A DNA stretch of 64,000 bases from a virus. This document shows positions 1-64,000 of this stretch, in pieces. Location: IMG/VR virus record IMGVR_UViG_3300027963_000041, positions 79,096 to 143,095 of that record. One strand, given 5' to 3'. The notes under the pieces were generated by a model. That model ran no database searches. It was not told the origin of the DNA and saw only the letters and a list, made by a program, of their open reading frames with translations. The stretch's first letter is position 1, and every line of letters starts with the position of its first letter. The translations under genes and the position numbers were made by a program.

Positions 1-2
1 TT

Positions 3-254
3 AATACAGATATTGTAGACATTGATCAACTTGAAACAGATTACAGTTTGTCTACAAGCAATGTTCCTAGAACACTTACTGAAGATGGTGATGCCTTACT
101 TGCTGAAGAAGGTGGGTACTTGATGGAAGAGAGCAATATGGTAGAAGAAAAAGACGATACCGCACAGAATGATTATATCACAGGGCGTATCAATGACGAT
201 GACATTTTGGATTTCTCAGAGAAGAATCCATTTGCTGAAACGAGGGTGTGGTAA
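3..254 (+). CDS. gp14: Neck protein gp14, C-terminal part (runs off window start)
   Basis: Frame open from base 3; ends LDFSEKNPF as in T4-like gp14; lies directly before gp15. Confidence 0.8.
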   Translation, partial: NTDIVDIDQLETDYSLSTSNVPRTLTEDGDALLAEEGGYLMEESNMVEEKDDTAQNDYITGRINDDDILDFSEKNPFAETRVW

Positions 255-985
255 TGTTTGGACACGATTTTTATCACGGTACGTTAAGACGCCATGTAAT
301 TATGTTTGGCAATCTCTTCAATGATATGCAGATTAAGCGTTTTGACCAGAACAATAATACTATTCAAACAGTCAATGTGCCGATTGCATATGGACCAAAA
401 CAGCGTTATATTGAACGTGAACTAGGCGACCCAACAGGTCTGCGTAGCGTATCGATTGTGCTACCACGCATGTCGTTTGTAATGTCTTCAATGTCATATG
501 CACCAATTCGCAAGTTGAATAGCACACTCAAATACAAGAGTAATTTTAACGCAACAAACAAAGAGTTTTCTTCAGTCTATGCGCCTGTGCCATACGACAT
601 GAACTTCACGTTATCAATCATGACAAAGAATGCTGAAGATGGCATTCAATTGTGCGAAAAAATTGTTCCGTTCTTTACACCAGACTTTACAGTTACGGTG
701 AAAGCATTGCCAGAACTAGGAGTTAATCTTGACGTTCCAATCGAACTTACGAATGTTTCGTCAGATGATAGTTATGAGGGGCAATATGAAGACCCACGCA
801 TTATGACATGGGATTTAGATTTTATTGTCAAAGGCTATCTGTTTGGACCTGTCACAAAAACAAAATACATTTCAAGTCTTGAAGTTAATACATTCAATGA
901 TGATGGTAATGATAACTTTGACTTAGACGCAACTCAACTTTTCACAGGAAATTCGAACTTTGAAACTTCGAATACTATATCATGA
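254..985 (+). CDS. gp15: Tail sheath stabiliser/terminator gp15
   Basis: FGNLFND, VPIAYGPK, LPRMSF, PVPY motifs; synteny 14-15-16. Confidence 0.92.
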   Translation: MFGHDFYHGTLRRHVIMFGNLFNDMQIKRFDQNNNTIQTVNVPIAYGPKQRYIERELGDPTGLRSVSIVLPRMSFVMSSMSYAPIRKLNSTLKYKSNFNATNKEFSSVYAPVPYDMNFTLSIMTKNAEDGIQLCEKIVPFFTPDFTVTVKALPELGVNLDVPIELTNVSSDDSYEGQYEDPRIMTWDLDFIVKGYLFGPVTKTKYISSLEVNTFNDDGNDNFDLDATQLFTGNSNFETSNTIS

Positions 986-1380
986 AACAAACAATAGATC
1001 AAAAGATAGAAACTGTTTTAGACATTGCGCCTGTCGCATCTAACATCGTACCAAAAAAGAATACGGTTGTGATTGAAAATACTACAGTTGATGATGACTA
1101 TGAGTACGCAAGAAAGAATTTGCGAACTTTAATTGACAATGGTAAAAATGCAATGGAAGATTTAGCATATCTCGCAAGAGAAGGTGAGTCACCACGCACA
1201 TATGAAGTACTAGGACAATTGATTAAAACCATTGCCGAAACAAATAAAGACTTGTTGGACATTGCAAAGAAAAAGAAAGATATTCAACAAGAAAAAGGTA
1301 GCGAACAACCAACGCATGTTACAAATGCACTATTTGTTGGAAGTACCGCAGAATTACAAAAATTAATAAAGGGAACTTAA
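982..1380 (+). CDS. gp16: Terminase small subunit gp16
   Basis: DDYEYARKNL, PRTYEV, NALFVGSTAELQK motifs. Confidence 0.9.
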   Translation: MKQTIDQKIETVLDIAPVASNIVPKKNTVVIENTTVDDDYEYARKNLRTLIDNGKNAMEDLAYLAREGESPRTYEVLGQLIKTIAETNKDLLDIAKKKKDIQQEKGSEQPTHVTNALFVGSTAELQKLIKGT

Positions 1381-1381
1381 C

Positions 1382-1810
1382 ATGTATCAGTACAGAGCAA
1401 AAATTTTAAAAGTACTTGACGGCGACACAGTAGAAATTGATTTAGATTTAGGATTTAAAATTGTTCTATCGAATCAAAAAGTGCGCTTGGCTGGCATCGA
1501 TACGCCAGAATCTAGAACTGCAAATACTGAAGAGAAACCAAGAGGGGTATTGTCAAAGAAAAAATTGCAAGAAAAACTACCAGTTGGTTCATGGGCTATA
1601 ATTGAAACAATGCGCCCTGATAGCAATGACGATAAATTTGGTCGTATTCTAGGCGTATTCATTACTGAAGACGGCACAAGAGTTAATCAATGGATGATTG
1701 ACAATAATTATGCAGTTTTGTACATGGGCGAGAATAAAGAATTAGTGCAAGAAGCACATCAACAAAACAAAAAGATTCTCATTGAAAGAGGCGAACTGCC
1801 AAACAAATAA
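1382..1810 (+). CDS. SNase/thermonuclease-family nuclease
   Basis: KVLDGDT, VRLAGIDTPE, DKFGRILG motifs of the staphylococcal nuclease fold. Confidence 0.85.
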   Translation: MYQYRAKILKVLDGDTVEIDLDLGFKIVLSNQKVRLAGIDTPESRTANTEEKPRGVLSKKKLQEKLPVGSWAIIETMRPDSNDDKFGRILGVFITEDGTRVNQWMIDNNYAVLYMGENKELVQEAHQQNKKILIERGELPNK

Positions 1811-1813
1811 TTT

Positions 1814-3436
1814 ATGGCAACTAAAACATATCTTGGCAACGCGAATTTAAAAGCGATTGGTGTAGACCTTGAATTTACTGAAGATCAAATTCAAGAATAC
1901 CTCAAGTGCGCCAAAGACCCAATTTACTTCATTGAATCTTACTGTAAAATTGTAACGCTGGACCACGGGCTTCAGCCTTTCAAACTTTACGATTGTCAAA
2001 AGAATAAAGTCAATATCATTCACAACAATCGCAAAATAATTTTGATGGAAGGGCGTCAGCAAGGTAAGACTACTACATCTGCGGCATACATTCTTTGGTA
2101 TACTCTTTTTCAAGAAAGCAAAACAGTTGCAATTCTTGCAAACAAAGCATCAGCGGCGCGAGAGGTTTTATATCGTTATCAGTTGATGTATGAGAATCTT
2201 CCAATCTGGTTGCAACAAGGTGTGTCAACATGGAACAAAGGTGACATTGCACTAGAGAATGGCTCTATTGTCTTCACAGCCGCAACAAGCCGTCAAGGTA
2301 TTCGTGGTAAATCCGTAAACATGTTGTACGTTGACGAAACTGCAATCATTCCAAACAATCTTGCTGAAGAATTCTTTACCGCAGTTTATCCTACAATTTC
2401 TGCTGGTGAAACTACAAAGATTCTTCTTTCATCTACGCCACTTGGTTACAATCACTTTTGGAAATTCTGGAACGATGCAAAGAATGATCGTAATGGTTTT
2501 GTGCCGTTGTTTATTCCGTATTGGGAGATTCCTGGTCGAGATGAGAAATGGGCAGAGACCCAAAGAAAACTTCTTGGTGAATTAAAATATAATCAAGAGG
2601 TTCTCTGTAATTTTCTTGGTTCAAGTCTCACACTCATTGCCGCAGATACAATCGCGCAGTTGTCAGCAGATCAACCAATTCACAGCAAAGACGGATTGGA
2701 TGTATACGAAAGAGCAGAAAAGAATAAAACTTATGTCATTGTTGCTGATACAGCAAAAGGTGTTGAGGGTGATTATTCAGCATTTCAAATCATTGATGTT
2801 ACTGAGATGCCATACAAACAAGTTGGTAAGTATAGAGACAACAAAATTAGTCCATTGCTTTATCCATCCGTTATTTACAAACTAGCAAAAGAATTCAATG
2901 ATGCATATGTTCTGGTAGAAATAAATGTTTCTGAGCAAGTTGCAGACATTCTCTACAATGAGTACGAATATGAAAACATCATTTTTGTAAATAGAAATAC
3001 AAACGGGCAAGTTGTTTCAGGCGGCTTCGGTGGTGGTAAAACACAACTTGGCGTAATCACGGATAAGAAGGTCAAAAGAATTGGGTGCTCTAACTTTAAG
3101 TCAATGGCTGAAGAGAAGAAACTGCTTATTCGTGATGCAGATACTATTTCAGAAATTTCAACATTCATTCAAAAAAGAAACAGTTATCAAGCCGATGAAG
3201 GCTATCATGATGATCTTGTCATGCCTTTTGTTTTATTTTCATGGCTCACGACTAACCCATATTTCAAAGACCTAACAAACATAAATATACGAAAAGAATT
3301 ATATGAAAAGCGTATTCACGACATTGAACAAGAATTGACTCCATTTGGAATTATCAATGACGGACAAGATGAAGGCGCTTTTGTAGATTCAACAGGTCAA
3401 ATGTGGCAAAGTGAAAATTCATTTTTTTATAAATAA
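1814..3436 (+). CDS. gp17: Terminase large subunit gp17
   Basis: RQQGKTT Walker A, LYVDE Walker B, nuclease-domain DTAKG and HDDLVM. Confidence 0.96.
   Translation: MATKTYLGNANLKAIGVDLEFTEDQIQEYLKCAKDPIYFIESYCKIVTLDHGLQPFKLYDCQKNKVNIIHNNRKIILMEGRQQGKTTTSAAYILWYTLFQESKTVAILANKASAAREVLYRYQLMYENLPIWLQQGVSTWNKGDIALENGSIVFTAATSRQGIRGKSVNMLYVDETAIIPNNLAEEFFTAVYPTISAGETTKILLSSTPLGYNHFWKFWNDAKNDRNGFVPLFIPYWEIPGRDEKWAETQRKLLGELKYNQEVLCNFLGSSLTLIAADTIAQLSADQPIHSKDGLDVYERAEKNKTYVIVADTAKGVEGDYSAFQIIDVTEMPYKQVGKYRDNKISPLLYPSVIYKLAKEFNDAYVLVEINVSEQVADILYNEYEYENIIFVNRNTNGQVVSGGFGGGKTQLGVITDKKVKRIGCSNFKSMAEEKKLLIRDADTISEISTFIQKRNSYQADEGYHDDLVMPFVLFSWLTTNPYFKDLTNINIRKELYEKRIHDIEQELTPFGIINDGQDEGAFVDSTGQMWQSENSFFYK
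3428..3435 (+). promoter_or_regulatory. T4-type late promoter for gp18
   Basis: TATAAATA ~75 nt before the gp18 start. Confidence 0.8.
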
Positions 3437-3508
3437 AACAAGAATAATGAATGAATACCCTTTAAGTGAACGAAAAGATATAACATCTTACAATCAAGGA
3501 GAAAAAGA

Positions 3509-5407
3509 ATGGCAATCAATTTAATCTCACCAGGAATTAAGATTACCGAACAAGATCAGGTAGCGACAATTCCCGCTTCCGGCGCATCTGTAGGTGCAGT
3601 AGTCGGTATGCACAGATGGGGTCCAGTTGAGAAAGCAACACTGGTAACAAGCGAAACAGAATTGGTCGCCCGATTCGGTGCGCCAAATGCAACCAACGCT
3701 GTTGACTTCCTAACCGGAGCAAACTATCTATCATACGCAGGCGCATTGTACGTTTCCCGTGCAAATACTACAGGTTTGCTTAACGCAACCGCAGAATCAA
3801 GCACAGGTTCAGGTAATACAGGTACAGGTCTTCTAATTAAGAACGAAGATGTATATCTTAACACATATACAGATGGTTCTGGTAACGTAGGACCATGGGT
3901 TGCTCAGTACGCTGGCGCACTTGGTAACTCTCTAAAAGTTTCTACATGCCCTTCAGCAACGGCATGGCAGTCAACTTTGACTGGTACTTTCACCGTAGCC
4001 GCAGGCGCAACAACCGTTGTCGGTACTGGCTCAACCGCGAATACTCAAATTACTGTAGGTGACATTCTAGTAATTGGCGGTCGTTCAATTCAAGTTGCGG
4101 CAGTTACAAACGCAACTCACCTAACACTTGAGTCAGCACACTTGACTGGCGCAACAGCCGCAACAGTAGTTCGCCGTTGGGAATATTTCGATTCATTCGA
4201 TCTAGCACCAGGCACATCAACATATGCGGCCGCAAAAGGTGGCGCAAACGATGAAATGCACATTGCAATTGTTGACGAAGACGGATTGATCACTGGCACA
4301 TCAGGCACATTGCTTGAAAAATTTGCCGCTGTCTCAAAAGGTAGCGATGCAAAAGGCGAACAAGGTGGTAACAACTTCTACAGAGATGTAGTGAACAATG
4401 GTTCTAAATATGTTTATTGGATGGACAAAGATGCCGCTGGTGTAAACTGGGACACAACTGTAGTAAACAAGACTTTCACAGCAGTTACAGCACCAAAGAA
4501 CTACTCACTCGCTGGTGGCGCTGATGGTTCAACACCAACCGATGCACAAAAGATTACAGCATTTGACGTATTCAAGAACAAAGCAACAGTCAAGATTGAC
4601 TTGATTGCAATGGGTGCCGCATCTGCTACAGTAATTAACACAGTTATTGCAGACATTGCTGAAAAACGTAAAGATTGCGTAGTTGTATTCTCTCCAGAAC
4701 AAGCAGACGTTGTTAACAACGTAGGCAATGAAACAACAGACGTAAATGCATTTGCCGATACAATAACACGTTCAACATATGCGTTCATGGATGGTAACTT
4801 CAAGTACCAGTACGACAAGTACAACGATACATATCGTTGGGTACCTGCAAACGGCGACACCGCTGGTTGCATGGCTAGAACAGACAGCGAAAGCGCACCA
4901 TGGTTCTCACCAGCAGGTTTCGCAAGAGGTAGAATCCTCAACGTAACAAAACTTGCTTGGAATCCAAACGAAGCAGAGCGCGATCTTCTTTACAAGAATG
5001 CAGTTAACCCAATCTTCTCACAGCCAGGTCGCGGTGTAGTATTGTTTGGTGACAAGACATTCACAACAAAGACTGGTTCATTCAGCCGTATCAATGTTCG
5101 TAGATTGTTTATCACAATCCAGCGTTCAATTGGAACATTTGCTGAAGACGTATTGTTCGAACAGAACGATGCCGCAACCCGTTCATTGTTCCTAAATACT
5201 GTAGAGCCATACCTAAGAAGTGTGCAAGCACAGCGCGGTATGACCGACTTCCGTGTAATCTGCGATGACACAAACAATCCAGATGACGTTGTAAATGCAA
5301 ATGAATTTGTGGCAGACATTTATGTTCGCCCAATCGCATCTATCAACTTCATTCAGTTGAACTTTGTTTCTGTGCGTGGAGCGGCGGCGTTCGCAGAATT
5401 GGGTTAA
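3509..5407 (+). CDS. gp18: Tail sheath protein gp18
   Basis: SPGI start, WGP, PWFSPAG, GDKT, RINVRRLF motifs. Confidence 0.96.
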   Translation: MAINLISPGIKITEQDQVATIPASGASVGAVVGMHRWGPVEKATLVTSETELVARFGAPNATNAVDFLTGANYLSYAGALYVSRANTTGLLNATAESSTGSGNTGTGLLIKNEDVYLNTYTDGSGNVGPWVAQYAGALGNSLKVSTCPSATAWQSTLTGTFTVAAGATTVVGTGSTANTQITVGDILVIGGRSIQVAAVTNATHLTLESAHLTGATAATVVRRWEYFDSFDLAPGTSTYAAAKGGANDEMHIAIVDEDGLITGTSGTLLEKFAAVSKGSDAKGEQGGNNFYRDVVNNGSKYVYWMDKDAAGVNWDTTVVNKTFTAVTAPKNYSLAGGADGSTPTDAQKITAFDVFKNKATVKIDLIAMGAASATVINTVIADIAEKRKDCVVVFSPEQADVVNNVGNETTDVNAFADTITRSTYAFMDGNFKYQYDKYNDTYRWVPANGDTAGCMARTDSESAPWFSPAGFARGRILNVTKLAWNPNEAERDLLYKNAVNPIFSQPGRGVVLFGDKTFTTKTGSFSRINVRRLFITIQRSIGTFAEDVLFEQNDAATRSLFLNTVEPYLRSVQAQRGMTDFRVICDDTNNPDDVVNANEFVADIYVRPIASINFIQLNFVSVRGAAAFAELG

Positions 5408-5444
5408 ACTCGGATAAATAGATAAAAGAATCTAAGGAGATAAA

Positions 5445-5978
5445 ATGGCCGTTAATACACTATCACAAATTAAGACTGCGATTGGAGTTGGTGCGCGCCC
5501 TAATCTCTTCCGAGTTTCATTCTCAGGTGGGTTTGCTCAAGGTTTTGATTCAGCAACATATTCAATTCTTTGCAAAGCAGCCCAAATCCCTGGTTCGACT
5601 CACGGAACGATTGAGGTGCCAACCGGCGGTGGACGTAGATATAAAATTGCAGGCGACAGAACTTTTGCAGAGTGGACCACAACAGTTATCAATGATTCAA
5701 ATATGAATGCACGAAGACTCATTGAAGCATATCAAACATCTTTCGTGTACGCAGATTTTGAAACATTCACATCAGTTAGTGCTGGCGGTAGAAGCACAGA
5801 CAGTCAATTAACTACTGTTACAGTACAACATTTAGACCAGTCTGGCTCACCAGTTAGAACTTACACATTGAGCAACTGTTTCGTAAGCGATATTTCTGCA
5901 ATCGACCTATCATATGACAGTACAGATGCAATCTCTGAGTTTACTGTCACATGGGTTTACGATTACTTTACCGTTTAA
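5445..5978 (+). CDS. gp19: Tail tube protein gp19, paralogue 1
   Basis: GARPNLF, AGDRTFAEW, IDLSYDSTDAISEFTVT. Confidence 0.85.
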   Translation: MAVNTLSQIKTAIGVGARPNLFRVSFSGGFAQGFDSATYSILCKAAQIPGSTHGTIEVPTGGGRRYKIAGDRTFAEWTTTVINDSNMNARRLIEAYQTSFVYADFETFTSVSAGGRSTDSQLTTVTVQHLDQSGSPVRTYTLSNCFVSDISAIDLSYDSTDAISEFTVTWVYDYFTV

Positions 5979-6004
5979 CGCATAACGAAATAGGAGATTA
6001 ATAA

Positions 6005-6523
6005 ATGTCAGTTTTTTCAATTACCGCTTTCAGAAGTGCGTTAGCAGGTGGCGCAAGACCTAACCTGTTCAAGTTTACATTTGGTGCATTGCCATCGGGT
6101 GTAAGTTTGACAGGTGCAGATGTTCTTATAAAAGCAGGTGCAATTCCTGGTTACACCTTGGGTGTTATTGAAGTTCCGTTCAGAAGCCGTAGAATTAAAG
6201 TTCCAGGCGACAGAACATTTGCGGAATGGACAGTAACAGTAATCAATAATGAATCACAGTCAATTCGCAAGGGCTTTGAAGATTGGATGTCCTACATTGC
6301 AGACAACAATTTTGCAAACTCAAACTTGAGAAGAGCAGGTGCTGGTATTGATTACACCACACAGATTACTGTAGATCAGTTAAAAGATGATAACAGCGTA
6401 TCTAAGTCAACCAAATTGTTCCATGCTTTCCCAACTGATGTAAGCACTATCGACTTGTCTTACGACACAACAGACGCGGTGGAAGAGTTTACAGTAACCT
6501 TCCAATACGTCTATTCTGCTTAA
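6005..6523 (+). CDS. gp19: Tail tube protein gp19, paralogue 2
   Basis: GGARPNLF, PGDRTFAEW, AFPTDVSTIDLSYD, EEFTVTFQY. Confidence 0.88.
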   Translation: MSVFSITAFRSALAGGARPNLFKFTFGALPSGVSLTGADVLIKAGAIPGYTLGVIEVPFRSRRIKVPGDRTFAEWTVTVINNESQSIRKGFEDWMSYIADNNFANSNLRRAGAGIDYTTQITVDQLKDDNSVSKSTKLFHAFPTDVSTIDLSYDTTDAVEEFTVTFQYVYSA

Positions 6524-6544
6524 TTGACGAAACCTTTTCGCGAC

Positions 6545-6552
6545 TATAAATA
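6545..6552 (+). promoter_or_regulatory. Late promoter upstream of portal gene
   Basis: TATAAATA within an imperfect inverted repeat. Confidence 0.7.
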
Positions 6553-6571
6553 GTTGCGTAATAGTTTTAAT

Positions 6572-6596
6572 GGGGGCTATTACGCCCCCTTTTCTT
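6572..6596 (+). terminator. Rho-independent terminator-like hairpin before gp20
   Basis: GGGGGC-tattac-GCCCCC followed by TTTTCTT. Confidence 0.65.
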
Positions 6597-6614
6597 ATGG
6601 AAAGAGAATAAAAT

Positions 6615-8279
6615 ATGGCAATCAAACTGTTCGGTTTTAAAATCGGTAAGGATGAACCTGCAAGTGAACAGGTAAGATCATTCGTACCACCAAATGATGA
6701 TGATAATGCAGTCAACATTGTCGGTGGCGGAGTATATGGAACTTATGTTGATCTTGAAGGTACAGTCAAGAACGACTCAGAACTAATCCGCAAGTATCGT
6801 GAAATGTCGCTTCAAGCAGAGTGCGACACAGCGATTGATGATATTGTAAACGAAGCAATCGTCTATCAACCTGATGAGTATCCAGTACAAATTGTATTGG
6901 ACAAATTAGAGCAACCAGAATCAATCAAAAAGAAAATTCGCGATGAGTTTAAGCACATTCTTAAACTTCTTGATTTTGGTAATCAAGGATATGATATATT
7001 TCGTAGATGGTACGTTGATGGACGTTTATACTATCACCTAATCATTGATGAAAAACAACCTCGCGCTGGATTGAAAGAGGTTCGTTATATTGACCCTCGC
7101 AAAATTCGCAAAGTACGCGAGACACAAAAATCAAGAGCAGTAGCAGGTCAAACAGAATTATATGTTAGACCTATTGAATACTTTGTTTTTTCAGAAAAAG
7201 GATTTGCTAAAGATGCAAATCAAGGTTTAAAAATTGCACCAGACTCTATCTGCTATGTTCATTCGGGCATTTCAGATAAAGATGGTAAAGTAATTATTTC
7301 ACATTTAAACAAAGCAATTCGCCCACTTAATCAGTTGCGTATGCTTGAAGATGCAACAGTTATCTATCGTATCTCTCGCGCACCCGAACGTAGAATTTTC
7401 TACATTGACGTTGGTAATTTGCCAAAGATTAAAGCGGAACAATATCTCCGTGATATTATGCAAAAGTACAAGAACAAACTTGTATACGATGCAACCACAG
7501 GAGAGATTCGTGATGACAGACGCTTTCAAACAATGCTTGAAGACTTTTGGTTGCCTCGCCGCGAAGGTGGCAGAGGTACAGAAATTACTACACTTCAAGG
7601 CGGTCAGAATTTGGGTGAGATTGAAGACGTTTTATATTTTCAAAAGAAACTCTACAAATCACTTGGCGTTCCAATTTCACGCTTAGAATCTGATAACGGA
7701 TTCTCTCTCGGTCGCGCATCCGAGATTACACGCGATGAATTAAAATTCTCAAAATTTATTGCAAGACTACGCAATAGATTTACACATCTATTTGACCGTA
7801 TGCTTGAAACTCAATTAGTTCTCAAGGGCATTTGTACTAAGGCAGAATGGAATCAAATTAAAGAAGAAATTTATTTCGACTTTATTACCGATGCACATTT
7901 TGCTGAACTAAAAGATGCTGAAATTCTCAAAGAACGTCTAACACTTCTTTCAGATATTGATCAACACGTTGGTAAATACTTTTCCGTTGCTTATGTTCGT
8001 ACTAAAATTCTACAACAGACTGAAGACGATATTAAGCAAATGGATAAAGAAATGGCAGAAGAAGAAGCAACAATGCCAGATGAAGAACCAGCACCCCCTC
8101 CAATGCCTGTAATGCCTCCTGCACCACCACCGCAACAAGTTGTAGTGAAGGTAAAGAAAGAGGAGGCAGAGCCTCATATTATTGATGATACGGATCAAAA
8201 AGAATTAGCCAAATCAATGACTAAGTTTTTTGATACACTAGTTGAACAAGAGGCAAGAGGTGACAAAGAAAACGAATGA
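6615..8279 (+). CDS. gp20: Portal protein gp20 with proline-rich C-terminal extension
   Basis: [42 protein letters not shown] motifs. Confidence 0.96.
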
Positions 8280-11200
8280 TAGCATAATCAACGATGCACT
8301 TTCAGTCGCTACCTCAATAGCGTACACTAAGAAAGAGATTGCAAAACTAAAAGAAGAGTTGCAATCGCAAGTCGTTGAACAAGGTCCTACTGGTCCAGTA
8401 GGTCCGCGCGGTGCTATTGGCGCAAAAGGTGAACAAGGCGCACAAGGTCTTAAAGGCGACAAAGGCGATGTGGGTCCTCGCGGTCCAGTTGGTGATACAG
8501 GACCGCAAGGTCCAAAAGGCGATGTAGGCGAAGTTGGTCCGCAAGGTCCGCAAGGTCCGCAAGGCGAACAAGGTTCAATTGGACCACAAGGCGCACAGGG
8601 CGAACGTGGTTTGCAAGGAGAGCAAGGACCAAAAGGCGACAAAGGCGATAAGGGAGACAAAGGTGAATCTGGTAAAAACGGAGTGGACGGCAGAGATGGA
8701 TCGCAGGGCGCAATGGGTCCCGCTGGCACAACAGGCCCTCAGGGAATTCAAGGTGAACGAGGTCCTAAAGGTGAGCCAGGAAGAGTTGGATCCCAAGGCA
8801 TTCAAGGTGAACGAGGTCCTCAAGGCGAATCCGGACCACAGGGTGTTCAAGGACTGCCTGGTAAGGATGGTAGAGACGGAGACACAAAGCCAATTGAACA
8901 ACAGTTCACAAAGTTCACAAAAAATCTCAACGACAACTTTGCAGAATACAGAACAAAGTTAAACGCACTCATTAGTAAATCACTAGCCAACGATGCATGG
9001 AAAGCAACTGGTTCTGGTGAAGTAAATCTACGCTATCTTGATGACGTAGATCGTAATAGTATTCAAGATGGTTATGTATTATCATACAATTCAACCACAA
9101 AAAAATTCACATTCGTAGAGCAAACCGGTGGTGCAGGTGGTAGTGCAAATCTAATTGGTTATGCAGTTAACACTACAACTGATCTAATTTGGACTACCGC
9201 AAACTCAGCATGGGCAACCGCAAATTCTGCGCTCAACCAACAAAGTGGTGATCTTGATCAATTTGCAAGAGATAGAGCAAATGGTGCATATGGTCAAGCC
9301 AATTCATCATTCAATCAAGCCAATCTTTCTTACACGGTTGCCAACAACTCTTGGGCGGCCGCAAACGCATCTTACATTCAAGCAAACTCCGCATTCAACA
9401 AGGCTAACAATGCACTTGATGTTGGACAAGCCGCTTGGAATTACGCAAACACAATTGTTGTTTCAAGTCTTTCTGGATACGCAGTTAACACAACCACAGA
9501 TTTAATTTGGTCTACTTCAAATTCAGCGTGGCAAAGTGCAAATTCTGCACAATCGTTAGCGCAAGCCGCGTACAATTATGCAAACACAATTGTTTCTGAT
9601 ACTCAGATTGATCCGTTTGCAAGGTCTACTGCCAATGGTGCTTTTGCTAAGGCTAACAATGCTTATGATGTAGCCAATGCCGCATACAATTATGCAAACA
9701 CAATTGTATCAGATACACAAATTGACCCTCTTGCGCGTAGTACAGCAAATGGTGCTTTTGCAAAGGCAAATAACGCTTACGATGTAGGCAACTCTGCGTG
9801 GGCAACTGCTAATGCCGCTTATAATGCCGCAAACAATGTTGTACTGTACAATCAAAATTTAAATACATCAAACTCAGTTTCTTTTGCAGGGCTAACTGTT
9901 ACAGGTAACACTACAGTTCAGGACGTTATACCTTCAGCAAATATTACATACAATCTTGGTTCGTCAACTGCAAGATTTAGAGATTTATATTTAAGCGGAA
10001 ACACAATATATCTTGGTGCAATAACTTTAACTGCCGATAAAATTACAACAACTGCCGCAGTTGCCAATGCATCTTACGCACAAGCAAATACTGCAACTAC
10101 TAATGCCGCTACTGCAAACACTTTAGCAGGTTCAGCATTTGCAAAGGCTAACAATTCTTATGACGTAGCAAATGCGGCTTACAATAAAGCAAATACTGGC
10201 ACTAGTCAATTAGTTAACGGTGCTAGTACAGTTAGCCTTAGTGCAAATGGTAACTTAACAGTACCAGGACCAATTATTGGATTAGGAAATTCTAAACTAG
10301 ACTTTACCACTTACGGTTCTAACACAGCATATCTAACAACTACTGATGATGATGCTACTGCATTGTTTATGGGATTGACAGATTTAAACTTATACGCTCA
10401 TACAACTGTTCAAATTAGGACCAATACCACAGGAGTATCGAACAACTGGACATTTGGTGCAGATGGCACATTAACATTCCCAGATAACACAGTACAAACA
10501 ACAGCATTCACTGGTACTGTAATTGATTCTTTAGCAAGAAGCATTGCAAACTCTGCTTTCGATAAAGCAAATACTTCAGTAACATATAATCAAAGTCTTA
10601 ATACATCAAACTCAGTTTCTTTTGCAGGAGTAACAGTAACAGGAAATACAACAGTTCAACATGTTATTCCTAGCGCAAACATCACATATGATTTAGGAAC
10701 GCCAACTGCTAGATTCAGAGATTTATATTTAAGTGGAAATACTATTAATTTAGGTGGTGCTACAATTAAAACAGATGTTGGTACCGGAGCGATTGCACTA
10801 ATTCCGGTACCAACTGTAGCAAATCCAAACCCAACAGGTATTGTTGTGTCGCCGACCGGAACTATAAGTACGGTATCTACCATCGGTGGCACCTTAACTG
10901 CAAATGCAGTTAGCAATTCGTCTAATAATACAGCAATTACTGTAACTGAATATGGCGGTATTTTATTAGCAGAAGATTCAGGCACTTCAATTTTAGAAAG
11001 AAGAATCTACAAAAATAGGCCGCTATCAGATTTACAAAATACTACAATTTCTACAGCGCAGTCAGCAACATTTAATGACCAAATTGGATCATTAGTTCCT
11101 GTTAGCAAACATTTTGTATGCAACAATGCAACAGAATCATTGTTTGTTTTGCCATCAGCAAATGGTGTAAGCCAAGGATTCAATTTAACATTCGATATAG

Positions 11201-11457
11201 TAAATAGTGGCAATTTAATTTTCGAAGTAGCATCATCAAATACAGAGGTTATTAGGTTTGGACCAAATCGTGCAACGCAAGTTAAAATCGTTAATATAAA
11301 TTCTATAGACGCAGACACTATTGGTAATAAACAATTCAATTCGTCTACGGCAGGCATTTCATTCTCAAATTCAATTCTTACATTCAGCGGGCAACAAAAC
11401 ATATATACACTAAAATTTGTACGCATAAATTCTACTGATTATATGTTGTCAAGATAG
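8260..11457 (+). CDS. Collagen-repeat fibre protein with Ala/Asn-rich coiled-coil and repeated modules
   Basis: 56 uninterrupted Gly-X-Y triplets, ANxAY/W repeats, duplicated modules; GTG start at 8260 likely (alternative 8242). Confidence 0.85.
8383..8886 (+). repeat. Collagen-like Gly-X-Y repeat (56 triplets)
   Basis: GPT GPV GPR ... GRD GDT counted from the translation. Confidence 0.95.
9565..9792 (+). repeat. Tandem 114-nt (38-aa) repeat, 2 copies
   Basis: [38 protein letters not shown] at 9565 and 9679. Confidence 0.9.
9847..10755 (+). repeat. Dispersed 57-aa module, 2 copies (9847-10017 and 10585-10755)
   Basis: [38 protein letters not shown]...[16 protein letters not shown]. Confidence 0.9.
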
Positions 11458-11474
11458 CCAAAAATACCGAATTT

Positions 11475-11482
11475 TATAAATA
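11475..11482 (+). promoter_or_regulatory. Late promoter
   Basis: TATAAATA before a GAGGAG RBS. Confidence 0.8.
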
Positions 11483-11501
11483 CTAACAAAGAGGAGTTAT
11501 T

Positions 11502-11720
11502 ATGAGTGAACACATTCAAGCGGCAATAGATGCCGCATTAAACGCGAAACCTACAGATTTTAAAGACAGCATTTACAATGCAATTCAGCAAAAAGTAGAT
11601 GACGTAATGTTCTTGAAAAAAATGCAGGTTGCTAACCAGATTTTCAATAACCAAGAAGAATCATCAACAAACGATTCGGAATTAAGTCCAGAAGAGGAAA
11701 ATATAGATGAAGACCTTTAA
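11502..11720 (+). CDS. Small acidic prohead core-like protein (gp67 position)
   Basis: Strong RBS, acidic tail, position between portal and protease. Confidence 0.55.
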   Translation: MSEHIQAAIDAALNAKPTDFKDSIYNAIQQKVDDVMFLKKMQVANQIFNNQEESSTNDSELSPEEENIDEDL

Positions 11721-12087
11721 AAGTTTTCTTTTTAGTCTAGACGAAGTTAAGACCGTTGGTCTTAAAAATAAACTCGCTAAGACTACTTACATGGCACAAA
11801 TGAAGGACCCTGGAGACCTTGAGGATGTAGGTCCTGAAGAGGTTGGTCCAGCGAGCGTTAAATCTGGTAGCGGTAAAAGACCTGCGGACAGACTTGACAA
11901 CAAGCAAGCATTTGGCGAAGAAGCATACGCAACTATCAAAGCAAAAGTAAAAGAAGAAAAAGATCAAGACGCTTTGATTGCATTGTACGATTCACTTACA
12001 GAAGAAAATCAAAAAATCTTTTTAGAAAATTTTCAAAAAGATTCAGATAAAATTCTTCAGTTTGCTCTCTCATTAGTCGAGGAGTAA
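11707..12087 (+). CDS. Putative prohead core/internal protein
   Basis: N-terminus MKTFKSFLFSLDE resembles the T4 capsid-targeting sequence; head module. Confidence 0.55.
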   Translation: MKTFKSFLFSLDEVKTVGLKNKLAKTTYMAQMKDPGDLEDVGPEEVGPASVKSGSGKRPADRLDNKQAFGEEAYATIKAKVKEEKDQDALIALYDSLTEENQKIFLENFQKDSDKILQFALSLVEE

Positions 12088-12091
12088 TTAA

Positions 12092-12541
12092 ATGGCTGAT
12101 ACAGTAACCTCACAAAAATTAAAAGACCATGCAACAGCATGGGCGTACAAGTTTACAAATGAATCTGATGGTACAGGTGAGACTAATGTTCTCAAGGTTG
12201 ATGTATCAGGTTTAACTGCCGCGGCAAATAGCGCACTTACTAATCAGAGAGTAAACATTAATAAAATTACTTGGTCGATTGCAGGCGCAAATACCAAAGT
12301 AAAACTCATGTGGTCTGGCGATGCACCAAACACAATTGTCTATCTATCAGGCACAGGTACAATGGACCTTGCAACAAACTTAAATGCACCAATTACAAAT
12401 AATATTGCAAACACAATCGGCGATATTTACTTGTCAACATTTGGACATGTTGCAGGTGCTGGTTATACAGTCATTGTCGAAGGCAAGAAAACCGCAGGCT
12501 TCACAAGCCGCGAGACAACAGACGATGGAGAGTCCCCATGA
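12092..12541 (+). CDS. Hypothetical virion-associated protein
   Basis: GAGGAG RBS, 149 aa, head module. Confidence 0.6.
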   Translation: MADTVTSQKLKDHATAWAYKFTNESDGTGETNVLKVDVSGLTAAANSALTNQRVNINKITWSIAGANTKVKLMWSGDAPNTIVYLSGTGTMDLATNLNAPITNNIANTIGDIYLSTFGHVAGAGYTVIVEGKKTAGFTSRETTDDGESP

Positions 12542-13188
12542 GATTAATTTCAGAAATTAACGAAGAAGTTAAATTCATTACCGAGGCTACAGAAGCCGGT
12601 AAGAAAGAACTTTTTATTGAAGGTATCTTCATGATGGCTGAAGAGCCAAATCGTAACAAACGAATCTATCCAATGGAAATTTTGAAGCGCGAAGCAAATC
12701 GTTACATTAACGAGTATGTTAATAAAAGTCGTGCATATGGTGAACTAGGACATCCAGAAGGTCCTACAATCAATTTAGAACGTGTCTCACACATGATTAA
12801 AGAGTTGCGCCAAGATGGTAATAATTTTATCGGCAAAGCAAAGATCATGGACACACCATATGGTAACATCGTAAAAAATCTAGTTGGTGAAGGTGCATCA
12901 CTTGGTGTATCTACAAGAGGACTTGGTTCTCTCACACAAACTAAAGAGGGTTACAATGTTGTGCAAGACGATTTTTATCTTGCAACAGCCGCAGATATTG
13001 TAGCGGACCCATCAGCACCGAACGCATTTGTACATGGTATCATGGAAAACAAAGAATGGGTATTTGTAAACGGTCGCTGGACAGAACAACATATTGAAGA
13101 ATCAAAAACAGCAATTAAGAAGGCTAGTTCGAAAGATTTAGATAAAATCAAAATCAAAATTTTCGAAAACTTCATTAATAAACTGTAA
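12538..13188 (+). CDS. gp21: Prohead protease gp21
   Basis: NRNKRIYP, GELGHP, GVSTRGLGS, DIVADPSAP motifs. Confidence 0.95.
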   Translation: MRLISEINEEVKFITEATEAGKKELFIEGIFMMAEEPNRNKRIYPMEILKREANRYINEYVNKSRAYGELGHPEGPTINLERVSHMIKELRQDGNNFIGKAKIMDTPYGNIVKNLVGEGASLGVSTRGLGSLTQTKEGYNVVQDDFYLATAADIVADPSAPNAFVHGIMENKEWVFVNGRWTEQHIEESKTAIKKASSKDLDKIKIKIFENFINKL

Positions 13189-13194
13189 AAATAT

Positions 13195-13202
13195 TATAAA
13201 TA
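13195..13202 (+). promoter_or_regulatory. Late promoter for gp22
   Basis: TATAAATA. Confidence 0.8.
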
Positions 13203-13241
13203 GATACTAGAAACCTCAAATACTCAAAAGGAGAGAGCATC

Positions 13242-14156
13242 ATGACAGAACAAGTAAAAGACAAGGTCGAAGACCTTGAAAAGAAAAACTTAGAAGAAGG
13301 TGAGATGCCTGCCGCTCTGAAAGCCTATATCGATAAAAAAGGTAAAAAAGGCGAAAAAGAGAAAGAAGATGACGCAGAGGACGATGATGGCGAAGACAAC
13401 AAGGAAGTAAAAGAAAAAAAAGCAAAAATGAAAGAAGACATTGACGCTATTTTTTCTGGTGAAGAACTTTCTGAAGAATTCAAAACCAACGCCAAAGCAA
13501 TCTTTGAAGCAGCCGTAGCATCCCGCATTTCAGAAATTGAAACAGACCTTCAGGAACAATTTGATACCAAACTTAACGAACAGGTAGGCGAAATTGTTTC
13601 AGGTATCGTTGACAAAGTTGACGAATATTTGGAATATGTTGTTGCTGAGTGGACAGAAGAACACAAAGTTGGTATTGAGAAAAATCTAAAAGCAGAAGTT
13701 ACCGAAGACTTTATGGTAGGTCTAAAGAATCTATTCGTTGAAAACTACATTGACATTCCAGAAGACAAAGTAGACTTAGTAGACGAAATGACAAAGAAAC
13801 TGCAAGACGCAGAAACCGATTTAGATAAAAAAATCACAGAAAATGCTGATTTAGTTGCAGAATTGAATTCTTATAAGAAAGACCAGGCTATTCACACAGT
13901 AACAGAAGGATTGTCTGAAATTCAAATTGCAAAATTAAAATCACTTGCAGAAAATATTGAATTCATTTCTGAACAAGATTACAAAAACAAACTTACTCTT
14001 ACAAAGAAAAAGTACTTTGAATCTAAAGAAACTGAAAAAACCGCTGTTTCTGAGTCAAAGAAAGATTTAGATTCTGCTGATTCTGAATTGGAAGAATCGT
14101 TTACCCCTATCATGGAACACTATGTGAAGAATATTTCCAAGATAGTGAAAAGATAA
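13242..14156 (+). CDS. gp22: Prohead scaffold protein gp22
   Basis: LSEEFK..AKAIFEAAV, VDEYLEYV; acidic coiled coil between gp21 and gp23. Confidence 0.92.
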   Translation: MTEQVKDKVEDLEKKNLEEGEMPAALKAYIDKKGKKGEKEKEDDAEDDDGEDNKEVKEKKAKMKEDIDAIFSGEELSEEFKTNAKAIFEAAVASRISEIETDLQEQFDTKLNEQVGEIVSGIVDKVDEYLEYVVAEWTEEHKVGIEKNLKAEVTEDFMVGLKNLFVENYIDIPEDKVDLVDEMTKKLQDAETDLDKKITENADLVAELNSYKKDQAIHTVTEGLSEIQIAKLKSLAENIEFISEQDYKNKLTLTKKKYFESKETEKTAVSESKKDLDSADSELEESFTPIMEHYVKNISKIVKR

Positions 14157-14161
14157 GAAAT

Positions 14162-14169
14162 TATAAATA
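14162..14169 (+). promoter_or_regulatory. Late promoter for gp23
   Basis: TATAAATA. Confidence 0.85.
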
Positions 14170-14205
14170 ACATCAGAGTTTATCAAATACTCAAAGGAGA
14201 AAAAT

Positions 14206-15528
14206 ATGTCAGACGCATTACTTAAAAAATGGGCACCCGTTCTTGATCACTCAGAACTTCCAGCGATCAAGGATTCCCACAGACGCGCAGTTGTAGCACA
14301 ACTTCTTGAGAACCAAGAATTAGATGGTCGCTCGAATTCCTCAGCAGGCTATCGTAATCCTACTAGCCTTCTTAACGAAGATGCACCAACTAACGCAATG
14401 GGCGCTTCATCTTCAACCGCAGGCGATGGTAACATCGACCTTTACGATCCAGTACTTATCAGCCTAGTACGCCGTGCGGCACCTAATCTTATCGCTTACG
14501 ATATTTGCGGTGTTCAGCCAATGACAGGACCAACTGGTCTTATTTTTGCTATGCGCTCACGTTACTCAGGTCAGAACGGTACTGAAGCGTTGTTCAACGA
14601 AGCAAACACTGGCTTCTCTGGCACCGTAGGCGATCAAACCGGCGCAACAGCCGCACTTGCAAACGCAACCAACTACACAGTTCAGACTGGTATGACTACA
14701 GCGATCGCTGAAGGTCTTGGCGGTGGCGGTTCAAACGCGGATTTCAACGAGATGGCATTCAGCATCGAAAAGATTTCCGTTGTTGCTAAGAGCCGTGCGC
14801 TAAAAGCAGAATACACAATGGAACTTGCACAAGACTTGAAAGCAGTTCATGGTCTTGATGCAGAGCAAGAACTTGCTAACATTCTTTCAACAGAAATTCT
14901 TGCAGAAATTAACCGCGAAGTAGTTCGTCAAGTTAACATCTCTGCAACAGTAGGCGCACAAGAAAACGTGGCAACTGCTGGTACTTTCGACCTTGACGTT
15001 GACGCTAACGGTCGTTGGTCAGTTGAAAAATTCAAAGGCTTGATGTTCCAATTGGAGCGTGAGTCTAACGCAATTGCTAAGGCAACTCGCCGTGGTAAAG
15101 GCAATGTGATGATCTGTTCTTCAGACGTTGCATCAGCACTTCAAATGGCTGGCGTTCTAGATTACACACCAGCACTTGCATCTAACAACCTACAAGTTGA
15201 TGACACAGGCAACACATTCGCAGGTGTTCTAAACGGTCGTATCAAGGTTTACATTGACCCATACTTCGCATCTTCATCTGGCGTACACTACGCAACTATC
15301 GGCTACAAGGGCACTTCAGCATTTGACGCTGGCTTGTTCTACTGCCCATACGTTCCTCTACAGATGGTTCGTGCAGTTGGTCAAGATTCATTCCAGCCAC
15401 GTATCGGATTTAAGACCCGTTACGGCATGGTAGCGAACCCATTCGCAACTTCTGCGGCTGACGGTGTAATCAACTTTACAAACAAGAACATCTACTATCG
15501 TAGATTCGCGATCACAAACTTGATGTAA
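14206..15528 (+). CDS. gp23: Major capsid protein gp23
   Basis: KWAPVLD, GVQPMTGPTGLIFAMR, KSRALKAEYT, FYCPYVPLQM, GFKTRYG. Confidence 0.98.
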   Translation: MSDALLKKWAPVLDHSELPAIKDSHRRAVVAQLLENQELDGRSNSSAGYRNPTSLLNEDAPTNAMGASSSTAGDGNIDLYDPVLISLVRRAAPNLIAYDICGVQPMTGPTGLIFAMRSRYSGQNGTEALFNEANTGFSGTVGDQTGATAALANATNYTVQTGMTTAIAEGLGGGGSNADFNEMAFSIEKISVVAKSRALKAEYTMELAQDLKAVHGLDAEQELANILSTEILAEINREVVRQVNISATVGAQENVATAGTFDLDVDANGRWSVEKFKGLMFQLERESNAIAKATRRGKGNVMICSSDVASALQMAGVLDYTPALASNNLQVDDTGNTFAGVLNGRIKVYIDPYFASSSGVHYATIGYKGTSAFDAGLFYCPYVPLQMVRAVGQDSFQPRIGFKTRYGMVANPFATSAADGVINFTNKNIYYRRFAITNLM

Positions 15529-15555
15529 TCATTAAGCCGGCACAGATCGGATTTG

Positions 15556-15583
15556 AGAGGGACCTTCGGGTCCCTCTTTTTTT
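15556..15583 (+). terminator. Rho-independent terminator after gp23
   Basis: AGAGGGACC-TTCG-GGTCCCTCT followed by a T run. Confidence 0.92.
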
Positions 15584-15587
15584 GTCT

Positions 15588-15595
15588 TATAAATA
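15588..15595 (+). promoter_or_regulatory. Late promoter for gp3
   Basis: TATAAATA. Confidence 0.8.
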
Positions 15596-15618
15596 TATGA
15601 TGACAATAAGGCACAAAT

Positions 15619-16134
15619 ATGGCAACGTATAATCAAACACCTACCAACAAAAGTTTTCTTTCGAATAACAAGTATGAATTTGTTATTCAAAGACTGCCTC
15701 ACGTTACATTTTTTATACAGTCTGTTGTAATACCGGACGTATCACTTGTTGGAACACAGGTTCCATCTCCATATGTTTCTGTACCAATTCCAGGTAACAT
15801 TCTAACCTATGGTGAATTGCAAGTCACTTACATCATGGATGAAGACATGCAATCATGGCGTGAAATATATGACTGGATGTACAATCTAGGTAATCCAGAA
15901 TCAAAAAATAAAATAGGTGATCTTACGCAAACTCCAGGTAGACGCAATAGCGTTACCTCTGATGCATCATTGTTAGTTAAATCAAACTCAAACAACCCTC
16001 GCGTAAAATTTACCTTTAAAGATATGTTTCCTACCACTCTTGGTGGAGTTACATTGTCTAGCGCAGAAGGGCAAGAATTTATTACATCAACTATTTCTTT
16101 TATATACAGTCATTACACAGTAGATTCGATTTGA
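15619..16134 (+). CDS. gp3: Tail completion protein gp3
   Basis: IPGNILTYGEL, DEDMQSWREIYDW, SDASL, FKDMFPT; follows gp23. Confidence 0.85.
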   Translation: MATYNQTPTNKSFLSNNKYEFVIQRLPHVTFFIQSVVIPDVSLVGTQVPSPYVSVPIPGNILTYGELQVTYIMDEDMQSWREIYDWMYNLGNPESKNKIGDLTQTPGRRNSVTSDASLLVKSNSNNPRVKFTFKDMFPTTLGGVTLSSAEGQEFITSTISFIYSHYTVDSI

Positions 16135-16159
16135 CATTTATATCAGTTTGTGTTATTAT
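16131..16159 (+). promoter_or_regulatory. sigma70-type promoter for uvsY/uvsW
   Basis: TTGACA-17-TATTAT. Confidence 0.7.
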
Positions 16160-16191
16160 GATATGTAATTGGATCCATATGGAGGAGTGTG

Positions 16192-16629
16192 ATGACGTTA
16201 GATCAATTGATGGAAGAATGGAAGAAAGATGCGCCAGTAGATTCTACTGAGTTAGCCATTGCTTCACTTAAAATACCAGAACTGCATAGTAAGTACCTCA
16301 AAATTTATTTTGAAGAAAGACGCAAACTCAAAGGTTTAGAGTTTCAGTCTAAGGAATTGTTTTTGAAGAAATATGAATATTATAACGGACGTATATCTGA
16401 AGAAGAGTTAGAACAACTTGGTTGGGAACCTTTTATGAAACGTCTAATGAAAAATGAAATTGACATGTATATTGATTCTGACAAGGAAATTATTGAGAAG
16501 AATATGAGAATCGTCATGCAAAAGGAAAAACTAGATTTCCTTGAAGAGGTGATCAAGAATCTCAATCAAAGAAACTTTCAAATTAAGAATGCAATTGAAT
16601 GGAGAAAGTTTACTCAAGGTGTCGCATAA
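16192..16629 (+). CDS. uvsY: Recombination mediator UvsY
   Basis: IPELHSKYL, YEYYNG, RNFQIKNAIEWRKF. Confidence 0.9.
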   Translation: MTLDQLMEEWKKDAPVDSTELAIASLKIPELHSKYLKIYFEERRKLKGLEFQSKELFLKKYEYYNGRISEEELEQLGWEPFMKRLMKNEIDMYIDSDKEIIEKNMRIVMQKEKLDFLEEVIKNLNQRNFQIKNAIEWRKFTQGVA

Positions 16630-18076
16630 CTCTATCACTATATCTAAGGTAAATGAAGTATATGCTAAGATACATTGCGAACGTGGAGAAGCAATGGAAC
16701 TTAGCGAGTACTTCACCTTTTACGTTCCCGGTTATAAATTTATGCCTGCATTCAGGAATAAAATCTGGGACGGAAAGATTCGCCTATTCAATACACAAAA
16801 CCATACCATCTATTATGGCTTAATGCCGTACATAGAAAAGTTTTGTCATGAACGCGAGTACCTTATAGAATATGATGCATCAGTTGATCTTGCAGATGAA
16901 TTTTCGGAGAATGAAGCAGATGAGTTTATTGCTAAACTCAAACTGCCGCATGAAGTAAGAGACTATCAAAAGAAAGCATTTATCTACGCTATAAGAAATA
17001 GAAGAGGGCTTCTAGTTTCACCAACTGCGTCAGGTAAATCTCTTATCATCTATCTCATTACAAGATACCTCAAAGGTAAGACACTTATCATTGTGCCTAC
17101 CATTTCTCTTGTATCGCAAATGTTCAAAGACTTTAAAGACTATGGACTTGATAGCGAAACATACATGCACAAGATTACTGCTGGCGCAGATAAAGAATCA
17201 AACAAACCAATCATTGTATCAACGTGGCAGTCAATCTACAAGATGCCAAAAGAATGGTTTGCACAATTTGATTTAGTCATTGGTGACGAAGCGCACTTAT
17301 TCAAAGCACAATCACTTACAAAGATCATGACAAATCTAACAGAGTGTGGCTATCGCTTTGGACTGACTGGTACGCTTGATGGAACACAAACTCATCGATT
17401 GGTGCTTGAAGGTTTATTCGGTAGAGTGAAGAATGTAACCACAACTAAAGAACTGATTGATACCAAAAGACTTGCAGATTTTAAAATCAAAGCATTGGTA
17501 CTCAAGCATGATGAAGTTTCATGTGAAGCAATTAAGAAAGCAAAGTACCAAGAAGAGATTGACTACTTGGTATCATCAGAAATACGGAACAAATTTATTA
17601 CAAACTTGACTATTTCCCTCAAAGGGAATACACTAGTATTGTTTCAGTTTGTACACAAGCATGGTGATGTACTTCACCCTATGATTCTCAATAAGGCTAA
17701 AGATAGAAAAGTCTTCTACGTTCACGGTAATGTGGATGTAGATGAACGTGAACTTGTACGAGAAATTACTGAGAAGGAATCTGACGCTATCATCATTGCG
17801 TCATATGGGACGTTCTCAACAGGTATAAATATAAGAAACTTACACAACATTGTTTTTGCGTCCCCTAGCAAAAGCAAGATTCGCACACTACAATCGATAG
17901 GGCGTGTACTCAGACTTGGTGAAAACAAAGAGACTGCAACGCTATTTGATATAGCGGACGATTTAACTTACAAAAGTAAAAAGAACTTCACCCTTGATCA
18001 TTTCGTAGAAAGAATGAAAATATACAATGAAGAAAAGTTTGAATATAAAATTTATTCAATCAACCTAAAAGGCTGA
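16619..18076 (+). CDS. uvsW: SF2 helicase UvsW
   Basis: PTASGKS, DEAH, GLTGT, QSIGRVLR; GTG start inferred. Confidence 0.94.
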   Translation: MSHNSITISKVNEVYAKIHCERGEAMELSEYFTFYVPGYKFMPAFRNKIWDGKIRLFNTQNHTIYYGLMPYIEKFCHEREYLIEYDASVDLADEFSENEADEFIAKLKLPHEVRDYQKKAFIYAIRNRRGLLVSPTASGKSLIIYLITRYLKGKTLIIVPTISLVSQMFKDFKDYGLDSETYMHKITAGADKESNKPIIVSTWQSIYKMPKEWFAQFDLVIGDEAHLFKAQSLTKIMTNLTECGYRFGLTGTLDGTQTHRLVLEGLFGRVKNVTTTKELIDTKRLADFKIKALVLKHDEVSCEAIKKAKYQEEIDYLVSSEIRNKFITNLTISLKGNTLVLFQFVHKHGDVLHPMILNKAKDRKVFYVHGNVDVDERELVREITEKESDAIIIASYGTFSTGINIRNLHNIVFASPSKSKIRTLQSIGRVLRLGENKETATLFDIADDLTYKSKKNFTLDHFVERMKIYNEEKFEYKIYSINLKG

Positions 18077-18078
18077 CC

Positions 18079-18477
18079 ATGCAAGAAGAAAAGGGTGTTT
18101 CACCCAATACAACAATTTGCAAAGTGTTGAAACTGTCAAACGGAGAGACAATCATTGGTAATATCACCAAGGAGACTGTTTCTTATATTGATGTGAATAG
18201 ACCTTTGAAGATTCTTATTATGGTTCGTCAAGACATGTCTGCTATCAATATGTCTGTTATGAGGTGGGACCCTACTTTTGATTATGCTCTTCCAATAAGA
18301 GTATACAAGAATTCAATTGTAGCATGTGCAGAACCAAATGAATTAATGGTAAGGAATTATAATGAAGTATTAGAACAGGCTGATAAGCCCGAAGAAGATC
18401 AAAGCGATGAGACTACAGAGGTTGGTGATATGATGCAAGAGATACTTAAAAGGATTAAACCTAGTACTATGCATTGA
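18079..18477 (+). CDS. Hypothetical protein (possible Sm-like fold)
   Basis: KVLKLSNGETIIG; lies between uvsW and gp55. Confidence 0.6.
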   Translation: MQEEKGVSPNTTICKVLKLSNGETIIGNITKETVSYIDVNRPLKILIMVRQDMSAINMSVMRWDPTFDYALPIRVYKNSIVACAEPNELMVRNYNEVLEQADKPEEDQSDETTEVGDMMQEILKRIKPSTMH

Positions 18478-18491
18478 AAGGCAACACCCTG

Positions 18492-18520
18492 ATTGTACAC
18501 ACATGTCAAGTAAATGTCAA
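18492..18520 (-). promoter_or_regulatory. Antisense sigma70-type promoter
   Basis: Reverse strand reads TTGACA-17-TACAAT. Confidence 0.6.
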
Positions 18521-18537
18521 TAAAATGAGAGGTGAAT

Positions 18538-19101
18538 ATGGGAACAAATCATTATGTAAACAACGAGCAATTTCTCCAAGAGATGGTTGCTTATAAAAAT
18601 TTAGTTAAGGCTGCCGTTAGCAATACTACAGAACGACCAAGAGTGCCAGAATACATCGGCTCTTGTTTGTTTAAGATCGCCACGCACTTAGCACGAAAAC
18701 CAAACTTTGCGAATTATACCTTTAAAGAAGATATGGTTTCCGATGGTGTAGAAAACTGTTTGCTCTACATCGATAACTTTGATCCTGAAAAGTCAAAAAA
18801 TCCATTCGCGTACTTCACGCAAATTATTTATTTTGCTTTCTTGCGAAGAATCCAAAAAGAAAAAAAACACATGTACATCAAGTACAAGAGCATGGATAAC
18901 GTAATTATAAATGCTCTAATTGAAAACAATGGCGAAGATGTTGTTGGATCACACATGCAAGGCATGATGCATGAATCTTACAGCGAACATTTCATTAGTG
19001 ATTTTATTCAAACCTTTGAAGATACCAAACGTAAGAAAACAGACGCCAGAAAGAAGAAAAAGGAGGTGGAAAATGCAGACGCCGATTCCAGTACAACTTG
19101 A
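18538..19101 (+). CDS. gp55: Late transcription sigma factor gp55
   Basis: HYVNN, NFANYTFKEDMVSDG, NPFAYFTQI, AFLRRIQKEKK. Confidence 0.95.
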   Translation: MGTNHYVNNEQFLQEMVAYKNLVKAAVSNTTERPRVPEYIGSCLFKIATHLARKPNFANYTFKEDMVSDGVENCLLYIDNFDPEKSKNPFAYFTQIIYFAFLRRIQKEKKHMYIKYKSMDNVIINALIENNGEDVVGSHMQGMMHESYSEHFISDFIQTFEDTKRKKTDARKKKKEVENADADSSTT

Positions 19102-19255
19102 ACAATGGATTAAGACGGTACAAAACAAAAGATCGCCATACGATTTGCGCGAATCATCTATCTTGCATTTAAAGAACATTCGTGATATAATTGATCAGGT
19201 AATCCGTGAAAATGGAAGAAGTAACACTACTTGGAAGAATAACATTAAGAGATGA
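19073..19255 (+). CDS. Hypothetical protein
   Basis: AGGAGG RBS, coupled to gp47. Confidence 0.55.
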   Translation: MQTPIPVQLEQWIKTVQNKRSPYDLRESSILHLKNIRDIIDQVIRENGRSNTTWKNNIKR

Positions 19256-20310
19256 AAATTGCCCTACTTGGAGATACACATTTTGGCGTAAGAAACGATG
19301 CACGACACTTCCACGAATACTACGAGAAGTTTTATAGCGAAGTTTTCTTTCCATACTTAGAAGAGCATGGTATTGATACCATTATTCAACTTGGTGATTT
19401 GTTTGATCGTAGAAAATATATCAATTTCCTTTCTCTTGCAGAAAGCAGACGATATTTTTTCGATGAGTGTAAGAACAGAAACATTCGCCTTCATGCGTTG
19501 ATTGGTAATCATGATATTTTCTGGCGCAACAGTTTGGAGATTAATTCTCCAGATTTGCTTTTGCGCGACTATGACAACATTACATTATGGGCTAAGCACG
19601 GCACACTTGAACTAGATGGTGCTGTGTTTGATATGATTCCTTGGATGTGTAACGAGAACGAAAACGAGATTCGTGAATTTGTTTCAAAGAGTACATCGCC
19701 GTATTGTGTTGGTCACTTTGAACTTGTTGGTTACTATATGCAACGTGGTCAAGTCAGTCATGAAGGCTATGAAGATGTATTTCTGAAAAACTATGATCAA
19801 GTTTATAGTGGACACTATCATTCGCGTTCGGCATCAGTAGATGGTAAGATTGCATATCTCGGCACACCATACGAATTGTTTTGGTCAGACTATAAAGATC
19901 AAAAAGGCTTTGGTGTGTTTGATACACAAAGTAACGTGTTTAAGTTTGTGACAAATCCAAATCGTATGTTCTACAAGTTAACTTATGACGATACAAAAGA
20001 ATTGGACGAAGACTTTTCTAATCTAAAAAACAAATACATAAAGATAGTAGTCGTACAAAAAACAAACCCTCAAAAGTTTGATACCTTTATGGATGATATT
20101 TACAAGATGAATCCTATTGATGTTACTATTGTTGAAGATGTAAATGAGATGGTGAACAATGAAGAAGATGTAGTTGACCAAGCACAAGACACTTTGACGA
20201 TTTTATCTAACTATATTGATCAGCAAACAATTCAAGTTGAACCGCAAAAACTAAAAACAGTCATGCGTGAACTTTATCTTGAAGCATTGTCATCGGAAAC
20301 TATTGAATGA
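19252..20310 (+). CDS. gp47: Recombination nuclease gp47 (Mre11/SbcD-like)
   Basis: GDTHFG, LGDLFD, GNHD, SGHYH motifs. Confidence 0.95.
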   Translation: MKIALLGDTHFGVRNDARHFHEYYEKFYSEVFFPYLEEHGIDTIIQLGDLFDRRKYINFLSLAESRRYFFDECKNRNIRLHALIGNHDIFWRNSLEINSPDLLLRDYDNITLWAKHGTLELDGAVFDMIPWMCNENENEIREFVSKSTSPYCVGHFELVGYYMQRGQVSHEGYEDVFLKNYDQVYSGHYHSRSASVDGKIAYLGTPYELFWSDYKDQKGFGVFDTQSNVFKFVTNPNRMFYKLTYDDTKELDEDFSNLKNKYIKIVVVQKTNPQKFDTFMDDIYKMNPIDVTIVEDVNEMVNNEEDVVDQAQDTLTILSNYIDQQTIQVEPQKLKTVMRELYLEALSSETIE

Positions 20311-22019
20311 TTTTATTTCGTAAACTTCGTTGGAAAAACTTACTTAGCACAGGCAATCTTTTTACCGAACTGAATCTAAACAATGAATCAACAACATTGA
20401 TTGTTGGTACAAACGGATCAGGTAAATCAACGATGCTTGATGCGCTATGCTTTTGCCTTTTCGGTAAGCCTTTTCGCAACATTAACAAATTACAACTTGT
20501 TAATTCAATTAACACAAAAGATACTGTAGTTGAAGTAGAGTTTGATATTGGTAGCAAGTCATACAAAGTGGTGCGTGGCATCAAGCCCAACCTGTTTGAA
20601 ATTTATTGTAATGGTAATCTGCTATCGCAAGATGCCGCAATCAAAGACTATCAAGAGTACCTTGAGAAGTTTATTCTCAAATTAAACTACAAATCATTTA
20701 CACAGATTGTGATTCTTGGTAGTGCATCATTCACTCCGTTCATGCAATTGTCTGCATCAGATCGTAGATCAATCATTGAAGACTTGCTTGACATTCAAAT
20801 CTTCTCGCGCATGAATGGCATTGTAAAAGACAAAGTGCAAATTGCTAAAGAGAATATCTCAGAAAAGAAACATGAGATTGGCTTGCTTGAACAAAAGTAC
20901 AATCTTAAAAAAGAATATGTTGATGAATTAAAACGAAACAACGAAGATAGGATTGCAGAATATGTTGAAGAGATACAGAGTAATCAGAGTGCTATACAAA
21001 CCCTTCATGAAGAAATATTTACCTTCACCGAGCAGGTTGAAGCCCTCAATGCCATTGTGGAAAATAAAATTGAAATTGAAAGTAAGGTCAAGAAACTTAC
21101 AAAACTTGAATCGCAAATTGAAAGCAATGTATCCAAATTTCGAAAGGATATACATTTCTTCGGGCACAATGACGATTGTCCAACCTGTAGGCAAGCCATT
21201 GCCGTGGAGTTTAAAGAAGCGCAACTTAGCGGTCTTACCACCAAAGCCGAAGAATGCAACACCGCTCTTGAACAACTCTTGACAAAACTTACTTCGGAAC
21301 AAAACAAGTTAGACAAAATTACAGAGACACAGAAAAAAATCAATACACTTCAAGTAAAGGTTGCATCTGACAACTCATCCATTACTGAGATGAACAAACA
21401 GATTACCAAGTTGAACAAACAGATTGAAGACATTCGTAATGCATCAACTGTATCTGATAAAGATGTGCAAGAATTAAACGCTATAAAAGAGCAGTTAAGT
21501 GAGATAAAGATTAATATAAACACCTTTATCGATGAGTTGAACTATTACAGTACTGCCGCGTTGATGCTAAAAGATACTGGTATTAAAACAAAAATTGTTA
21601 AGCAATATCTACCAGTTATCAATAAACTTGTCAACAAATATTTGACTACATTGGATTTCTTTGTGAACTTCAATTTGGATGAATCGTTCAAAGAAACTAT
21701 TAAGTCTCGCCACCGCGATGACTTTAGTTATGCATCATTCTCTGAGGGTGAGAAACAACGTATTGATATGGCATTGATGTTGACATGGCGTGCGGTTGCT
21801 AAATTGAAAAACTCTACCAATACAAACATTCTGATATTGGATGAAATTTTTGATTCGTCACTTGACACAAATGGTACAGAAGATTTGATGAAAATTCTTT
21901 CTATGCTTGAGAACACAAATCTCTTTGTGATTAGTCATAAAGGTGATATACTACAAGACAAGTTTAGAAATGTGATTCGATTTGAGAAGGTAAATAATTT
22001 TTCGAGGATTATAAAATGA
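20307..22019 (+). CDS. gp46: Recombination ATPase gp46 (Rad50/SbcC-like)
   Basis: GTNGSGKST, CPTC hook, FSEGEK, LILDE. Confidence 0.96.
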   Translation: MILFRKLRWKNLLSTGNLFTELNLNNESTTLIVGTNGSGKSTMLDALCFCLFGKPFRNINKLQLVNSINTKDTVVEVEFDIGSKSYKVVRGIKPNLFEIYCNGNLLSQDAAIKDYQEYLEKFILKLNYKSFTQIVILGSASFTPFMQLSASDRRSIIEDLLDIQIFSRMNGIVKDKVQIAKENISEKKHEIGLLEQKYNLKKEYVDELKRNNEDRIAEYVEEIQSNQSAIQTLHEEIFTFTEQVEALNAIVENKIEIESKVKKLTKLESQIESNVSKFRKDIHFFGHNDDCPTCRQAIAVEFKEAQLSGLTTKAEECNTALEQLLTKLTSEQNKLDKITETQKKINTLQVKVASDNSSITEMNKQITKLNKQIEDIRNASTVSDKDVQELNAIKEQLSEIKININTFIDELNYYSTAALMLKDTGIKTKIVKQYLPVINKLVNKYLTTLDFFVNFNLDESFKETIKSRHRDDFSYASFSEGEKQRIDMALMLTWRAVAKLKNSTNTNILILDEIFDSSLDTNGTEDLMKILSMLENTNLFVISHKGDILQDKFRNVIRFEKVNNFSRIIK

Positions 22020-22204
22020 AAACACTTAGTGAATATTATGGAACAGATATAGACAGAGAAGCGCATATCTACTTAGATGAGAATTTCTATAAAGTTAGAA
22101 TGCGAAATGAATTAGGATCTTGGTTTGTTGCATTCTTCAAAACGCAAGATGAAGCACAAAATTATGCAGAAAATTATGTATTAGGAGAAACACATGAACC
22201 TTGA
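22016..22204 (+). CDS. Hypothetical protein
   Basis: ATGA-coupled to gp46. Confidence 0.55.
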   Translation: MKTLSEYYGTDIDREAHIYLDENFYKVRMRNELGSWFVAFFKTQDEAQNYAENYVLGETHEP

Positions 22205-22709
22205 ATTTGTTCCAGAAAGTTCTTCGATGCTATTACAGCCATCGAAAGAGTTTGACTTTGCTAACCCACCTTTTGATCCAAAAGAGTTTGCAGAGAGCCT
22301 ATATAATACAATGGCTCGACATGACGGACTTGGATTGTCTGCTGTGCAAGTTGGACATCCATATCGCGTCTTTGCGATGCGTAATGATAAAGACCCAATC
22401 GTATTGTTCAATCCACGCATTGTGTTTCAGTCTGAAAACATTCTATCAATGAAAGAAGGATGCTTGAGTTTTCCATTATTGTTTTTGAGTGTGAAGCGAC
22501 CCGATTCAATTCGCATACGCTATCAGACATGGGAAAACACTACAGACACTTCTACTTTTATCGGTATGACTGCGCGAGTAGCATTACATGAATATGATCA
22601 CCTTGAGGGCAAATTGTTTACACAAGTTGCTTCATCTTTTGAAGTAGAACGATCAAAACGCAAACGAATGATTCTTCAGCGAAAAGTAAAGAGCGCCAAG
22701 AAGGGATAA
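22194..22709 (+). CDS. def: Peptide deformylase
   Basis: GLGLSAVQVG, EGCLS, HEYDHLEG motifs. Confidence 0.93.
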   Translation: MNLEFVPESSSMLLQPSKEFDFANPPFDPKEFAESLYNTMARHDGLGLSAVQVGHPYRVFAMRNDKDPIVLFNPRIVFQSENILSMKEGCLSFPLLFLSVKRPDSIRIRYQTWENTTDTSTFIGMTARVALHEYDHLEGKLFTQVASSFEVERSKRKRMILQRKVKSAKKG

Positions 22710-22712
22710 ACA

Positions 22713-22931
22713 ATGAAATATTGGACTATTATTTTTCCCGGAGAATTAGGTCAGCATGTACAAGAAACATGGTCAGAAGATCAAATTCTCAAATCATATT
22801 TTCCTCATTGGTGTAAGATGATGGTAGAAGCAGGCAAAGGAGATTTTGTCAACGAACAAGATTGCCTAAATGATTGGACTGTAGTGCATTGGGCAGAAGA
22901 AACAACTCAATTTGGAGAGAAGTTGAAATGA
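22713..22931 (+). CDS. Hypothetical protein
   Basis: 72-aa ORF tightly packed in the operon. Confidence 0.55.
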   Translation: MKYWTIIFPGELGQHVQETWSEDQILKSYFPHWCKMMVEAGKGDFVNEQDCLNDWTVVHWAEETTQFGEKLK

Positions 22932-24040
22932 AAGATTGGCAACATGGATTTGACATAGACTATCTCAAGGGTCTAGAAAAAAAGTACGAAGAGTACAATC
23001 GCTATACACTCTCGCCTTTTGCAAAGTATAAGAAAAATAACATTGCAGAGTCTTTGTTTAAAGGTACGCTAACAATTCTTGATGATGCAATGCTTGAAGT
23101 ATTTGAATCAAAGTCTGCATCTAACATTACCATGCACGGTGATACTGTTATCGCAAAGAAACAAAAAGGCGACATGACAGTAAGCAAGTTATCAGGAAAT
23201 TTGAGTACACTTAAAAAATGTCTTGAGCCTATAACAAATGTTTTTGGACTACCTTTAAAAGATGTTTGGCTCATTGTGTGGGCTGAGAATAAAGATCATT
23301 GCAAGTTAGCAGAAGAATCTGGTTTCTGTTACGTTGGTCCAAAGATTACAACATACGGCGAAGTGTATGCCATCTACTATCGTGGTAAGCAGAGAGATTT
23401 TCCTAAAGTTGATCGCGCTGAATATTTGTCAATCAAAAAAGTTGAGAATATCGATGCTAAATTGATTGAAGCAATTTACAATAAACTTACTGAGTTGCCT
23501 AGTTTTACGAATCACTATAGCAACTACAACAAAGGTAAGTCATGGGGTGCATTATCATTGCGTGGCTATACATTAGACCCATCGTTCATTACAAAACCAA
23601 TTGAAATGAATGATACTTGGATAGAAGAAAACAAAGGCCAAGTATTTTGCCTACAAGATACACCTTTGTTTGATTTGTTTCCTGAAGTGCGTGAATTGAT
23701 TCGCCCGTATGGTGAGACTGTTCACCGAGTGCGATTCATGAGATTGAAACCTAATGGGGGTGAACTTTCAAGACACACCGATCAAGTTGATCCAGATTCT
23801 GGTGGGTCATTAGGTAAGTTAGCAAGGTTGCATTTCCCAATCAAAACAAATTCAGATATGTTATATACTGTATGGAACACAAAAGGTGAACCAGAAAACA
23901 TACATATGAAAACGGGCGAGTGTTGGTTTCTTGATACACGCAAGCCTCACATGGCTGTCAATGGTGGAGATGAAGAACGTATCCATCTTGTCGTAGATAT
24001 TATTACCGAGAAAAAATTACATGATAAACTTGTCAACTGA
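22928..24040 (+). CDS. Fusion of a GNAT-like N-terminal domain and an Asp/Asn beta-hydroxylase-type 2OG-Fe(II) domain
   Basis: C-terminal RHTD...RLHFPI...DTRKPHMAVNGG..RIHLVVD; N-terminal VWLIVWAEN...AEESGFCYVG resembles GNAT motif B (weaker). Confidence 0.7.
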   Translation: MKDWQHGFDIDYLKGLEKKYEEYNRYTLSPFAKYKKNNIAESLFKGTLTILDDAMLEVFESKSASNITMHGDTVIAKKQKGDMTVSKLSGNLSTLKKCLEPITNVFGLPLKDVWLIVWAENKDHCKLAEESGFCYVGPKITTYGEVYAIYYRGKQRDFPKVDRAEYLSIKKVENIDAKLIEAIYNKLTELPSFTNHYSNYNKGKSWGALSLRGYTLDPSFITKPIEMNDTWIEENKGQVFCLQDTPLFDLFPEVRELIRPYGETVHRVRFMRLKPNGGELSRHTDQVDPDSGGSLGKLARLHFPIKTNSDMLYTVWNTKGEPENIHMKTGECWFLDTRKPHMAVNGGDEERIHLVVDIITEKKLHDKLVN

Positions 24041-24782
24041 TGAATTACTTGATACAATAAAGGGATGGGAAGACCCAAACCCACCGCCTATCATTGAAGA
24101 ATACAATGGCTTTCATGTTGTGCGCGATGATAAGTTAGGCTATGGTAGCAAAGCAAGATTCATTGATTATCTTATTGCAACTGAAGGTGACGAATGGGTT
24201 TTCGGTGGTGCAAACAAAGTGGGATGGGGACCAATTTCTCTAACACACGTTTGTAATAAATATGGAAAGAAAGCAACCTTCTTCATGGCTAAGCGCAAAG
24301 AGCCAACATGGCATCAACAGCAAGTCTTAGACATGGGCGGCACAATTCATTGGGTAGCAAATGGCATGTTAAATGTAACGAAAGCGAAAGCAAGAAACTA
24401 CTACGAAGAAGATACAAAGAGTCGTAGAGTCTTGCCACTTGGTCTTGAACATCCAACTGTGCTTGCATCAATCGTCAAAGTAGCACGAAACTTAAAAATC
24501 AAACCGACTGAAATTTGGACTGTAGCATCAAGCGGCACTCTCAACCGCGGGTTACAATTAGCATTTCCTACTGTTCCTGCTTATGCAGTAGAAGTAGGAC
24601 ACAAGATGAGTGATTATGAAAAAGGTCGTGCTATCACAATGCGTTCATCATATGCTTACGATCAGAAAGTAGAACCTGATCGAATGCCCCCATATCCTTC
24701 AGAACCATACTATGACGCGAAGTTATGGGATTTTGTAATTGCTAATGGAAAGAAAGGAGCATTAATCTGGAATGTAGCCTAG
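24021..24782 (+). CDS. PLP-dependent fold-type II enzyme (ACC deaminase/D-Cys desulfhydrase-like)
   Basis: VVRDD..GYGSKAR Schiff-base Lys region, VASSGTL phosphate loop, YDAKLW. Confidence 0.75.
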   Translation: MINLSTDELLDTIKGWEDPNPPPIIEEYNGFHVVRDDKLGYGSKARFIDYLIATEGDEWVFGGANKVGWGPISLTHVCNKYGKKATFFMAKRKEPTWHQQQVLDMGGTIHWVANGMLNVTKAKARNYYEEDTKSRRVLPLGLEHPTVLASIVKVARNLKIKPTEIWTVASSGTLNRGLQLAFPTVPAYAVEVGHKMSDYEKGRAITMRSSYAYDQKVEPDRMPPYPSEPYYDAKLWDFVIANGKKGALIWNVA

Positions 24783-24803
24783 TTTTCAATTAAGGAGAAA
24801 TTA

Positions 24804-25049
24804 ATGAGTAACGACAAAGACAAAGAGAAACATGGCAAGCGTATCATGAGAGATGAAAACGCTATTCGTAAACAGGTTAAAATTGCAAAAGTGTTTGGGT
24901 TACCAGTAACCGAAGCGCATCGATTTGCAAAACATCACGCCACAAATTGTGGTATCCCAGGTTGTGTGATGTGTGCAAATCCAAGAAAAACATTTAAAGA
25001 AAAAACAATTCAAGAAAAGAAATTTGAACAGAGAGAATTATATGACTAA
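24804..25049 (+). CDS. Small basic Cys-rich protein
   Basis: AAGGAG RBS; HHATNCGIPGCVMC. Confidence 0.65.
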   Translation: MSNDKDKEKHGKRIMRDENAIRKQVKIAKVFGLPVTEAHRFAKHHATNCGIPGCVMCANPRKTFKEKTIQEKKFEQRELYD

Positions 25050-25413
25050 ACTTAATGGATTGGTGCCAAAAGGTTGGGGTTCAGAGTTTATTTTTGCCAC
25101 CAACGATAAGTATTGTGGTAAATTTTTAAACTTTGAAACAGGCGCTAAATTTTCAATGCATTTCCATGCAGTCAAAGATGAAACATGGTATGTACAAAGT
25201 GGCAAATTTATTGTTCAGTACATTGATACTACTAACGCAGAAGTAAAAGACAAATATCTTGAGGTTGGTGATACATGGCATAACCCGCCATTGTTGCCTC
25301 ATCGCTTGATTTGTGTTGAAGAAGGTAGTATAATTGAAGTAAGTACACCTGATTCGGTGGAAGATAACTATAGGGTGATGGCAGGTGATAGTCAAAAAGA
25401 GAATATTCGTTAA
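25042..25413 (+). CDS. Cupin-fold protein (sugar isomerase-like)
   Basis: KGWGSE, SMHFH..KDETW, PH, EVST motifs. Confidence 0.8.
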   Translation: MTKLNGLVPKGWGSEFIFATNDKYCGKFLNFETGAKFSMHFHAVKDETWYVQSGKFIVQYIDTTNAEVKDKYLEVGDTWHNPPLLPHRLICVEEGSIIEVSTPDSVEDNYRVMAGDSQKENIR

Positions 25414-25792
25414 TGGTTCATTTGATGTTCTGCATCTTGGTCATCTACGGCTTCTAAATTTTGCAAGAAGCCTAGGTGATCATCTTTGCGTTGCAATAGA
25501 TACAGACAGACGAATTAAAGAACTGAAGGGCGAGAGTCGCCCTATAAATAATTTGTACGAACGAAAAACATTCTTAGCAAACTTAAAGTGTGTTGATGAA
25601 GTTTTAGTTTTTGATAGTGATATGGATTTAATTCACATCATGGAAGCATACAAGCCAGACATTATTGTTAAGGGTAGTGATCACAGAGAGACAAGTCAAC
25701 TCTCTAAAAAATATTGTAAAGAGGTTATATTTTATGAACGATTTGGTGAATACTCTTCAACAAGAAAAATACAAGATATTGCTAGTCGGTGA
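25385..25792 (+). CDS. Sugar-phosphate nucleotidyltransferase (HldE/RfaE domain II-like)
   Basis: NGSFDVLHLGH, KGESRPIN, KGSD, YSST. Confidence 0.85.
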   Translation: MIVKKRIFVNGSFDVLHLGHLRLLNFARSLGDHLCVAIDTDRRIKELKGESRPINNLYERKTFLANLKCVDEVLVFDSDMDLIHIMEAYKPDIIVKGSDHRETSQLSKKYCKEVIFYERFGEYSSTRKIQDIASR

Positions 25793-26504
25793 TGCTTGCA
25801 TTGATCGATACATCTACGGCACAGTAGAAAGAATCTCGCCTGAGGCGCCCGTTCCTGTTCTAAAGATGAATGGGAAAGAAGAGTTTCGGCCAGGTATGGC
25901 AAGCAATGTGTACGAGAATCTAAAAGCATTGTATTGTGACGTACAACAATTAAGTGGCATACCCTCTAAGAAAACAAGATTCGTTGATGTGAAGAGTGGC
26001 TATCAATTGCTACGGGTCGATGAAGATCATAAGAATGCACCAATCAGTTTTGCTACACTCATACCCAACTATGATGCGGTTGTAATTTCAGACTACAACA
26101 AAGGTAGCGTTACATATGAAACTGTGCGAGAAATTCAATCGATGTTTAGAGGACCAATCTTTATTGATACAAAGAAGCCAAGCATGATTGAGTTTGATGG
26201 TTGCTATGTAAAGATCAATGAATTAGAATGTAGTCTAGCGCAGACATTACCTAGTTCTAATTACTTGATTGTTACGAAAGGTGCAGAAGGCACTCAGTAC
26301 AATGGTAAGACATACCCAACAAAAAAAGTAGAAGTGCATGATGTAACTGGCGCAGGTGATGTTCATCTAGCCGCTCTTGCCGTGTTCTATTTGTTGACTG
26401 GTTCAATTGAAAATGCATTGCCTTACGCAAACAAACTAGCATCTATCTCTGTACAGCATCAAGGTTGTTATACAATCACAAACGAAGACTTGGTTACACT
26501 ATGA
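25734..26504 (+). CDS. PfkB-family sugar kinase (HldE/RfaE domain I-like)
   Basis: RISPEAPVPV, SDYNKG, DVTGAGD. Confidence 0.87.
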   Translation: MNDLVNTLQQEKYKILLVGDACIDRYIYGTVERISPEAPVPVLKMNGKEEFRPGMASNVYENLKALYCDVQQLSGIPSKKTRFVDVKSGYQLLRVDEDHKNAPISFATLIPNYDAVVISDYNKGSVTYETVREIQSMFRGPIFIDTKKPSMIEFDGCYVKINELECSLAQTLPSSNYLIVTKGAEGTQYNGKTYPTKKVEVHDVTGAGDVHLAALAVFYLLTGSIENALPYANKLASISVQHQGCYTITNEDLVTL

Positions 26505-26935
26505 TTAAAGAAAAGTACCTTGATACTTACATGAAGACTGCGAAATTATTCGCAGAGCATAGTAGTGCAGTTAGAAAAAAAGTTGGTGCTGTTGTTGTTA
26601 AGAATGACAGAATCATCTCTATCGGTTACAATGGTATGCCAAGTGGATGGGATAATGATTGTGAAAATTATTTTGGATTAGATTTAAGCGGTAATCCAAC
26701 ATTAGTAACAAAACCCGAAGTTCTACATGCAGAGTCTAATGCGATTGCCAAACTAGCAAAGTCTACTGAGAGTGGCGATGGTGCGAGTATGTTTATCACT
26801 TGCAGTCCATGCATAGATTGTGCTAAAATGATATATCAATCTGGCATTAAAGAAGTTTTTTATGGCGAAGAATATCGTAACAATGACGGCATTGATTTCC
26901 TAAATAAATGTGGGCTATCAGTAAGAAAATTATGA
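26501..26935 (+). CDS. cd: dCMP deaminase
   Basis: GYNG, HAESNAI, SPCIDC. Confidence 0.92.
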   Translation: MIKEKYLDTYMKTAKLFAEHSSAVRKKVGAVVVKNDRIISIGYNGMPSGWDNDCENYFGLDLSGNPTLVTKPEVLHAESNAIAKLAKSTESGDGASMFITCSPCIDCAKMIYQSGIKEVFYGEEYRNNDGIDFLNKCGLSVRKL

Positions 26936-27114
26936 AATACAAGTACGAAAAATTTGAAGACTATTTTGATGAGGTAGAAAATTATGCCACTAGAGGCGAA
27001 AGATTTTATGATGAGTTTTCCGATCCAATGAAAGTGGATCGTGCCATTCAATGGCTTGAAGCCGCGTTCAAGTGTGGGCGTGAAATGCAAAGTGAGAAAG
27101 AAATTAATGACTAA
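26932..27114 (+). CDS. Hypothetical protein
   Basis: ATGA-coupled small ORF. Confidence 0.5.
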   Translation: MKYKYEKFEDYFDEVENYATRGERFYDEFSDPMKVDRAIQWLEAAFKCGREMQSEKEIND

Positions 27115-28660
27115 ACATTTTTATGAACGAAACGATTGGTTGCTGAATCATGAGACAAACAAGTCGTTCGAAGAAATACAAAGGATGACTGATGATGAAT
27201 TCAGACAATGGTTTATTGACCTCCGTAAAGCGGTTGTCTATGCATGGGATACTCTTAATCAGCCTCCGCGGGTTGGTTGGGATGAGAACGAGATTCGAAA
27301 ACAGTTTAGGGAAATGTACGGATTTCCTGTTCACGGATTTGAACAAACAGACGAACTTACCGGAGAAAAAGACGTAATTCGAAACACTAGCGTAGTTGGC
27401 AATGCCGCGAATCAATGGTTTCCTACCATGATGAAGACACGCATTAACTATACTAAGAACGATGATGGTTTGTCTATCTACGATCACTTTGTTCGCGATG
27501 ATCTACTTGAGAAGACTTTAAAGTATGCGCGAAGACATTACAAGCGCGATTCATTCTATCACTACTCAAACACTATCAGAGTAGGCGAAGTAGTTGAGAT
27601 TGGTAGTCACCAAAAGAAATTTAAAACTGGTGATGAATTTGTTCAGTATTTTGAACAAACTAACTTGCGCGAGTATGGCTATGATTATTGGATAGAATCG
27701 CGTGATGATGAAGAAGAGTACACCGGTTATAATGAAGACTTGAAGAACGCCAAGTATCTAGAGATTGCAGACTTGTCTTTGTGTGCAGAGCATACTACAA
27801 AAAACATTCAATCGAAACAATCAAAGTATCGCATTCGTATGTACAAGATGGGTCAGAAGATTTTTCCTCTTGGCTTCAAAGCATTCCGAGTATCGTGGTG
27901 TCAATACGCAGTTAACTTTCCTCCACTCACAGCAAAGTACCTTTATGAAAAATTTACTAAACACATTAAAGACCAAGACAGAATTGTGGTTTACGATCCC
28001 TCTAGTGGTTGGGGTGGCCGTATTCTCGGCGCTATGTCTACTCGCCTTAGCACCCCTTTGCATTATGTTGGTACTGATCCTAATACTGACCATAGCATTG
28101 CCGGTGATTCTACTAAGTATGCCGATTTGGCTAATTTTTATAATGCCTCCAAAAACTCAGGAGTATTGTTCCAAAGCGCCAATACTTTCGACATATATCA
28201 ATTGGGTTCAGAAGTTATCGGATCCGATGAGCGATTTTATGCCTACAAAGATAAGTTAGATATGGTCTTTACTTCACCGCCATACTTTGCAAAAGAGGCG
28301 TATAGTGAAGACCCAACACAATCGTACAAAAAATTTACTGGTTATGATTCTTGGCGCGAAGGTTTTCTACGCCCAACATTGAAGACTGCTGTTGAGTGGT
28401 TACGCAATGATCGTTATCTGTTATGGAATATTGCAGATGCAAAGTTTGGCGCTGACATGCTACCACTTGAAAAAGATAGCCGAGACATTCTTGAAGAGTT
28501 AGGTATGGAGTACAGAGGCGTTTTGAAAATGTCACTTGCACAAATGCCAGGCGGCAATCGCATTGATTCTGATACTGGACTACCCAAAGCAAAAAACTTC
28601 TGCAAGGTCAACGGCATGTGGCTCAAGTATGAGCCGATTTTTGTGTTTTATAAGCCGTAA
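27107..28660 (+). CDS. Large SAM-dependent amino-methyltransferase-fold DNA modification enzyme
   Basis: Motif I YDPSSGWGGR, motif IV FTSPPY; ~290-aa N-terminal extension. Confidence 0.8.
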   Translation: MTKHFYERNDWLLNHETNKSFEEIQRMTDDEFRQWFIDLRKAVVYAWDTLNQPPRVGWDENEIRKQFREMYGFPVHGFEQTDELTGEKDVIRNTSVVGNAANQWFPTMMKTRINYTKNDDGLSIYDHFVRDDLLEKTLKYARRHYKRDSFYHYSNTIRVGEVVEIGSHQKKFKTGDEFVQYFEQTNLREYGYDYWIESRDDEEEYTGYNEDLKNAKYLEIADLSLCAEHTTKNIQSKQSKYRIRMYKMGQKIFPLGFKAFRVSWCQYAVNFPPLTAKYLYEKFTKHIKDQDRIVVYDPSSGWGGRILGAMSTRLSTPLHYVGTDPNTDHSIAGDSTKYADLANFYNASKNSGVLFQSANTFDIYQLGSEVIGSDERFYAYKDKLDMVFTSPPYFAKEAYSEDPTQSYKKFTGYDSWREGFLRPTLKTAVEWLRNDRYLLWNIADAKFGADMLPLEKDSRDILEELGMEYRGVLKMSLAQMPGGNRIDSDTGLPKAKNFCKVNGMWLKYEPIFVFYKP

Positions 28661-28672
28661 ACCAAAGTGTAC

Positions 28673-28700
28673 ACTACTGTATGCATGTACAGTAGTTTTT
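28673..28700 (+). terminator. Terminator-like hairpin closing the accessory operon
   Basis: ACTACTGTA-tgcatg-TACAGTAGT then TTTT. Confidence 0.6.
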
Positions 28701-28740
28701 ACCCCCAATCCGTTGTTTTTATGCAACAAACGGATATCGC

Positions 28741-28768
28741 TTGACCTGTTCTCCCATTGTGCTATACT
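28741..28768 (+). promoter_or_regulatory. Early sigma70-type promoter
   Basis: TTGACC-16-TATACT with extended TG. Confidence 0.7.
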
Positions 28769-28799
28769 AGAGTCTGTAGTGAGTGATATGGAGAATCTA

Positions 28800-29033
28800 A
28801 TGACTGATAAAGAGCAATTGATGTACGGAATGTCTACTGAAGACATTCGCGAAGAGTACATGGAATCCTTGACGGCTCGCCTGTCTGGACTTGAAATGGT
28901 TGTTGCTGGCATTCTTTCTGACTGCCAAGAACTTGGTGCTATGGGTCGCACCGAAGCCGTTCGCAAGCAATTGAATATTGCGAAATTTGTTTTGTTTGAA
29001 ATGATGGATGCCAAGCGTAAGGAGATTGCATAA
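28800..29033 (+). CDS. Hypothetical early protein
   Basis: GGAG RBS after the promoter. Confidence 0.65.
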   Translation: MTDKEQLMYGMSTEDIREEYMESLTARLSGLEMVVAGILSDCQELGAMGRTEAVRKQLNIAKFVLFEMMDAKRKEIA

Positions 29034-29698
29034 TGATCAAGTTTACTCGCACCACTGGTTATACACCAGAAGGTACCGCCATTAAGGTCACCGACACCCT
29101 CGGTGTTGGCACCACTCTTTACACCTATGCACAATCCGAACGGATAATGTCCGACATTTGGGAATGGGTCACCAGTGTTTACTATTGGGATCCAGCAACA
29201 GGTTCTATCAAGTCCATGTGGCTTGGCGAAGAAACCACATACACTATTGATTGTGACTTTGCTACAATTGCCGATGATGTTCGCAAGTCAATCTTTGACC
29301 GCAATTTTAAATACCAGTTGGGTATTGCAAGTGCCGAGGCTGAAGTTCCTACCAAAGGTCGCATGGTTCGAGTTGTGCGCGGTAGAACCGGCAAAGGTTC
29401 CGAAGGCAAGGTTGTTGTTTCGATTGAACGTCCCTACGGCATGGGCTATCATACCAGTTATGAAAACAAACTTGGCATTGCCCTTGATGATGAAATGACA
29501 ACCTATGTTGCCAAGAACGGAAAAACTTATCCTACCCATAAAAACATGATTTGGGTTTGGGCGCGTAATTGCGAAGTGATTGAACCTCAAGTTGATATTG
29601 AGGATGTTACTTATCGCGCAAATAGCGTGACGGATCGTGAAGTTGCAGGTTTACAACAAAAATGCAAATTCAAAGATGCTGAATTACTTGCCGCTTGA
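29033..29698 (+). CDS. Hypothetical early protein
   Basis: AAGGAG RBS, 221 aa. Confidence 0.7.
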   Translation: MIKFTRTTGYTPEGTAIKVTDTLGVGTTLYTYAQSERIMSDIWEWVTSVYYWDPATGSIKSMWLGEETTYTIDCDFATIADDVRKSIFDRNFKYQLGIASAEAEVPTKGRMVRVVRGRTGKGSEGKVVVSIERPYGMGYHTSYENKLGIALDDEMTTYVAKNGKTYPTHKNMIWVWARNCEVIEPQVDIEDVTYRANSVTDREVAGLQQKCKFKDAELLAA

Positions 29699-29723
29699 CA
29701 CAAAGTTAAAACCATGATAGAAT
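29695..29723 (+). promoter_or_regulatory. Early sigma70-type promoter
   Basis: TTGACA-17-TAGAAT. Confidence 0.8.
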
Positions 29724-29748
29724 ACATACATACTGAAAAAGGCACCGT

Positions 29749-31893
29749 ATGTTGACAACACAAAATACCAAGACCAATCTAGCCAGGCTTCTGGCAACAG
29801 AAAACATTAACGTAGAGTATCGTAAGACTGATACCGCGTCCTTCAATGTAGAGTCTCGCACCCTTACTCTTCCTGTCTGGAACGATATGACGCCAGAGAT
29901 GGAAGACTTATTAATCGGGCATGAAGTTGGTCACGCCCTTGATACCCCTAGAGAATATGGCAATGAAGACTTGCAAAATTATGGCAAGGGCTTCAAAGGA
30001 TTTCTTAACGTGGTTGAAGATGCGCGAATTGAACGCCGCATTAAAGACCGCTATCCAGGTCTCAAGCGATCCTTCTCGAAAGGTTATGCCGAGTTTGCGG
30101 CGCGTGATTTTTTCAAAGTGAAGAATCAAGACGTAAGCCGCATGTTACTGATTGACCGTATTAATCTTTATTACAAGATTGGTCCTTTCTTCAATGTTAA
30201 ATTCAACGAACAGGAAAACACATTCATTCGTAAAATTGATACTGTTGATTCCTTTGATGGCGTAGTTGCAATTTGCAAAGAATTGTATGATTACTGCAAA
30301 GAAGAGTTAGAAGAAAAACGTCAAGAAGCCTTAGAGCAATTGAAACAAGACCTTGCCGCTGGCAATGACGAAGACTTTGACGATTTTGAAGACTATGATT
30401 CTGACGGTTTTGGTGATGATGAGAATGATGTAGAGTATCAAAATCCAAAAGACTTTAAACCTTCCGATGAAGAAGGCGAAGAAGACAATGACGAATTTGG
30501 TTACAGTAACGAATCAGGAGGCAGTCTGCCTCAAGAGTTAGAACAGTATGACAATGAAGTGAAGTCCGCTACCGATGAAGCCTTGCAAAACTCTCTTCAA
30601 CAAATGACTGAGAAAAAGCAAATTGCTACTGGTAAGATGCCTTCTACTAGCGAATGGAAGTATGATGATGTAATTGTTGATTACAAAAAATTCCTTGGTA
30701 AAATCTTTGATGAGTCTCTAGAAAAATTCGAAGACTACAAGCCAAACATGCTAATGGAATTCGAAGCCAAGAATAAGAATGCTATTCTGTACTTGGTCAA
30801 AGAATTTGAATTGCGTAAGAAAGCCGCTGAGTTGCGCCGTGTGGTTGTCTCTGATACTGGTGTGCTTGATACAAACAAATTGCACACTTACAAATTCAAT
30901 GACGATATTTTCCGCAAGGTTGGTTCAGTAGCCGCTGGTAAGAACCACGGTGTTGTGATGTTCATTGACTGGTCTGGTTCGATGACTGACAACATGAAAG
31001 GTACCATTGAACAGTTGATTACATTGACCACGTTCTGCCGCAAAGTGAATGTGCCGTTCGATGTATACGCATTTACTACTGAATGGAATTGTGAAGCGTT
31101 TAGTGCCGTTGATCCCAAGGATGGTCAACTTGACTTTAGTGGAAAGTTTAATCTACTGAATCTGTTCTCAAGCCGTATGCGTAACCAAGAATATCGCCGT
31201 ATGGGTAATGACTTGTTGAACTATGGTGAGACTATCGGTAATTATTACAAGCGTAGTTTCATTTCAGAAAACATGGGTCTTGGCGGCACTCCGTTGAACA
31301 GCACCATTGCAATTGCAAGTGGCATTGTGAATCGTTTTCGCAAAGCATACAAGGCTGAAGTAGTTGATGTAATCTTTTTGACTGATGGCGAAGATAGTGC
31401 TAGTCTCTATACCAAGTCACCTGAATTTTATGGCTCAATGCGAATTGGTCCTGCACAATACAATTCAATTTCTTATATTGAAGACACGGACACTCACAAG
31501 CGTTATCGCGTTGAGAATGCTGGTGTTACACCAACTCTGCTAGAAATTTTGAAAGACAAGACTGGTTGTGGTTTGATTGGATTCTATATCATGCCACGCG
31601 GCCGCAGAAACTTTGACAATGTGTTAACACGATTGAATGTATTTTCAGTTGATGGTTTTGCAAAATTCAAAAGTGAAAAGTTTTTCGCGATTGATAGTTA
31701 TGGCTATGATCAGTACTTCCTGATTCCTGGCGGTGCCGCTTTGTCTACCGAAGATGAAGACTTGGATGACTTGTTGGGTGAAAACAACAAAGAAGTTACT
31801 ACTCGAAAACTTAAAGGTGCATTTCTCAAGATGAACCAGAACCGATTGACAAACCGCGTCCTACTGTCCAAAGTGATTGAGGAAATGGCTTGA
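29749..31893 (+). CDS. Zincin-like metallopeptidase plus VWA domain protein (CobT-like)
   Basis: HEVGH and EDARIE; acidic linker; MIDAS DWSGS...GGTP...LTDG. Confidence 0.85.
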   Translation: MLTTQNTKTNLARLLATENINVEYRKTDTASFNVESRTLTLPVWNDMTPEMEDLLIGHEVGHALDTPREYGNEDLQNYGKGFKGFLNVVEDARIERRIKDRYPGLKRSFSKGYAEFAARDFFKVKNQDVSRMLLIDRINLYYKIGPFFNVKFNEQENTFIRKIDTVDSFDGVVAICKELYDYCKEELEEKRQEALEQLKQDLAAGNDEDFDDFEDYDSDGFGDDENDVEYQNPKDFKPSDEEGEEDNDEFGYSNESGGSLPQELEQYDNEVKSATDEALQNSLQQMTEKKQIATGKMPSTSEWKYDDVIVDYKKFLGKIFDESLEKFEDYKPNMLMEFEAKNKNAILYLVKEFELRKKAAELRRVVVSDTGVLDTNKLHTYKFNDDIFRKVGSVAAGKNHGVVMFIDWSGSMTDNMKGTIEQLITLTTFCRKVNVPFDVYAFTTEWNCEAFSAVDPKDGQLDFSGKFNLLNLFSSRMRNQEYRRMGNDLLNYGETIGNYYKRSFISENMGLGGTPLNSTIAIASGIVNRFRKAYKAEVVDVIFLTDGEDSASLYTKSPEFYGSMRIGPAQYNSISYIEDTDTHKRYRVENAGVTPTLLEILKDKTGCGLIGFYIMPRGRRNFDNVLTRLNVFSVDGFAKFKSEKFFAIDSYGYDQYFLIPGGAALSTEDEDLDDLLGENNKEVTTRKLKGAFLKMNQNRLTNRVLLSKVIEEMA

Positions 31894-31918
31894 CATGCCG
31901 CCCCTTTTGGGGTATACT
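31890..31918 (+). promoter_or_regulatory. Early sigma70-type promoter
   Basis: TTGACA-17-TATACT. Confidence 0.8.
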
Positions 31919-31958
31919 ATGTGTATTGTGATTGATAATTTGATGAAGGACTTATATT

Positions 31959-33137
31959 ATGATTTCCCAAAGTGAAAAGGTTGCGTTTCTGACTGAAGCC
32001 GCCAAGCGTTATGGCAACACCGCCACTCGCCAACAACTTGTTGCATTGTCGAGTGAAGGCTACGGCCGCCAGTTCTGGCTTGAGGCTGATAAATATCGGG
32101 TTGGTCGTGGCACCTATCAGTTGCCGCTTGATGAATTCAATATCAATTTAACCGGTGCTACTGCAACCGTTATCGAAATGCCTAAAAAAGAATACATTGC
32201 ACCGGTTGCAAAACCCGTAGCAAAAATTTCATCCGTTGGTCGCGTTGAAGAAGGTGCGATTGTTCCAAAAGTGAATAGTCTGTATGTGCCGTTTGGCTTC
32301 TTTGACAAGATGAAAGCAATTGTTGCTAGTCAACGATTCTATCCTGTTTTCGTTTCTGGCTTGTCTGGTAACGGCAAGACCTTCATGGTCGAACAATCTT
32401 GCGCCCAAGCAAAACGTGAATTCTTGCGAGTGAATATCTCGCCTGAAACCGATGAAGATGATTTGATCGGTGGCTTCCGTTTGATTGATGGCGAGACCAA
32501 GTGGTTCGATGGTCCTGTTATTCAAGCAATGAAACGTGGTTCAGTTTTAGTGCTTGATGAAATTGATCGTGGCTCTAACAAACTTATGTGTATGCAAGGC
32601 GTCCTTGAAGGCAAGGGCATCCTAGTCAAAAAGACTGGTGAGTATGTTGAACCTGTTACGGGTTTCAACGTGGTTGCTACTGCAAACACCAAAGGTAAAG
32701 GTGATGAGACTGGTCGCTACATGGCGGCTACGATTCTTGATGACGCCTTTCTTGAGCGTTTTCCAATTACTGTTGAACAGGAATATCCTGACACTAAGAT
32801 TGAGACTAAGATTCTCGCCAAAGTGTTTGATAGCCTCGGTATCAAAGACAAAGACTTTGTTGACAACCTTGTGAAGTGGGCTGACATTATCCGTAAGACC
32901 TTCCAAGAAGGTGCGATTGATGAATTGATTTCCACTCGCCGTCTTGTCCACATTGCTGAAGCCTACACTATCTTTAATAACAAGATGGATGCAATTCAGT
33001 ATTGTATCAACCGATTCGATGCTGAAACAAAGTCTGCCTTTCTTGATTTGTACACCAAGATTGATGCTGGCATTGATCCTACTGCACAACCTGAAGTGAT
33101 GGCAGAAGAACCTAAGCGTGATGAAGTTCCGTTCTAA
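31959..33137 (+). CDS. MoxR/CobS-like AAA+ ATPase
   Basis: GLSGNGKT, DLIGG, LVLDEID, ATANTKG, AFLERF, STRRL. Confidence 0.9.
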   Translation: MISQSEKVAFLTEAAKRYGNTATRQQLVALSSEGYGRQFWLEADKYRVGRGTYQLPLDEFNINLTGATATVIEMPKKEYIAPVAKPVAKISSVGRVEEGAIVPKVNSLYVPFGFFDKMKAIVASQRFYPVFVSGLSGNGKTFMVEQSCAQAKREFLRVNISPETDEDDLIGGFRLIDGETKWFDGPVIQAMKRGSVLVLDEIDRGSNKLMCMQGVLEGKGILVKKTGEYVEPVTGFNVVATANTKGKGDETGRYMAATILDDAFLERFPITVEQEYPDTKIETKILAKVFDSLGIKDKDFVDNLVKWADIIRKTFQEGAIDELISTRRLVHIAEAYTIFNNKMDAIQYCINRFDAETKSAFLDLYTKIDAGIDPTAQPEVMAEEPKRDEVPF

Positions 33138-33156
33138 TTAAAGCGGTACTAATTAG

Positions 33157-33183
33157 AAGTGGTCACAATTTGTGACCACTTTT
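33157..33183 (+). terminator. Perfect 12-bp inverted repeat (terminator or operator)
   Basis: AAGTGGTCACAA-T-TTGTGACCACTT. Confidence 0.6.
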
Positions 33184-33189
33184 CGCATA

Positions 33190-33197
33190 TATAAATA
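33190..33197 (+). promoter_or_regulatory. Late promoter
   Basis: TATAAATA before the glycosyltransferase-like gene. Confidence 0.7.
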
Positions 33198-33225
33198 TAC
33201 TACAATTCTTTTTTATGGAGAAATT

Positions 33226-34065
33226 ATGCAACTTGAGATGAATATTGAACAATTGCGCGGTAAGAAAATCTTCCTCGCCACACCAATGTATGGTGGAGTT
33301 TGTCATGGTGCTTATACCAAAGCACTTGCAGACTTGATGATTCTAGCAACCAAACATGCCATTGATGTTAAACTGTATTTCATGTTTAACGAATCCCTAA
33401 TCACCCGCGCACGAAACTATCTAGCAGATGAATTCCTGCGAAGTGGTTATGACTATTTGCTATTCATTGATAGCGATATTCATTTTGAAGCACAAGACGT
33501 TTTAGTGCTTTCGCACTTTGCTATCAACAATGATAATATGGATGTTATCTGTGGTCCATATCCAAAGAAAGCAATTTCTTGGGAGAAGATCAAGCAAGCA
33601 GTTGACCGTGGATTCGCAGACAAGAATCCATTATTGCTTGAAGAATTTGTTGGTGACTATGTTTTCAATCCTGCTGATGGTATCACACAATTCAAAATTG
33701 ATGAACCAGTCGAAGTGAAAGAAGGCGGCACAGGCTTCATGCTTATCAAGCGTACTGCATTCGAAGCATGGGATAAAGCATATCCAGAAAGATCATACAA
33801 GCCTGATCATGTGCGTACAAAATCGTTTGATGGTAGCCGTGAGATTATGGCTTACTTTGATTGCGTTATTGATCCAGAATCAAAGCGTTATCTTTCCGAA
33901 GATTATATGTTCTGCCAACACTCAAGAGCAATTGGTTTGAAAGTTTGGATGCTTCCTTGGATTAAATTGAAACACGCAGGTACTTATATCTTTGGCGGTT
34001 CTCTTGCCGCACTCGCCGCAGTTGGTGCATCACCTACTGCAAGTGATAATGCACCTAAAAAATAA
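33226..34065 (+). CDS. GT-A fold glycosyltransferase-like protein
   Basis: ATPMYGG, SLITRARN, LLFIDSD (DxD), GTGFMLI, SEDY. Confidence 0.7.
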   Translation: MQLEMNIEQLRGKKIFLATPMYGGVCHGAYTKALADLMILATKHAIDVKLYFMFNESLITRARNYLADEFLRSGYDYLLFIDSDIHFEAQDVLVLSHFAINNDNMDVICGPYPKKAISWEKIKQAVDRGFADKNPLLLEEFVGDYVFNPADGITQFKIDEPVEVKEGGTGFMLIKRTAFEAWDKAYPERSYKPDHVRTKSFDGSREIMAYFDCVIDPESKRYLSEDYMFCQHSRAIGLKVWMLPWIKLKHAGTYIFGGSLAALAAVGASPTASDNAPKK

Positions 34066-34072
34066 AGGATGA

Positions 34073-34426
34073 ATGATGCCTAAACTAGATGATGAAGTTG
34101 ATACTTTTCCAATGTTCAGAGATGCACCTCGACTAGAAAAGACATACATGGTTGCAACACCATACAAATTCAACGAAGGCGATATAATCGCCGAAGTGAA
34201 AAAATATGTGGATTCCACATATGAAGAACACTATGCAAGAACTAAATTTCAAGCCACGGAGTTTATTCTTGATGGTGGGCATGGTGATGGTTTTTGCATT
34301 GGTAACATCATGAAGTATGCACAACGCTACGGAAAGAAAGATGGATACAATCGCAAAGACTTGCTAAAAATTATTCACTATGCTATAATTGCTATACATA
34401 ATCATGATATGAATGAGAGGAAATAA
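34073..34426 (+). CDS. DUF3310/T7 gp1.7-like nucleotide kinase-family protein
   Basis: HY, GFCIGNIMKYAQRYGKKDG, DLLKIIHY. Confidence 0.65.
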   Translation: MMPKLDDEVDTFPMFRDAPRLEKTYMVATPYKFNEGDIIAEVKKYVDSTYEEHYARTKFQATEFILDGGHGDGFCIGNIMKYAQRYGKKDGYNRKDLLKIIHYAIIAIHNHDMNERK

Positions 34427-34429
34427 ATT

Positions 34430-35095
34430 ATGAAATTATCTGAAAACACGGTCAATGTTCTCCGCAACTTTGCAACAATCAACCAAGGGCTAGTCTTCAA
34501 GTCTGGCAACACCTTGCGTACTGTAAGCAAACAACAAAACGTACTTGCAAAGGCAACTGTCACAGAATCTTTTGACAATAACTTTGCAATCTATGATTTG
34601 AATCGTTTTCTTGCGGTTCTATCTTCAATGAACGATCCTAACTTGACTGTTGGTACCGGCAACGTGAAGATTGCATCTGGCACATCAAAAACAACTTATG
34701 GTCTTTCTGATGAGACTATGGTCGTATCTGCACCAGACAATGACATTTCGGTGCAAAATGCCGAAGTGAAATTTACACTCACAAAAGACAATCTTGCACA
34801 GGTTCTCAAATTGTCAGGCGTTCTCGGCTTACCTAACATTGCTGTGCGAGGTAATCGTAAGAAAATTTCTATCGCCGCAGTTGATGTAAAGAATCAAGAC
34901 TCTGATGTTTTCTCGGTTGACGTAGGCGATACTGATGCAGAATTCCAATTCATTTTTGTTACAGAAAACTTCAAGATGATTCCTGGTGACTATGAAGTAC
35001 AAATCTCTTCAAAGGGTGTTGCACACTTCAAGTCTAAGAAAGATCCACTAGAGTATTGGATTGCAACCGAAGTTGGTTCTAAGTTCGAGGCGTAA
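34430..35095 (+). CDS. gp45: Sliding clamp gp45
   Basis: MKLSENT..LRNFATIN, IYDLNRFL, PGDYEV, YWIA. Confidence 0.93.
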   Translation: MKLSENTVNVLRNFATINQGLVFKSGNTLRTVSKQQNVLAKATVTESFDNNFAIYDLNRFLAVLSSMNDPNLTVGTGNVKIASGTSKTTYGLSDETMVVSAPDNDISVQNAEVKFTLTKDNLAQVLKLSGVLGLPNIAVRGNRKKISIAAVDVKNQDSDVFSVDVGDTDAEFQFIFVTENFKMIPGDYEVQISSKGVAHFKSKKDPLEYWIATEVGSKFEA

Positions 35096-35096
35096 T

Positions 35097-35306
35097 ATGA
35101 AAATTGCTGATGGTATTTTTGATTTGACTCGCGAAGAGTATGTTGCCGTTTTACAAAACGAAATTGAAACTTTACGCCGTTACTACTTCAAGCCTCAAGA
35201 AGAAGGAACAGGACAGTACAATACTGCAATTTCTGTTCTAGAATCTAGAGTGCAAGAGATTAATGAACAACTAAACCACTTGGTTCAAAGTTATGGTCAA
35301 CTATGA
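35097..35306 (+). CDS. Hypothetical protein
   Basis: Tightly packed ORF. Confidence 0.55.
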   Translation: MKIADGIFDLTREEYVAVLQNEIETLRRYYFKPQEEGTGQYNTAISVLESRVQEINEQLNHLVQSYGQL

Positions 35307-35689
35307 ACTCAAGAAGAAACTTTCTGACAGGATCAGCGAAGGGGGCGAGTATCTTTGGGGCGTTCTTGGGAGGTTTGGCGGCTCCTGTGATTGTGGAACG
35401 TGTAGTGGAAACACAAGTGCCCTTTTCACCTCCCTCTCTACCGACAGTCGATCCGAAAGTCGTAGAGAAGATTAAAGAGTCTGCGCCATCAGGTATTTTA
35501 GAACTTCATAGAACCTATGGTGAAGTTGTACCGCCTAAACCTAACTCATCACCATTTGTGATCACCAATGGTGAACCAAAATTTGTTCCTGGTACAGAGA
35601 ACAATGTTCGTGTTGGTATGATGGTCGGACCTGATGGTGAACTTTATATCAGAGTTAAAGACGATTGGAAAAGAGTTTTAACAACCTGA
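35303..35689 (+). CDS. Hypothetical protein with twin-arginine (Tat)-like signal
   Basis: MNSRRNFL followed by a hydrophobic stretch. Confidence 0.6.
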   Translation: MNSRRNFLTGSAKGASIFGAFLGGLAAPVIVERVVETQVPFSPPSLPTVDPKVVEKIKESAPSGILELHRTYGEVVPPKPNSSPFVITNGEPKFVPGTENNVRVGMMVGPDGELYIRVKDDWKRVLTT

Positions 35690-35718
35690 TTGCACTCTAA
35701 CATGTTTTATGTTAGAAT
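35690..35718 (+). promoter_or_regulatory. sigma70-type promoter for gp44
   Basis: TTGCAC-17-TAGAAT with extended TG. Confidence 0.6.
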
Positions 35719-35747
35719 ATATTTTTATGTTATGAATGAGGTGCTAT

Positions 35748-36686
35748 ATGATGGAAAACTTTTTATGGGTAGAAAAGTATCGCCCTAAAAAAATTGCAGA
35801 CACAATTCTGCCAACTGATCTAAAACAAACTTTTACTGAGTTTGTAAATCAAAAAGAAGTACCCAATCTTATCCTCGCTGGCGGTCCTGGCGTTGGTAAG
35901 ACTACTGTTGCAAAAGCAATGCTTGAAGAACTTGGCTGTTCTTACATTGTGATCAATGGTTCTATGAATGGTAACATTGACACACTACGCAATGAAATTA
36001 AAAACTTTGCATCAACTATATCTTTTAAAGGTGGAAGAAAATATGTCATTCTTGACGAGGCTGACTACCTTAACCCACAGTCTACGCAACCTGCCTTGCG
36101 TAACTTCATGGAAGAGTATTCTGCTAATTGTGGTTTTATACTCACTTGTAACTTTCTTAACCGTATCATTGCTCCCCTACATTCCAGATGTTCCGTTATA
36201 CAGTTTAAAATAGCGGCATCTGATAAGCCAAAACTCGCGGCACAGTTTATGAAGCGAGTGGAGATGATTCTCAAAACCGAAAAGGTTGAATACGATCAGA
36301 AGGTTGTAGCAGAATTAATTCTCAAACACTTTCCTGATTGGCGCAGGGTTCTCAATGAACTTCAGCGTTATTCTGCTACAGGTAAAATTGACACCGGCTT
36401 GCTTGCAAACATCTCTGATGTTTCGATGAAGAAACTTATGCAAGCGATCAAAGACAAAGACTTTTCAACTGCGCGTAAGTGGGTTGTTGATAATTTAGAT
36501 AACGACCCCGCGGTTCTGTATCGCAACTTCTTTGATAATGCTGTTGAATACTTTACGCCGCAATCTGTTCCACAACTTGTGGTTCTTCTTGGTGAATATC
36601 AATACAAGTCTGCATTTGTTGCTGATCAAGAAATTAACATGGTTGCGTTTCTCACCGAAGTGATGGCGTCATGTGAAGCAAAATGA
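35748..36686 (+). CDS. gp44: Clamp loader large subunit gp44
   Basis: LWVEKYRP, GPGVGKTT, ILDEAD, SRC. Confidence 0.95.
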   Translation: MMENFLWVEKYRPKKIADTILPTDLKQTFTEFVNQKEVPNLILAGGPGVGKTTVAKAMLEELGCSYIVINGSMNGNIDTLRNEIKNFASTISFKGGRKYVILDEADYLNPQSTQPALRNFMEEYSANCGFILTCNFLNRIIAPLHSRCSVIQFKIAASDKPKLAAQFMKRVEMILKTEKVEYDQKVVAELILKHFPDWRRVLNELQRYSATGKIDTGLLANISDVSMKKLMQAIKDKDFSTARKWVVDNLDNDPAVLYRNFFDNAVEYFTPQSVPQLVVLLGEYQYKSAFVADQEINMVAFLTEVMASCEAK

Positions 36687-37168
36687 CAAGACGAAAATTG
36701 TCAGGTTTTGATAGACTGCATAACACAATCAAACGCAATGCAATTTACTTAGATGAACGCACACAAGAGTGGAAGATAGATTCTTCTACAAACCATAAGC
36801 GTTGGAAAGATGTAGCAAATGATTGGCAACCAAAGAAACTTTTTCTTACAGTAAAAAACTTAGAAGACATTTGGAATGCACAAGGCAGAGTTTGCTACTG
36901 GTTTAAAATTCCATTAGACTTTAATCTACTCAATGCTACTTACACTCATTATGTGCGTAAACATCCTCTAGCGCCATCAGTAGATCGAATTGACGATAGT
37001 GGAGACTACACAAAAGAAAACGTAGTCATATGTTGCCGTCTTGCGAACTACGGAAGGAACGAATATCCTTATGATAAATTTCATGATATAATCAATGTAG
37101 TGACTCGAAAGAAAGAACACTATGTTCCTGATATTATTAATTTTATAACTGGACCTTATACATCATGA
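36683..37168 (+). CDS. Putative beta-beta-alpha-Me (HNH-like) free-standing endonuclease
   Basis: QGRVCYW...PSVDRIDDSGDYTKENVVICCRLAN. Confidence 0.65.
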   Translation: MTRRKLSGFDRLHNTIKRNAIYLDERTQEWKIDSSTNHKRWKDVANDWQPKKLFLTVKNLEDIWNAQGRVCYWFKIPLDFNLLNATYTHYVRKHPLAPSVDRIDDSGDYTKENVVICCRLANYGRNEYPYDKFHDIINVVTRKKEHYVPDIINFITGPYTS

Positions 37169-37578
37169 ATCCTTTTGACTATATCAATGCAATTAATCAG
37201 AGCAAAGAGAACCTCATGGTCGGCTCTGATAACGATGAATTGGCAGAAAAGGTGTACGATCCTTACATCACAAATCGTGGATTATCTTTTTTTGCCGATA
37301 CGATTCTCTATGCTAATGAGATGAATCGCCTATGTTTACTAGATAAAAAACCTCAATTCTCCTATTTACTAAATAGTGTGAGACCACGGAAGCGTTGGAG
37401 CAAGTGGTTGAAAAAAGAAAAGATTGAGGAAGTGGATATCATTTCGGAATATTTTGGCTATAGCAAATCTAAGTCTAAGGATATCATTAAACTTCTCACC
37501 GATGAACAAATAAAAATTATAAAATCTAAATTAGAAAAAGGTGGGCCTACCACTAAGGAGAAGAATAATGAGCGTTGA
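37165..37578 (+). CDS. gp62: Clamp loader small subunit gp62
   Basis: PFDYINAIN, NRGLS, ANEMN, EYFGYS. Confidence 0.9.
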   Translation: MNPFDYINAINQSKENLMVGSDNDELAEKVYDPYITNRGLSFFADTILYANEMNRLCLLDKKPQFSYLLNSVRPRKRWSKWLKKEKIEEVDIISEYFGYSKSKSKDIIKLLTDEQIKIIKSKLEKGGPTTKEKNNER

Positions 37579-37966
37579 AAATTTGTTAGAGGTGACGCTG
37601 AAAGAAGAAGATGATTTTCTAAAAGTGAGAGAAACATTGACCCGCATAGGCGTTGCATCCAGAAAAGATAAAAAACTATTCCAGTCTTGCCACATTCTAC
37701 ATAAGAAGGGCAAGTATTACATTGTACATTTTAAAGAACTATTTGCATTAGATGGCAAAGGAACAGACTTTGATGACAATGATATGGGTAGACGAAATAC
37801 AATTGCCAAACTACTCGAAGAATGGGGTTTGGTAAAAGTTGTAAATAAAAATGCAGTAGAAGCACCTGTTGCGCCATTGTCTCAAATTAAGATTCTATCT
37901 TATGGCGAAAGAGATGATTGGGAACTCATTACCAAATATAGCATCGGAACTAAAAAGAGAGTATGA
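37568..37966 (+). CDS. regA: Translational repressor RegA
   Basis: DFLKVRETLTRIG, QSCHILHK.GKYYIVHFKELF. Confidence 0.95.
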   Translation: MSVENLLEVTLKEEDDFLKVRETLTRIGVASRKDKKLFQSCHILHKKGKYYIVHFKELFALDGKGTDFDDNDMGRRNTIAKLLEEWGLVKVVNKNAVEAPVAPLSQIKILSYGERDDWELITKYSIGTKKRV

Positions 37967-38403
37967 TGGAAGAACTTATTAGCGAAATGAAGGTTGCACT
38001 TGCAACCGCCTTTACATACCAACTCAAAGCACACTACTATCATTGGAATGTAGAGGGTCCAGATTTCCCTCAGTACCACGAATTACTTGGTAAAATTTAT
38101 CAAGATGTGCATGATAGTGTCGATCAGTTTGCCGAAGAGATTCGCGCACTTGATGCATATGCGCCTGGCAGTTATACCAGATTCTCAGAACTTTCTCTAG
38201 TCGAGGAAGACAATACACTTGTACCAGCAAATGTCATGTTTAGTCGTTTGTTGAATGATACATATATTGTAGTCGAACATTTAACTGCTGTATACGAATT
38301 GTGTGAGAACAATAAAAAATATGGGTTGAACGATTTTATTGCAGGTAGAATTGACACCCTAAATAAATTTGCGTGGCAGTTAAAAGCAACGCTAAAAATT
38401 TGA
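37963..38403 (+). CDS. dps: Dps-family ferritin-like protein
   Basis: HYYHWNVEG..F...H, D..AEEIRAL, AWQL. Confidence 0.88.
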   Translation: MMEELISEMKVALATAFTYQLKAHYYHWNVEGPDFPQYHELLGKIYQDVHDSVDQFAEEIRALDAYAPGSYTRFSELSLVEEDNTLVPANVMFSRLLNDTYIVVEHLTAVYELCENNKKYGLNDFIAGRIDTLNKFAWQLKATLKI

Positions 38404-38428
38404 CAATAGCATAGTAATATGTTATAAT
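38400..38428 (+). promoter_or_regulatory. Consensus sigma70 promoter
   Basis: TTGACA-17-TATAAT with extended TG. Confidence 0.88.
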
Positions 38429-38487
38429 CACCTTTGGCGATGGGTTACATCGCCGTTTTAATCATTAACTTTGAATGGAGTAATACT

Positions 38488-38715
38488 ATGTCTTTTGTAA
38501 ATACCACTAAAACTCAGGTTGAGTATCTTGTTTCTTACCTTCGCGGTACGAATCGTGGTTTGAGCGCACCACAGGCTCGCGCCCTGTTCGGCATCAAGAA
38601 CCTTCGCGCACGAATCTCTGACCTTCGTCAGATGGGATTCAAAGTTCGCAAGAACACAAATACTGAAGGTCGTACCACATATTTTGTGTCACGCCGCATG
38701 ATTGGCCAAGCATAA
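38488..38715 (+). CDS. Winged helix-turn-helix protein
   Basis: LSAPQARALFGIKNLRARISDLRQMG pattern; GGAG RBS. Confidence 0.7.
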   Translation: MSFVNTTKTQVEYLVSYLRGTNRGLSAPQARALFGIKNLRARISDLRQMGFKVRKNTNTEGRTTYFVSRRMIGQA

Positions 38716-38718
38716 TCA

Positions 38719-38726
38719 TATAAATA
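38719..38726 (+). promoter_or_regulatory. Late promoter
   Basis: TATAAATA at the start of a structured leader. Confidence 0.7.
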
Positions 38727-38731
38727 AGTAT

Positions 38732-38802
38732 ATCCTCGGGATGGGGACCTGTGGGGTGCGACACAGGAAAAACGCACATTACCGTCACGCCTTCGGGGTG
38801 GC
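38732..38802 (+). ncRNA. Structured cis-regulatory RNA: H-type pseudoknot plus UUCG hairpin
   Basis: CCTGTG/CACAGG stem 1, GTGCG/CGCAC stem 2; downstream cUUCGg hairpin. Confidence 0.6.
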
Positions 38803-38836
38803 ATTTTAACTTTACTCGCTTAATAAGGAGCAAACT

Positions 38837-39049
38837 ATGCTAATGTACGCAAACATGGCTATTGACGCCATTCAATCTGGTAAGACCGCTTGGTTGAACC
38901 AATACGTTCAGGACAAATCTGTCCGCGAACCTCTCCAACAATTTGTAACTGCTCAAACTGAGTTTACTAAACAAATCGCTAAAACTTTTTGGGAAGTAAC
39001 TGGTTCTGCAACGCAAGCCGCTGTAGGCAAAGTATTTACATCTAAGTAA
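38837..39049 (+). CDS. Hypothetical helical protein
   Basis: TAAGGAG RBS. Confidence 0.7.
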   Translation: MLMYANMAIDAIQSGKTAWLNQYVQDKSVREPLQQFVTAQTEFTKQIAKTFWEVTGSATQAAVGKVFTSK

Positions 39050-39059
39050 GGAGAACACC

Positions 39060-39557
39060 ATGACACACTTATCAGTATTTGGTCCTGGCTTTAAGGACTT
39101 CGATAAATTCTTTGTAGGCTTTGATGACACTTACAGTCGTCTTGCAAAAATGCATGATGACTTGACTAAGAGCATTCCTAACTATCCACCATACAATATT
39201 CGTAAGACTAGCGATAACACATACGTTATTGAACTTGCTGTTGCTGGTTTCGGAAAACAAGAAATTGACATTACACTAGATGACAATAAACTTGTGATTT
39301 CTGGAAATACGAAAGATGATGGTGATAATTTCTTGTTCAAAGGAATTGCAAACCGTGCTTTTACTCGCACATTTGCTTTGGATGATCACATCGAAATTCA
39401 AGATGCCGCACTTGTAAACGGCATGTTAAAAATCGCGCTTGAGCGTATCATTCCTGAACACAGAAAGCCAAAGAAAATTGAAGTTAAGGACGTAGAAGAA
39501 AAGAAAACTTCCAAGCGTCAACTCTTAACTGAAGACCCACTAGATCGTAACCTGTAA
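39060..39557 (+). CDS. Small heat-shock protein Hsp20 (IbpA-like)
   Basis: NYPPYNI, ELAVAGF, RAFTRTF, NGMLKI. Confidence 0.94.
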   Translation: MTHLSVFGPGFKDFDKFFVGFDDTYSRLAKMHDDLTKSIPNYPPYNIRKTSDNTYVIELAVAGFGKQEIDITLDDNKLVISGNTKDDGDNFLFKGIANRAFTRTFALDDHIEIQDAALVNGMLKIALERIIPEHRKPKKIEVKDVEEKKTSKRQLLTEDPLDRNL

Positions 39558-39566
39558 GGTGCAACC

Positions 39567-39743
39567 ATGTGGAAAAAAGTTAAGAACGTATTTACAGGTA
39601 TACTAGAAGGTATTGCTGAAAGTAAAAGATATAAGTTACAAGGCTATGATGAATGGTACAGAAACTATTATCTTTCGCAATCCGCGGACGCCGCAGATTT
39701 TGAAAAAAGGCAATCGGACCTAAAGTCTAAAGGGTATCTGTAA
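39567..39743 (+). CDS. Small protein, possibly DUF3563-like (not in ORF track)
   Basis: 58 aa MWKKVKN...YLSQSADAADFEKRQ; AAGGTG RBS; fills the gap before the terminator. Confidence 0.5.
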   Translation: MWKKVKNVFTGILEGIAESKRYKLQGYDEWYRNYYLSQSADAADFEKRQSDLKSKGYL

Positions 39744-39747
39744 TCTT

Positions 39748-39775
39748 GGGGGCGCAATGCCCCCATTTTTATTTT
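39748..39775 (+). terminator. Rho-independent terminator
   Basis: GGGGGC-gcaat-GCCCCC then ATTTTTATTTT. Confidence 0.75.
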
Positions 39776-39785
39776 GGAGAATATA

Positions 39786-40097
39786 ATGGGTAATATTAGA
39801 TTATTTCGTTTGATTAGTGGTGAAGAAATTGTTGGTGAAGAAATTGGCACCAGCCAAGGTATGCCAAAACGCGCAATTAAAAATCCTTGCCTTATTGGAC
39901 TTATGCCGACACCAACTGGTGGTGCAACATTGAACATGCAACCACTTCTACTCTTTTCAGACACAAAAGAAATTAACATTAAAGAAGATCACATTCTGTA
40001 TGATACGGGTGTTGACATTAAGATTCTAAACAAGTATAATGAGATATTTGGATCAGGGATCGTAATTGCTCAACAAACCCCAACTTATACACGATGA
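39786..40097 (+). CDS. Hypothetical protein (possible Sm-like fold)
   Basis: RLFRLISGEEIVG; GGAG RBS; coupled to gp43A. Confidence 0.65.
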   Translation: MGNIRLFRLISGEEIVGEEIGTSQGMPKRAIKNPCLIGLMPTPTGGATLNMQPLLLFSDTKEINIKEDHILYDTGVDIKILNKYNEIFGSGIVIAQQTPTYTR

Positions 40098-41536
40098 AAT
40101 TCTATACACACTTTACACGATATGGTAACTATATTCTAGAACGCGGCTATGAAAATGGCAAGCGTTACGCTAATAAAGTAGAATATAATCCAACATTGTT
40201 TGTTCCGTCAAAAACGGAAACTGAATTTAGTACATTGGAAGGCTATCATGTGGCGCCCGTTGAAATGGGAACGATGCGTGATGCAAATGACTTTATTAAA
40301 AAGTATGAAGAAGTAGAAAACTTTCCAATCTACGGCTCTACAAACTATCCATATGTGTATATCAATGAGCAGTATCCAGATGAAGTATACTACGACAAAG
40401 ATTTAATTCGTGTTGCAAACATTGATATTGAGGTTGGTTCTGAGAACGGGTTTCCTGAGCCAGACAAAGCGAGTGAACCAATCACCGCAATCACAATAGA
40501 GATTGATGGTACGTTTTTCGTCTTTGGTTGTGGCGACTATGAAACACATCAAGATAATGTATCATATCTCAAATGCAAAGATGAGAATCATTTGATTGAA
40601 CAATTTCTAAACTTATGGGAATTAAAATCACCAGACGTAGTGACTGGTTGGAATATTCAATTCTTTGATATTCCATATATCTACAATCGCATTAATCGCT
40701 TGATGGGTGAGAAGACAGCAAAGCGTTTGTCCCCATACAAATCGATTGGCGAACGCACAACAACAATCCACAACAGACAGCAAACTGCGTTTGATCTTGT
40801 GGGTATTGCAATTCTAGATTATCTAGAACTGTACAAGAAATTTACTTATTCGCAACAAGCATCTTATCGCCTTGATCATATCGCATACATCGAACTTGGT
40901 GATAAAAAATTAGACTATTCTGAGCATGAAACTTTACACCAACTCTATAAAAACAACTATCAAAAATTTATTGAATACAACATCAAAGATGTGGAACTTG
41001 TCGACCGCCTCGATGAAAAAATGAAATTCATTGACATGGTGCTGGCGCTGGCATACGATGCAAAGGTCAATATGACTGATGTATTCACGCAAGTACGCAT
41101 GTGGGACACTCTAACACATAATGCCTTGTGGAAGAAAGGTGTTGTTGTACCTCAAAAGAAATTCTCATCAAAGAATGAGAAGTATGAGGGTGCCTATGTG
41201 AAAGAGCCGGCACCAGGCAAATATGATTGGGTTGTATCGTTTGACTTGAACAGTCTTTATCCACACTTGATTATGCAATACAATATTTCGCCTGAGACTA
41301 TCATCAACGGCAAACACGCCAGCGTAAGTATTGAAGATTTACTGCACAGTAAATATAACAATGATAGCGAATATGTTATGGCTGCCAATGGCCATTATTT
41401 TAGAAAAGATGTGCAAGGCTTTCTGCCTGAGATGATGCAACGCATGTATAATGATCGTGTTCTATATAAAAATAAGATGATTGAATCACAGAAAGAACTT
41501 GAGAAAGTCAATGCACAGTTAAAGGAATTAGCATGA
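40094..41536 (+). CDS. gp43A: DNA polymerase gp43 N-terminal subunit (3'-5' exonuclease plus palm motif A)
   Basis: DIEV ExoI, GWNIQFFD ExoII, YNIKD ExoIII, SFDLNSLYPH. Confidence 0.93.
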   Translation: MKFYTHFTRYGNYILERGYENGKRYANKVEYNPTLFVPSKTETEFSTLEGYHVAPVEMGTMRDANDFIKKYEEVENFPIYGSTNYPYVYINEQYPDEVYYDKDLIRVANIDIEVGSENGFPEPDKASEPITAITIEIDGTFFVFGCGDYETHQDNVSYLKCKDENHLIEQFLNLWELKSPDVVTGWNIQFFDIPYIYNRINRLMGEKTAKRLSPYKSIGERTTTIHNRQQTAFDLVGIAILDYLELYKKFTYSQQASYRLDHIAYIELGDKKLDYSEHETLHQLYKNNYQKFIEYNIKDVELVDRLDEKMKFIDMVLALAYDAKVNMTDVFTQVRMWDTLTHNALWKKGVVVPQKKFSSKNEKYEGAYVKEPAPGKYDWVVSFDLNSLYPHLIMQYNISPETIINGKHASVSIEDLLHSKYNNDSEYVMAANGHYFRKDVQGFLPEMMQRMYNDRVLYKNKMIESQKELEKVNAQLKELA

Positions 41537-42045
41537 TACAAACTTATACAGAAATTTTACCAAAAGATTTTTGCGAACATTTGATGCGTAAATTTGATGA
41601 ACAGGAGACAAAAGATTTGTCTCATGGTATGTTTGAACAAATTGAAATTGATTGGGAAGATGAAGTAAAGGCATTGATCGATACCACAAAACATGTGGCC
41701 GAACACTATAAAACTTTATATGATTCGCATAATATGATGCCACGGCGCAGACGTATTGAAGGGTTTCGTATCAAGCGGTATGAACCTAACAAACATTCTT
41801 TCCCATTACATTCCGATGCGTCAAGTTTAGAATCATGCACAAGGTATCTTTCCTTTTTGTTTTACTTAAACGATAGCGAAGCAGGAACAAGATTCCATGG
41901 ACCTTTAGGCATGGAGCCCTTGACAATTGAAGCAAAACAAGGTAACCTATTAGTGTTTCCTCCTATGTGGATGTATCCACACGAAGGCATTATGCCTACT
42001 GAAAAACCAAAGTATATTATGAGTACCTATTTCCATTATGTCTGA
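41533..42045 (+). CDS. 2OG-Fe(II) oxygenase (prolyl-4-hydroxylase-like)
   Basis: HSD, FLFYLND, GT.F, FPP.WMYPHEG, KYI. Confidence 0.85.
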   Translation: MIQTYTEILPKDFCEHLMRKFDEQETKDLSHGMFEQIEIDWEDEVKALIDTTKHVAEHYKTLYDSHNMMPRRRRIEGFRIKRYEPNKHSFPLHSDASSLESCTRYLSFLFYLNDSEAGTRFHGPLGMEPLTIEAKQGNLLVFPPMWMYPHEGIMPTEKPKYIMSTYFHYV

Positions 42046-43129
42046 TAAAACAGAACTACTGAAAAGAAAACGTCAACTAGAAAACGAAATATCACGTTAC
42101 AAGAATTTGCAACTTGCAAAGAAGGTGCAACTAAACTCAGCGTATGGTGCGCTAGGTAACGAATATTTTAGATTCTTTGATCTGCGTCAGGCAGAAGCAA
42201 TTACCTTTTCTGGTCAACTTTCAATTCGTTGGATTGCTGACAAACTCAATATGTACATGAACAAACTATTGAAGACTGAAGGAATTGATTATGTCATTGC
42301 GTCAGATACGGACTCTGTATATCTCCATCTTGGTCCGTTGGTGGATATGGTCTACGGATCGAAGAGTATCGAAGAAGAAAAGATTGTTGATTTTATCGAC
42401 AAAGCCTGCCAAGAAAAGATTGAACCGTTTATTGATAAGGCGTATGAAGAACTAGCGAACTACATGAATGCGTTTGATCAAAAGATGTTCATGAAGCGCG
42501 AAGTGATTGCGAACAAAGGTATTTGGACTGCAAAGAAGCGGTACATTCTGAACGTGTGGGACTCAGAAGGGGTTCGTTATAATGAACCAAAACTGAAAAT
42601 GTCTGGCATTGAAGCAGTCAAGTCTTCTACACCAGGATCATGCAGAACAAAAATTAAAGAAGCACTCAAGGTAGTCATGAAAGGCACCGAGGCAGAGTTT
42701 CATGAATTCAATCGCAAATTCAAAGAAGAGTTTTTTACTCTGCCATTTGATGATGTAGCATTCCCGCGCGGTGTTTCTGAACTGACTAAATATCAGAGTA
42801 AGACTGATCTTTATCAGAAAGGCACACCAATTCACGTTCGCGGCGCATTGATATATAATAAACTTATTGAAACAAAAAAGTTGTCTCGCAGATATGAGAC
42901 AATCAAAGATGGGGACAAGGTCAAGTTTTGTTACATGAAACTACCAAACCCTACGCAAGAGAACGTGCTATCTGTTCTCAATGTTTTACCAAAAGAGTTT
43001 GCTTTGGAGAAATATATCGACTATGAAACACAATTTGAGAAGGCGTACTTAGAGCCGCTCAAAATTATTGTGAACACTTTTGGATGGAGTGCCGAACCAG
43101 TTTCATCACTAAAAGGATTTTTTACATGA
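42038..43129 (+). CDS. gp43B: DNA polymerase gp43 C-terminal subunit (motifs B and C, thumb, clamp-binding tail)
   Basis: KKVQLNSAYG, SDTDS, AKKRY, KSSTP, terminal SLKGFF. Confidence 0.93.
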   Translation: MSDKTELLKRKRQLENEISRYKNLQLAKKVQLNSAYGALGNEYFRFFDLRQAEAITFSGQLSIRWIADKLNMYMNKLLKTEGIDYVIASDTDSVYLHLGPLVDMVYGSKSIEEEKIVDFIDKACQEKIEPFIDKAYEELANYMNAFDQKMFMKREVIANKGIWTAKKRYILNVWDSEGVRYNEPKLKMSGIEAVKSSTPGSCRTKIKEALKVVMKGTEAEFHEFNRKFKEEFFTLPFDDVAFPRGVSELTKYQSKTDLYQKGTPIHVRGALIYNKLIETKKLSRRYETIKDGDKVKFCYMKLPNPTQENVLSVLNVLPKEFALEKYIDYETQFEKAYLEPLKIIVNTFGWSAEPVSSLKGFFT

Positions 43130-43527
43130 GTACAATACCACAAGAATATTTAATTCCAAGATCACAAGAAGATTTTGGATTCACCGCAGTCGATGAAGGA
43201 GACTTAACTCCTTCATACGATCCTAACACATTAGAAACAGAAGTAATTCGCACTCAAGTAGGCGCGTCTGCTGAAGGCGTTGCTCGACTTGAATCTAAGA
43301 TAGATACTATTTTAGATTTATACAACAATGGTAAATTAGGTTTAGATGCTGATCGTGCAAAAATGTTGACCGAAGTTAAATCTAATCTTACACAACTGGA
43401 ACAATTAGTTGTGCCATTGTTAGTCAATTTGATGAAGAATCCTGAAAAGGAATACATTTACTGGCCTAATCGTAAAGAAAAAATTCAGGAACAAATTGAC
43501 AAAGTGCTTAAACTCACTAGAGGTTAA
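43126..43527 (+). CDS. Hypothetical protein
   Basis: DFGFTAVDE, NPEKEYIYWPNR; ATGA-coupled. Confidence 0.7.
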   Translation: MSTIPQEYLIPRSQEDFGFTAVDEGDLTPSYDPNTLETEVIRTQVGASAEGVARLESKIDTILDLYNNGKLGLDADRAKMLTEVKSNLTQLEQLVVPLLVNLMKNPEKEYIYWPNRKEKIQEQIDKVLKLTRG

Positions 43528-43529
43528 CT

Positions 43530-44486
43530 ATGTTATTTGCGATCCTTACTTTACTGTGCGCGTTAAGCGTATCAGCAATTGCCGCTTACTATTCTGTTAT
43601 AGGACTTATAGCGATCTTCTCTGCCGCACCAATTCCAATTGCAGTTATGGGCGGCACACTTGAAGCGGCTAAACTTGTTGTTGCATCGTGGGTATATAAG
43701 AATTGGAATGTTGCACCCAAACTGTTGAAGTATTATTTTGTATGTGCTATAATTGTATTAATGTTCATTACGTCATTGGGCATCTTTGGTTTTCTATCAA
43801 AGGCGCATAGCGATCAAAGTCTTGCCACAGGTGATGCAATATCAAAGTTAGAAATTATTGATGATAAGATTCGTGTAGCAAAGGATACGATTGATGCAAA
43901 CCGTAAGGTACTTAAACAATTGGACGAAAGTGTGGACCAAATTATGGCACGAAGCACTTCAGAAGAAGGTGCCAGAAGGGCGAATGCTTTGCGTGTTTCT
44001 CAGAAAGCAGAGAGGAACCGTATCGCTAACGAAAACGAAGCCCAACAAAAAATTGTTGCTAAACTCAATGAAGATAGACAGCCATTCGCTACGGAAGTAC
44101 GAAAGGTTGAATCTGAGGTAGGACCACTCAAGTACATTGCCGCAATGATATATAATGAGCAAGTCACACAGACTATGCTTGAGCAGGCAGTACGATGGGT
44201 AATTATTTTAATCGTTTTAGTTTTTGATCCACTTGCAGTTTTGCTTGTCATCGCAGGTAACTTCTCATTAAAACAAGCGCGAGAAGAAAAAGAAAATCTA
44301 GAACCTATTTTACCATTCGTTGCAGACGTAGGCGAAAAACCTACAAAAGAAGAATTAGAAGAGACAGAGTACGAAGTAAAAGAAAAAATTGATGTAACAT
44401 CTTTTGATCCTGTGCCAATGAATAAAGATGAAATAGAAAAAGTTTCTGAGGTTCGCCGTACACAAAAATATCCACTAGATAAGTAA
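43530..44486 (+). CDS. Membrane protein with coiled-coil domain
   Basis: Three N-terminal hydrophobic segments, coiled coil, C-terminal TM (FDPLAV). Confidence 0.75.
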   Translation: MLFAILTLLCALSVSAIAAYYSVIGLIAIFSAAPIPIAVMGGTLEAAKLVVASWVYKNWNVAPKLLKYYFVCAIIVLMFITSLGIFGFLSKAHSDQSLATGDAISKLEIIDDKIRVAKDTIDANRKVLKQLDESVDQIMARSTSEEGARRANALRVSQKAERNRIANENEAQQKIVAKLNEDRQPFATEVRKVESEVGPLKYIAAMIYNEQVTQTMLEQAVRWVIILIVLVFDPLAVLLVIAGNFSLKQAREEKENLEPILPFVADVGEKPTKEELEETEYEVKEKIDVTSFDPVPMNKDEIEKVSEVRRTQKYPLDK

Positions 44487-44490
44487 TATT

Positions 44491-44991
44491 ATGAAAATTG
44501 GTTTTAATTGTTCGTCATTTGATTTATTCCATGCTGGTCATGTGACAATGCTAAAGATGGAAAAAAAGTTGTGTGACTATTTGATTGTTGCACTACAGGT
44601 CGACCCTACTGTGGATAGACCTAGCACAAAAAACAAGCCTGTACAATCGGTATATGAAAGATATGTTCAATTGCAGGCATGTAAGTATGTGGATGAAATT
44701 CTTGTGTATCATACCGAAGAAGACTTAGCCAATCTGATTATGACACAGACAATGCACATAAGGTTTCTCGGTGAAGAATATAAAAATAAAGACTTTACTG
44801 GTAAACAATATTGCATTGAAAACGGAATTGAGTTATACTATCATGTGAGGAATCATAGTTATAGTACATCGGAACTTCGTCAACGTACATATGAGTTAGA
44901 ATTGCAGAAGAAAAGCGAACCTGCTATCGTTGAATATGAACAGCATTCGCCAAAGTTATTAAACAAATATTATGAAGGAAAAACACAATGA
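44491..44991 (+). CDS. Cytidylyltransferase (TagD-like)
   Basis: [25 protein letters not shown]. Confidence 0.85.
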
Positions 44992-46052
44992 GTAATTTTT
45001 TTACAGATTTAGTTAGTCAATTGAAAGATGAAGACACAAAAATTTTATCTGACGGTGGTGCATCTGCTGAGTATAGTGGATGTATTGATACTGGTTCATA
45101 TGCATTGAATGCTGTTTTATCAGGTAGCATCTATGGCGGTGTACCTAACAATAAAGTAACTGCATTTGCTGGTGAATCGTCAACAGGCAAAACATTCTTT
45201 GTGCTTGGCATTGTCAAACAATTCCTTGACGCAAATCCTGAAGGCGGTGTTATCTACTTTGATACAGAAGCCGCAGTCACAAAACAAATGATGGAATCCC
45301 GTGGTGTTGATACTAAGCGGGTTGTTATCTCTGAGCCAGATACAATTCAAAAGTTTCGTCATACTGCATTGCAAATCATTGAGAAGTATCAAGCGCAACC
45401 AGAAGCGAAGCGCAAGCCAATGATTATGGTTCTTGATTCTCTTGGTCAGTTATCTTCAACTAAAGAAATGGAAGATACTGCTGAAGGTAAAGAAACTAAA
45501 GACATGACCAAGTCTGCTATTCTTAAAGCAACATTCCGTGTATTGAATTTGAAACTTGCTAAGATTGGTGTACCATTGCTTGTAACGAATCACGTTTATG
45601 ATGTAGTTGGTGCATACATTCCAACAAAAGAAATGTCTGGTGGTTCTGGTTTGAAGTACACCGCATCCACAATCGTTTACTTGTCCAAGCGTAAAGATAA
45701 AGATGGTACTGCTGTTATTGGTAACATCGTTCGCGCTAAGTTGCACAAGTCGCGCCTAACAAAAGAAAACTCACAAGTTGAAGTAAAGATTACTTACAGC
45801 ACAGGTTTGGATCGTTACTACGGGCTACTTGAAATTGCTGAGAAATATGATATAATTAAGAAAGTATCAACCCGATACGAACTGCCAGATGGCACAAAAG
45901 TATTCGGTAAGTCAATCAACGATGATCCTGAAAAATATTTCACAAAAGAAATTTTGGACGCAATTGATGAAGCGTGTAAAAAAGAATTTTTGTATGGGCA
46001 AGATGGTGTTGGCTTCTCCGATGAAGAAGAACTTGTAGAGGAAGAAGCATGA
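44988..46052 (+). CDS. uvsX: Recombinase UvsX
   Basis: [23 protein letters not shown]. Confidence 0.94.
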
Positions 46053-46381
46053 AATATGATGTAGATTTTCGAGTAACAGACAGACTCTATACATACAAAG
46101 AAAAACATGATTTAGCAAGCATTGAAATTCTGACTGGACCTTACAAAGAAGTAGAGTTTACATTCGGTTCAATTCATGTTAATGAAAAGATTGAAGATGG
46201 CGAAGCAACTATTTCTTTTGATTATACAGTACACAACGATGAAACTTTAGAAGGCAATGAAGAGTTTGAAGAAGTACTTGGTGAAGTGATGAATTCATTG
46301 CTTCAGCATTCTTTAGAAGAGGCTGAGAAACGATATGATGATGAGCGTAGAAAAGAAAATACTGAAACACCTACTGAATGA
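46049..46381 (+). CDS. Hypothetical acidic protein (gp40 position)
   Basis: Coupled between uvsX and gp41. Confidence 0.6.
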
Positions 46382-47747
46382 TGATGCGTACACTAGAAAG
46401 ATTCTTCCGTTTCTTTCTGGTGATTACTTTTCAGATCATTCAGAAAAAGTTATTTACGAAGAAATTCATAAGTACATCACGAAGTATAACAACTTACCAA
46501 CAGTTGAAGCACTTACAATTGAGGTTGATGGTCGTTCAAACTTATCTGGTGACCAACATAAGAAAGTCACAGGACTTTTAGATGAATTAAATTCCACAGA
46601 GTTTGATACAAGAGATGGTGCGTGGCTTCTAGATGCAACAGAAAAATTCTGTCAAGAGAAAGCAATCTACAACGCAATCATGGAATCAATTCAGATTCTA
46701 GATGAAAGCGGTAACAGCAAAAAAGAAAAGGGTGCAATTCCTGACATTCTATCTGATGCACTTGCAATTTCATTTGATAATCATGTTGGGCATGACTTTA
46801 TAGATGACGCAGAAACTCGCTATGAGTTTTATCATACAGTTGAAAAGCGTATTCCGTTTGATCTAGACTATCTCAATCGAATCACTAAAGGCGGCTTGCC
46901 AGAAAAAACTTTGAACATTATTCTTGCCGGTACTGGTGTTGGTAAGTCAATGTTTATGTGTCATTGTGCCGCGGCTAATCTTTCAATCGGCAAGAATGTA
47001 TTGTATATCACACTTGAGATGGCTGAAGAAAGAATTGCAGAACGTATTGATGCGAATCTTATGAATGTTGACATAGACAAGTTGATGGCACTACCTAAAG
47101 AATCGTATCTTAAAAAGATTGAACGACTGAAAGAAAAAACTCTCGGTCGGCTAATCATTAAAGAGTATCCAACGGCAAGCGCAAATGTAATTCACTTCAA
47201 GCATTTGCTTAACGAACTTAAACTGAAGAGACAATTTGTTCCTGACATAATCTATATCGACTATCTGAACATTTGTGCGTCATCTAGAATGCGCCAAGGT
47301 GCCAATGTCAATTCATATTCTTTCATTAAAGCGATTGCAGAAGAATTGCGTGGGCTTGCAGTTGAACATAAAGTGCCTGTTATTTCAGCGACACAAACAA
47401 CACGAGGCGGTTACTCAAATTCTGATGTTGACATAACAGATACAAGTGAATCGTTTGGTCTGCCAGCAACAGCAGATTTTATGATTGCATTGATTGCTAC
47501 TGAAGAACTTACTGATCTGAATCAGATGATGGTCAAGCAATTAAAGAATCGTTACAACAATCCAGACACAAACAAACGATTCATGATTGGTGTTGATAAA
47601 GCAAAAATGAAGTTGTATGATGTAGAACAGACTGCACAAAATCATATACATGATAGCGGGCAGGTCCAACCAGATGAACCACTTTTTGATAAATCGGACT
47701 TCGGAAGAAGAGAGAAACAACGTAAATTTGAAGGATTCAAAGTATGA
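46341..47747 (+). CDS. gp41: Replicative helicase gp41
   Basis: AGTGVGKS, TLEM, IDYLN, ATQT, SESFGLP. Confidence 0.95.
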   Translation: MSVEKKILKHLLNDDAYTRKILPFLSGDYFSDHSEKVIYEEIHKYITKYNNLPTVEALTIEVDGRSNLSGDQHKKVTGLLDELNSTEFDTRDGAWLLDATEKFCQEKAIYNAIMESIQILDESGNSKKEKGAIPDILSDALAISFDNHVGHDFIDDAETRYEFYHTVEKRIPFDLDYLNRITKGGLPEKTLNIILAGTGVGKSMFMCHCAAANLSIGKNVLYITLEMAEERIAERIDANLMNVDIDKLMALPKESYLKKIERLKEKTLGRLIIKEYPTASANVIHFKHLLNELKLKRQFVPDIIYIDYLNICASSRMRQGANVNSYSFIKAIAEELRGLAVEHKVPVISATQTTRGGYSNSDVDITDTSESFGLPATADFMIALIATEELTDLNQMMVKQLKNRYNNPDTNKRFMIGVDKAKMKLYDVEQTAQNHIHDSGQVQPDEPLFDKSDFGRREKQRKFEGFKV

Positions 47748-47962
47748 GAACTATTCCAGAAATTGTAGCACAAATGCGCGAGTTGATCGAAGAACTTGAA
47801 CAGCATACGGGTAAACCTGCCCCAAAAGAAGAAAGTGTGAAATTTACCTTATATGGACAAGACTATATGGCAGGAAATTATTCAGCAACAGATACTATCT
47901 CACTTACGAACTATGATCTTAAACCCTTAACGCCTAGCGATATTAGTTCCTTTAAGATTTAA
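47744..47962 (+). CDS. Hypothetical protein
   Basis: ATGA-coupled to gp41. Confidence 0.55.
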   Translation: MRTIPEIVAQMRELIEELEQHTGKPAPKEESVKFTLYGQDYMAGNYSATDTISLTNYDLKPLTPSDISSFKI

Positions 47963-47967
47963 AAACA

Positions 47968-47975
47968 TATAAATA
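47968..47975 (+). promoter_or_regulatory. Late promoter
   Basis: TATAAATA. Confidence 0.75.
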
Positions 47976-48002
47976 GTAGAAGACTTTTTACAGGGGCATA
48001 CC

Positions 48003-48644
48003 ATGGCGGCAACAGCAAATTTAGAACTAGCCAACACATTCAATGAATGGCGAACTACGATCAACCAAGTAATTCTCAAAGTGAATAGCCTTGAGAATGG
48101 CAACGCTGATCTTGTGGTTGACACCATTGTTTCTAATACAACAAATACGATTATATCTACAGCGAACAATACATTCAATGTAGCGAATGCCGCCTGGTTT
48201 ACCGCTAATGCCGCTTATCTAACTGCTAATGCCGCCTATGCACAAGCAAATACTGCGAATAATCTTACTCAATCAAATACAGTATTTAAAACATCATATA
48301 ATGTAGTAACAACTAAAGATGCATATAGCGCAACAATTGCTTATAATTTAAACGATGGACCTGTTTTCTATCAGTCAAATTTGAGTAGCAATGTTACTGC
48401 AAACTTTGTGGGCATTAAGAGTGGTGTGAGTTTTGTTACTGATGCTAAGGTTGTAATTGCACAAGGTGCAACCCCCTATATTATCAATGCAGTACAAACT
48501 GATGGTACTGTAAGAACAATTAAGTGGAAAAATAATACAGTTCCTTCTGGCAATTCAAGTGCCGTAGATTCAATGACATTTACCATTATTAAAGACGCAA
48601 ATAGCGTATTTACTGTTCTTGGCAGTCTAGATACTCACAAATAA
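48003..48644 (+). CDS. Putative short fibre/virion structural protein
   Basis: NTFNEWR, ANAAY repeats shared with the 8260-11457 fibre; late promoter. Confidence 0.65.
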   Translation: MAATANLELANTFNEWRTTINQVILKVNSLENGNADLVVDTIVSNTTNTIISTANNTFNVANAAWFTANAAYLTANAAYAQANTANNLTQSNTVFKTSYNVVTTKDAYSATIAYNLNDGPVFYQSNLSSNVTANFVGIKSGVSFVTDAKVVIAQGATPYIINAVQTDGTVRTIKWKNNTVPSGNSSAVDSMTFTIIKDANSVFTVLGSLDTHK

Positions 48645-48645
48645 C

Positions 48646-48674
48646 TTGACAGAATTGTGGTAATCTGCTATACT
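48646..48674 (+). promoter_or_regulatory. Early sigma70-type promoter
   Basis: TTGACA-17-TATACT with extended TG. Confidence 0.8.
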
Positions 48675-48701
48675 AGAAGTTCTAGTGTAGAAAGATTTGC
48701 C

Positions 48702-49040
48702 ATGATTATTCACGCATACTTCAAGAAACCCAAAGCAAAGAAAAAGCCTGGCTGGCAAAAAGCGCAGGCTGAGTATGATGCATGGCTCAAATCCCATGGC
48801 ATTAATAAGAACAATTCAAAGAAAAAAGAGTTTGTCTCTTACGCGCCTGCGCCCGACCCTCATCGTAGGCAAACTCCACACTATCCCTCACTCAATTCAT
48901 TTGTAGGTTCTGCTACGAAAAAAGAATCGCCCAAGTACACGGGTAGCAATCTTTTGGGTATCGGAACACTACACAAATCGAATGCCGTGCCAATTTTCTC
49001 AAAAGAAGATGCAGAAGATCAAGCCAAAATGCGCCGGTGA
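48702..49040 (+). CDS. Hypothetical basic protein
   Basis: YTG..LLGIGTLHKSNAVPIF; follows a promoter. Confidence 0.7.
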   Translation: MIIHAYFKKPKAKKKPGWQKAQAEYDAWLKSHGINKNNSKKKEFVSYAPAPDPHRRQTPHYPSLNSFVGSATKKESPKYTGSNLLGIGTLHKSNAVPIFSKEDAEDQAKMRR

Positions 49041-49073
49041 CATAAATAGTCTATCATAACGATGGGCTTCTTT

Positions 49074-50303
49074 ATGCTGAAATTCAAAGAGTATTTAAAC
49101 GAACAAAAAAACACGCACATGGAACATGCCGAAGACGATGTTCTTAATGGCGGTGTTAAGGGTGCCCGCGACAGTATCAATGCACTCCGTGCTGTACGCG
49201 ATATGTTAGCCGGCCACTCAAAACAAAGAGTAAGCGTCACAGTTAAATGGGATGGCGCGCCAGCAATTTTCGCAGGCAAAGACCCTAGCGATGGTAAATT
49301 CTTTGTAGCGAAGAAAGGTGTATTCAATAAGAATCCCAAAGTCTACAAAACCAACGCAGAAATTGATGATGATACATCAGGTGACCTTGCGGCTAAACTC
49401 AGAGCATGTCTTGCTGAGTTGCCAGCACTTGGCATCGATGGCGTCATTCAAGGTGACTTGCTTTTTACTAAATCCGATATAAAGAACGTCACGATTGATG
49501 GTGAAGATTATGTTACGTTTCATCCAAACACTCTAGTCTATGCAGTTCCAGCGCAAAGTGAACTTGCTAAAAGTATCAAATCCGCTGAAATTGGCATTGT
49601 GTGGCATACGTTTTATGAAGGTTCTTCATTTGAAACAATGAAAGCAGTCTTTGGTAAAAATATTTTATCCACACTCAAGAAAACGAGCCGAGTTTGGTCT
49701 ACAGATGTAGACTACAAAGATGTTTCTGGCAAAGCAACATTGACCAAAGAAGAAACAAACAAGATTACAGACATACTTTCTGACGCAGGAAAGATTTTCT
49801 ATAAGATAGACGCTAAGGTTCTGAATCACATCAGAGAGACAGACGAACTGCGCGAGAAAATCAAAACATTCAACAATACAAAAGTCAGAAACCAACTCAA
49901 AATTACAAATGTAAAGAGTCATGTGGCTGAATTGATTCAGTTTATGACTGCATATTTCGACAAAGAAATTGAAACTCGCAAATCTGCAAAGTCAAAGGCA
50001 GAATGGGAAACAAAAAAGATGGATGGTTTGAAGTTCTTTAACGCAAAGAACAAAGCGCAACTTGAAAATATCTTTACGTTAATTAATTTGCTTGCTGAAG
50101 CGAAGTTGATTCTAGTAAATAAACTAGATGAGGTGAAGAGTCTTCAAACTTTCTTGTTGACCAAGAATGGTTACGAAGTGACTGGTGTTGAGGGGTACGT
50201 TGCGATTGATCACCTGACAGGAAATGCTGTAAAACTAGTTGATAGAATGCGTTTCAGTTACGCAAACTTCTCTCCAGAGGTGATTAAAGGCTGGCAGAGA
50301 TAA
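49074..50303 (+). CDS. Ligase-fold nucleotidyltransferase-like protein (DUF6267-like) with capsid-targeting-like N-terminus
   Basis: KWDG, QGDLLF, EGYV, VKLV motifs; MLKFKEYLNE start; CATAAATA upstream. Confidence 0.65.
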   Translation: MLKFKEYLNEQKNTHMEHAEDDVLNGGVKGARDSINALRAVRDMLAGHSKQRVSVTVKWDGAPAIFAGKDPSDGKFFVAKKGVFNKNPKVYKTNAEIDDDTSGDLAAKLRACLAELPALGIDGVIQGDLLFTKSDIKNVTIDGEDYVTFHPNTLVYAVPAQSELAKSIKSAEIGIVWHTFYEGSSFETMKAVFGKNILSTLKKTSRVWSTDVDYKDVSGKATLTKEETNKITDILSDAGKIFYKIDAKVLNHIRETDELREKIKTFNNTKVRNQLKITNVKSHVAELIQFMTAYFDKEIETRKSAKSKAEWETKKMDGLKFFNAKNKAQLENIFTLINLLAEAKLILVNKLDEVKSLQTFLLTKNGYEVTGVEGYVAIDHLTGNAVKLVDRMRFSYANFSPEVIKGWQR

Positions 50304-50359
50304 TCTTCAAAGGCTACACTCCTACTTATAATAACAAGAAGAAAAAATAGGGTAATAAT

Positions 50360-51415
50360 ATGGCAAAACTGAATGAAGGTGATGTGATCGAAGGTATCTT
50401 TACCATTGCACTTAGCCTCTATCTTGCATACGGATCAGTAGACAAGAAAAAACTAAATGAGATTCGTACCAAAGTTGATACGAAGATGTTTGGTACAGGA
50501 AGATTCAAGCATAAAGTTGTTGAGGGGCATATGCGTCAAAGAGCAAAAAATCCTCCAGACTTTTTCAATGTAAACTTTGAGATGAGACTGAAGCCTGAGT
50601 CAGTACAAGGCGCGTTTGATAAAGAATATGAAGTACTTTATAAATCATCAAAAGACGTTGGTAATATTGATAAGAAAATTGATCAGTTAATCAAGGCAAT
50701 TGAAGGTGCAAGTTTCAGCCGCAAAGCAGGCGCCGCAGTTGATCATTTCTTAAATAACAGTACTGGTGAAGTAGTCACATTCACAGTCATTGCAGATGGT
50801 ATCGCCGGCGAATCTTCTGGTGGTGAAGTTAAAGGTGACGTTACGCTAGAAGTGTACGCTACAAAAAAAGGCGGCAACCAAAGAATCATTAGCGGCAGCC
50901 TACCATTCTCACTTAAATCAGAATCAGTCACGGTTGCAAACCTATCGCCATATCGCGGTATGCTTGATATTGCAAAAGCAATTGGTATTCAATGGGATGC
51001 TGAAGAAAAGTATGTTCGATTAGCAAAGCCATTTATTGGACCAGTCGAACAAGCCGCTAAGTTTGCTTTGATTGAAGAGATGTATAGTGATTTAAAAAGT
51101 AGAATGATACAAGAATCTGTTAAGTCTACGTTCACGAATAGAGCATTAGACTTTTTAGCAAAAAGCATTTTTGGTTCAGATTTGGCTGACGTAGTTGACG
51201 TACAATCAGGCACAGTCAAAGAGATTACAGTTGACTACTACAATGAACTACGCAAAAACGTCACATTAATTGCAAAATCAAACGGCAATAATTTAGTCTT
51301 TTCAGACAAAAAAACTGATGTTGCAATTTTTCAGATACGCACTAAATTGCGTCCTCCACCGGCAAACGAAGCAAAATTTTACCTAGAAGTTGGTAAAGGC
51401 ATATATTCAAAGTAA
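50360..51415 (+). CDS. Putative PD-(D/E)XK nuclease-like protein
   Basis: N-terminal EG helix, KGDV...FSLK pattern. Confidence 0.45.
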   Translation: MAKLNEGDVIEGIFTIALSLYLAYGSVDKKKLNEIRTKVDTKMFGTGRFKHKVVEGHMRQRAKNPPDFFNVNFEMRLKPESVQGAFDKEYEVLYKSSKDVGNIDKKIDQLIKAIEGASFSRKAGAAVDHFLNNSTGEVVTFTVIADGIAGESSGGEVKGDVTLEVYATKKGGNQRIISGSLPFSLKSESVTVANLSPYRGMLDIAKAIGIQWDAEEKYVRLAKPFIGPVEQAAKFALIEEMYSDLKSRMIQESVKSTFTNRALDFLAKSIFGSDLADVVDVQSGTVKEITVDYYNELRKNVTLIAKSNGNNLVFSDKKTDVAIFQIRTKLRPPPANEAKFYLEVGKGIYSK

Positions 51416-51421
51416 AAATCT

Positions 51422-51429
51422 TATAAATA
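51422..51429 (+). promoter_or_regulatory. Late promoter
   Basis: TATAAATA. Confidence 0.8.
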
Positions 51430-51487
51430 AGATGTAACGCAGTTAGGCTACGGCAAACCTGTAAGGGATAAGTCTAAGGAAAACTCC

Positions 51488-54115
51488 ATGAAAAAAACAG
51501 TTGTATTCTCATTCGGTCGAATGAACCCCATGACAAATGGGCATGAAAAACTTGCAGAAAAACTCAAGTCTGAAGCATCGAAGCGCAATGCCGATGCAAA
51601 ACTGTTTCTATCCCACAGTCAAAATTCCAAAAAAGATCCACTAGACTACGCAACAAAATTAAGATTTGCGCGTAAAGCATTTGGCACGATTGTGCAAAAC
51701 TCTAGTGCAAAAGTTATTTTTCAGGTTCTTGAAGAACTAAACGGCAAGTACGATAACATTGTAATGGTTGTCGGAAGTGACCGAGTAAAAGAATTTGAAA
51801 CAATCATTAATAAGTATAATGGTAAAGGCGATTACGAATTCAAATCAGTTGAAGTAATTTCTGCTGGCGAACGCGATCCGGATGCAGAAGGAGTCACCGG
51901 TATGTCAGGATCAAAGATGAGAGGCTTCGCCGCATCGAATGATTTTGATAACTTTAAAAAAGGTGTTCCATCAAAATTATCTGATGCAGATGCAAAGGCG
52001 CTTTTTGCCGCAGTTAAAAAGGGGATAAACTTGAAAGAGCAATTCGACAATAACACAGAGATAGACGAAGAGATGGACGAAGCACTTACAATGCAAGGAC
52101 GTAGAAAACGTGCCATGCAAGTAAGACGTTTAAAATCAAAACTATTACGCGCAAGAGAACGTGCGAGTCGCCGCTTTGCAAATCAGCCAACACTTGCTAA
52201 GAGAGCAAGACGCCAAGCAGTCACATTCTTGAAACGTAGAATTGGTGGCGGCCAAGCATATGCAAACCTATCACCTTCACAGAAAATGTCAATTGACAAA
52301 AAGATTGAAAAGATGAAAGGCGTAGTCGGTAAGATTGGTTCTCGCTTGTTACCTCAAGTACGCAGAGCAGAGGTTCAAAGAAAACAAAATCAATCAAGAG
52401 CAAACGAATCATTCATTGCATTGTTTGAGAAGCCAGAACTGCCACAAGATAAACACGTTGGCGGTAAAGAAGGCACACAGCCAAGCAAGTACTACAAAGG
52501 CTTAGACAAAGGCACAAAAGAAAGACGCGATGCACATTTCAAGAGCATGGGTCCAAAATCTGATTCTGATAAGTCTGCATACGCAGACGCGCCAGGCGAC
52601 AAAGAAGCAAGAGAAAAAGGTATGCCACAGTCAAAGCATACTAAAAAATTCAAGCAAATGTTCGGAGAAGAAATTGGTAAGAAAGAAATTTCTCGCTTGG
52701 ATCAATTGGTTCGCTTAGGACTTGCAGACAAGACTTTACTTTCAACGATTAAGAAAGCAATGTCTAAGATTGACACTGGTGATTCACTATCCACATCTGA
52801 AAGACAAGCAACACAAAATCTATTATCTACCTTGCTTGACATGGTAACAAGTCAAGATCAATTGTTCAATCTTGCAAAAATGTCTTTGAGAAAAGAACAG
52901 TTTGATGAACTGAATGAAGCCGCATATGTTGGCAACATTGGTGTTATGGAACTTGCTAAGTTTTATCAGAAAGCAGAGCCACGCCAAGTTGAGATGTTCA
53001 AAAAACTATTGGCGATGAAAGATTACAAACGTGCATGGGCATTGGTTCAAGGCGCGACTGGCACAAAACTTATTGGTAAAGAATTTAGCGAAGAAGTACA
53101 AGCCATTGTTGAAAAAGGTGATTATGACGATTACGAAGAATTAGATGGATTGGAGATGGCGCAGATTGAAGTAGCCAATCTTATTCAAGACGCAGAAATG
53201 CTTGCAGACATTCTATCCGAAATGGATGAAGAGCCAGAAGCATGGGTGCTTTCAAAGATTACAAAAGCAGTTGATTACATTGAATCAGTAACAGATTACC
53301 TAGAATTCGAAGACGATTACGACTACGAAGAAGATGACGATGTTTATGACGATGAAGACGCAGAGTATGGCATGAGCGATACAGACATGTACGAAGCATT
53401 GTCTGATATGTCAAAAGAAGAGATGGGCGAAGACTTATACGAAGTTTATAGCGCACTACATGAAGAAATAGAAGGCTTGAAAAAGAAAGCAGAAAAGTCT
53501 GGCATTGCATACGACATTCTCAAGAAAGTTTACGACCGCGGCATGGCGGCATGGCAAGGTGGTCATCGTCCAGGAACAACACCACAGCAATGGGCTTTTG
53601 CTAGAGTGAATTCATTCATCACAAAAGGCTCTGGTACATGGGGTGGCGCAGATAAAGATTTAGCATCAAAAGCAGGTAGTAAGAACGAAGAGTTTTCTAA
53701 ATTCGCTGAAGCATTAGAGTGGGGCACAGATGAATTGCGTAAGAAGTATGCAAAAGATACGCCAGGACAATCTGAAGAAACATGTTGCGGTGATTGTGAA
53801 AAGGATTCTATTGGGGAAGATGTTGATTGGGAAAAAATTATAAACGAAGCAGAATATCAAGGTAAGTCTGTTAAGTTGAATGATCCATTCAGAACACCTG
53901 ATGGTCCGAAGAAGTTCGGCGTGTACACTATGGGTCCAAACGGCAACGTAGTTATTGTTCGTTTTGGTGATCCTAATATGGAAATCAAACGTGACGATCC
54001 TGAACGTAGAGCAAATTTCAGAGCAAGACATGGATGTGATAATCCTGGACCAAAGTGGAAAGCAAACTACTGGTCGTGTCATCAATGGCGTGCTGGCTCC
54101 AAAGTAGACAGTTAA
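51488..54115 (+). CDS. Modular protein: N-terminal HxGH-type nucleotidyltransferase plus multiple small domains joined by Glu-rich linkers
   Basis: FGRMNPMTNGH, VGSDR, SAGERDPD, MSGSKMR; later AWVLSKIT, QQWAFARVNSF and RANFRARHGC modules. Confidence 0.75.
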   Translation: MKKTVVFSFGRMNPMTNGHEKLAEKLKSEASKRNADAKLFLSHSQNSKKDPLDYATKLRFARKAFGTIVQNSSAKVIFQVLEELNGKYDNIVMVVGSDRVKEFETIINKYNGKGDYEFKSVEVISAGERDPDAEGVTGMSGSKMRGFAASNDFDNFKKGVPSKLSDADAKALFAAVKKGINLKEQFDNNTEIDEEMDEALTMQGRRKRAMQVRRLKSKLLRARERASRRFANQPTLAKRARRQAVTFLKRRIGGGQAYANLSPSQKMSIDKKIEKMKGVVGKIGSRLLPQVRRAEVQRKQNQSRANESFIALFEKPELPQDKHVGGKEGTQPSKYYKGLDKGTKERRDAHFKSMGPKSDSDKSAYADAPGDKEAREKGMPQSKHTKKFKQMFGEEIGKKEISRLDQLVRLGLADKTLLSTIKKAMSKIDTGDSLSTSERQATQNLLSTLLDMVTSQDQLFNLAKMSLRKEQFDELNEAAYVGNIGVMELAKFYQKAEPRQVEMFKKLLAMKDYKRAWALVQGATGTKLIGKEFSEEVQAIVEKGDYDDYEELDGLEMAQIEVANLIQDAEMLADILSEMDEEPEAWVLSKITKAVDYIESVTDYLEFEDDYDYEEDDDVYDDEDAEYGMSDTDMYEALSDMSKEEMGEDLYEVYSALHEEIEGLKKKAEKSGIAYDILKKVYDRGMAAWQGGHRPGTTPQQWAFARVNSFITKGSGTWGGADKDLASKAGSKNEEFSKFAEALEWGTDELRKKYAKDTPGQSEETCCGDCEKDSIGEDVDWEKIINEAEYQGKSVKLNDPFRTPDGPKKFGVYTMGPNGNVVIVRFGDPNMEIKRDDPERRANFRARHGCDNPGPKWKANYWSCHQWRAGSKVDS

Positions 54116-54150
54116 TAAAAGATAACCTTAAAAATAGTAGAGGACTAAAA

Positions 54151-54798
54151 ATGAAACCAACAACATTAGCACAGAAATTTGGCGTACCACAATCTCTTGT
54201 AGATTACATTTCTAAATCAATTGAAGAAGAGACTGAGTATCAATCCAAAGTAAAAGCGCACATGGCAAAAAAAGGCATCAAGTCTTTAGGTGATTTGACG
54301 CCTGACGAAAAGAAAAAATTCTTCAACGATCTAGATGCCGCACACAAAGCAAAGAACGAAGAAGTAGAAACAGTTGACGAAGCAGAATCGCATCAGTCTA
54401 AGACTACAATGAAACATATTAGCAACCCTAACGCGGCCGAAAAGAAAGCCTCTAAGGATATCAAACCTGGTATTAAAGGTGTTGGTGATAGATTAGCAAT
54501 GCTTAAAGCCGCAAAAGATCGTGGTGCTTTAAAAGAAGAAGAAGTAGAACAAACTGACGAAGCAGTTGTAAAAGGCAAAGGCTACGACAAGCCAGAGAAT
54601 GAGCGTAAAGGTCCAGAAGGCAAAGTGCCAATGACAAGTCTATTGCCAGGTCACAATGACAAGGCAGCCCGTCTTGCGGCTGTTCAAGCCAAAGGCAAAC
54701 TTGTTAAAGGTAAAGCACAAAGCGCACCTCAGAAGGAAGACTACGAACTGACTCAAGAGGATATGGATTTCATCAATTCGCTTAACGAGAAGAAATAA
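54151..54798 (+). CDS. Hypothetical Lys/Glu-rich modular protein (putative internal head protein)
   Basis: GAGG RBS; repeated EEV..DEA linkers. Confidence 0.65.
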   Translation: MKPTTLAQKFGVPQSLVDYISKSIEEETEYQSKVKAHMAKKGIKSLGDLTPDEKKKFFNDLDAAHKAKNEEVETVDEAESHQSKTTMKHISNPNAAEKKASKDIKPGIKGVGDRLAMLKAAKDRGALKEEEVEQTDEAVVKGKGYDKPENERKGPEGKVPMTSLLPGHNDKAARLAAVQAKGKLVKGKAQSAPQKEDYELTQEDMDFINSLNEKK

Positions 54799-54799
54799 A

Positions 54800-55909
54800 A
54801 TGAAAAACGCATTCACATCACAACAAATCGCTAAGATGCGAGATGAGTACGGAAAGATTAGCACAATCGATCCGTCAGGTCCAGAATATAAACAATTGAT
54901 TGCTATGCTCGACAAAATGCATATTGACAATCTTAAATCACTTGCAGGTGCAAAGATTAAATTTGTTTCTGGACTCGCACAGAATCGTGTGAATCGCGCC
55001 GCAATGAAGAAGGAAGAAGTGGACCTTGAAGAAGCAAAGTCTGCGAGTGGATATGAAATTTATCACAAAGATTATTCTTCAGCAGTACAGACGGCTATCA
55101 AACAAGCAGAGAAGCGTGGCTTTGAAGTAGACATGGATGATTGGCACGACAAAGTTGCTACTGGTCCTAAGAAGCCATCATCTGGTAAAACAAATTCATT
55201 CTCTGTCAAGTTGAAGAAAGACGGCAAAGAATCTAAGAAAGCATTGCACCTTCAAGTGTATAACATGGACAATCAAAAGTATGAATTGAACATGTACATC
55301 GAATCTGTAGAAGAAGCGTCTTCACCTGCACAGCAAGCGGCTATCGCTATTGCTATGAAGAAGGATGGTAAGAAGCCTAAAGACATGAAAGACGAAGAAA
55401 AGCATCCTGAAGATGTAGCAACATCAGCAAATAAATTAGAACCAGAAGGCACAAAGAAGTGGCTTGCTACAAAGTTTAAAAAAGATATTAAAGAAGCAGA
55501 GGGTGGTGGCACATCAATCAGTTCTACTGGTGATGCATCTACCGCAGTCAAGAGAGCGCAAGTATTGCTCAAGTCTACTCAATTGCGTTTAAAGCATGAT
55601 AAAGAACGTGAAGCAATGGCAAAGCAAAAACAAGCGTTACGAAAAGAAGAAGAAGACAAAGAATATCCAGAAGTTAAAACTGGAGGCAAGCCGCTTGCGA
55701 AGAAATTCGAAAAGGCTTTTGCGAAGATGGGAATCAAAACCAACATCAAAATGAAAACTGTTGGTAACGTATCCATCAACGAAAAAGAAGATAAAAAAGA
55801 AGAAAATGGCAAAGAAGCACCCGCAAAGCAGAAAGCAGTTAAAAAAGGCGAGACACTAAGCGGAAAGCAAGAGCCAATTAAGATTGATCCAGAAATTGAA
55901 TCAAGATAA
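54800..55909 (+). CDS. Hypothetical Lys/Glu-rich modular protein (putative internal head protein)
   Basis: EEVDLEEA, ESVEEA, IKEA, INE linkers. Confidence 0.65.
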   Translation: MKNAFTSQQIAKMRDEYGKISTIDPSGPEYKQLIAMLDKMHIDNLKSLAGAKIKFVSGLAQNRVNRAAMKKEEVDLEEAKSASGYEIYHKDYSSAVQTAIKQAEKRGFEVDMDDWHDKVATGPKKPSSGKTNSFSVKLKKDGKESKKALHLQVYNMDNQKYELNMYIESVEEASSPAQQAAIAIAMKKDGKKPKDMKDEEKHPEDVATSANKLEPEGTKKWLATKFKKDIKEAEGGGTSISSTGDASTAVKRAQVLLKSTQLRLKHDKEREAMAKQKQALRKEEEDKEYPEVKTGGKPLAKKFEKAFAKMGIKTNIKMKTVGNVSINEKEDKKEENGKEAPAKQKAVKKGETLSGKQEPIKIDPEIESR

Positions 55910-55910
55910 C

Positions 55911-56396
55911 ATGCTACCAGAAATTTACTGTGACATGGACCAAGTCCTTGTCAATTTTATGGGAGGTGCGAACGAAGCACTCAGACAGCAAGGGCTGCCT
56001 GATTTTGTTCGTGCAGGAAAAGAAGAGAAGTGGGAAGCGATAAAAAATGTGCCTAAGTTTTGGGCAAATCTACAACCAATGCCTGATGGGCTTGCGTTGT
56101 GGAGATTTATCAAACCATACAATCCAGCAATTCTTTCTACACCTTCTAAGAGAATGCCCACATGCAGACCAGAAAAAATTGAATGGATACGCAAGCATTT
56201 GGGTACTGTAAAGGAAATTCATCTTGTTCCTAGAGAACAAAAGCAGAATTATGCCCTTACAGTTGATGGTAAACCGAATCTATTGATCGATGATCACATA
56301 AAAAACATCGATGAGTGGGTCGCAAAGGGCGGCATTGGAATTCGACATATAAATACAATGAGGACAATTTCCGAACTTAGAAAATTAGGATACTAA
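55911..56396 (+). CDS. HAD-family 5'(3')-nucleotidase-like phosphatase
   Basis: YCDMDQVL motif I, ILST, K..W, LIDD. Confidence 0.8.
   Translation: MLPEIYCDMDQVLVNFMGGANEALRQQGLPDFVRAGKEEKWEAIKNVPKFWANLQPMPDGLALWRFIKPYNPAILSTPSKRMPTCRPEKIEWIRKHLGTVKEIHLVPREQKQNYALTVDGKPNLLIDDHIKNIDEWVAKGGIGIRHINTMRTISELRKLGY
56348..56355 (+). promoter_or_regulatory. Late promoter
   Basis: TATAAATA ~55 nt before the next structural gene. Confidence 0.65.
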
Positions 56397-56408
56397 AAGG
56401 AGAACACC

Positions 56409-56894
56409 ATGGCACTATGGGGAACAAGAGATTCATATTCAATCACGGGTACTGCTAACGTAAGCAATTCTGTAGCAACAACTACAGTTACGGGAAGCAA
56501 TACAGCAACATTTACAACTCAGATAGATATTGGCGATGCGCTAGTTATCGCTGGTAAGCGTAGAAAAGTTACTGCAATTTCTGCGGCTAACTCTTTGACT
56601 ATTGCTACTGCATGGGATGGTGCAAACCAGACCGGCGCAACGATTACAGGACAAGACGTACCTAAGTATGTTACTGCCGCAGAAATTGCGTCAAATAACA
56701 TCATTGGTGTTGACACTACTGAGGCGGCACTTGCCGCAAACAAGGCTCGCGGTATTAACACACCAGGCTGGACTAAATTCGTCACTTATACAGACATGCA
56801 CGGAACCACACGCTACAAGACAGAACCACTAGTTGTAATGTCTTCAGGAGTTACATCCGATGCACCTGACGATACTATCGCCGCAGATAGTTAA
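56409..56894 (+). CDS. Putative virion structural protein
   Basis: MALWG start, Thr/Ala-rich, PGW..YTDMHG..RYKTE. Confidence 0.7.
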   Translation: MALWGTRDSYSITGTANVSNSVATTTVTGSNTATFTTQIDIGDALVIAGKRRKVTAISAANSLTIATAWDGANQTGATITGQDVPKYVTAAEIASNNIIGVDTTEAALAANKARGINTPGWTKFVTYTDMHGTTRYKTEPLVVMSSGVTSDAPDDTIAADS

Positions 56895-56965
56895 TCGACA
56901 CATTGGCCTGAGTCCCAGGAGTAGCATTCCCCTTTAATGGGGTTTATAAGATATAGGAGAAAAAG

Positions 56966-57526
56966 ATGGCAGATAAAAAAGTCACGCAACTAACAGCATT
57001 AACAGCGCCAGCAAATACAGATTTGTTGTTGATCGTTGATGATCCAACAGGTACACCAGTTTCAAAGAAGATTGAACTTGGTGATTTGTTTGGTGAATCA
57101 TCACAAACAGTATTCAGCAATATTGATATTACTGCAAATACTTCATCAGCAACCGGCACAACAAAGATTGGTGGTAACACAGTTATTGTTACAGCGCCAT
57201 CAGGTTCTACATTTACCGCAGGCGTTGTAATTAACGAAGACGGTACTGCAAGTAACACTCGCATCGAATCTGATACACAAACCAATATGTTCTTTGTTGA
57301 TGCAATGAACAATCGAATCGGTGTTAAAACTAATGCGCCTACCGTTGCATTTGATGTAAACGATAGCAAGATTCGTATTCGTGGTATTAGTTCTGTTGCT
57401 ACATCAAATGCGGCCGCAGAGGGTTGGAACACAGGTGAGATTGGTTGGAATTCCAACTACATTTATGTTGCGGTTGGTTCTACTGGCGCAAATTCGATCC
57501 TGAGGGCTACACTAACCGGATTCTAA
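56966..57526 (+). CDS. Putative virion fibre/structural protein
   Basis: MADKKVTQLTAL, NNRIGV, GEIGWNSNYIYVAV. Confidence 0.7.
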   Translation: MADKKVTQLTALTAPANTDLLLIVDDPTGTPVSKKIELGDLFGESSQTVFSNIDITANTSSATGTTKIGGNTVIVTAPSGSTFTAGVVINEDGTASNTRIESDTQTNMFFVDAMNNRIGVKTNAPTVAFDVNDSKIRIRGISSVATSNAAAEGWNTGEIGWNSNYIYVAVGSTGANSILRATLTGF

Positions 57527-57528
57527 AA

Positions 57529-57888
57529 ATGATTCATAATGAAGATGAATTTGATGAGTATGCAATTAACAATTATAGAAATCCTAATTGCATATCCGTA
57601 CTAGAGTATCTTGAAGACTTGAATAAAATCAAGTACATTAAGAGACTTGTTAACAAGTACGCAGAAAAAAATGAATTGAGAGAAAGGTTGATTTTAAATC
57701 ACATAATCTTTCTCTCAAATGTTTTTGGTGCAGAAGCGACAGTACATATGTTGACGTTTAAGATAGAAGATAAGAACAAGTATATTCTGAATAGTTTTTT
57801 GATTTTCTTAGGCTACATTTCAAACACAAATGTTTTGTATGATGAACCATTATTAACAGAGATACAAAAAAGAGTATGGCAAACTTAG
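57529..57888 (+). CDS. Hypothetical T4-like protein
   Basis: YRNPNC, KYIKRL, ERLILNHII..NVFG. Confidence 0.7.
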   Translation: MIHNEDEFDEYAINNYRNPNCISVLEYLEDLNKIKYIKRLVNKYAEKNELRERLILNHIIFLSNVFGAEATVHMLTFKIEDKNKYILNSFLIFLGYISNTNVLYDEPLLTEIQKRVWQT

Positions 57889-58535
57889 TAGATTTATATG
57901 TTGTGTATCGAATCTTGCGTAGATTGACGCAACCATTTACCGATTGGGAAGCATACAAACTCGGTGTGATTGATGCTGAAGGAAACATTCTAAAAAAAGG
58001 TTCAGATAGACGCACAATGGCAGAGCAAGAATCATTGACTACGTTTGACGTATTGATGATCAAATTAAAAAAGTTACTTGCACTAGTGCCAGGAGGCAAG
58101 ACTAAATTTGCATCATATGCGGCCGCATTGTTTTTGATTAAAGAAGGCAAAGATTTAACTGAAGAAAATCTTGATGAGAAGTGGGAAGCGTTTATTGATA
58201 GTGGTGAATATCTTATCGAAGATGTAGCCGCAAACTCAGTAAGTGCAGGCGGTGTTGCAGGTATCACAGGTGATCCTCCACGCCCACCCAAATACATGAT
58301 GCGCCGTTTTGCGAATAGTGACGTATTTGTAGTTGATACAGAGCGTTATCTAAAAGCAAGACTAGGTAAAAGAAAATATCTCAAGTATGAAAAGTATGTG
58401 GGGAGTGATGATGTGGGAAATGCGATTCGTGAATACGGCCGCAAGTACCCAAAGAAGCCTATCATTCTTCAAGATGATAAAACAGGCGCGATGATTTTTT
58501 TGAGATACGGTAAAGGCGGAATGTTTAAAGAGTAA
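57876..58535 (+). CDS. Hypothetical T4-like protein
   Basis: PFTDWEAYKLGVIDAEG, YAAALFLIKE. Confidence 0.7.
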   Translation: MANLVDLYVVYRILRRLTQPFTDWEAYKLGVIDAEGNILKKGSDRRTMAEQESLTTFDVLMIKLKKLLALVPGGKTKFASYAAALFLIKEGKDLTEENLDEKWEAFIDSGEYLIEDVAANSVSAGGVAGITGDPPRPPKYMMRRFANSDVFVVDTERYLKARLGKRKYLKYEKYVGSDDVGNAIREYGRKYPKKPIILQDDKTGAMIFLRYGKGGMFKE

Positions 58536-58539
58536 TTAT

Positions 58540-58977
58540 ATGTGGATATTACAATGGCTACCATTCTGGATATTCTATGCAATTTTGTTTGTAGGGATCA
58601 TTGGATTCGCAAGTACATATTTACTTAGATTCATACCAATACCTGCCGTCTATATGTACAAGACGCCAATACAGTTGGTGTCTATTGTTTTTATTGTCAT
58701 TGGCGTTTATATGGCAGGGTCCATAGCCAATGAAGAAGCATGGCTTGCAAAAGTAAAAGAACTAGAGGTGAAAGTTGCACAAGCAGAGGCAAAATCACAA
58801 CAAGTCAATGTTAAAGTTGTGGAGAAAGTTGTAACGAAAACGCAAGTTGTTCGTGAACGAGGTGATGATATTGTTCGTTACGTTGACAGGGAAGTAGTGA
58901 AGTACGATTCTAAATGTGAAATTCCTAAGGAAGCAGTATCGGCAGTAAATCAAGCGGCAGAAGGGGTGAAGAAATGA
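58540..58977 (+). CDS. Inner-membrane spanin (Rz-like)
   Basis: N-terminal TMs, periplasmic coiled coil, C-terminal Cys; precedes a lipoprotein. Confidence 0.65.
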   Translation: MWILQWLPFWIFYAILFVGIIGFASTYLLRFIPIPAVYMYKTPIQLVSIVFIVIGVYMAGSIANEEAWLAKVKELEVKVAQAEAKSQQVNVKVVEKVVTKTQVVRERGDDIVRYVDREVVKYDSKCEIPKEAVSAVNQAAEGVKK

Positions 58978-59237
58978 AATACCTTCTAGTTGTATTGATC
59001 ATTATGTTATCAGGTTGCAGTACTGTTGTGCCAGTGAAGCGTAAGTTTCCTGACGCACCAGAAACTCTTTTAAGATCATGTTCTGAGTTGAAGAAACTTG
59101 AGAAAGACGAACCACTTCTTAGTGAAGTGATAAAGTCTGTAACTCAAAATTATACTCTCTATCATGAATGCTCATTGAAAAATGACGCATGGATTGAGTG
59201 GTATAATCAGCAGAAAAAAACATTCGATATTAAATAG
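58974..59237 (+). CDS. Outer-membrane spanin lipoprotein (Rz1-like)
   Basis: Lipobox LSGC, Pro-rich segment, additional Cys. Confidence 0.7.
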   Translation: MKYLLVVLIIMLSGCSTVVPVKRKFPDAPETLLRSCSELKKLEKDEPLLSEVIKSVTQNYTLYHECSLKNDAWIEWYNQQKKTFDIK

Positions 59238-59245
59238 GAGAGCAA

Positions 59246-59869
59246 ATGGAATTAACACTAGAACAATTGAAGCAGTTGTTGCCAAAGAATCCATACGTGG
59301 AGTATTGGCACAAAGCATTGTCTCAATTACTACCAGACTACGAAATTAATACGCCACAAAGAGTAGCGGCATTTATTGCTCAATGCGCTCATGAGTCAGG
59401 TGGCTTTATGGTTCTCAAAGAGAATCTAAACTACAAAGCGGCAAGTCTTAGAAAGATTTTTCCTAAGTACTTTCCAGACGATGCAATAGCGCAACGCTAT
59501 GCTTCAATGCCTAATAAACAAGAAGCGATTGCAAATAAAGTTTATGCAAATCGTATGGGTAACGGACCTGAAGAGTCTGGTGATGGCTACAGATATTGTG
59601 GTCGTGGTTTGATTCAATTGACTGGTCGCCAGAACTATACATGGTTTGCGGCTTCATTAGAAATTACACCTGAAGAAGCAACAGAATATCTCGGAACATT
59701 TGAAGGTGCGGCTCAGTCTGCATGTTGGTTCTGGGAAACAAACAAGTTAAATCAATGGGCAGATGCAGGAGATATTGTCACATTGACTAAAAGAATTAAC
59801 GGTGGTACAATTGGTCTTGAAGACCGAATTAAACACTACGAACACGCTTTACATGTATTAGGAGTATAA
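59246..59869 (+). CDS. Glycoside hydrolase family 19 endolysin
   Basis: AQCAHESGGF, ENLNY, GRGLIQLTG..NY, TKRINGG. Confidence 0.92.
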   Translation: MELTLEQLKQLLPKNPYVEYWHKALSQLLPDYEINTPQRVAAFIAQCAHESGGFMVLKENLNYKAASLRKIFPKYFPDDAIAQRYASMPNKQEAIANKVYANRMGNGPEESGDGYRYCGRGLIQLTGRQNYTWFAASLEITPEEATEYLGTFEGAAQSACWFWETNKLNQWADAGDIVTLTKRINGGTIGLEDRIKHYEHALHVLGV

Positions 59870-59872
59870 GTC

Positions 59873-59992
59873 ATGTTAGAAACACTATTTTGGTTAGCAC
59901 TAGGCGCATTTGTTGGATGGAATTTTCCTCAACCCGAATTTGCAAAACGCATACAGGCTAAAGTTCTGATTGCGTTTAAAAAGGATCAATAA
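59873..59992 (+). CDS. Small membrane protein (not in ORF track)
   Basis: 39 aa MLETLFWLALGAFVGWNFPQP...; AGGAG RBS. Confidence 0.55.
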   Translation: MLETLFWLALGAFVGWNFPQPEFAKRIQAKVLIAFKKDQ

Positions 59993-59993
59993 A

Positions 59994-60500
59994 ATGACCG
60001 AACAAATTAAACTAAGCGAAAGTGAACAAAAGAAAGAAGATTGGATGAACTCAAAGTGGCGTCCAATGATGGGTTGGATGTACATGGTAGTTTGTACCAT
60101 GGACATGGTTATATTTCCAATCCTGTGGAGTCTATTACAGTCTTTAAATCATGGCCAAGTTACAAGCCAATGGCAACCTCTAACACTACAAGGTGCTGGA
60201 CTATTTCATATTGCAATGGGTGCAGTTCTTGGTCTTGCGGCATGGGGTCGAACACAGGAAAAACTAGGTGGAGCAAACAATGGCGGTATTCAGATGCCAT
60301 CTAATGCTGGTACAACTTATATTCCACCAGGTCAAGGTCAAGTTAATGTAAACAATCAATCTGGTTATTCACAACCACAAAGTAATTTTAACAGTCGATT
60401 CAACGGCACTTCCGCATCGGATTTAAATCAACCAGTTTCAGTAACAGTAGGATTTGGTGGTAAATTTGCACCACCTCCTGCGCCGCAACCATTAATCTAA
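59994..60500 (+). CDS. Putative holin
   Basis: WRPMMGW, two hydrophobic segments, GR..EK; lysis cassette. Confidence 0.6.
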   Translation: MTEQIKLSESEQKKEDWMNSKWRPMMGWMYMVVCTMDMVIFPILWSLLQSLNHGQVTSQWQPLTLQGAGLFHIAMGAVLGLAAWGRTQEKLGGANNGGIQMPSNAGTTYIPPGQGQVNVNNQSGYSQPQSNFNSRFNGTSASDLNQPVSVTVGFGGKFAPPPAPQPLI

Positions 60501-60509
60501 GGAACTAAT

Positions 60510-60725
60510 ATGAAGAAAATATTTGCATCAGTTTTGCTTGCATCCCTTGCATTATTCAGTTATAATGTAGGTGTTGCCGCTGAAACAAAAAAAGTATGTG
60601 TAGACAAGATTACCAAAGACGGTAAGCCAGTCTTAGACAAAGCAGGTAAACCAGTACAAGAGTGTAAGGAAATGAAAGTCCACAAGAAACTCGAAGGTAC
60701 TGAAGTTCCTCCAGCAAAGAAATAA
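60510..60725 (+). CDS. Small secreted protein with Cys pair
   Basis: Sec signal peptide, C..C spaced 22 aa apart. Confidence 0.6.
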   Translation: MKKIFASVLLASLALFSYNVGVAAETKKVCVDKITKDGKPVLDKAGKPVQECKEMKVHKKLEGTEVPPAKK

Positions 60726-60727
60726 TC

Positions 60728-61162
60728 ATGTCTGACAATACGGTCGAAATAAAAATTGATGTTGAAGTACTTAAAGAAAAAGTAGAACACATCACTCATC
60801 TTTGTTCAAAGATGGATCAAATTATAGAAAAACTAGTCGATAATCAAGACCGTATTGTCACGCAAATTTACAACGATATGGAACAGAGAAAAAGGGACAC
60901 CGTGGAAGACGTAAAAGAATTACATTCGCGAATTACTACAGTTGACAGAAACCTATCAGATAAGATAGAATTAACTGAACGTAGGATCATGGATGAGATT
61001 AAATCTCTTCGCCATGCGATGGATGCACATAATAGAAAAGAAGATGAAGATTTGAAAAAAATCTCCCAATGGAAATGGATGATTGCAGGTGGTGTTGTAG
61101 TTTTAGCATGGTTAATTTCAAACGTAAATATGACAGTTTTGGCAAAGTTATTCGGGGGTTGA
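60728..61162 (+). CDS. Coiled-coil protein with C-terminal TM
   Basis: Helical body ending WKWMIAGGVVVLAWL. Confidence 0.65.
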   Translation: MSDNTVEIKIDVEVLKEKVEHITHLCSKMDQIIEKLVDNQDRIVTQIYNDMEQRKRDTVEDVKELHSRITTVDRNLSDKIELTERRIMDEIKSLRHAMDAHNRKEDEDLKKISQWKWMIAGGVVVLAWLISNVNMTVLAKLFGG

Positions 61163-61187
61163 CTTTCCCTTCATTGTTTAGTATAAT
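61159..61187 (+). promoter_or_regulatory. sigma70-type promoter for primase
   Basis: TTGACT-17-TATAAT. Confidence 0.8.
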
Positions 61188-61226
61188 AGACAGAATGCTA
61201 TAGTTTTGTCTATAATGGGATACATT

Positions 61227-62255
61227 ATGAGTTTGTGGGTTGATCAACAGTACATCGGTACAATTTCCGTAAGATTAGATAAGTTTAAGAGAAAAAGCGA
61301 CTATCTCTATAACTTCCGTTGCCCTATTTGTGGCGACAGTCAAACCAATCGCAATAAGGCGAGGGGTTATCTTTTCGCGCAGAAAGGCGGCATGTTTTAT
61401 AAATGCCACAACTGTTCCGCAAGTATGTCTCTTGGCACTCTTATCAAAGAGTTAGACCAATCACTCTACAAACAATATTGTCTTGACCGATACAAAGAAG
61501 GTGAGACAGGACGCAAATCACACAAAGAACATGGCTTTATTTTTAAGCCTGTGACATTTCAAACTACAAAAGAAAATAACGCATTCAAAGGCTTACTTTC
61601 GCCAATAAAAAAATTGGCAGAAGAGCATGAAGTGTGCGAATATCTACGGAGTCGAAAGATTCCCGAACATAGATATGATGACCTATATTTTGTAGACGAT
61701 ATTCAAAAGTTTAAGCAATTCGCGGATGGCTATGACGATAAAATTGTCGGTAGCGAACCGCGTTTAGTTTTGCCTTTCTTTGATTTGAATGATGATCTAA
61801 TCGGCTTGTCTGGTCGTGCTGTTCGTGGCGAGAAGTTACGATATGTAACGATTAGAATTAAAGATGATGCACCTATGATATTTGGTCTGAACAATGTAGA
61901 TAAATCTAAAACAATCTACGTTACTGAAGGTCCTATCGATAGTTTATTTTTACCTAATGCAATTGCGTCAGGTAATGCGAATCTTAAATCAGTCGGAGAT
62001 GTATTTGCGAAAAGTAATTTGGTATTAATCTACGACAATGAACCTAGAAATAAAGAAATTGTTAGAGAAATAAAGTCAGCAATTGATGACGGCTTTAGCG
62101 TCTGCATTTGGCCTAAGGCAATAATCGAAAAAGATATAAATGATATGGTAGTAAAGCAAAAATTAAGCGTAGATGAAATTCAATCTATTATAGATAAAAA
62201 TACTTTCGCGGGACCTGAAGCGTTGATGCAATTTAATGTATGGAAGAAATTATGA
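61227..62255 (+). CDS. gp61: DNA primase gp61
   Basis: CPICGDS...CHNC zinc finger, EGPIDS, DNEPRN, KDIND. Confidence 0.94.
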   Translation: MSLWVDQQYIGTISVRLDKFKRKSDYLYNFRCPICGDSQTNRNKARGYLFAQKGGMFYKCHNCSASMSLGTLIKELDQSLYKQYCLDRYKEGETGRKSHKEHGFIFKPVTFQTTKENNAFKGLLSPIKKLAEEHEVCEYLRSRKIPEHRYDDLYFVDDIQKFKQFADGYDDKIVGSEPRLVLPFFDLNDDLIGLSGRAVRGEKLRYVTIRIKDDAPMIFGLNNVDKSKTIYVTEGPIDSLFLPNAIASGNANLKSVGDVFAKSNLVLIYDNEPRNKEIVREIKSAIDDGFSVCIWPKAIIEKDINDMVVKQKLSVDEIQSIIDKNTFAGPEALMQFNVWKKL

Positions 62256-62926
62256 AAGTAAGGTTAGTCTCTTATTCACAAATGTCAGAGGAATTGAAGA
62301 ATGATATTCGATACTCAATGGATGCACAGGAACTTGTCGCGTATTGTGCCAGGGTATCAAATCCAGCCAGTCAGTCCAGTAATGAAAACTCAGAACGACT
62401 TATTCGATACCTCGCAAGACACAAGCACTGGTCACCATTCGAAATGGTCTCAGTCTGCCTCGAAGTTGAAACCACAAGAGATATTGCAAGACAATTCCTA
62501 CGACACAGAAGTTTTTCCTTTCAGGAATTTAGCCAACGATACGCTGATCCAACGAAAGATTTGGATTTCGTATGTCGAGAGGCACGCCTTCAGGACACCG
62601 CTAATAGACAAAACAGCGTAGAAGTAGATGATCAACTATTACAAAACGATTGGTATCGCGCACAGCAAAGAGTGATCTATGCGGCTAGAAGAGAATATGA
62701 ATGGGCTATTGCAAATGGTATTGCAAAAGAACAAGCAAGAGCAGTTTTACCTGAGGGTCTAACTGTATCTAGACTCTATGTGAATGGAACACTCAGATCA
62801 TGGTTACATTACATTGAACTGAGAAGCGGAAATGGAACTCAAAAGGAACACATTGAAATTGCAAAGGCTTGCGCTGAAGTGATTGTAAAAATATTCCCAA
62901 TGGTTAAAGAATTTGTACAAGAATAA
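62252..62926 (+). CDS. thyX: Flavin-dependent thymidylate synthase
   Basis: HWSPFE, RHRSFSFQEFSQRY, EQARAVLP. Confidence 0.95.
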   Translation: MKVRLVSYSQMSEELKNDIRYSMDAQELVAYCARVSNPASQSSNENSERLIRYLARHKHWSPFEMVSVCLEVETTRDIARQFLRHRSFSFQEFSQRYADPTKDLDFVCREARLQDTANRQNSVEVDDQLLQNDWYRAQQRVIYAARREYEWAIANGIAKEQARAVLPEGLTVSRLYVNGTLRSWLHYIELRSGNGTQKEHIEIAKACAEVIVKIFPMVKEFVQE

Positions 62927-62938
62927 TAAAGGAAGAAA

Positions 62939-64000
62939 ATGAAAATTGATTTTTCTAGGGACGCATTATTTGACGAATTAGGTTTAAAGCGTTTAAAAGA
63001 AAGTTACATGCGCGAGGATGAAGAGAGCCCTCAGGAAAGATTTGCATATGTGTCAAAAGCGTTTGGAAGTAATGATGCACACGCACAACGTCTTTATGAT
63101 TATGCTAGTAAGCACTGGCTTTCATACTCTACTCCAATTCTTAGTTTTGGTCGTAGCAAGCGTGGTCTTCCTATCTCTTGTTTCTTACCTTATCTAGATG
63201 ATAGTGCAGAAGGTTTAGTTGATTGTTTGGCTGAAGTAAATTGGCTTTCAATGTTAGGAGGTGGAGTTGGAATCGGTGTTGGAATACGTTCCGCTGATGA
63301 TAAGTCTGTTGGTGTTATGCCTCACTTACGCACTTATGATGCGTCAAGTCTCGCATATCGCCAGGGTCGTACTCGCCGTGGTTCTTACGCCGCTTACCTT
63401 GATATTAGCCATCCAGATATTCTTCTTTTTCTTGACATGAGAAAGCCAACAGGCGATCCAAACATGAGAGCAATGAACTTGCATCACGGCATCAATATCA
63501 CAGATGACTTTATGCAGATCATTGAGAATTGTATGATTGATTCAAAAGCAGATGACTCTTGGCATTTAAGAGACCCACACAATAACGACATAAGAGAAAC
63601 AGTATCAGCAAGAGAATTGTGGCAACGCATTCTTGAAAATCGCATGATGACTGGTGAACCATACTTGCATTTCATAGATACAAGTAACAAGGCAATGCCT
63701 GAGTTTCAAAAGAAACTTGGTATGTCAATTCGTCAGAGCAACTTATGTTCTGAAATTATTTTACCAACAGGCAAAGATCGAACCGCAGTTTGTTGTTTGT
63801 CTTCAGTTAATTTGGAGTACTTCGATGAGTGGAAAAATAATAAACAGTTCCTCCGTGATGTTGCTGAGATGCTTGATAATGTTTTACAGTATTTTATTGA
63901 TAACGCGCCAACTACCATTCCCAGAGCCATTCATTCTGCTAGGTCTGAGCGTTCTATTGGTGTTGGAGCCTTAGGCTTTCATGCTTACTTGCAGAAAAAT
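62939..64000 (+). CDS. nrdA: Ribonucleotide reductase class I alpha subunit, no ATP cone (runs off window end)
   Basis: STPILS, PISCF, GGGVG, SNLCSEI, CCLSS, RSIGVG. Confidence 0.92.
   Translation, partial: MKIDFSRDALFDELGLKRLKESYMREDEESPQERFAYVSKAFGSNDAHAQRLYDYASKHWLSYSTPILSFGRSKRGLPISCFLPYLDDSAEGLVDCLAEVNWLSMLGGGVGIGVGIRSADDKSVGVMPHLRTYDASSLAYRQGRTRRGSYAAYLDISHPDILLFLDMRKPTGDPNMRAMNLHHGINITDDFMQIIENCMIDSKADDSWHLRDPHNNDIRETVSARELWQRILENRMMTGEPYLHFIDTSNKAMPEFQKKLGMSIRQSNLCSEIILPTGKDRTAVCCLSSVNLEYFDEWKNNKQFLRDVAEMLDNVLQYFIDNAPTTIPRAIHSARSERSIGVGALGFHAYLQKN

Follow-up and report, generated by a model that had tools for sequence, protein, structure and literature searches.

The interval 22928-28660 of the analysed DNA (the window, a stretch of 64,000 nucleotides from an uncultured T4-like phage from water) encodes a methyltransferase-fold enzyme, a PLP enzyme and a hydroxylase which, we think, work as a module that tailors the nucleobases of the phage itself. 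Together these enzymes probably build an undescribed side chain on DNA bases. We put the probability that the module carries out DNA-base hypermodification, possibly with a SAM-derived aminocarboxypropyl group that is trimmed to aminopropyl, at about one half.

Gene content of the interval

The five genes named in the original prediction (encoding the hydroxylase fusion, the PLP enzyme, a small Cys-rich protein, dCMP deaminase and the methyltransferase-fold enzyme) are all real and correctly placed, whereas a cupin, a nucleotidyltransferase, a PfkB kinase and a 68-aa ORF in the same interval had been overlooked:

22928..24040, +, two-domain 2OG/Fe(II) hydroxylase, 370 aa, PF05118 in the C-terminal half
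24021..24782, +, compact fold-type II PLP enzyme, 253 aa (phrog_7093 and AlphaFold model)
24804..25049, +, Cys/His-rich, Lys-rich small protein, 81 aa (phrog_4499, E 7e-9)
25042..25413, +, cupin (Cupin_2, E 4.5e-7; MannoseP_isomer, E 3.5e-4; phrog_7851, E 3e-43)
25385..25792, +, HldE-domain-II-like cytidylyltransferase-type nucleotidyltransferase (PF01467, E 7e-17; phrog_7878, E 7e-40)
25734..26504, +, HldE-domain-I-like PfkB sugar kinase (PF00294, E 2e-15; phrog_8133, E 2.5e-87)
26501..26935, +, dCMP deaminase, T4 cd type (PF00383, E 4e-23; phrog_174, E 1e-52)
26908..27114, +, 68-aa ORF (from the ORF list)
27107..28660, +, SAM-type class I methyltransferase-fold enzyme, 517 aa (DPSSGWGG and SPPY)

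The five genes lie close-packed on the + strand with stops overlapping starts, and promoter and terminator scans of the interval gave no signal exceeding shuffled background. Of the single tight operon proposed earlier, the tight packing is confirmed, but an unrelated nucleotide-sugar cassette interrupts it. The interval is composite: three conserved genes make up a core, and the others accompany it.

We read the small Cys protein, the sugar cassette and the dCMP deaminase as passengers in a variable genome slot. The 81-aa protein, when aligned to 31 distinct homologues, shows the conserved motif H..H..CG.P.C.MC.NPRK.[FW]KE, which is probably a zinc knuckle; the protein was seen only in loci also bearing the hydroxylase and the PLP enzyme. 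The dCMP deaminase belongs to ordinary nucleotide metabolism; its position shifts among relatives, and in loci L023-L027 the gene follows the methyltransferase at a distance of ca. 7 kb downstream. Family profile searches gave no match for the 68-aa ORF, which was seen in close relatives only.

The kinase (GAGD motif, ATG start) and the nucleotidyltransferase of the cassette correspond to split HldE-like domains of the ADP-heptose pathway (GmhA, HldE, GmhB, HldD). Unlike in that pathway, a GmhA-type SIS isomerase and a GmhB phosphatase are missing from the record, and the matches to TIGR02198 (kinase, E 6e-42) and TIGR02199 (nucleotidyltransferase, E 5.6e-31) remain under the equivalog cut-offs. 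The cupin, which is fused to the nucleotidyltransferase in locus L010, is likely the sugar-phosphate isomerase or epimerase of the cassette. Homologues of the kinase occur in sugar clusters of the cyanomyoviruses S-CAM1, S-CAM3, P-SSM2 and S-SSM7; in cyanophages, the kinase and nucleotidyltransferase are likewise joined by this cupin family, phrog_7851. The cassette is missing from most relatives that retain the core; because it is confined to close kin and one second sublineage, and matches the cyanophage sugar clusters, it is separable from the core. It is probably a nucleotide-sugar supply line serving a glycan cluster elsewhere in the genome, and a separate glycan cluster is located at C1:26-33 kb.

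The core enzymes and their relation to known DNA hypermodification

The AlphaFold (AF2) model of the 253-aa PLP enzyme (pLDDT 93) bears out the predicted fold type II, with a Z score of 22.7 to 1j0a across 248 residues and fold type II in 33 of 33 top hits. K44 and SSGT (res. 170-173) are invariant in the family alignment. Both this enzyme (E 2.5e-26) and gp52 of phage M6 (E 2e-159) match phrog_7093, and hhalign aligned the family profile with M6 gp52 from end to end (probability 97.9, E 3.9e-13). A tblastn search with M6 gp52 also matched the window PLP gene (E 2.5e-6), as well as sequences within the fetched loci. By these sequence comparisons, the PLP enzyme is a homologue of the DNA-acting decarboxylase M6 gp52. 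For M6 gp52 and ViI gp226, decarboxylation of amino-acid-thymidine conjugates in DNA has been shown experimentally, and gp226 was modelled on 1j0a,(PMC8989533) the same structure that best matches the window enzyme.

Similar to the thymidine hypermodification systems of M6, ViI and PaMx11 (Lee et al., NAR 2021/22, PMC8989533), the module described here thus has a PLP enzyme of the gp52/gp226 family, and the two share the logic of a decarboxylase tailoring an amino-acid-like DNA adduct, with possible oxygenase and acyl-transfer steps and host nuclease evasion as the likely purpose. Unlike those systems, it lacks a dUMP hydroxymethylase, a 5-hmdU DNA kinase, an aGPT-Pplase amino-acid:DNA transferase and a radical SAM isomerase. 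The original prediction had seen no hmU kinase or amino-acid:DNA transferase in the window; tblastn searches of the genome and the fetched loci with the M6 proteins gp51 (amino-acid:DNA transferase), gp53 and gp54 (hmU kinase) gave no match to the transferase, the radical SAM enzyme or the hmU kinase. The predicted thyX was also found, at ca. 62309-62899, and the 143-kb record contains no ThyA homologue; normal dTMP is here the product of ThyX. The enzymes of the known hmdU route are therefore absent. The partner of the PLP enzyme is an SPPY methyltransferase-fold enzyme, which makes C5 of T a less likely site of attachment than an exocyclic nitrogen of C or A.

In this 517-aa partner (AF2 model with pLDDT 91.7, pTM 0.90), motifs I (YDPSSGWGGR), II (GTDPN) and IV (SPPY) lie in a catalytic domain that is preceded by a family-specific N-terminal region of ca. 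270 aa without a matched fold. In an alignment of the family, which has more than 2000 homologues, D319, G323, R327, D346, S412 and Y415 are invariant; these canonical SAM motifs and the invariant SPPY fit attack by an exocyclic amine. The enzyme shares the class I Rossmann fold, motif I of the form DPxxGxGxR, an acidic motif II and the SPPY sequence with amino (N4-C/N6-A) DNA methyltransferases, including ParB-fused phage methylases (PF01555, phrog_498, phrog_12517), but differs from them by its N-terminal region, and it scores below the Pfam cut-off. The best solved structures for the catalytic domain are aTrm11 (Z 16.4) and TrmN (Z 15.9); further (D/N)PPY amino-methyltransferases, METTL5 and PrmC among them, come next. 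The closest viral models are annotated as N4-cytosine DNA methyltransferases; in this respect the catalytic domain resembles an ordinary amino-methyltransferase.

The C-terminal half of the 370-aa hydroxylase belongs to the Asp/Asn beta-hydroxylases of the AspH/LpxO type (PF05118, E 4e-13, above the cut-off), as predicted. The HxD...H triad (H283, D285, H353; alignment numbering) is invariant in the family, for which 814 metagenomic homologues were found, and the nearest solved sequence is that of L-proline cis-4-hydroxylase (4p7w, E 2.5e-8). The GNAT-like character claimed for the N-terminal domain is not established: this conserved domain of ca. 185 aa gave no significant family match in profile searches, the only hint being an N-acetyltransferase profile at E 0.23.

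Fusions, gene neighborhood and the case for an ordinary methylase

Three independent architectures, from unrelated phages and mobile elements, join the PLP domain and this same methyltransferase-like domain in one protein. The order is methyltransferase-PLP in P0280 and PLP-methyltransferase in P0323; the latter was checked in the DNA and is flanked by ParB_N genes. In gp1 of the cultured Erythrobacter phage R6L, a ParB-like domain is followed by motif I (VLDPFAGGSVRG), motif II, the PLP domain (399-625, E 2.6e-41) and motif IV (FSCPPY). The PLP domain, lying between motifs II and IV, is thus an insertion within the methyltransferase fold. DNA-binding domains of the ParB type form part of the PLP-methyltransferase fusions or lie beside them. 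Taken together, the gp52 homology, the three fusion architectures and the missing hmdU-route enzymes support the earlier proposal that the methyltransferase-fold and PLP enzymes act jointly on DNA.

The distribution of the unfused genes is less uniform. The methyltransferase lies at most 4 kb downstream of the PLP gene in 54 of 55 PLP-centred loci, and the hydroxylase is directly upstream of the PLP gene in 70 of 72. Viewed from the methyltransferase, the association is looser: 25 of the 49 non-redundant gp46-to-methyltransferase intervals have no PLP gene and 18 have neither PLP nor hydroxylase. Beside the methyltransferase, the PLP and hydroxylase genes occur together, each alone, or not at all. 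One genome of 167.8 kb, complete and with terminal repeats, carries the methyltransferase and no PLP homologue anywhere, and hydroxylase plus PLP without methyltransferase occur in at least one phage fragment. On the methyltransferase tree, the presence of the PLP gene switches at least 10 times and that of the hydroxylase at least 7 times, and no alignment column distinguishes enzymes with a PLP neighbor from those without. The PLP and hydroxylase genes are gained and lost independently, and the three-gene pathway originally envisaged is not an obligate one. Descent preserves gene order in T4-like genomes, which makes adjacency weak evidence when taken by itself.

These observations also suit the main rival explanation, which we consider possible but doubtful: an ordinary orphan m4C (or m6A) methyltransferase directed against host restriction, with the other genes unrelated and gathered in the slot between gp46 and the methyltransferase. 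The slot also holds PDF, 2OG oxygenase and GIY-YIG genes as variable members, and the SAM/SPPY motifs and structural neighbors are those of common methyltransferases. Furthermore, m4C motifs are common in marine myovirus genomes according to a SMRT survey which reported no non-methyl modification and did not specifically cover the lineage of the window phage.(PMC8919816) An ordinary methylase, however, leaves unexplained the fusion of PLP domains to, and in R6L their insertion into, the methyltransferase-like domain, as well as the fact that the only characterized members of the PLP family act on DNA-bound amino acids. A PLP decarboxylase homologue, recurrently fused or adjacent in this family, would be useless to a plain methylase.

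Other targets and the proposed chemistry

A real module acting on RNA (tRNA/rRNA), protein or a small molecule (an amino acid or SAM-derived metabolite) is improbable; one such scheme would be beta-hydroxylation followed by PLP-dependent elimination. The top solved structures are RNA m2G methyltransferases (aTrm11, TrmN, Trm14), with METTL5 and the protein methyltransferase PrmC next, the known substrates of PF05118 enzymes are proteins, lipid A or free proline, and free amino acids are normal substrates of fold-type II PLP enzymes. Against this stand the ParB-type domains of the fused forms, the location of the core module within the replication gene block, the action of characterized phrog_7093 members on DNA and the annotation of the viral structural neighbors as DNA methylases. 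DNA glycosylation, with an NDP-sugar from the cassette joined to a base that carries a hydroxyl (compare arabinosyl-5-hydroxycytosine in RB69/DLP3), is very improbable: the isomerase-kinase-nucleotidyltransferase logic parallels RB69/DLP3 sugar activation (PMC13326640), the cassette adjoins the dCMP deaminase and the methyltransferase, and 33172-34065 may encode a GT-A-like protein, but the record has no ThyA-type base hydroxylase or hydroxymethylase, GT1 or GT2, the enzyme families are unlike those of RB69, most core-bearing relatives lack the cassette, its cyanophage homologues adjoin tail-fibre genes, and the separate glycan cluster has its own glycosyltransferase.

For the tailoring of DNA bases, a precedent is found in microcin C biosynthesis, where the class I methyltransferase MccD moves the 3-amino-3-carboxypropyl group of SAM and MccE decarboxylates it to aminopropyl.(PMC8323819) The likeness is one of mechanism only, and the microcin substrate is a peptidyl-nucleotide phosphate, whereas that proposed here is DNA. 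MccE also bears a GNAT domain. In the chemistry of the original prediction, aminocarboxypropyl transfer would be followed by decarboxylation, acylation and hydroxylation. We infer that the methyltransferase-fold enzyme would load the exocyclic nitrogen of C or A with a SAM-derived 3-amino-3-carboxypropyl group, and not just with methyl, and that the PLP enzyme would decarboxylate the adduct to aminopropyl. Alternatively, the PLP enzyme might first make decarboxylated SAM, which the transferase would use in a spermidine synthase-like manner. Where present, the hydroxylase fusion would further tailor the chain. The modified base would shield phage DNA from host nucleases and, if the base-tailoring reading is true, its side chain would represent an undescribed modification of phage DNA.

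Genome setting and gene content

The source record is linear, measures 143,095 bp and is about 80% complete according to CheckV; the window forms its right-hand 64 kb and carries its genes on the plus strand throughout. The interval at 22928-28660 lies among replication and late genes of T4 type, with a UvsW-like helicase, the sigma factor gp55, gp47/gp46 and a peptide deformylase on its upstream side and CobT/CobS-like proteins, gp45 and gp44 downstream. About 65% identity links the major capsid protein with its counterparts in Stenotrophomonas phage DLP_6, Methylophilales phage Melnitz and Pelagibacter phage Mosig. No close cultured relative was found, and a megablast search of the interval against phage records gave no match. 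The interval is made up of nine tightly packed ORFs.

ORFs of the interval (window coordinates, strand, assignment)
22928-24040, +, hydroxylase fusion
24021-24782, +, PLP enzyme
24804-25049, +, 81-aa Cys/His protein
25042-25413, +, cupin
25385-25792, +, HldE-domain-II-like nucleotidyltransferase
25734-26504, +, HldE-domain-I-like PfkB kinase
26501-26935, +, dCMP deaminase
26908-27114, +, 68-aa ORF
27107-28660, +, 517-aa protein with DPSSGWGG and SPPY motifs

All five genes on which the original prediction was built are real, but the cupin, the nucleotidyltransferase, the kinase and the 68-aa ORF had been overlooked. Promoter and terminator scans returned no more candidates than expected from shuffled sequence. 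Elsewhere in the window, 41533-42045 encodes a 170-aa 2OG-Fe(II) oxygenase (PF13640), and a further cytidylyltransferase-like gene, distinct from that of the interval, is located at 44491-44991 (PF01467, E 8e-13); a gene resembling the latter lies upstream of gp47 in two of the fetched loci, L004 and L008.

Predicted enzymes of the core

Full-length homologues of the methyltransferase-like protein, about 520 amino acids long, number more than 2000 in metagenomes, and many of them lie on contigs of 135-170 kb. An AlphaFold model with 54 sequences as input was confident (pLDDT 91.7, pTM 0.90) and predicts that the C-terminal 250 residues form a class I SAM methyltransferase. The best solved match is aTrm11 (Z 16.4, rmsd 2.8, 180 residues aligned; Foldseek agrees), followed by TrmN, Trm14 and then other (D/N)PPY amino-methyltransferases such as METTL5 and PrmC, while the closest viral models are annotated as N4-cytosine DNA methyltransferases. 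The SAM-binding Rossmann fold carries motif I (invariant D319, G323 and R327) and an acidic motif II (invariant D346), and motif IV is SPPY at 412-415 in the numbering of a 539-aa ORF, with S412 and Y415 invariant and P413 and P414 at least 90% conserved. The protein stays below the PF01555 gathering score (21.7 bits vs a cut-off of 26.7); precomputed PF01555 matches are present in many family members, and its best PHROG is phrog_12517. The N-terminal part of about 270 residues is family-specific. Some longer homologues of 725-771 amino acids (P0247, P0254, P0257, P0259 and P0266) have C-terminal extensions of 190-240 residues, which match no Pfam family and show no similarity to the PLP domain or the hydroxylase domains, the N-terminal domain of the hydroxylase fusion included.

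For the PLP enzyme, sequence evidence for the fold is weak (Pfam PALP, E 0.002), searches of the PDB with the protein and its family profile returned nothing significant, and the fold was assigned from a structure model only. This model (pLDDT 93) aligns over 248 residues with the ACC-deaminase homologue 1j0a at Z 22.7; its 33 top matches are all of fold type II, and the next unrelated fold follows at Z 6. The model unambiguously predicts a fold-type II enzyme, as had been proposed from the sequence. The Schiff-base lysine K44 is invariant, and the phosphate loop SSGT is conserved (S171, G172 and T173 invariant, S170 at least 90% conserved).

The decisive point on this enzyme is its membership of the family of M6 gp52 and ViI gp226, the PLP decarboxylases of thymidine hypermodification. 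The window protein matches phrog_7093 (E 2.5e-26), of which gp52 is the archetype (E 2e-159). Its family profile aligns with gp52 end to end (hhalign, probability 97.9, E 3.9e-13), including the C-terminal signature PP(Y/F)P...YD(A/L)K.W...WN(V/I), and a tblastn search with gp52 recovers the window gene directly (E 2.5e-6). For both gp52 and gp226, biochemical work has demonstrated decarboxylation of glycine- and serine-thymidine conjugates in DNA, and gp226 was modelled on the 1j0a template, the top match here too (PMC8989533). The family is essentially viral; a search for cellular homologues, made for context, found only four MAG contigs, which look like phage DNA. In L010, a more distant T4-like contig, a homologue follows the DNA polymerase gene, with no methyltransferase within 8 kb.

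The C-terminal domain of the hydroxylase fusion belongs to PF05118 (49.9 bits vs a cut-off of 22.6), has an invariant HxD...H iron triad (H283, D285 and H353) and is closest, among solved structures, to L-proline cis-4-hydroxylase. Conservation is strong across the N-terminal 185 residues; in 18 members this domain matched no Pfam family at E values up to 5, its best PDB profile match, the sole pointer to the GNAT-like fold of the original prediction, is a weak one to an N-acetyltransferase (E 0.23 over 34 residues), and its Atlas score of 0.82 is uninformative. The 81-aa protein occurs only in loci that have both the hydroxylase and the PLP gene. It shows the almost invariant motif H..H..CG.P.C.MC.NPRK.[FW]KE, in which the C-x-N-x4-[F/W] stretch is similar to the opening half of the consensus for AspH substrates. 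The protein may form a zinc knuckle or serve as a substrate of the hydroxylase.

Fusion proteins and distribution among relatives

Methyltransferase and PLP domains are also found in single polypeptides. In the metagenomic protein P0280 (829 aa) the methyltransferase precedes a PALP domain that aligns full-length to the window PLP family. The order is reversed in P0323 (796 aa), which translates from its own contig; on an element that also carries an integrase, its gene is flanked by a ParB_N gene on each side. Among cultured phages, tblastn with the window PLP protein found three records only. In two of them, from the Erythrobacter phages R6L and ZS04, the matching region falls within a gene whose annotation reads DNA methyltransferase or modification methylase. 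Gp1 of Erythrobacter phage vB_EliS_R6L (807 aa, 4816-7236 of the fetched locus L180) consists of a ParB-like domain, motif I (VLDPFAGGSVRG), motif II (YTGVDL), the PLP domain and motif IV (FSCPPY), in this order. The PLP domain is complete (residues 399-625, hhalign E 2.6e-41), the rest of the methyltransferase-like domain follows motif IV, and phrog_12517 matches gp1 in two stretches that flank the PLP domain. Thus the PLP domain is placed between motifs II and IV, interrupting the methyltransferase fold. This is the position at which alpha-class amino-methyltransferases have their target-recognition domain. The published description of R6L gp1 presents a CcrM-like methylase, with the PLP domain unmentioned. 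A PAPS-reductase-like gene is located about 1.4 kb from gp1. In Microcystis phage Mae-JY30, a gene for a methylase piece, annotated as 'ParB/sulfiredoxin' (of its assignments, only the PF01555 match was confirmed), is followed by a separate PLP gene.

These proteins represent three independent fusion architectures, with R6L gp1 as a domain insertion, all in DNA-binding contexts, which argues for a shared substrate of the two activities. A predicted complex of the separate methyltransferase and PLP proteins scored 0.00 in a run without controls and is counted neither for nor against this.

Gene co-occurrence was followed in loci fetched from IMG/VR, 80 centred on the methyltransferase and 80 on the PLP gene, in which the interval genes were located by tblastn. 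In the 49 non-redundant loci with the whole gp46-to-methyltransferase interval present, both the PLP and the hydroxylase gene occurred in 14, a PLP gene only, directly adjacent to the methyltransferase, in 10, the hydroxylase only in 7, and neither gene in 18. A methyltransferase tree was made in a separate pass, with sequence duplicates removed and the window's own protein added (49 proteins); on this tree the presence of the PLP gene changed at least 10 times and that of the hydroxylase at least 7 times, and no column of the alignment of this set separated proteins with from those without a PLP neighbour. Seen from the PLP gene, 54 of 55 loci had the methyltransferase within 4 kb on the downstream side, and in 70 of 72 the hydroxylase came immediately before the PLP gene. 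One 56-kb fragment has the hydroxylase and PLP genes without the methyltransferase. A complete genome of 167.8 kb with terminal repeats has the methyltransferase and nowhere a PLP gene; a positive control genome was detected correctly. All four combinations of the PLP and hydroxylase genes thus occur beside the methyltransferase, and the trio is not obligate. T4-like synteny alone would account for much of the adjacency of the core genes. The position of the dCMP deaminase gene varies among relatives.

Candidate chemistry and alternative readings

We read the core of the interval, with a probability of about 0.5, as a base-hypermodification module, of which we infer the specific chemistry as follows. 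A ThyA-type dUMP hydroxymethylase (PF00303) is absent from the 143-kb record (about 80% complete), which has ThyX in place of a ThyA homologue. The M6 proteins gp54 (5-hmdU DNA kinase) and gp51 (aGPT-Pplase transferase) gave no tblastn match in the genome and the fetched loci, in searches with single-sequence queries of limited sensitivity. A PLP enzyme has no use for a plain methyl group. With the known DNA route not found, the 3-amino-3-carboxypropyl group of SAM is the only amino-acid-like group at hand. A precedent is offered by microcin C, in which MccD, an enzyme of the class I methyltransferase fold, transfers aminocarboxypropyl from SAM and MccE decarboxylates it to aminopropyl (PMC8323819). 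We therefore propose that the methyltransferase-fold enzyme would move aminocarboxypropyl from SAM onto N4 of cytosine or N6 of adenine, and that the gp52-homologous PLP enzyme would decarboxylate the adduct on DNA. Alternatively, the PLP enzyme could first decarboxylate SAM, with the transferase then moving aminopropyl in a spermidine synthase-like manner. The hydroxylase fusion would add an optional tailoring step, hydroxylating or acylating. This complete scheme, with SAM or decarboxylated SAM as DNA donor, trimming by the PLP enzyme, an optional hydroxylase fusion and wide occurrence in aquatic T4-like phages, is put forward tentatively, as a rather unlikely whole. Phages with only the methyltransferase may carry out plain methylation, leave the adduct untrimmed or use decarboxylated SAM of the host.

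The strongest competing explanation is an ordinary m4C or m6A methylase encoded among unrelated accessory genes. We consider it improbable but well worth weighing; it has been downgraded in view of the fusions and the relation to gp52. The same two results sustain the link between PLP enzyme and methyltransferase in the original prediction of a new DNA hypermodification pathway. Of that prediction, the observation holds in part and the interpretation has partial support; an obligate three-gene pathway is not retained.

The cupin, nucleotidyltransferase and kinase genes are best read as a nucleotide-sugar supply line outside the base module, because of their patchy occurrence, the sugar clusters of cyanophages and a separate glycan cluster. 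This cassette, always placed right after the PLP gene, occurs only in close relatives of the window and in one second sublineage, and its cyanomyovirus homologues lie in sugar clusters beside tail-fibre genes. In one relative, L010, the nucleotidyltransferase is fused to the cupin; at 3841-4987 of this locus a weak acyl-carrier-like (PP-binding) ORF precedes the fused cytidylyltransferase-cupin protein. The HldE equivalog scores were missed (TIGR02198, 143.8 vs 345; TIGR02199, 107.3 vs 181.5), and neither GmhA (SIS_2 domain) nor GmhB was found in the record, which leaves ADP-heptose synthesis unsupported. The glycan or nucleotide-sugar cluster is located outside the window, about 48 kb away (G000:C1:26200-33000; fetched locus L174:4203-11014). 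It encodes a class I methyltransferase, a GT34 glycosyltransferase, a DegT/DnrJ sugar aminotransferase, a three-domain TPP enzyme of branched-sugar type, an NDP-sugar epimerase/reductase and a 4,6-dehydratase, and is followed by genes for a cell-wall hydrolase and gp32. At 33172-34065 a 297-aa protein (phrog_1574) has weak matches to GT-A-type glycosyltransferases (Glyco_transf_21, Anp1); it is kept in most relatives, including cassette-less ones, between CobS and gp45 or dNMP kinase.

DNA glycosylation was rejected as the main explanation, since the record has neither a base hydroxylase nor a GT1 or GT2 and most relatives lack the cassette; DNA arabinosylation of the RB69 type employs other enzyme families than those of the cassette and requires a ThyA homologue (PMC13326640). 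An ectoine-like reading (putative GNAT, PLP, cupin and hydroxylase) was dismissed, since the enzyme families differ and the cupin goes with the sugar genes.

To our knowledge, all phage DNA hypermodifications worked out so far begin with a pre-made hydroxylated pyrimidine or deazapurine. If the SAM-based scheme is true, it would be the first hypermodification route from an exocyclic amine instead of a 5-hydroxymethyl or 5-hydroxy pyrimidine, and a larger SAM-derived group placed on ordinary cytosine or adenine after replication would open a new way into base chemistry. The module would then be one fused protein in the cultured phage R6L and widespread in abundant uncultured T4-like aquatic phages. 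Possible consequences include phage resistance to restriction and CRISPR systems, misreading of aquatic viromes by nanopore or SMRT sequencing, and new enzymatic DNA-labelling tools. If only m4C or m6A is made, the enzyme would be an ordinary anti-restriction methylase, and the fused PLP domain would still need explaining. With R6L, ZS04 and Mae-JY30 as cultured entry points, the question is directly testable.
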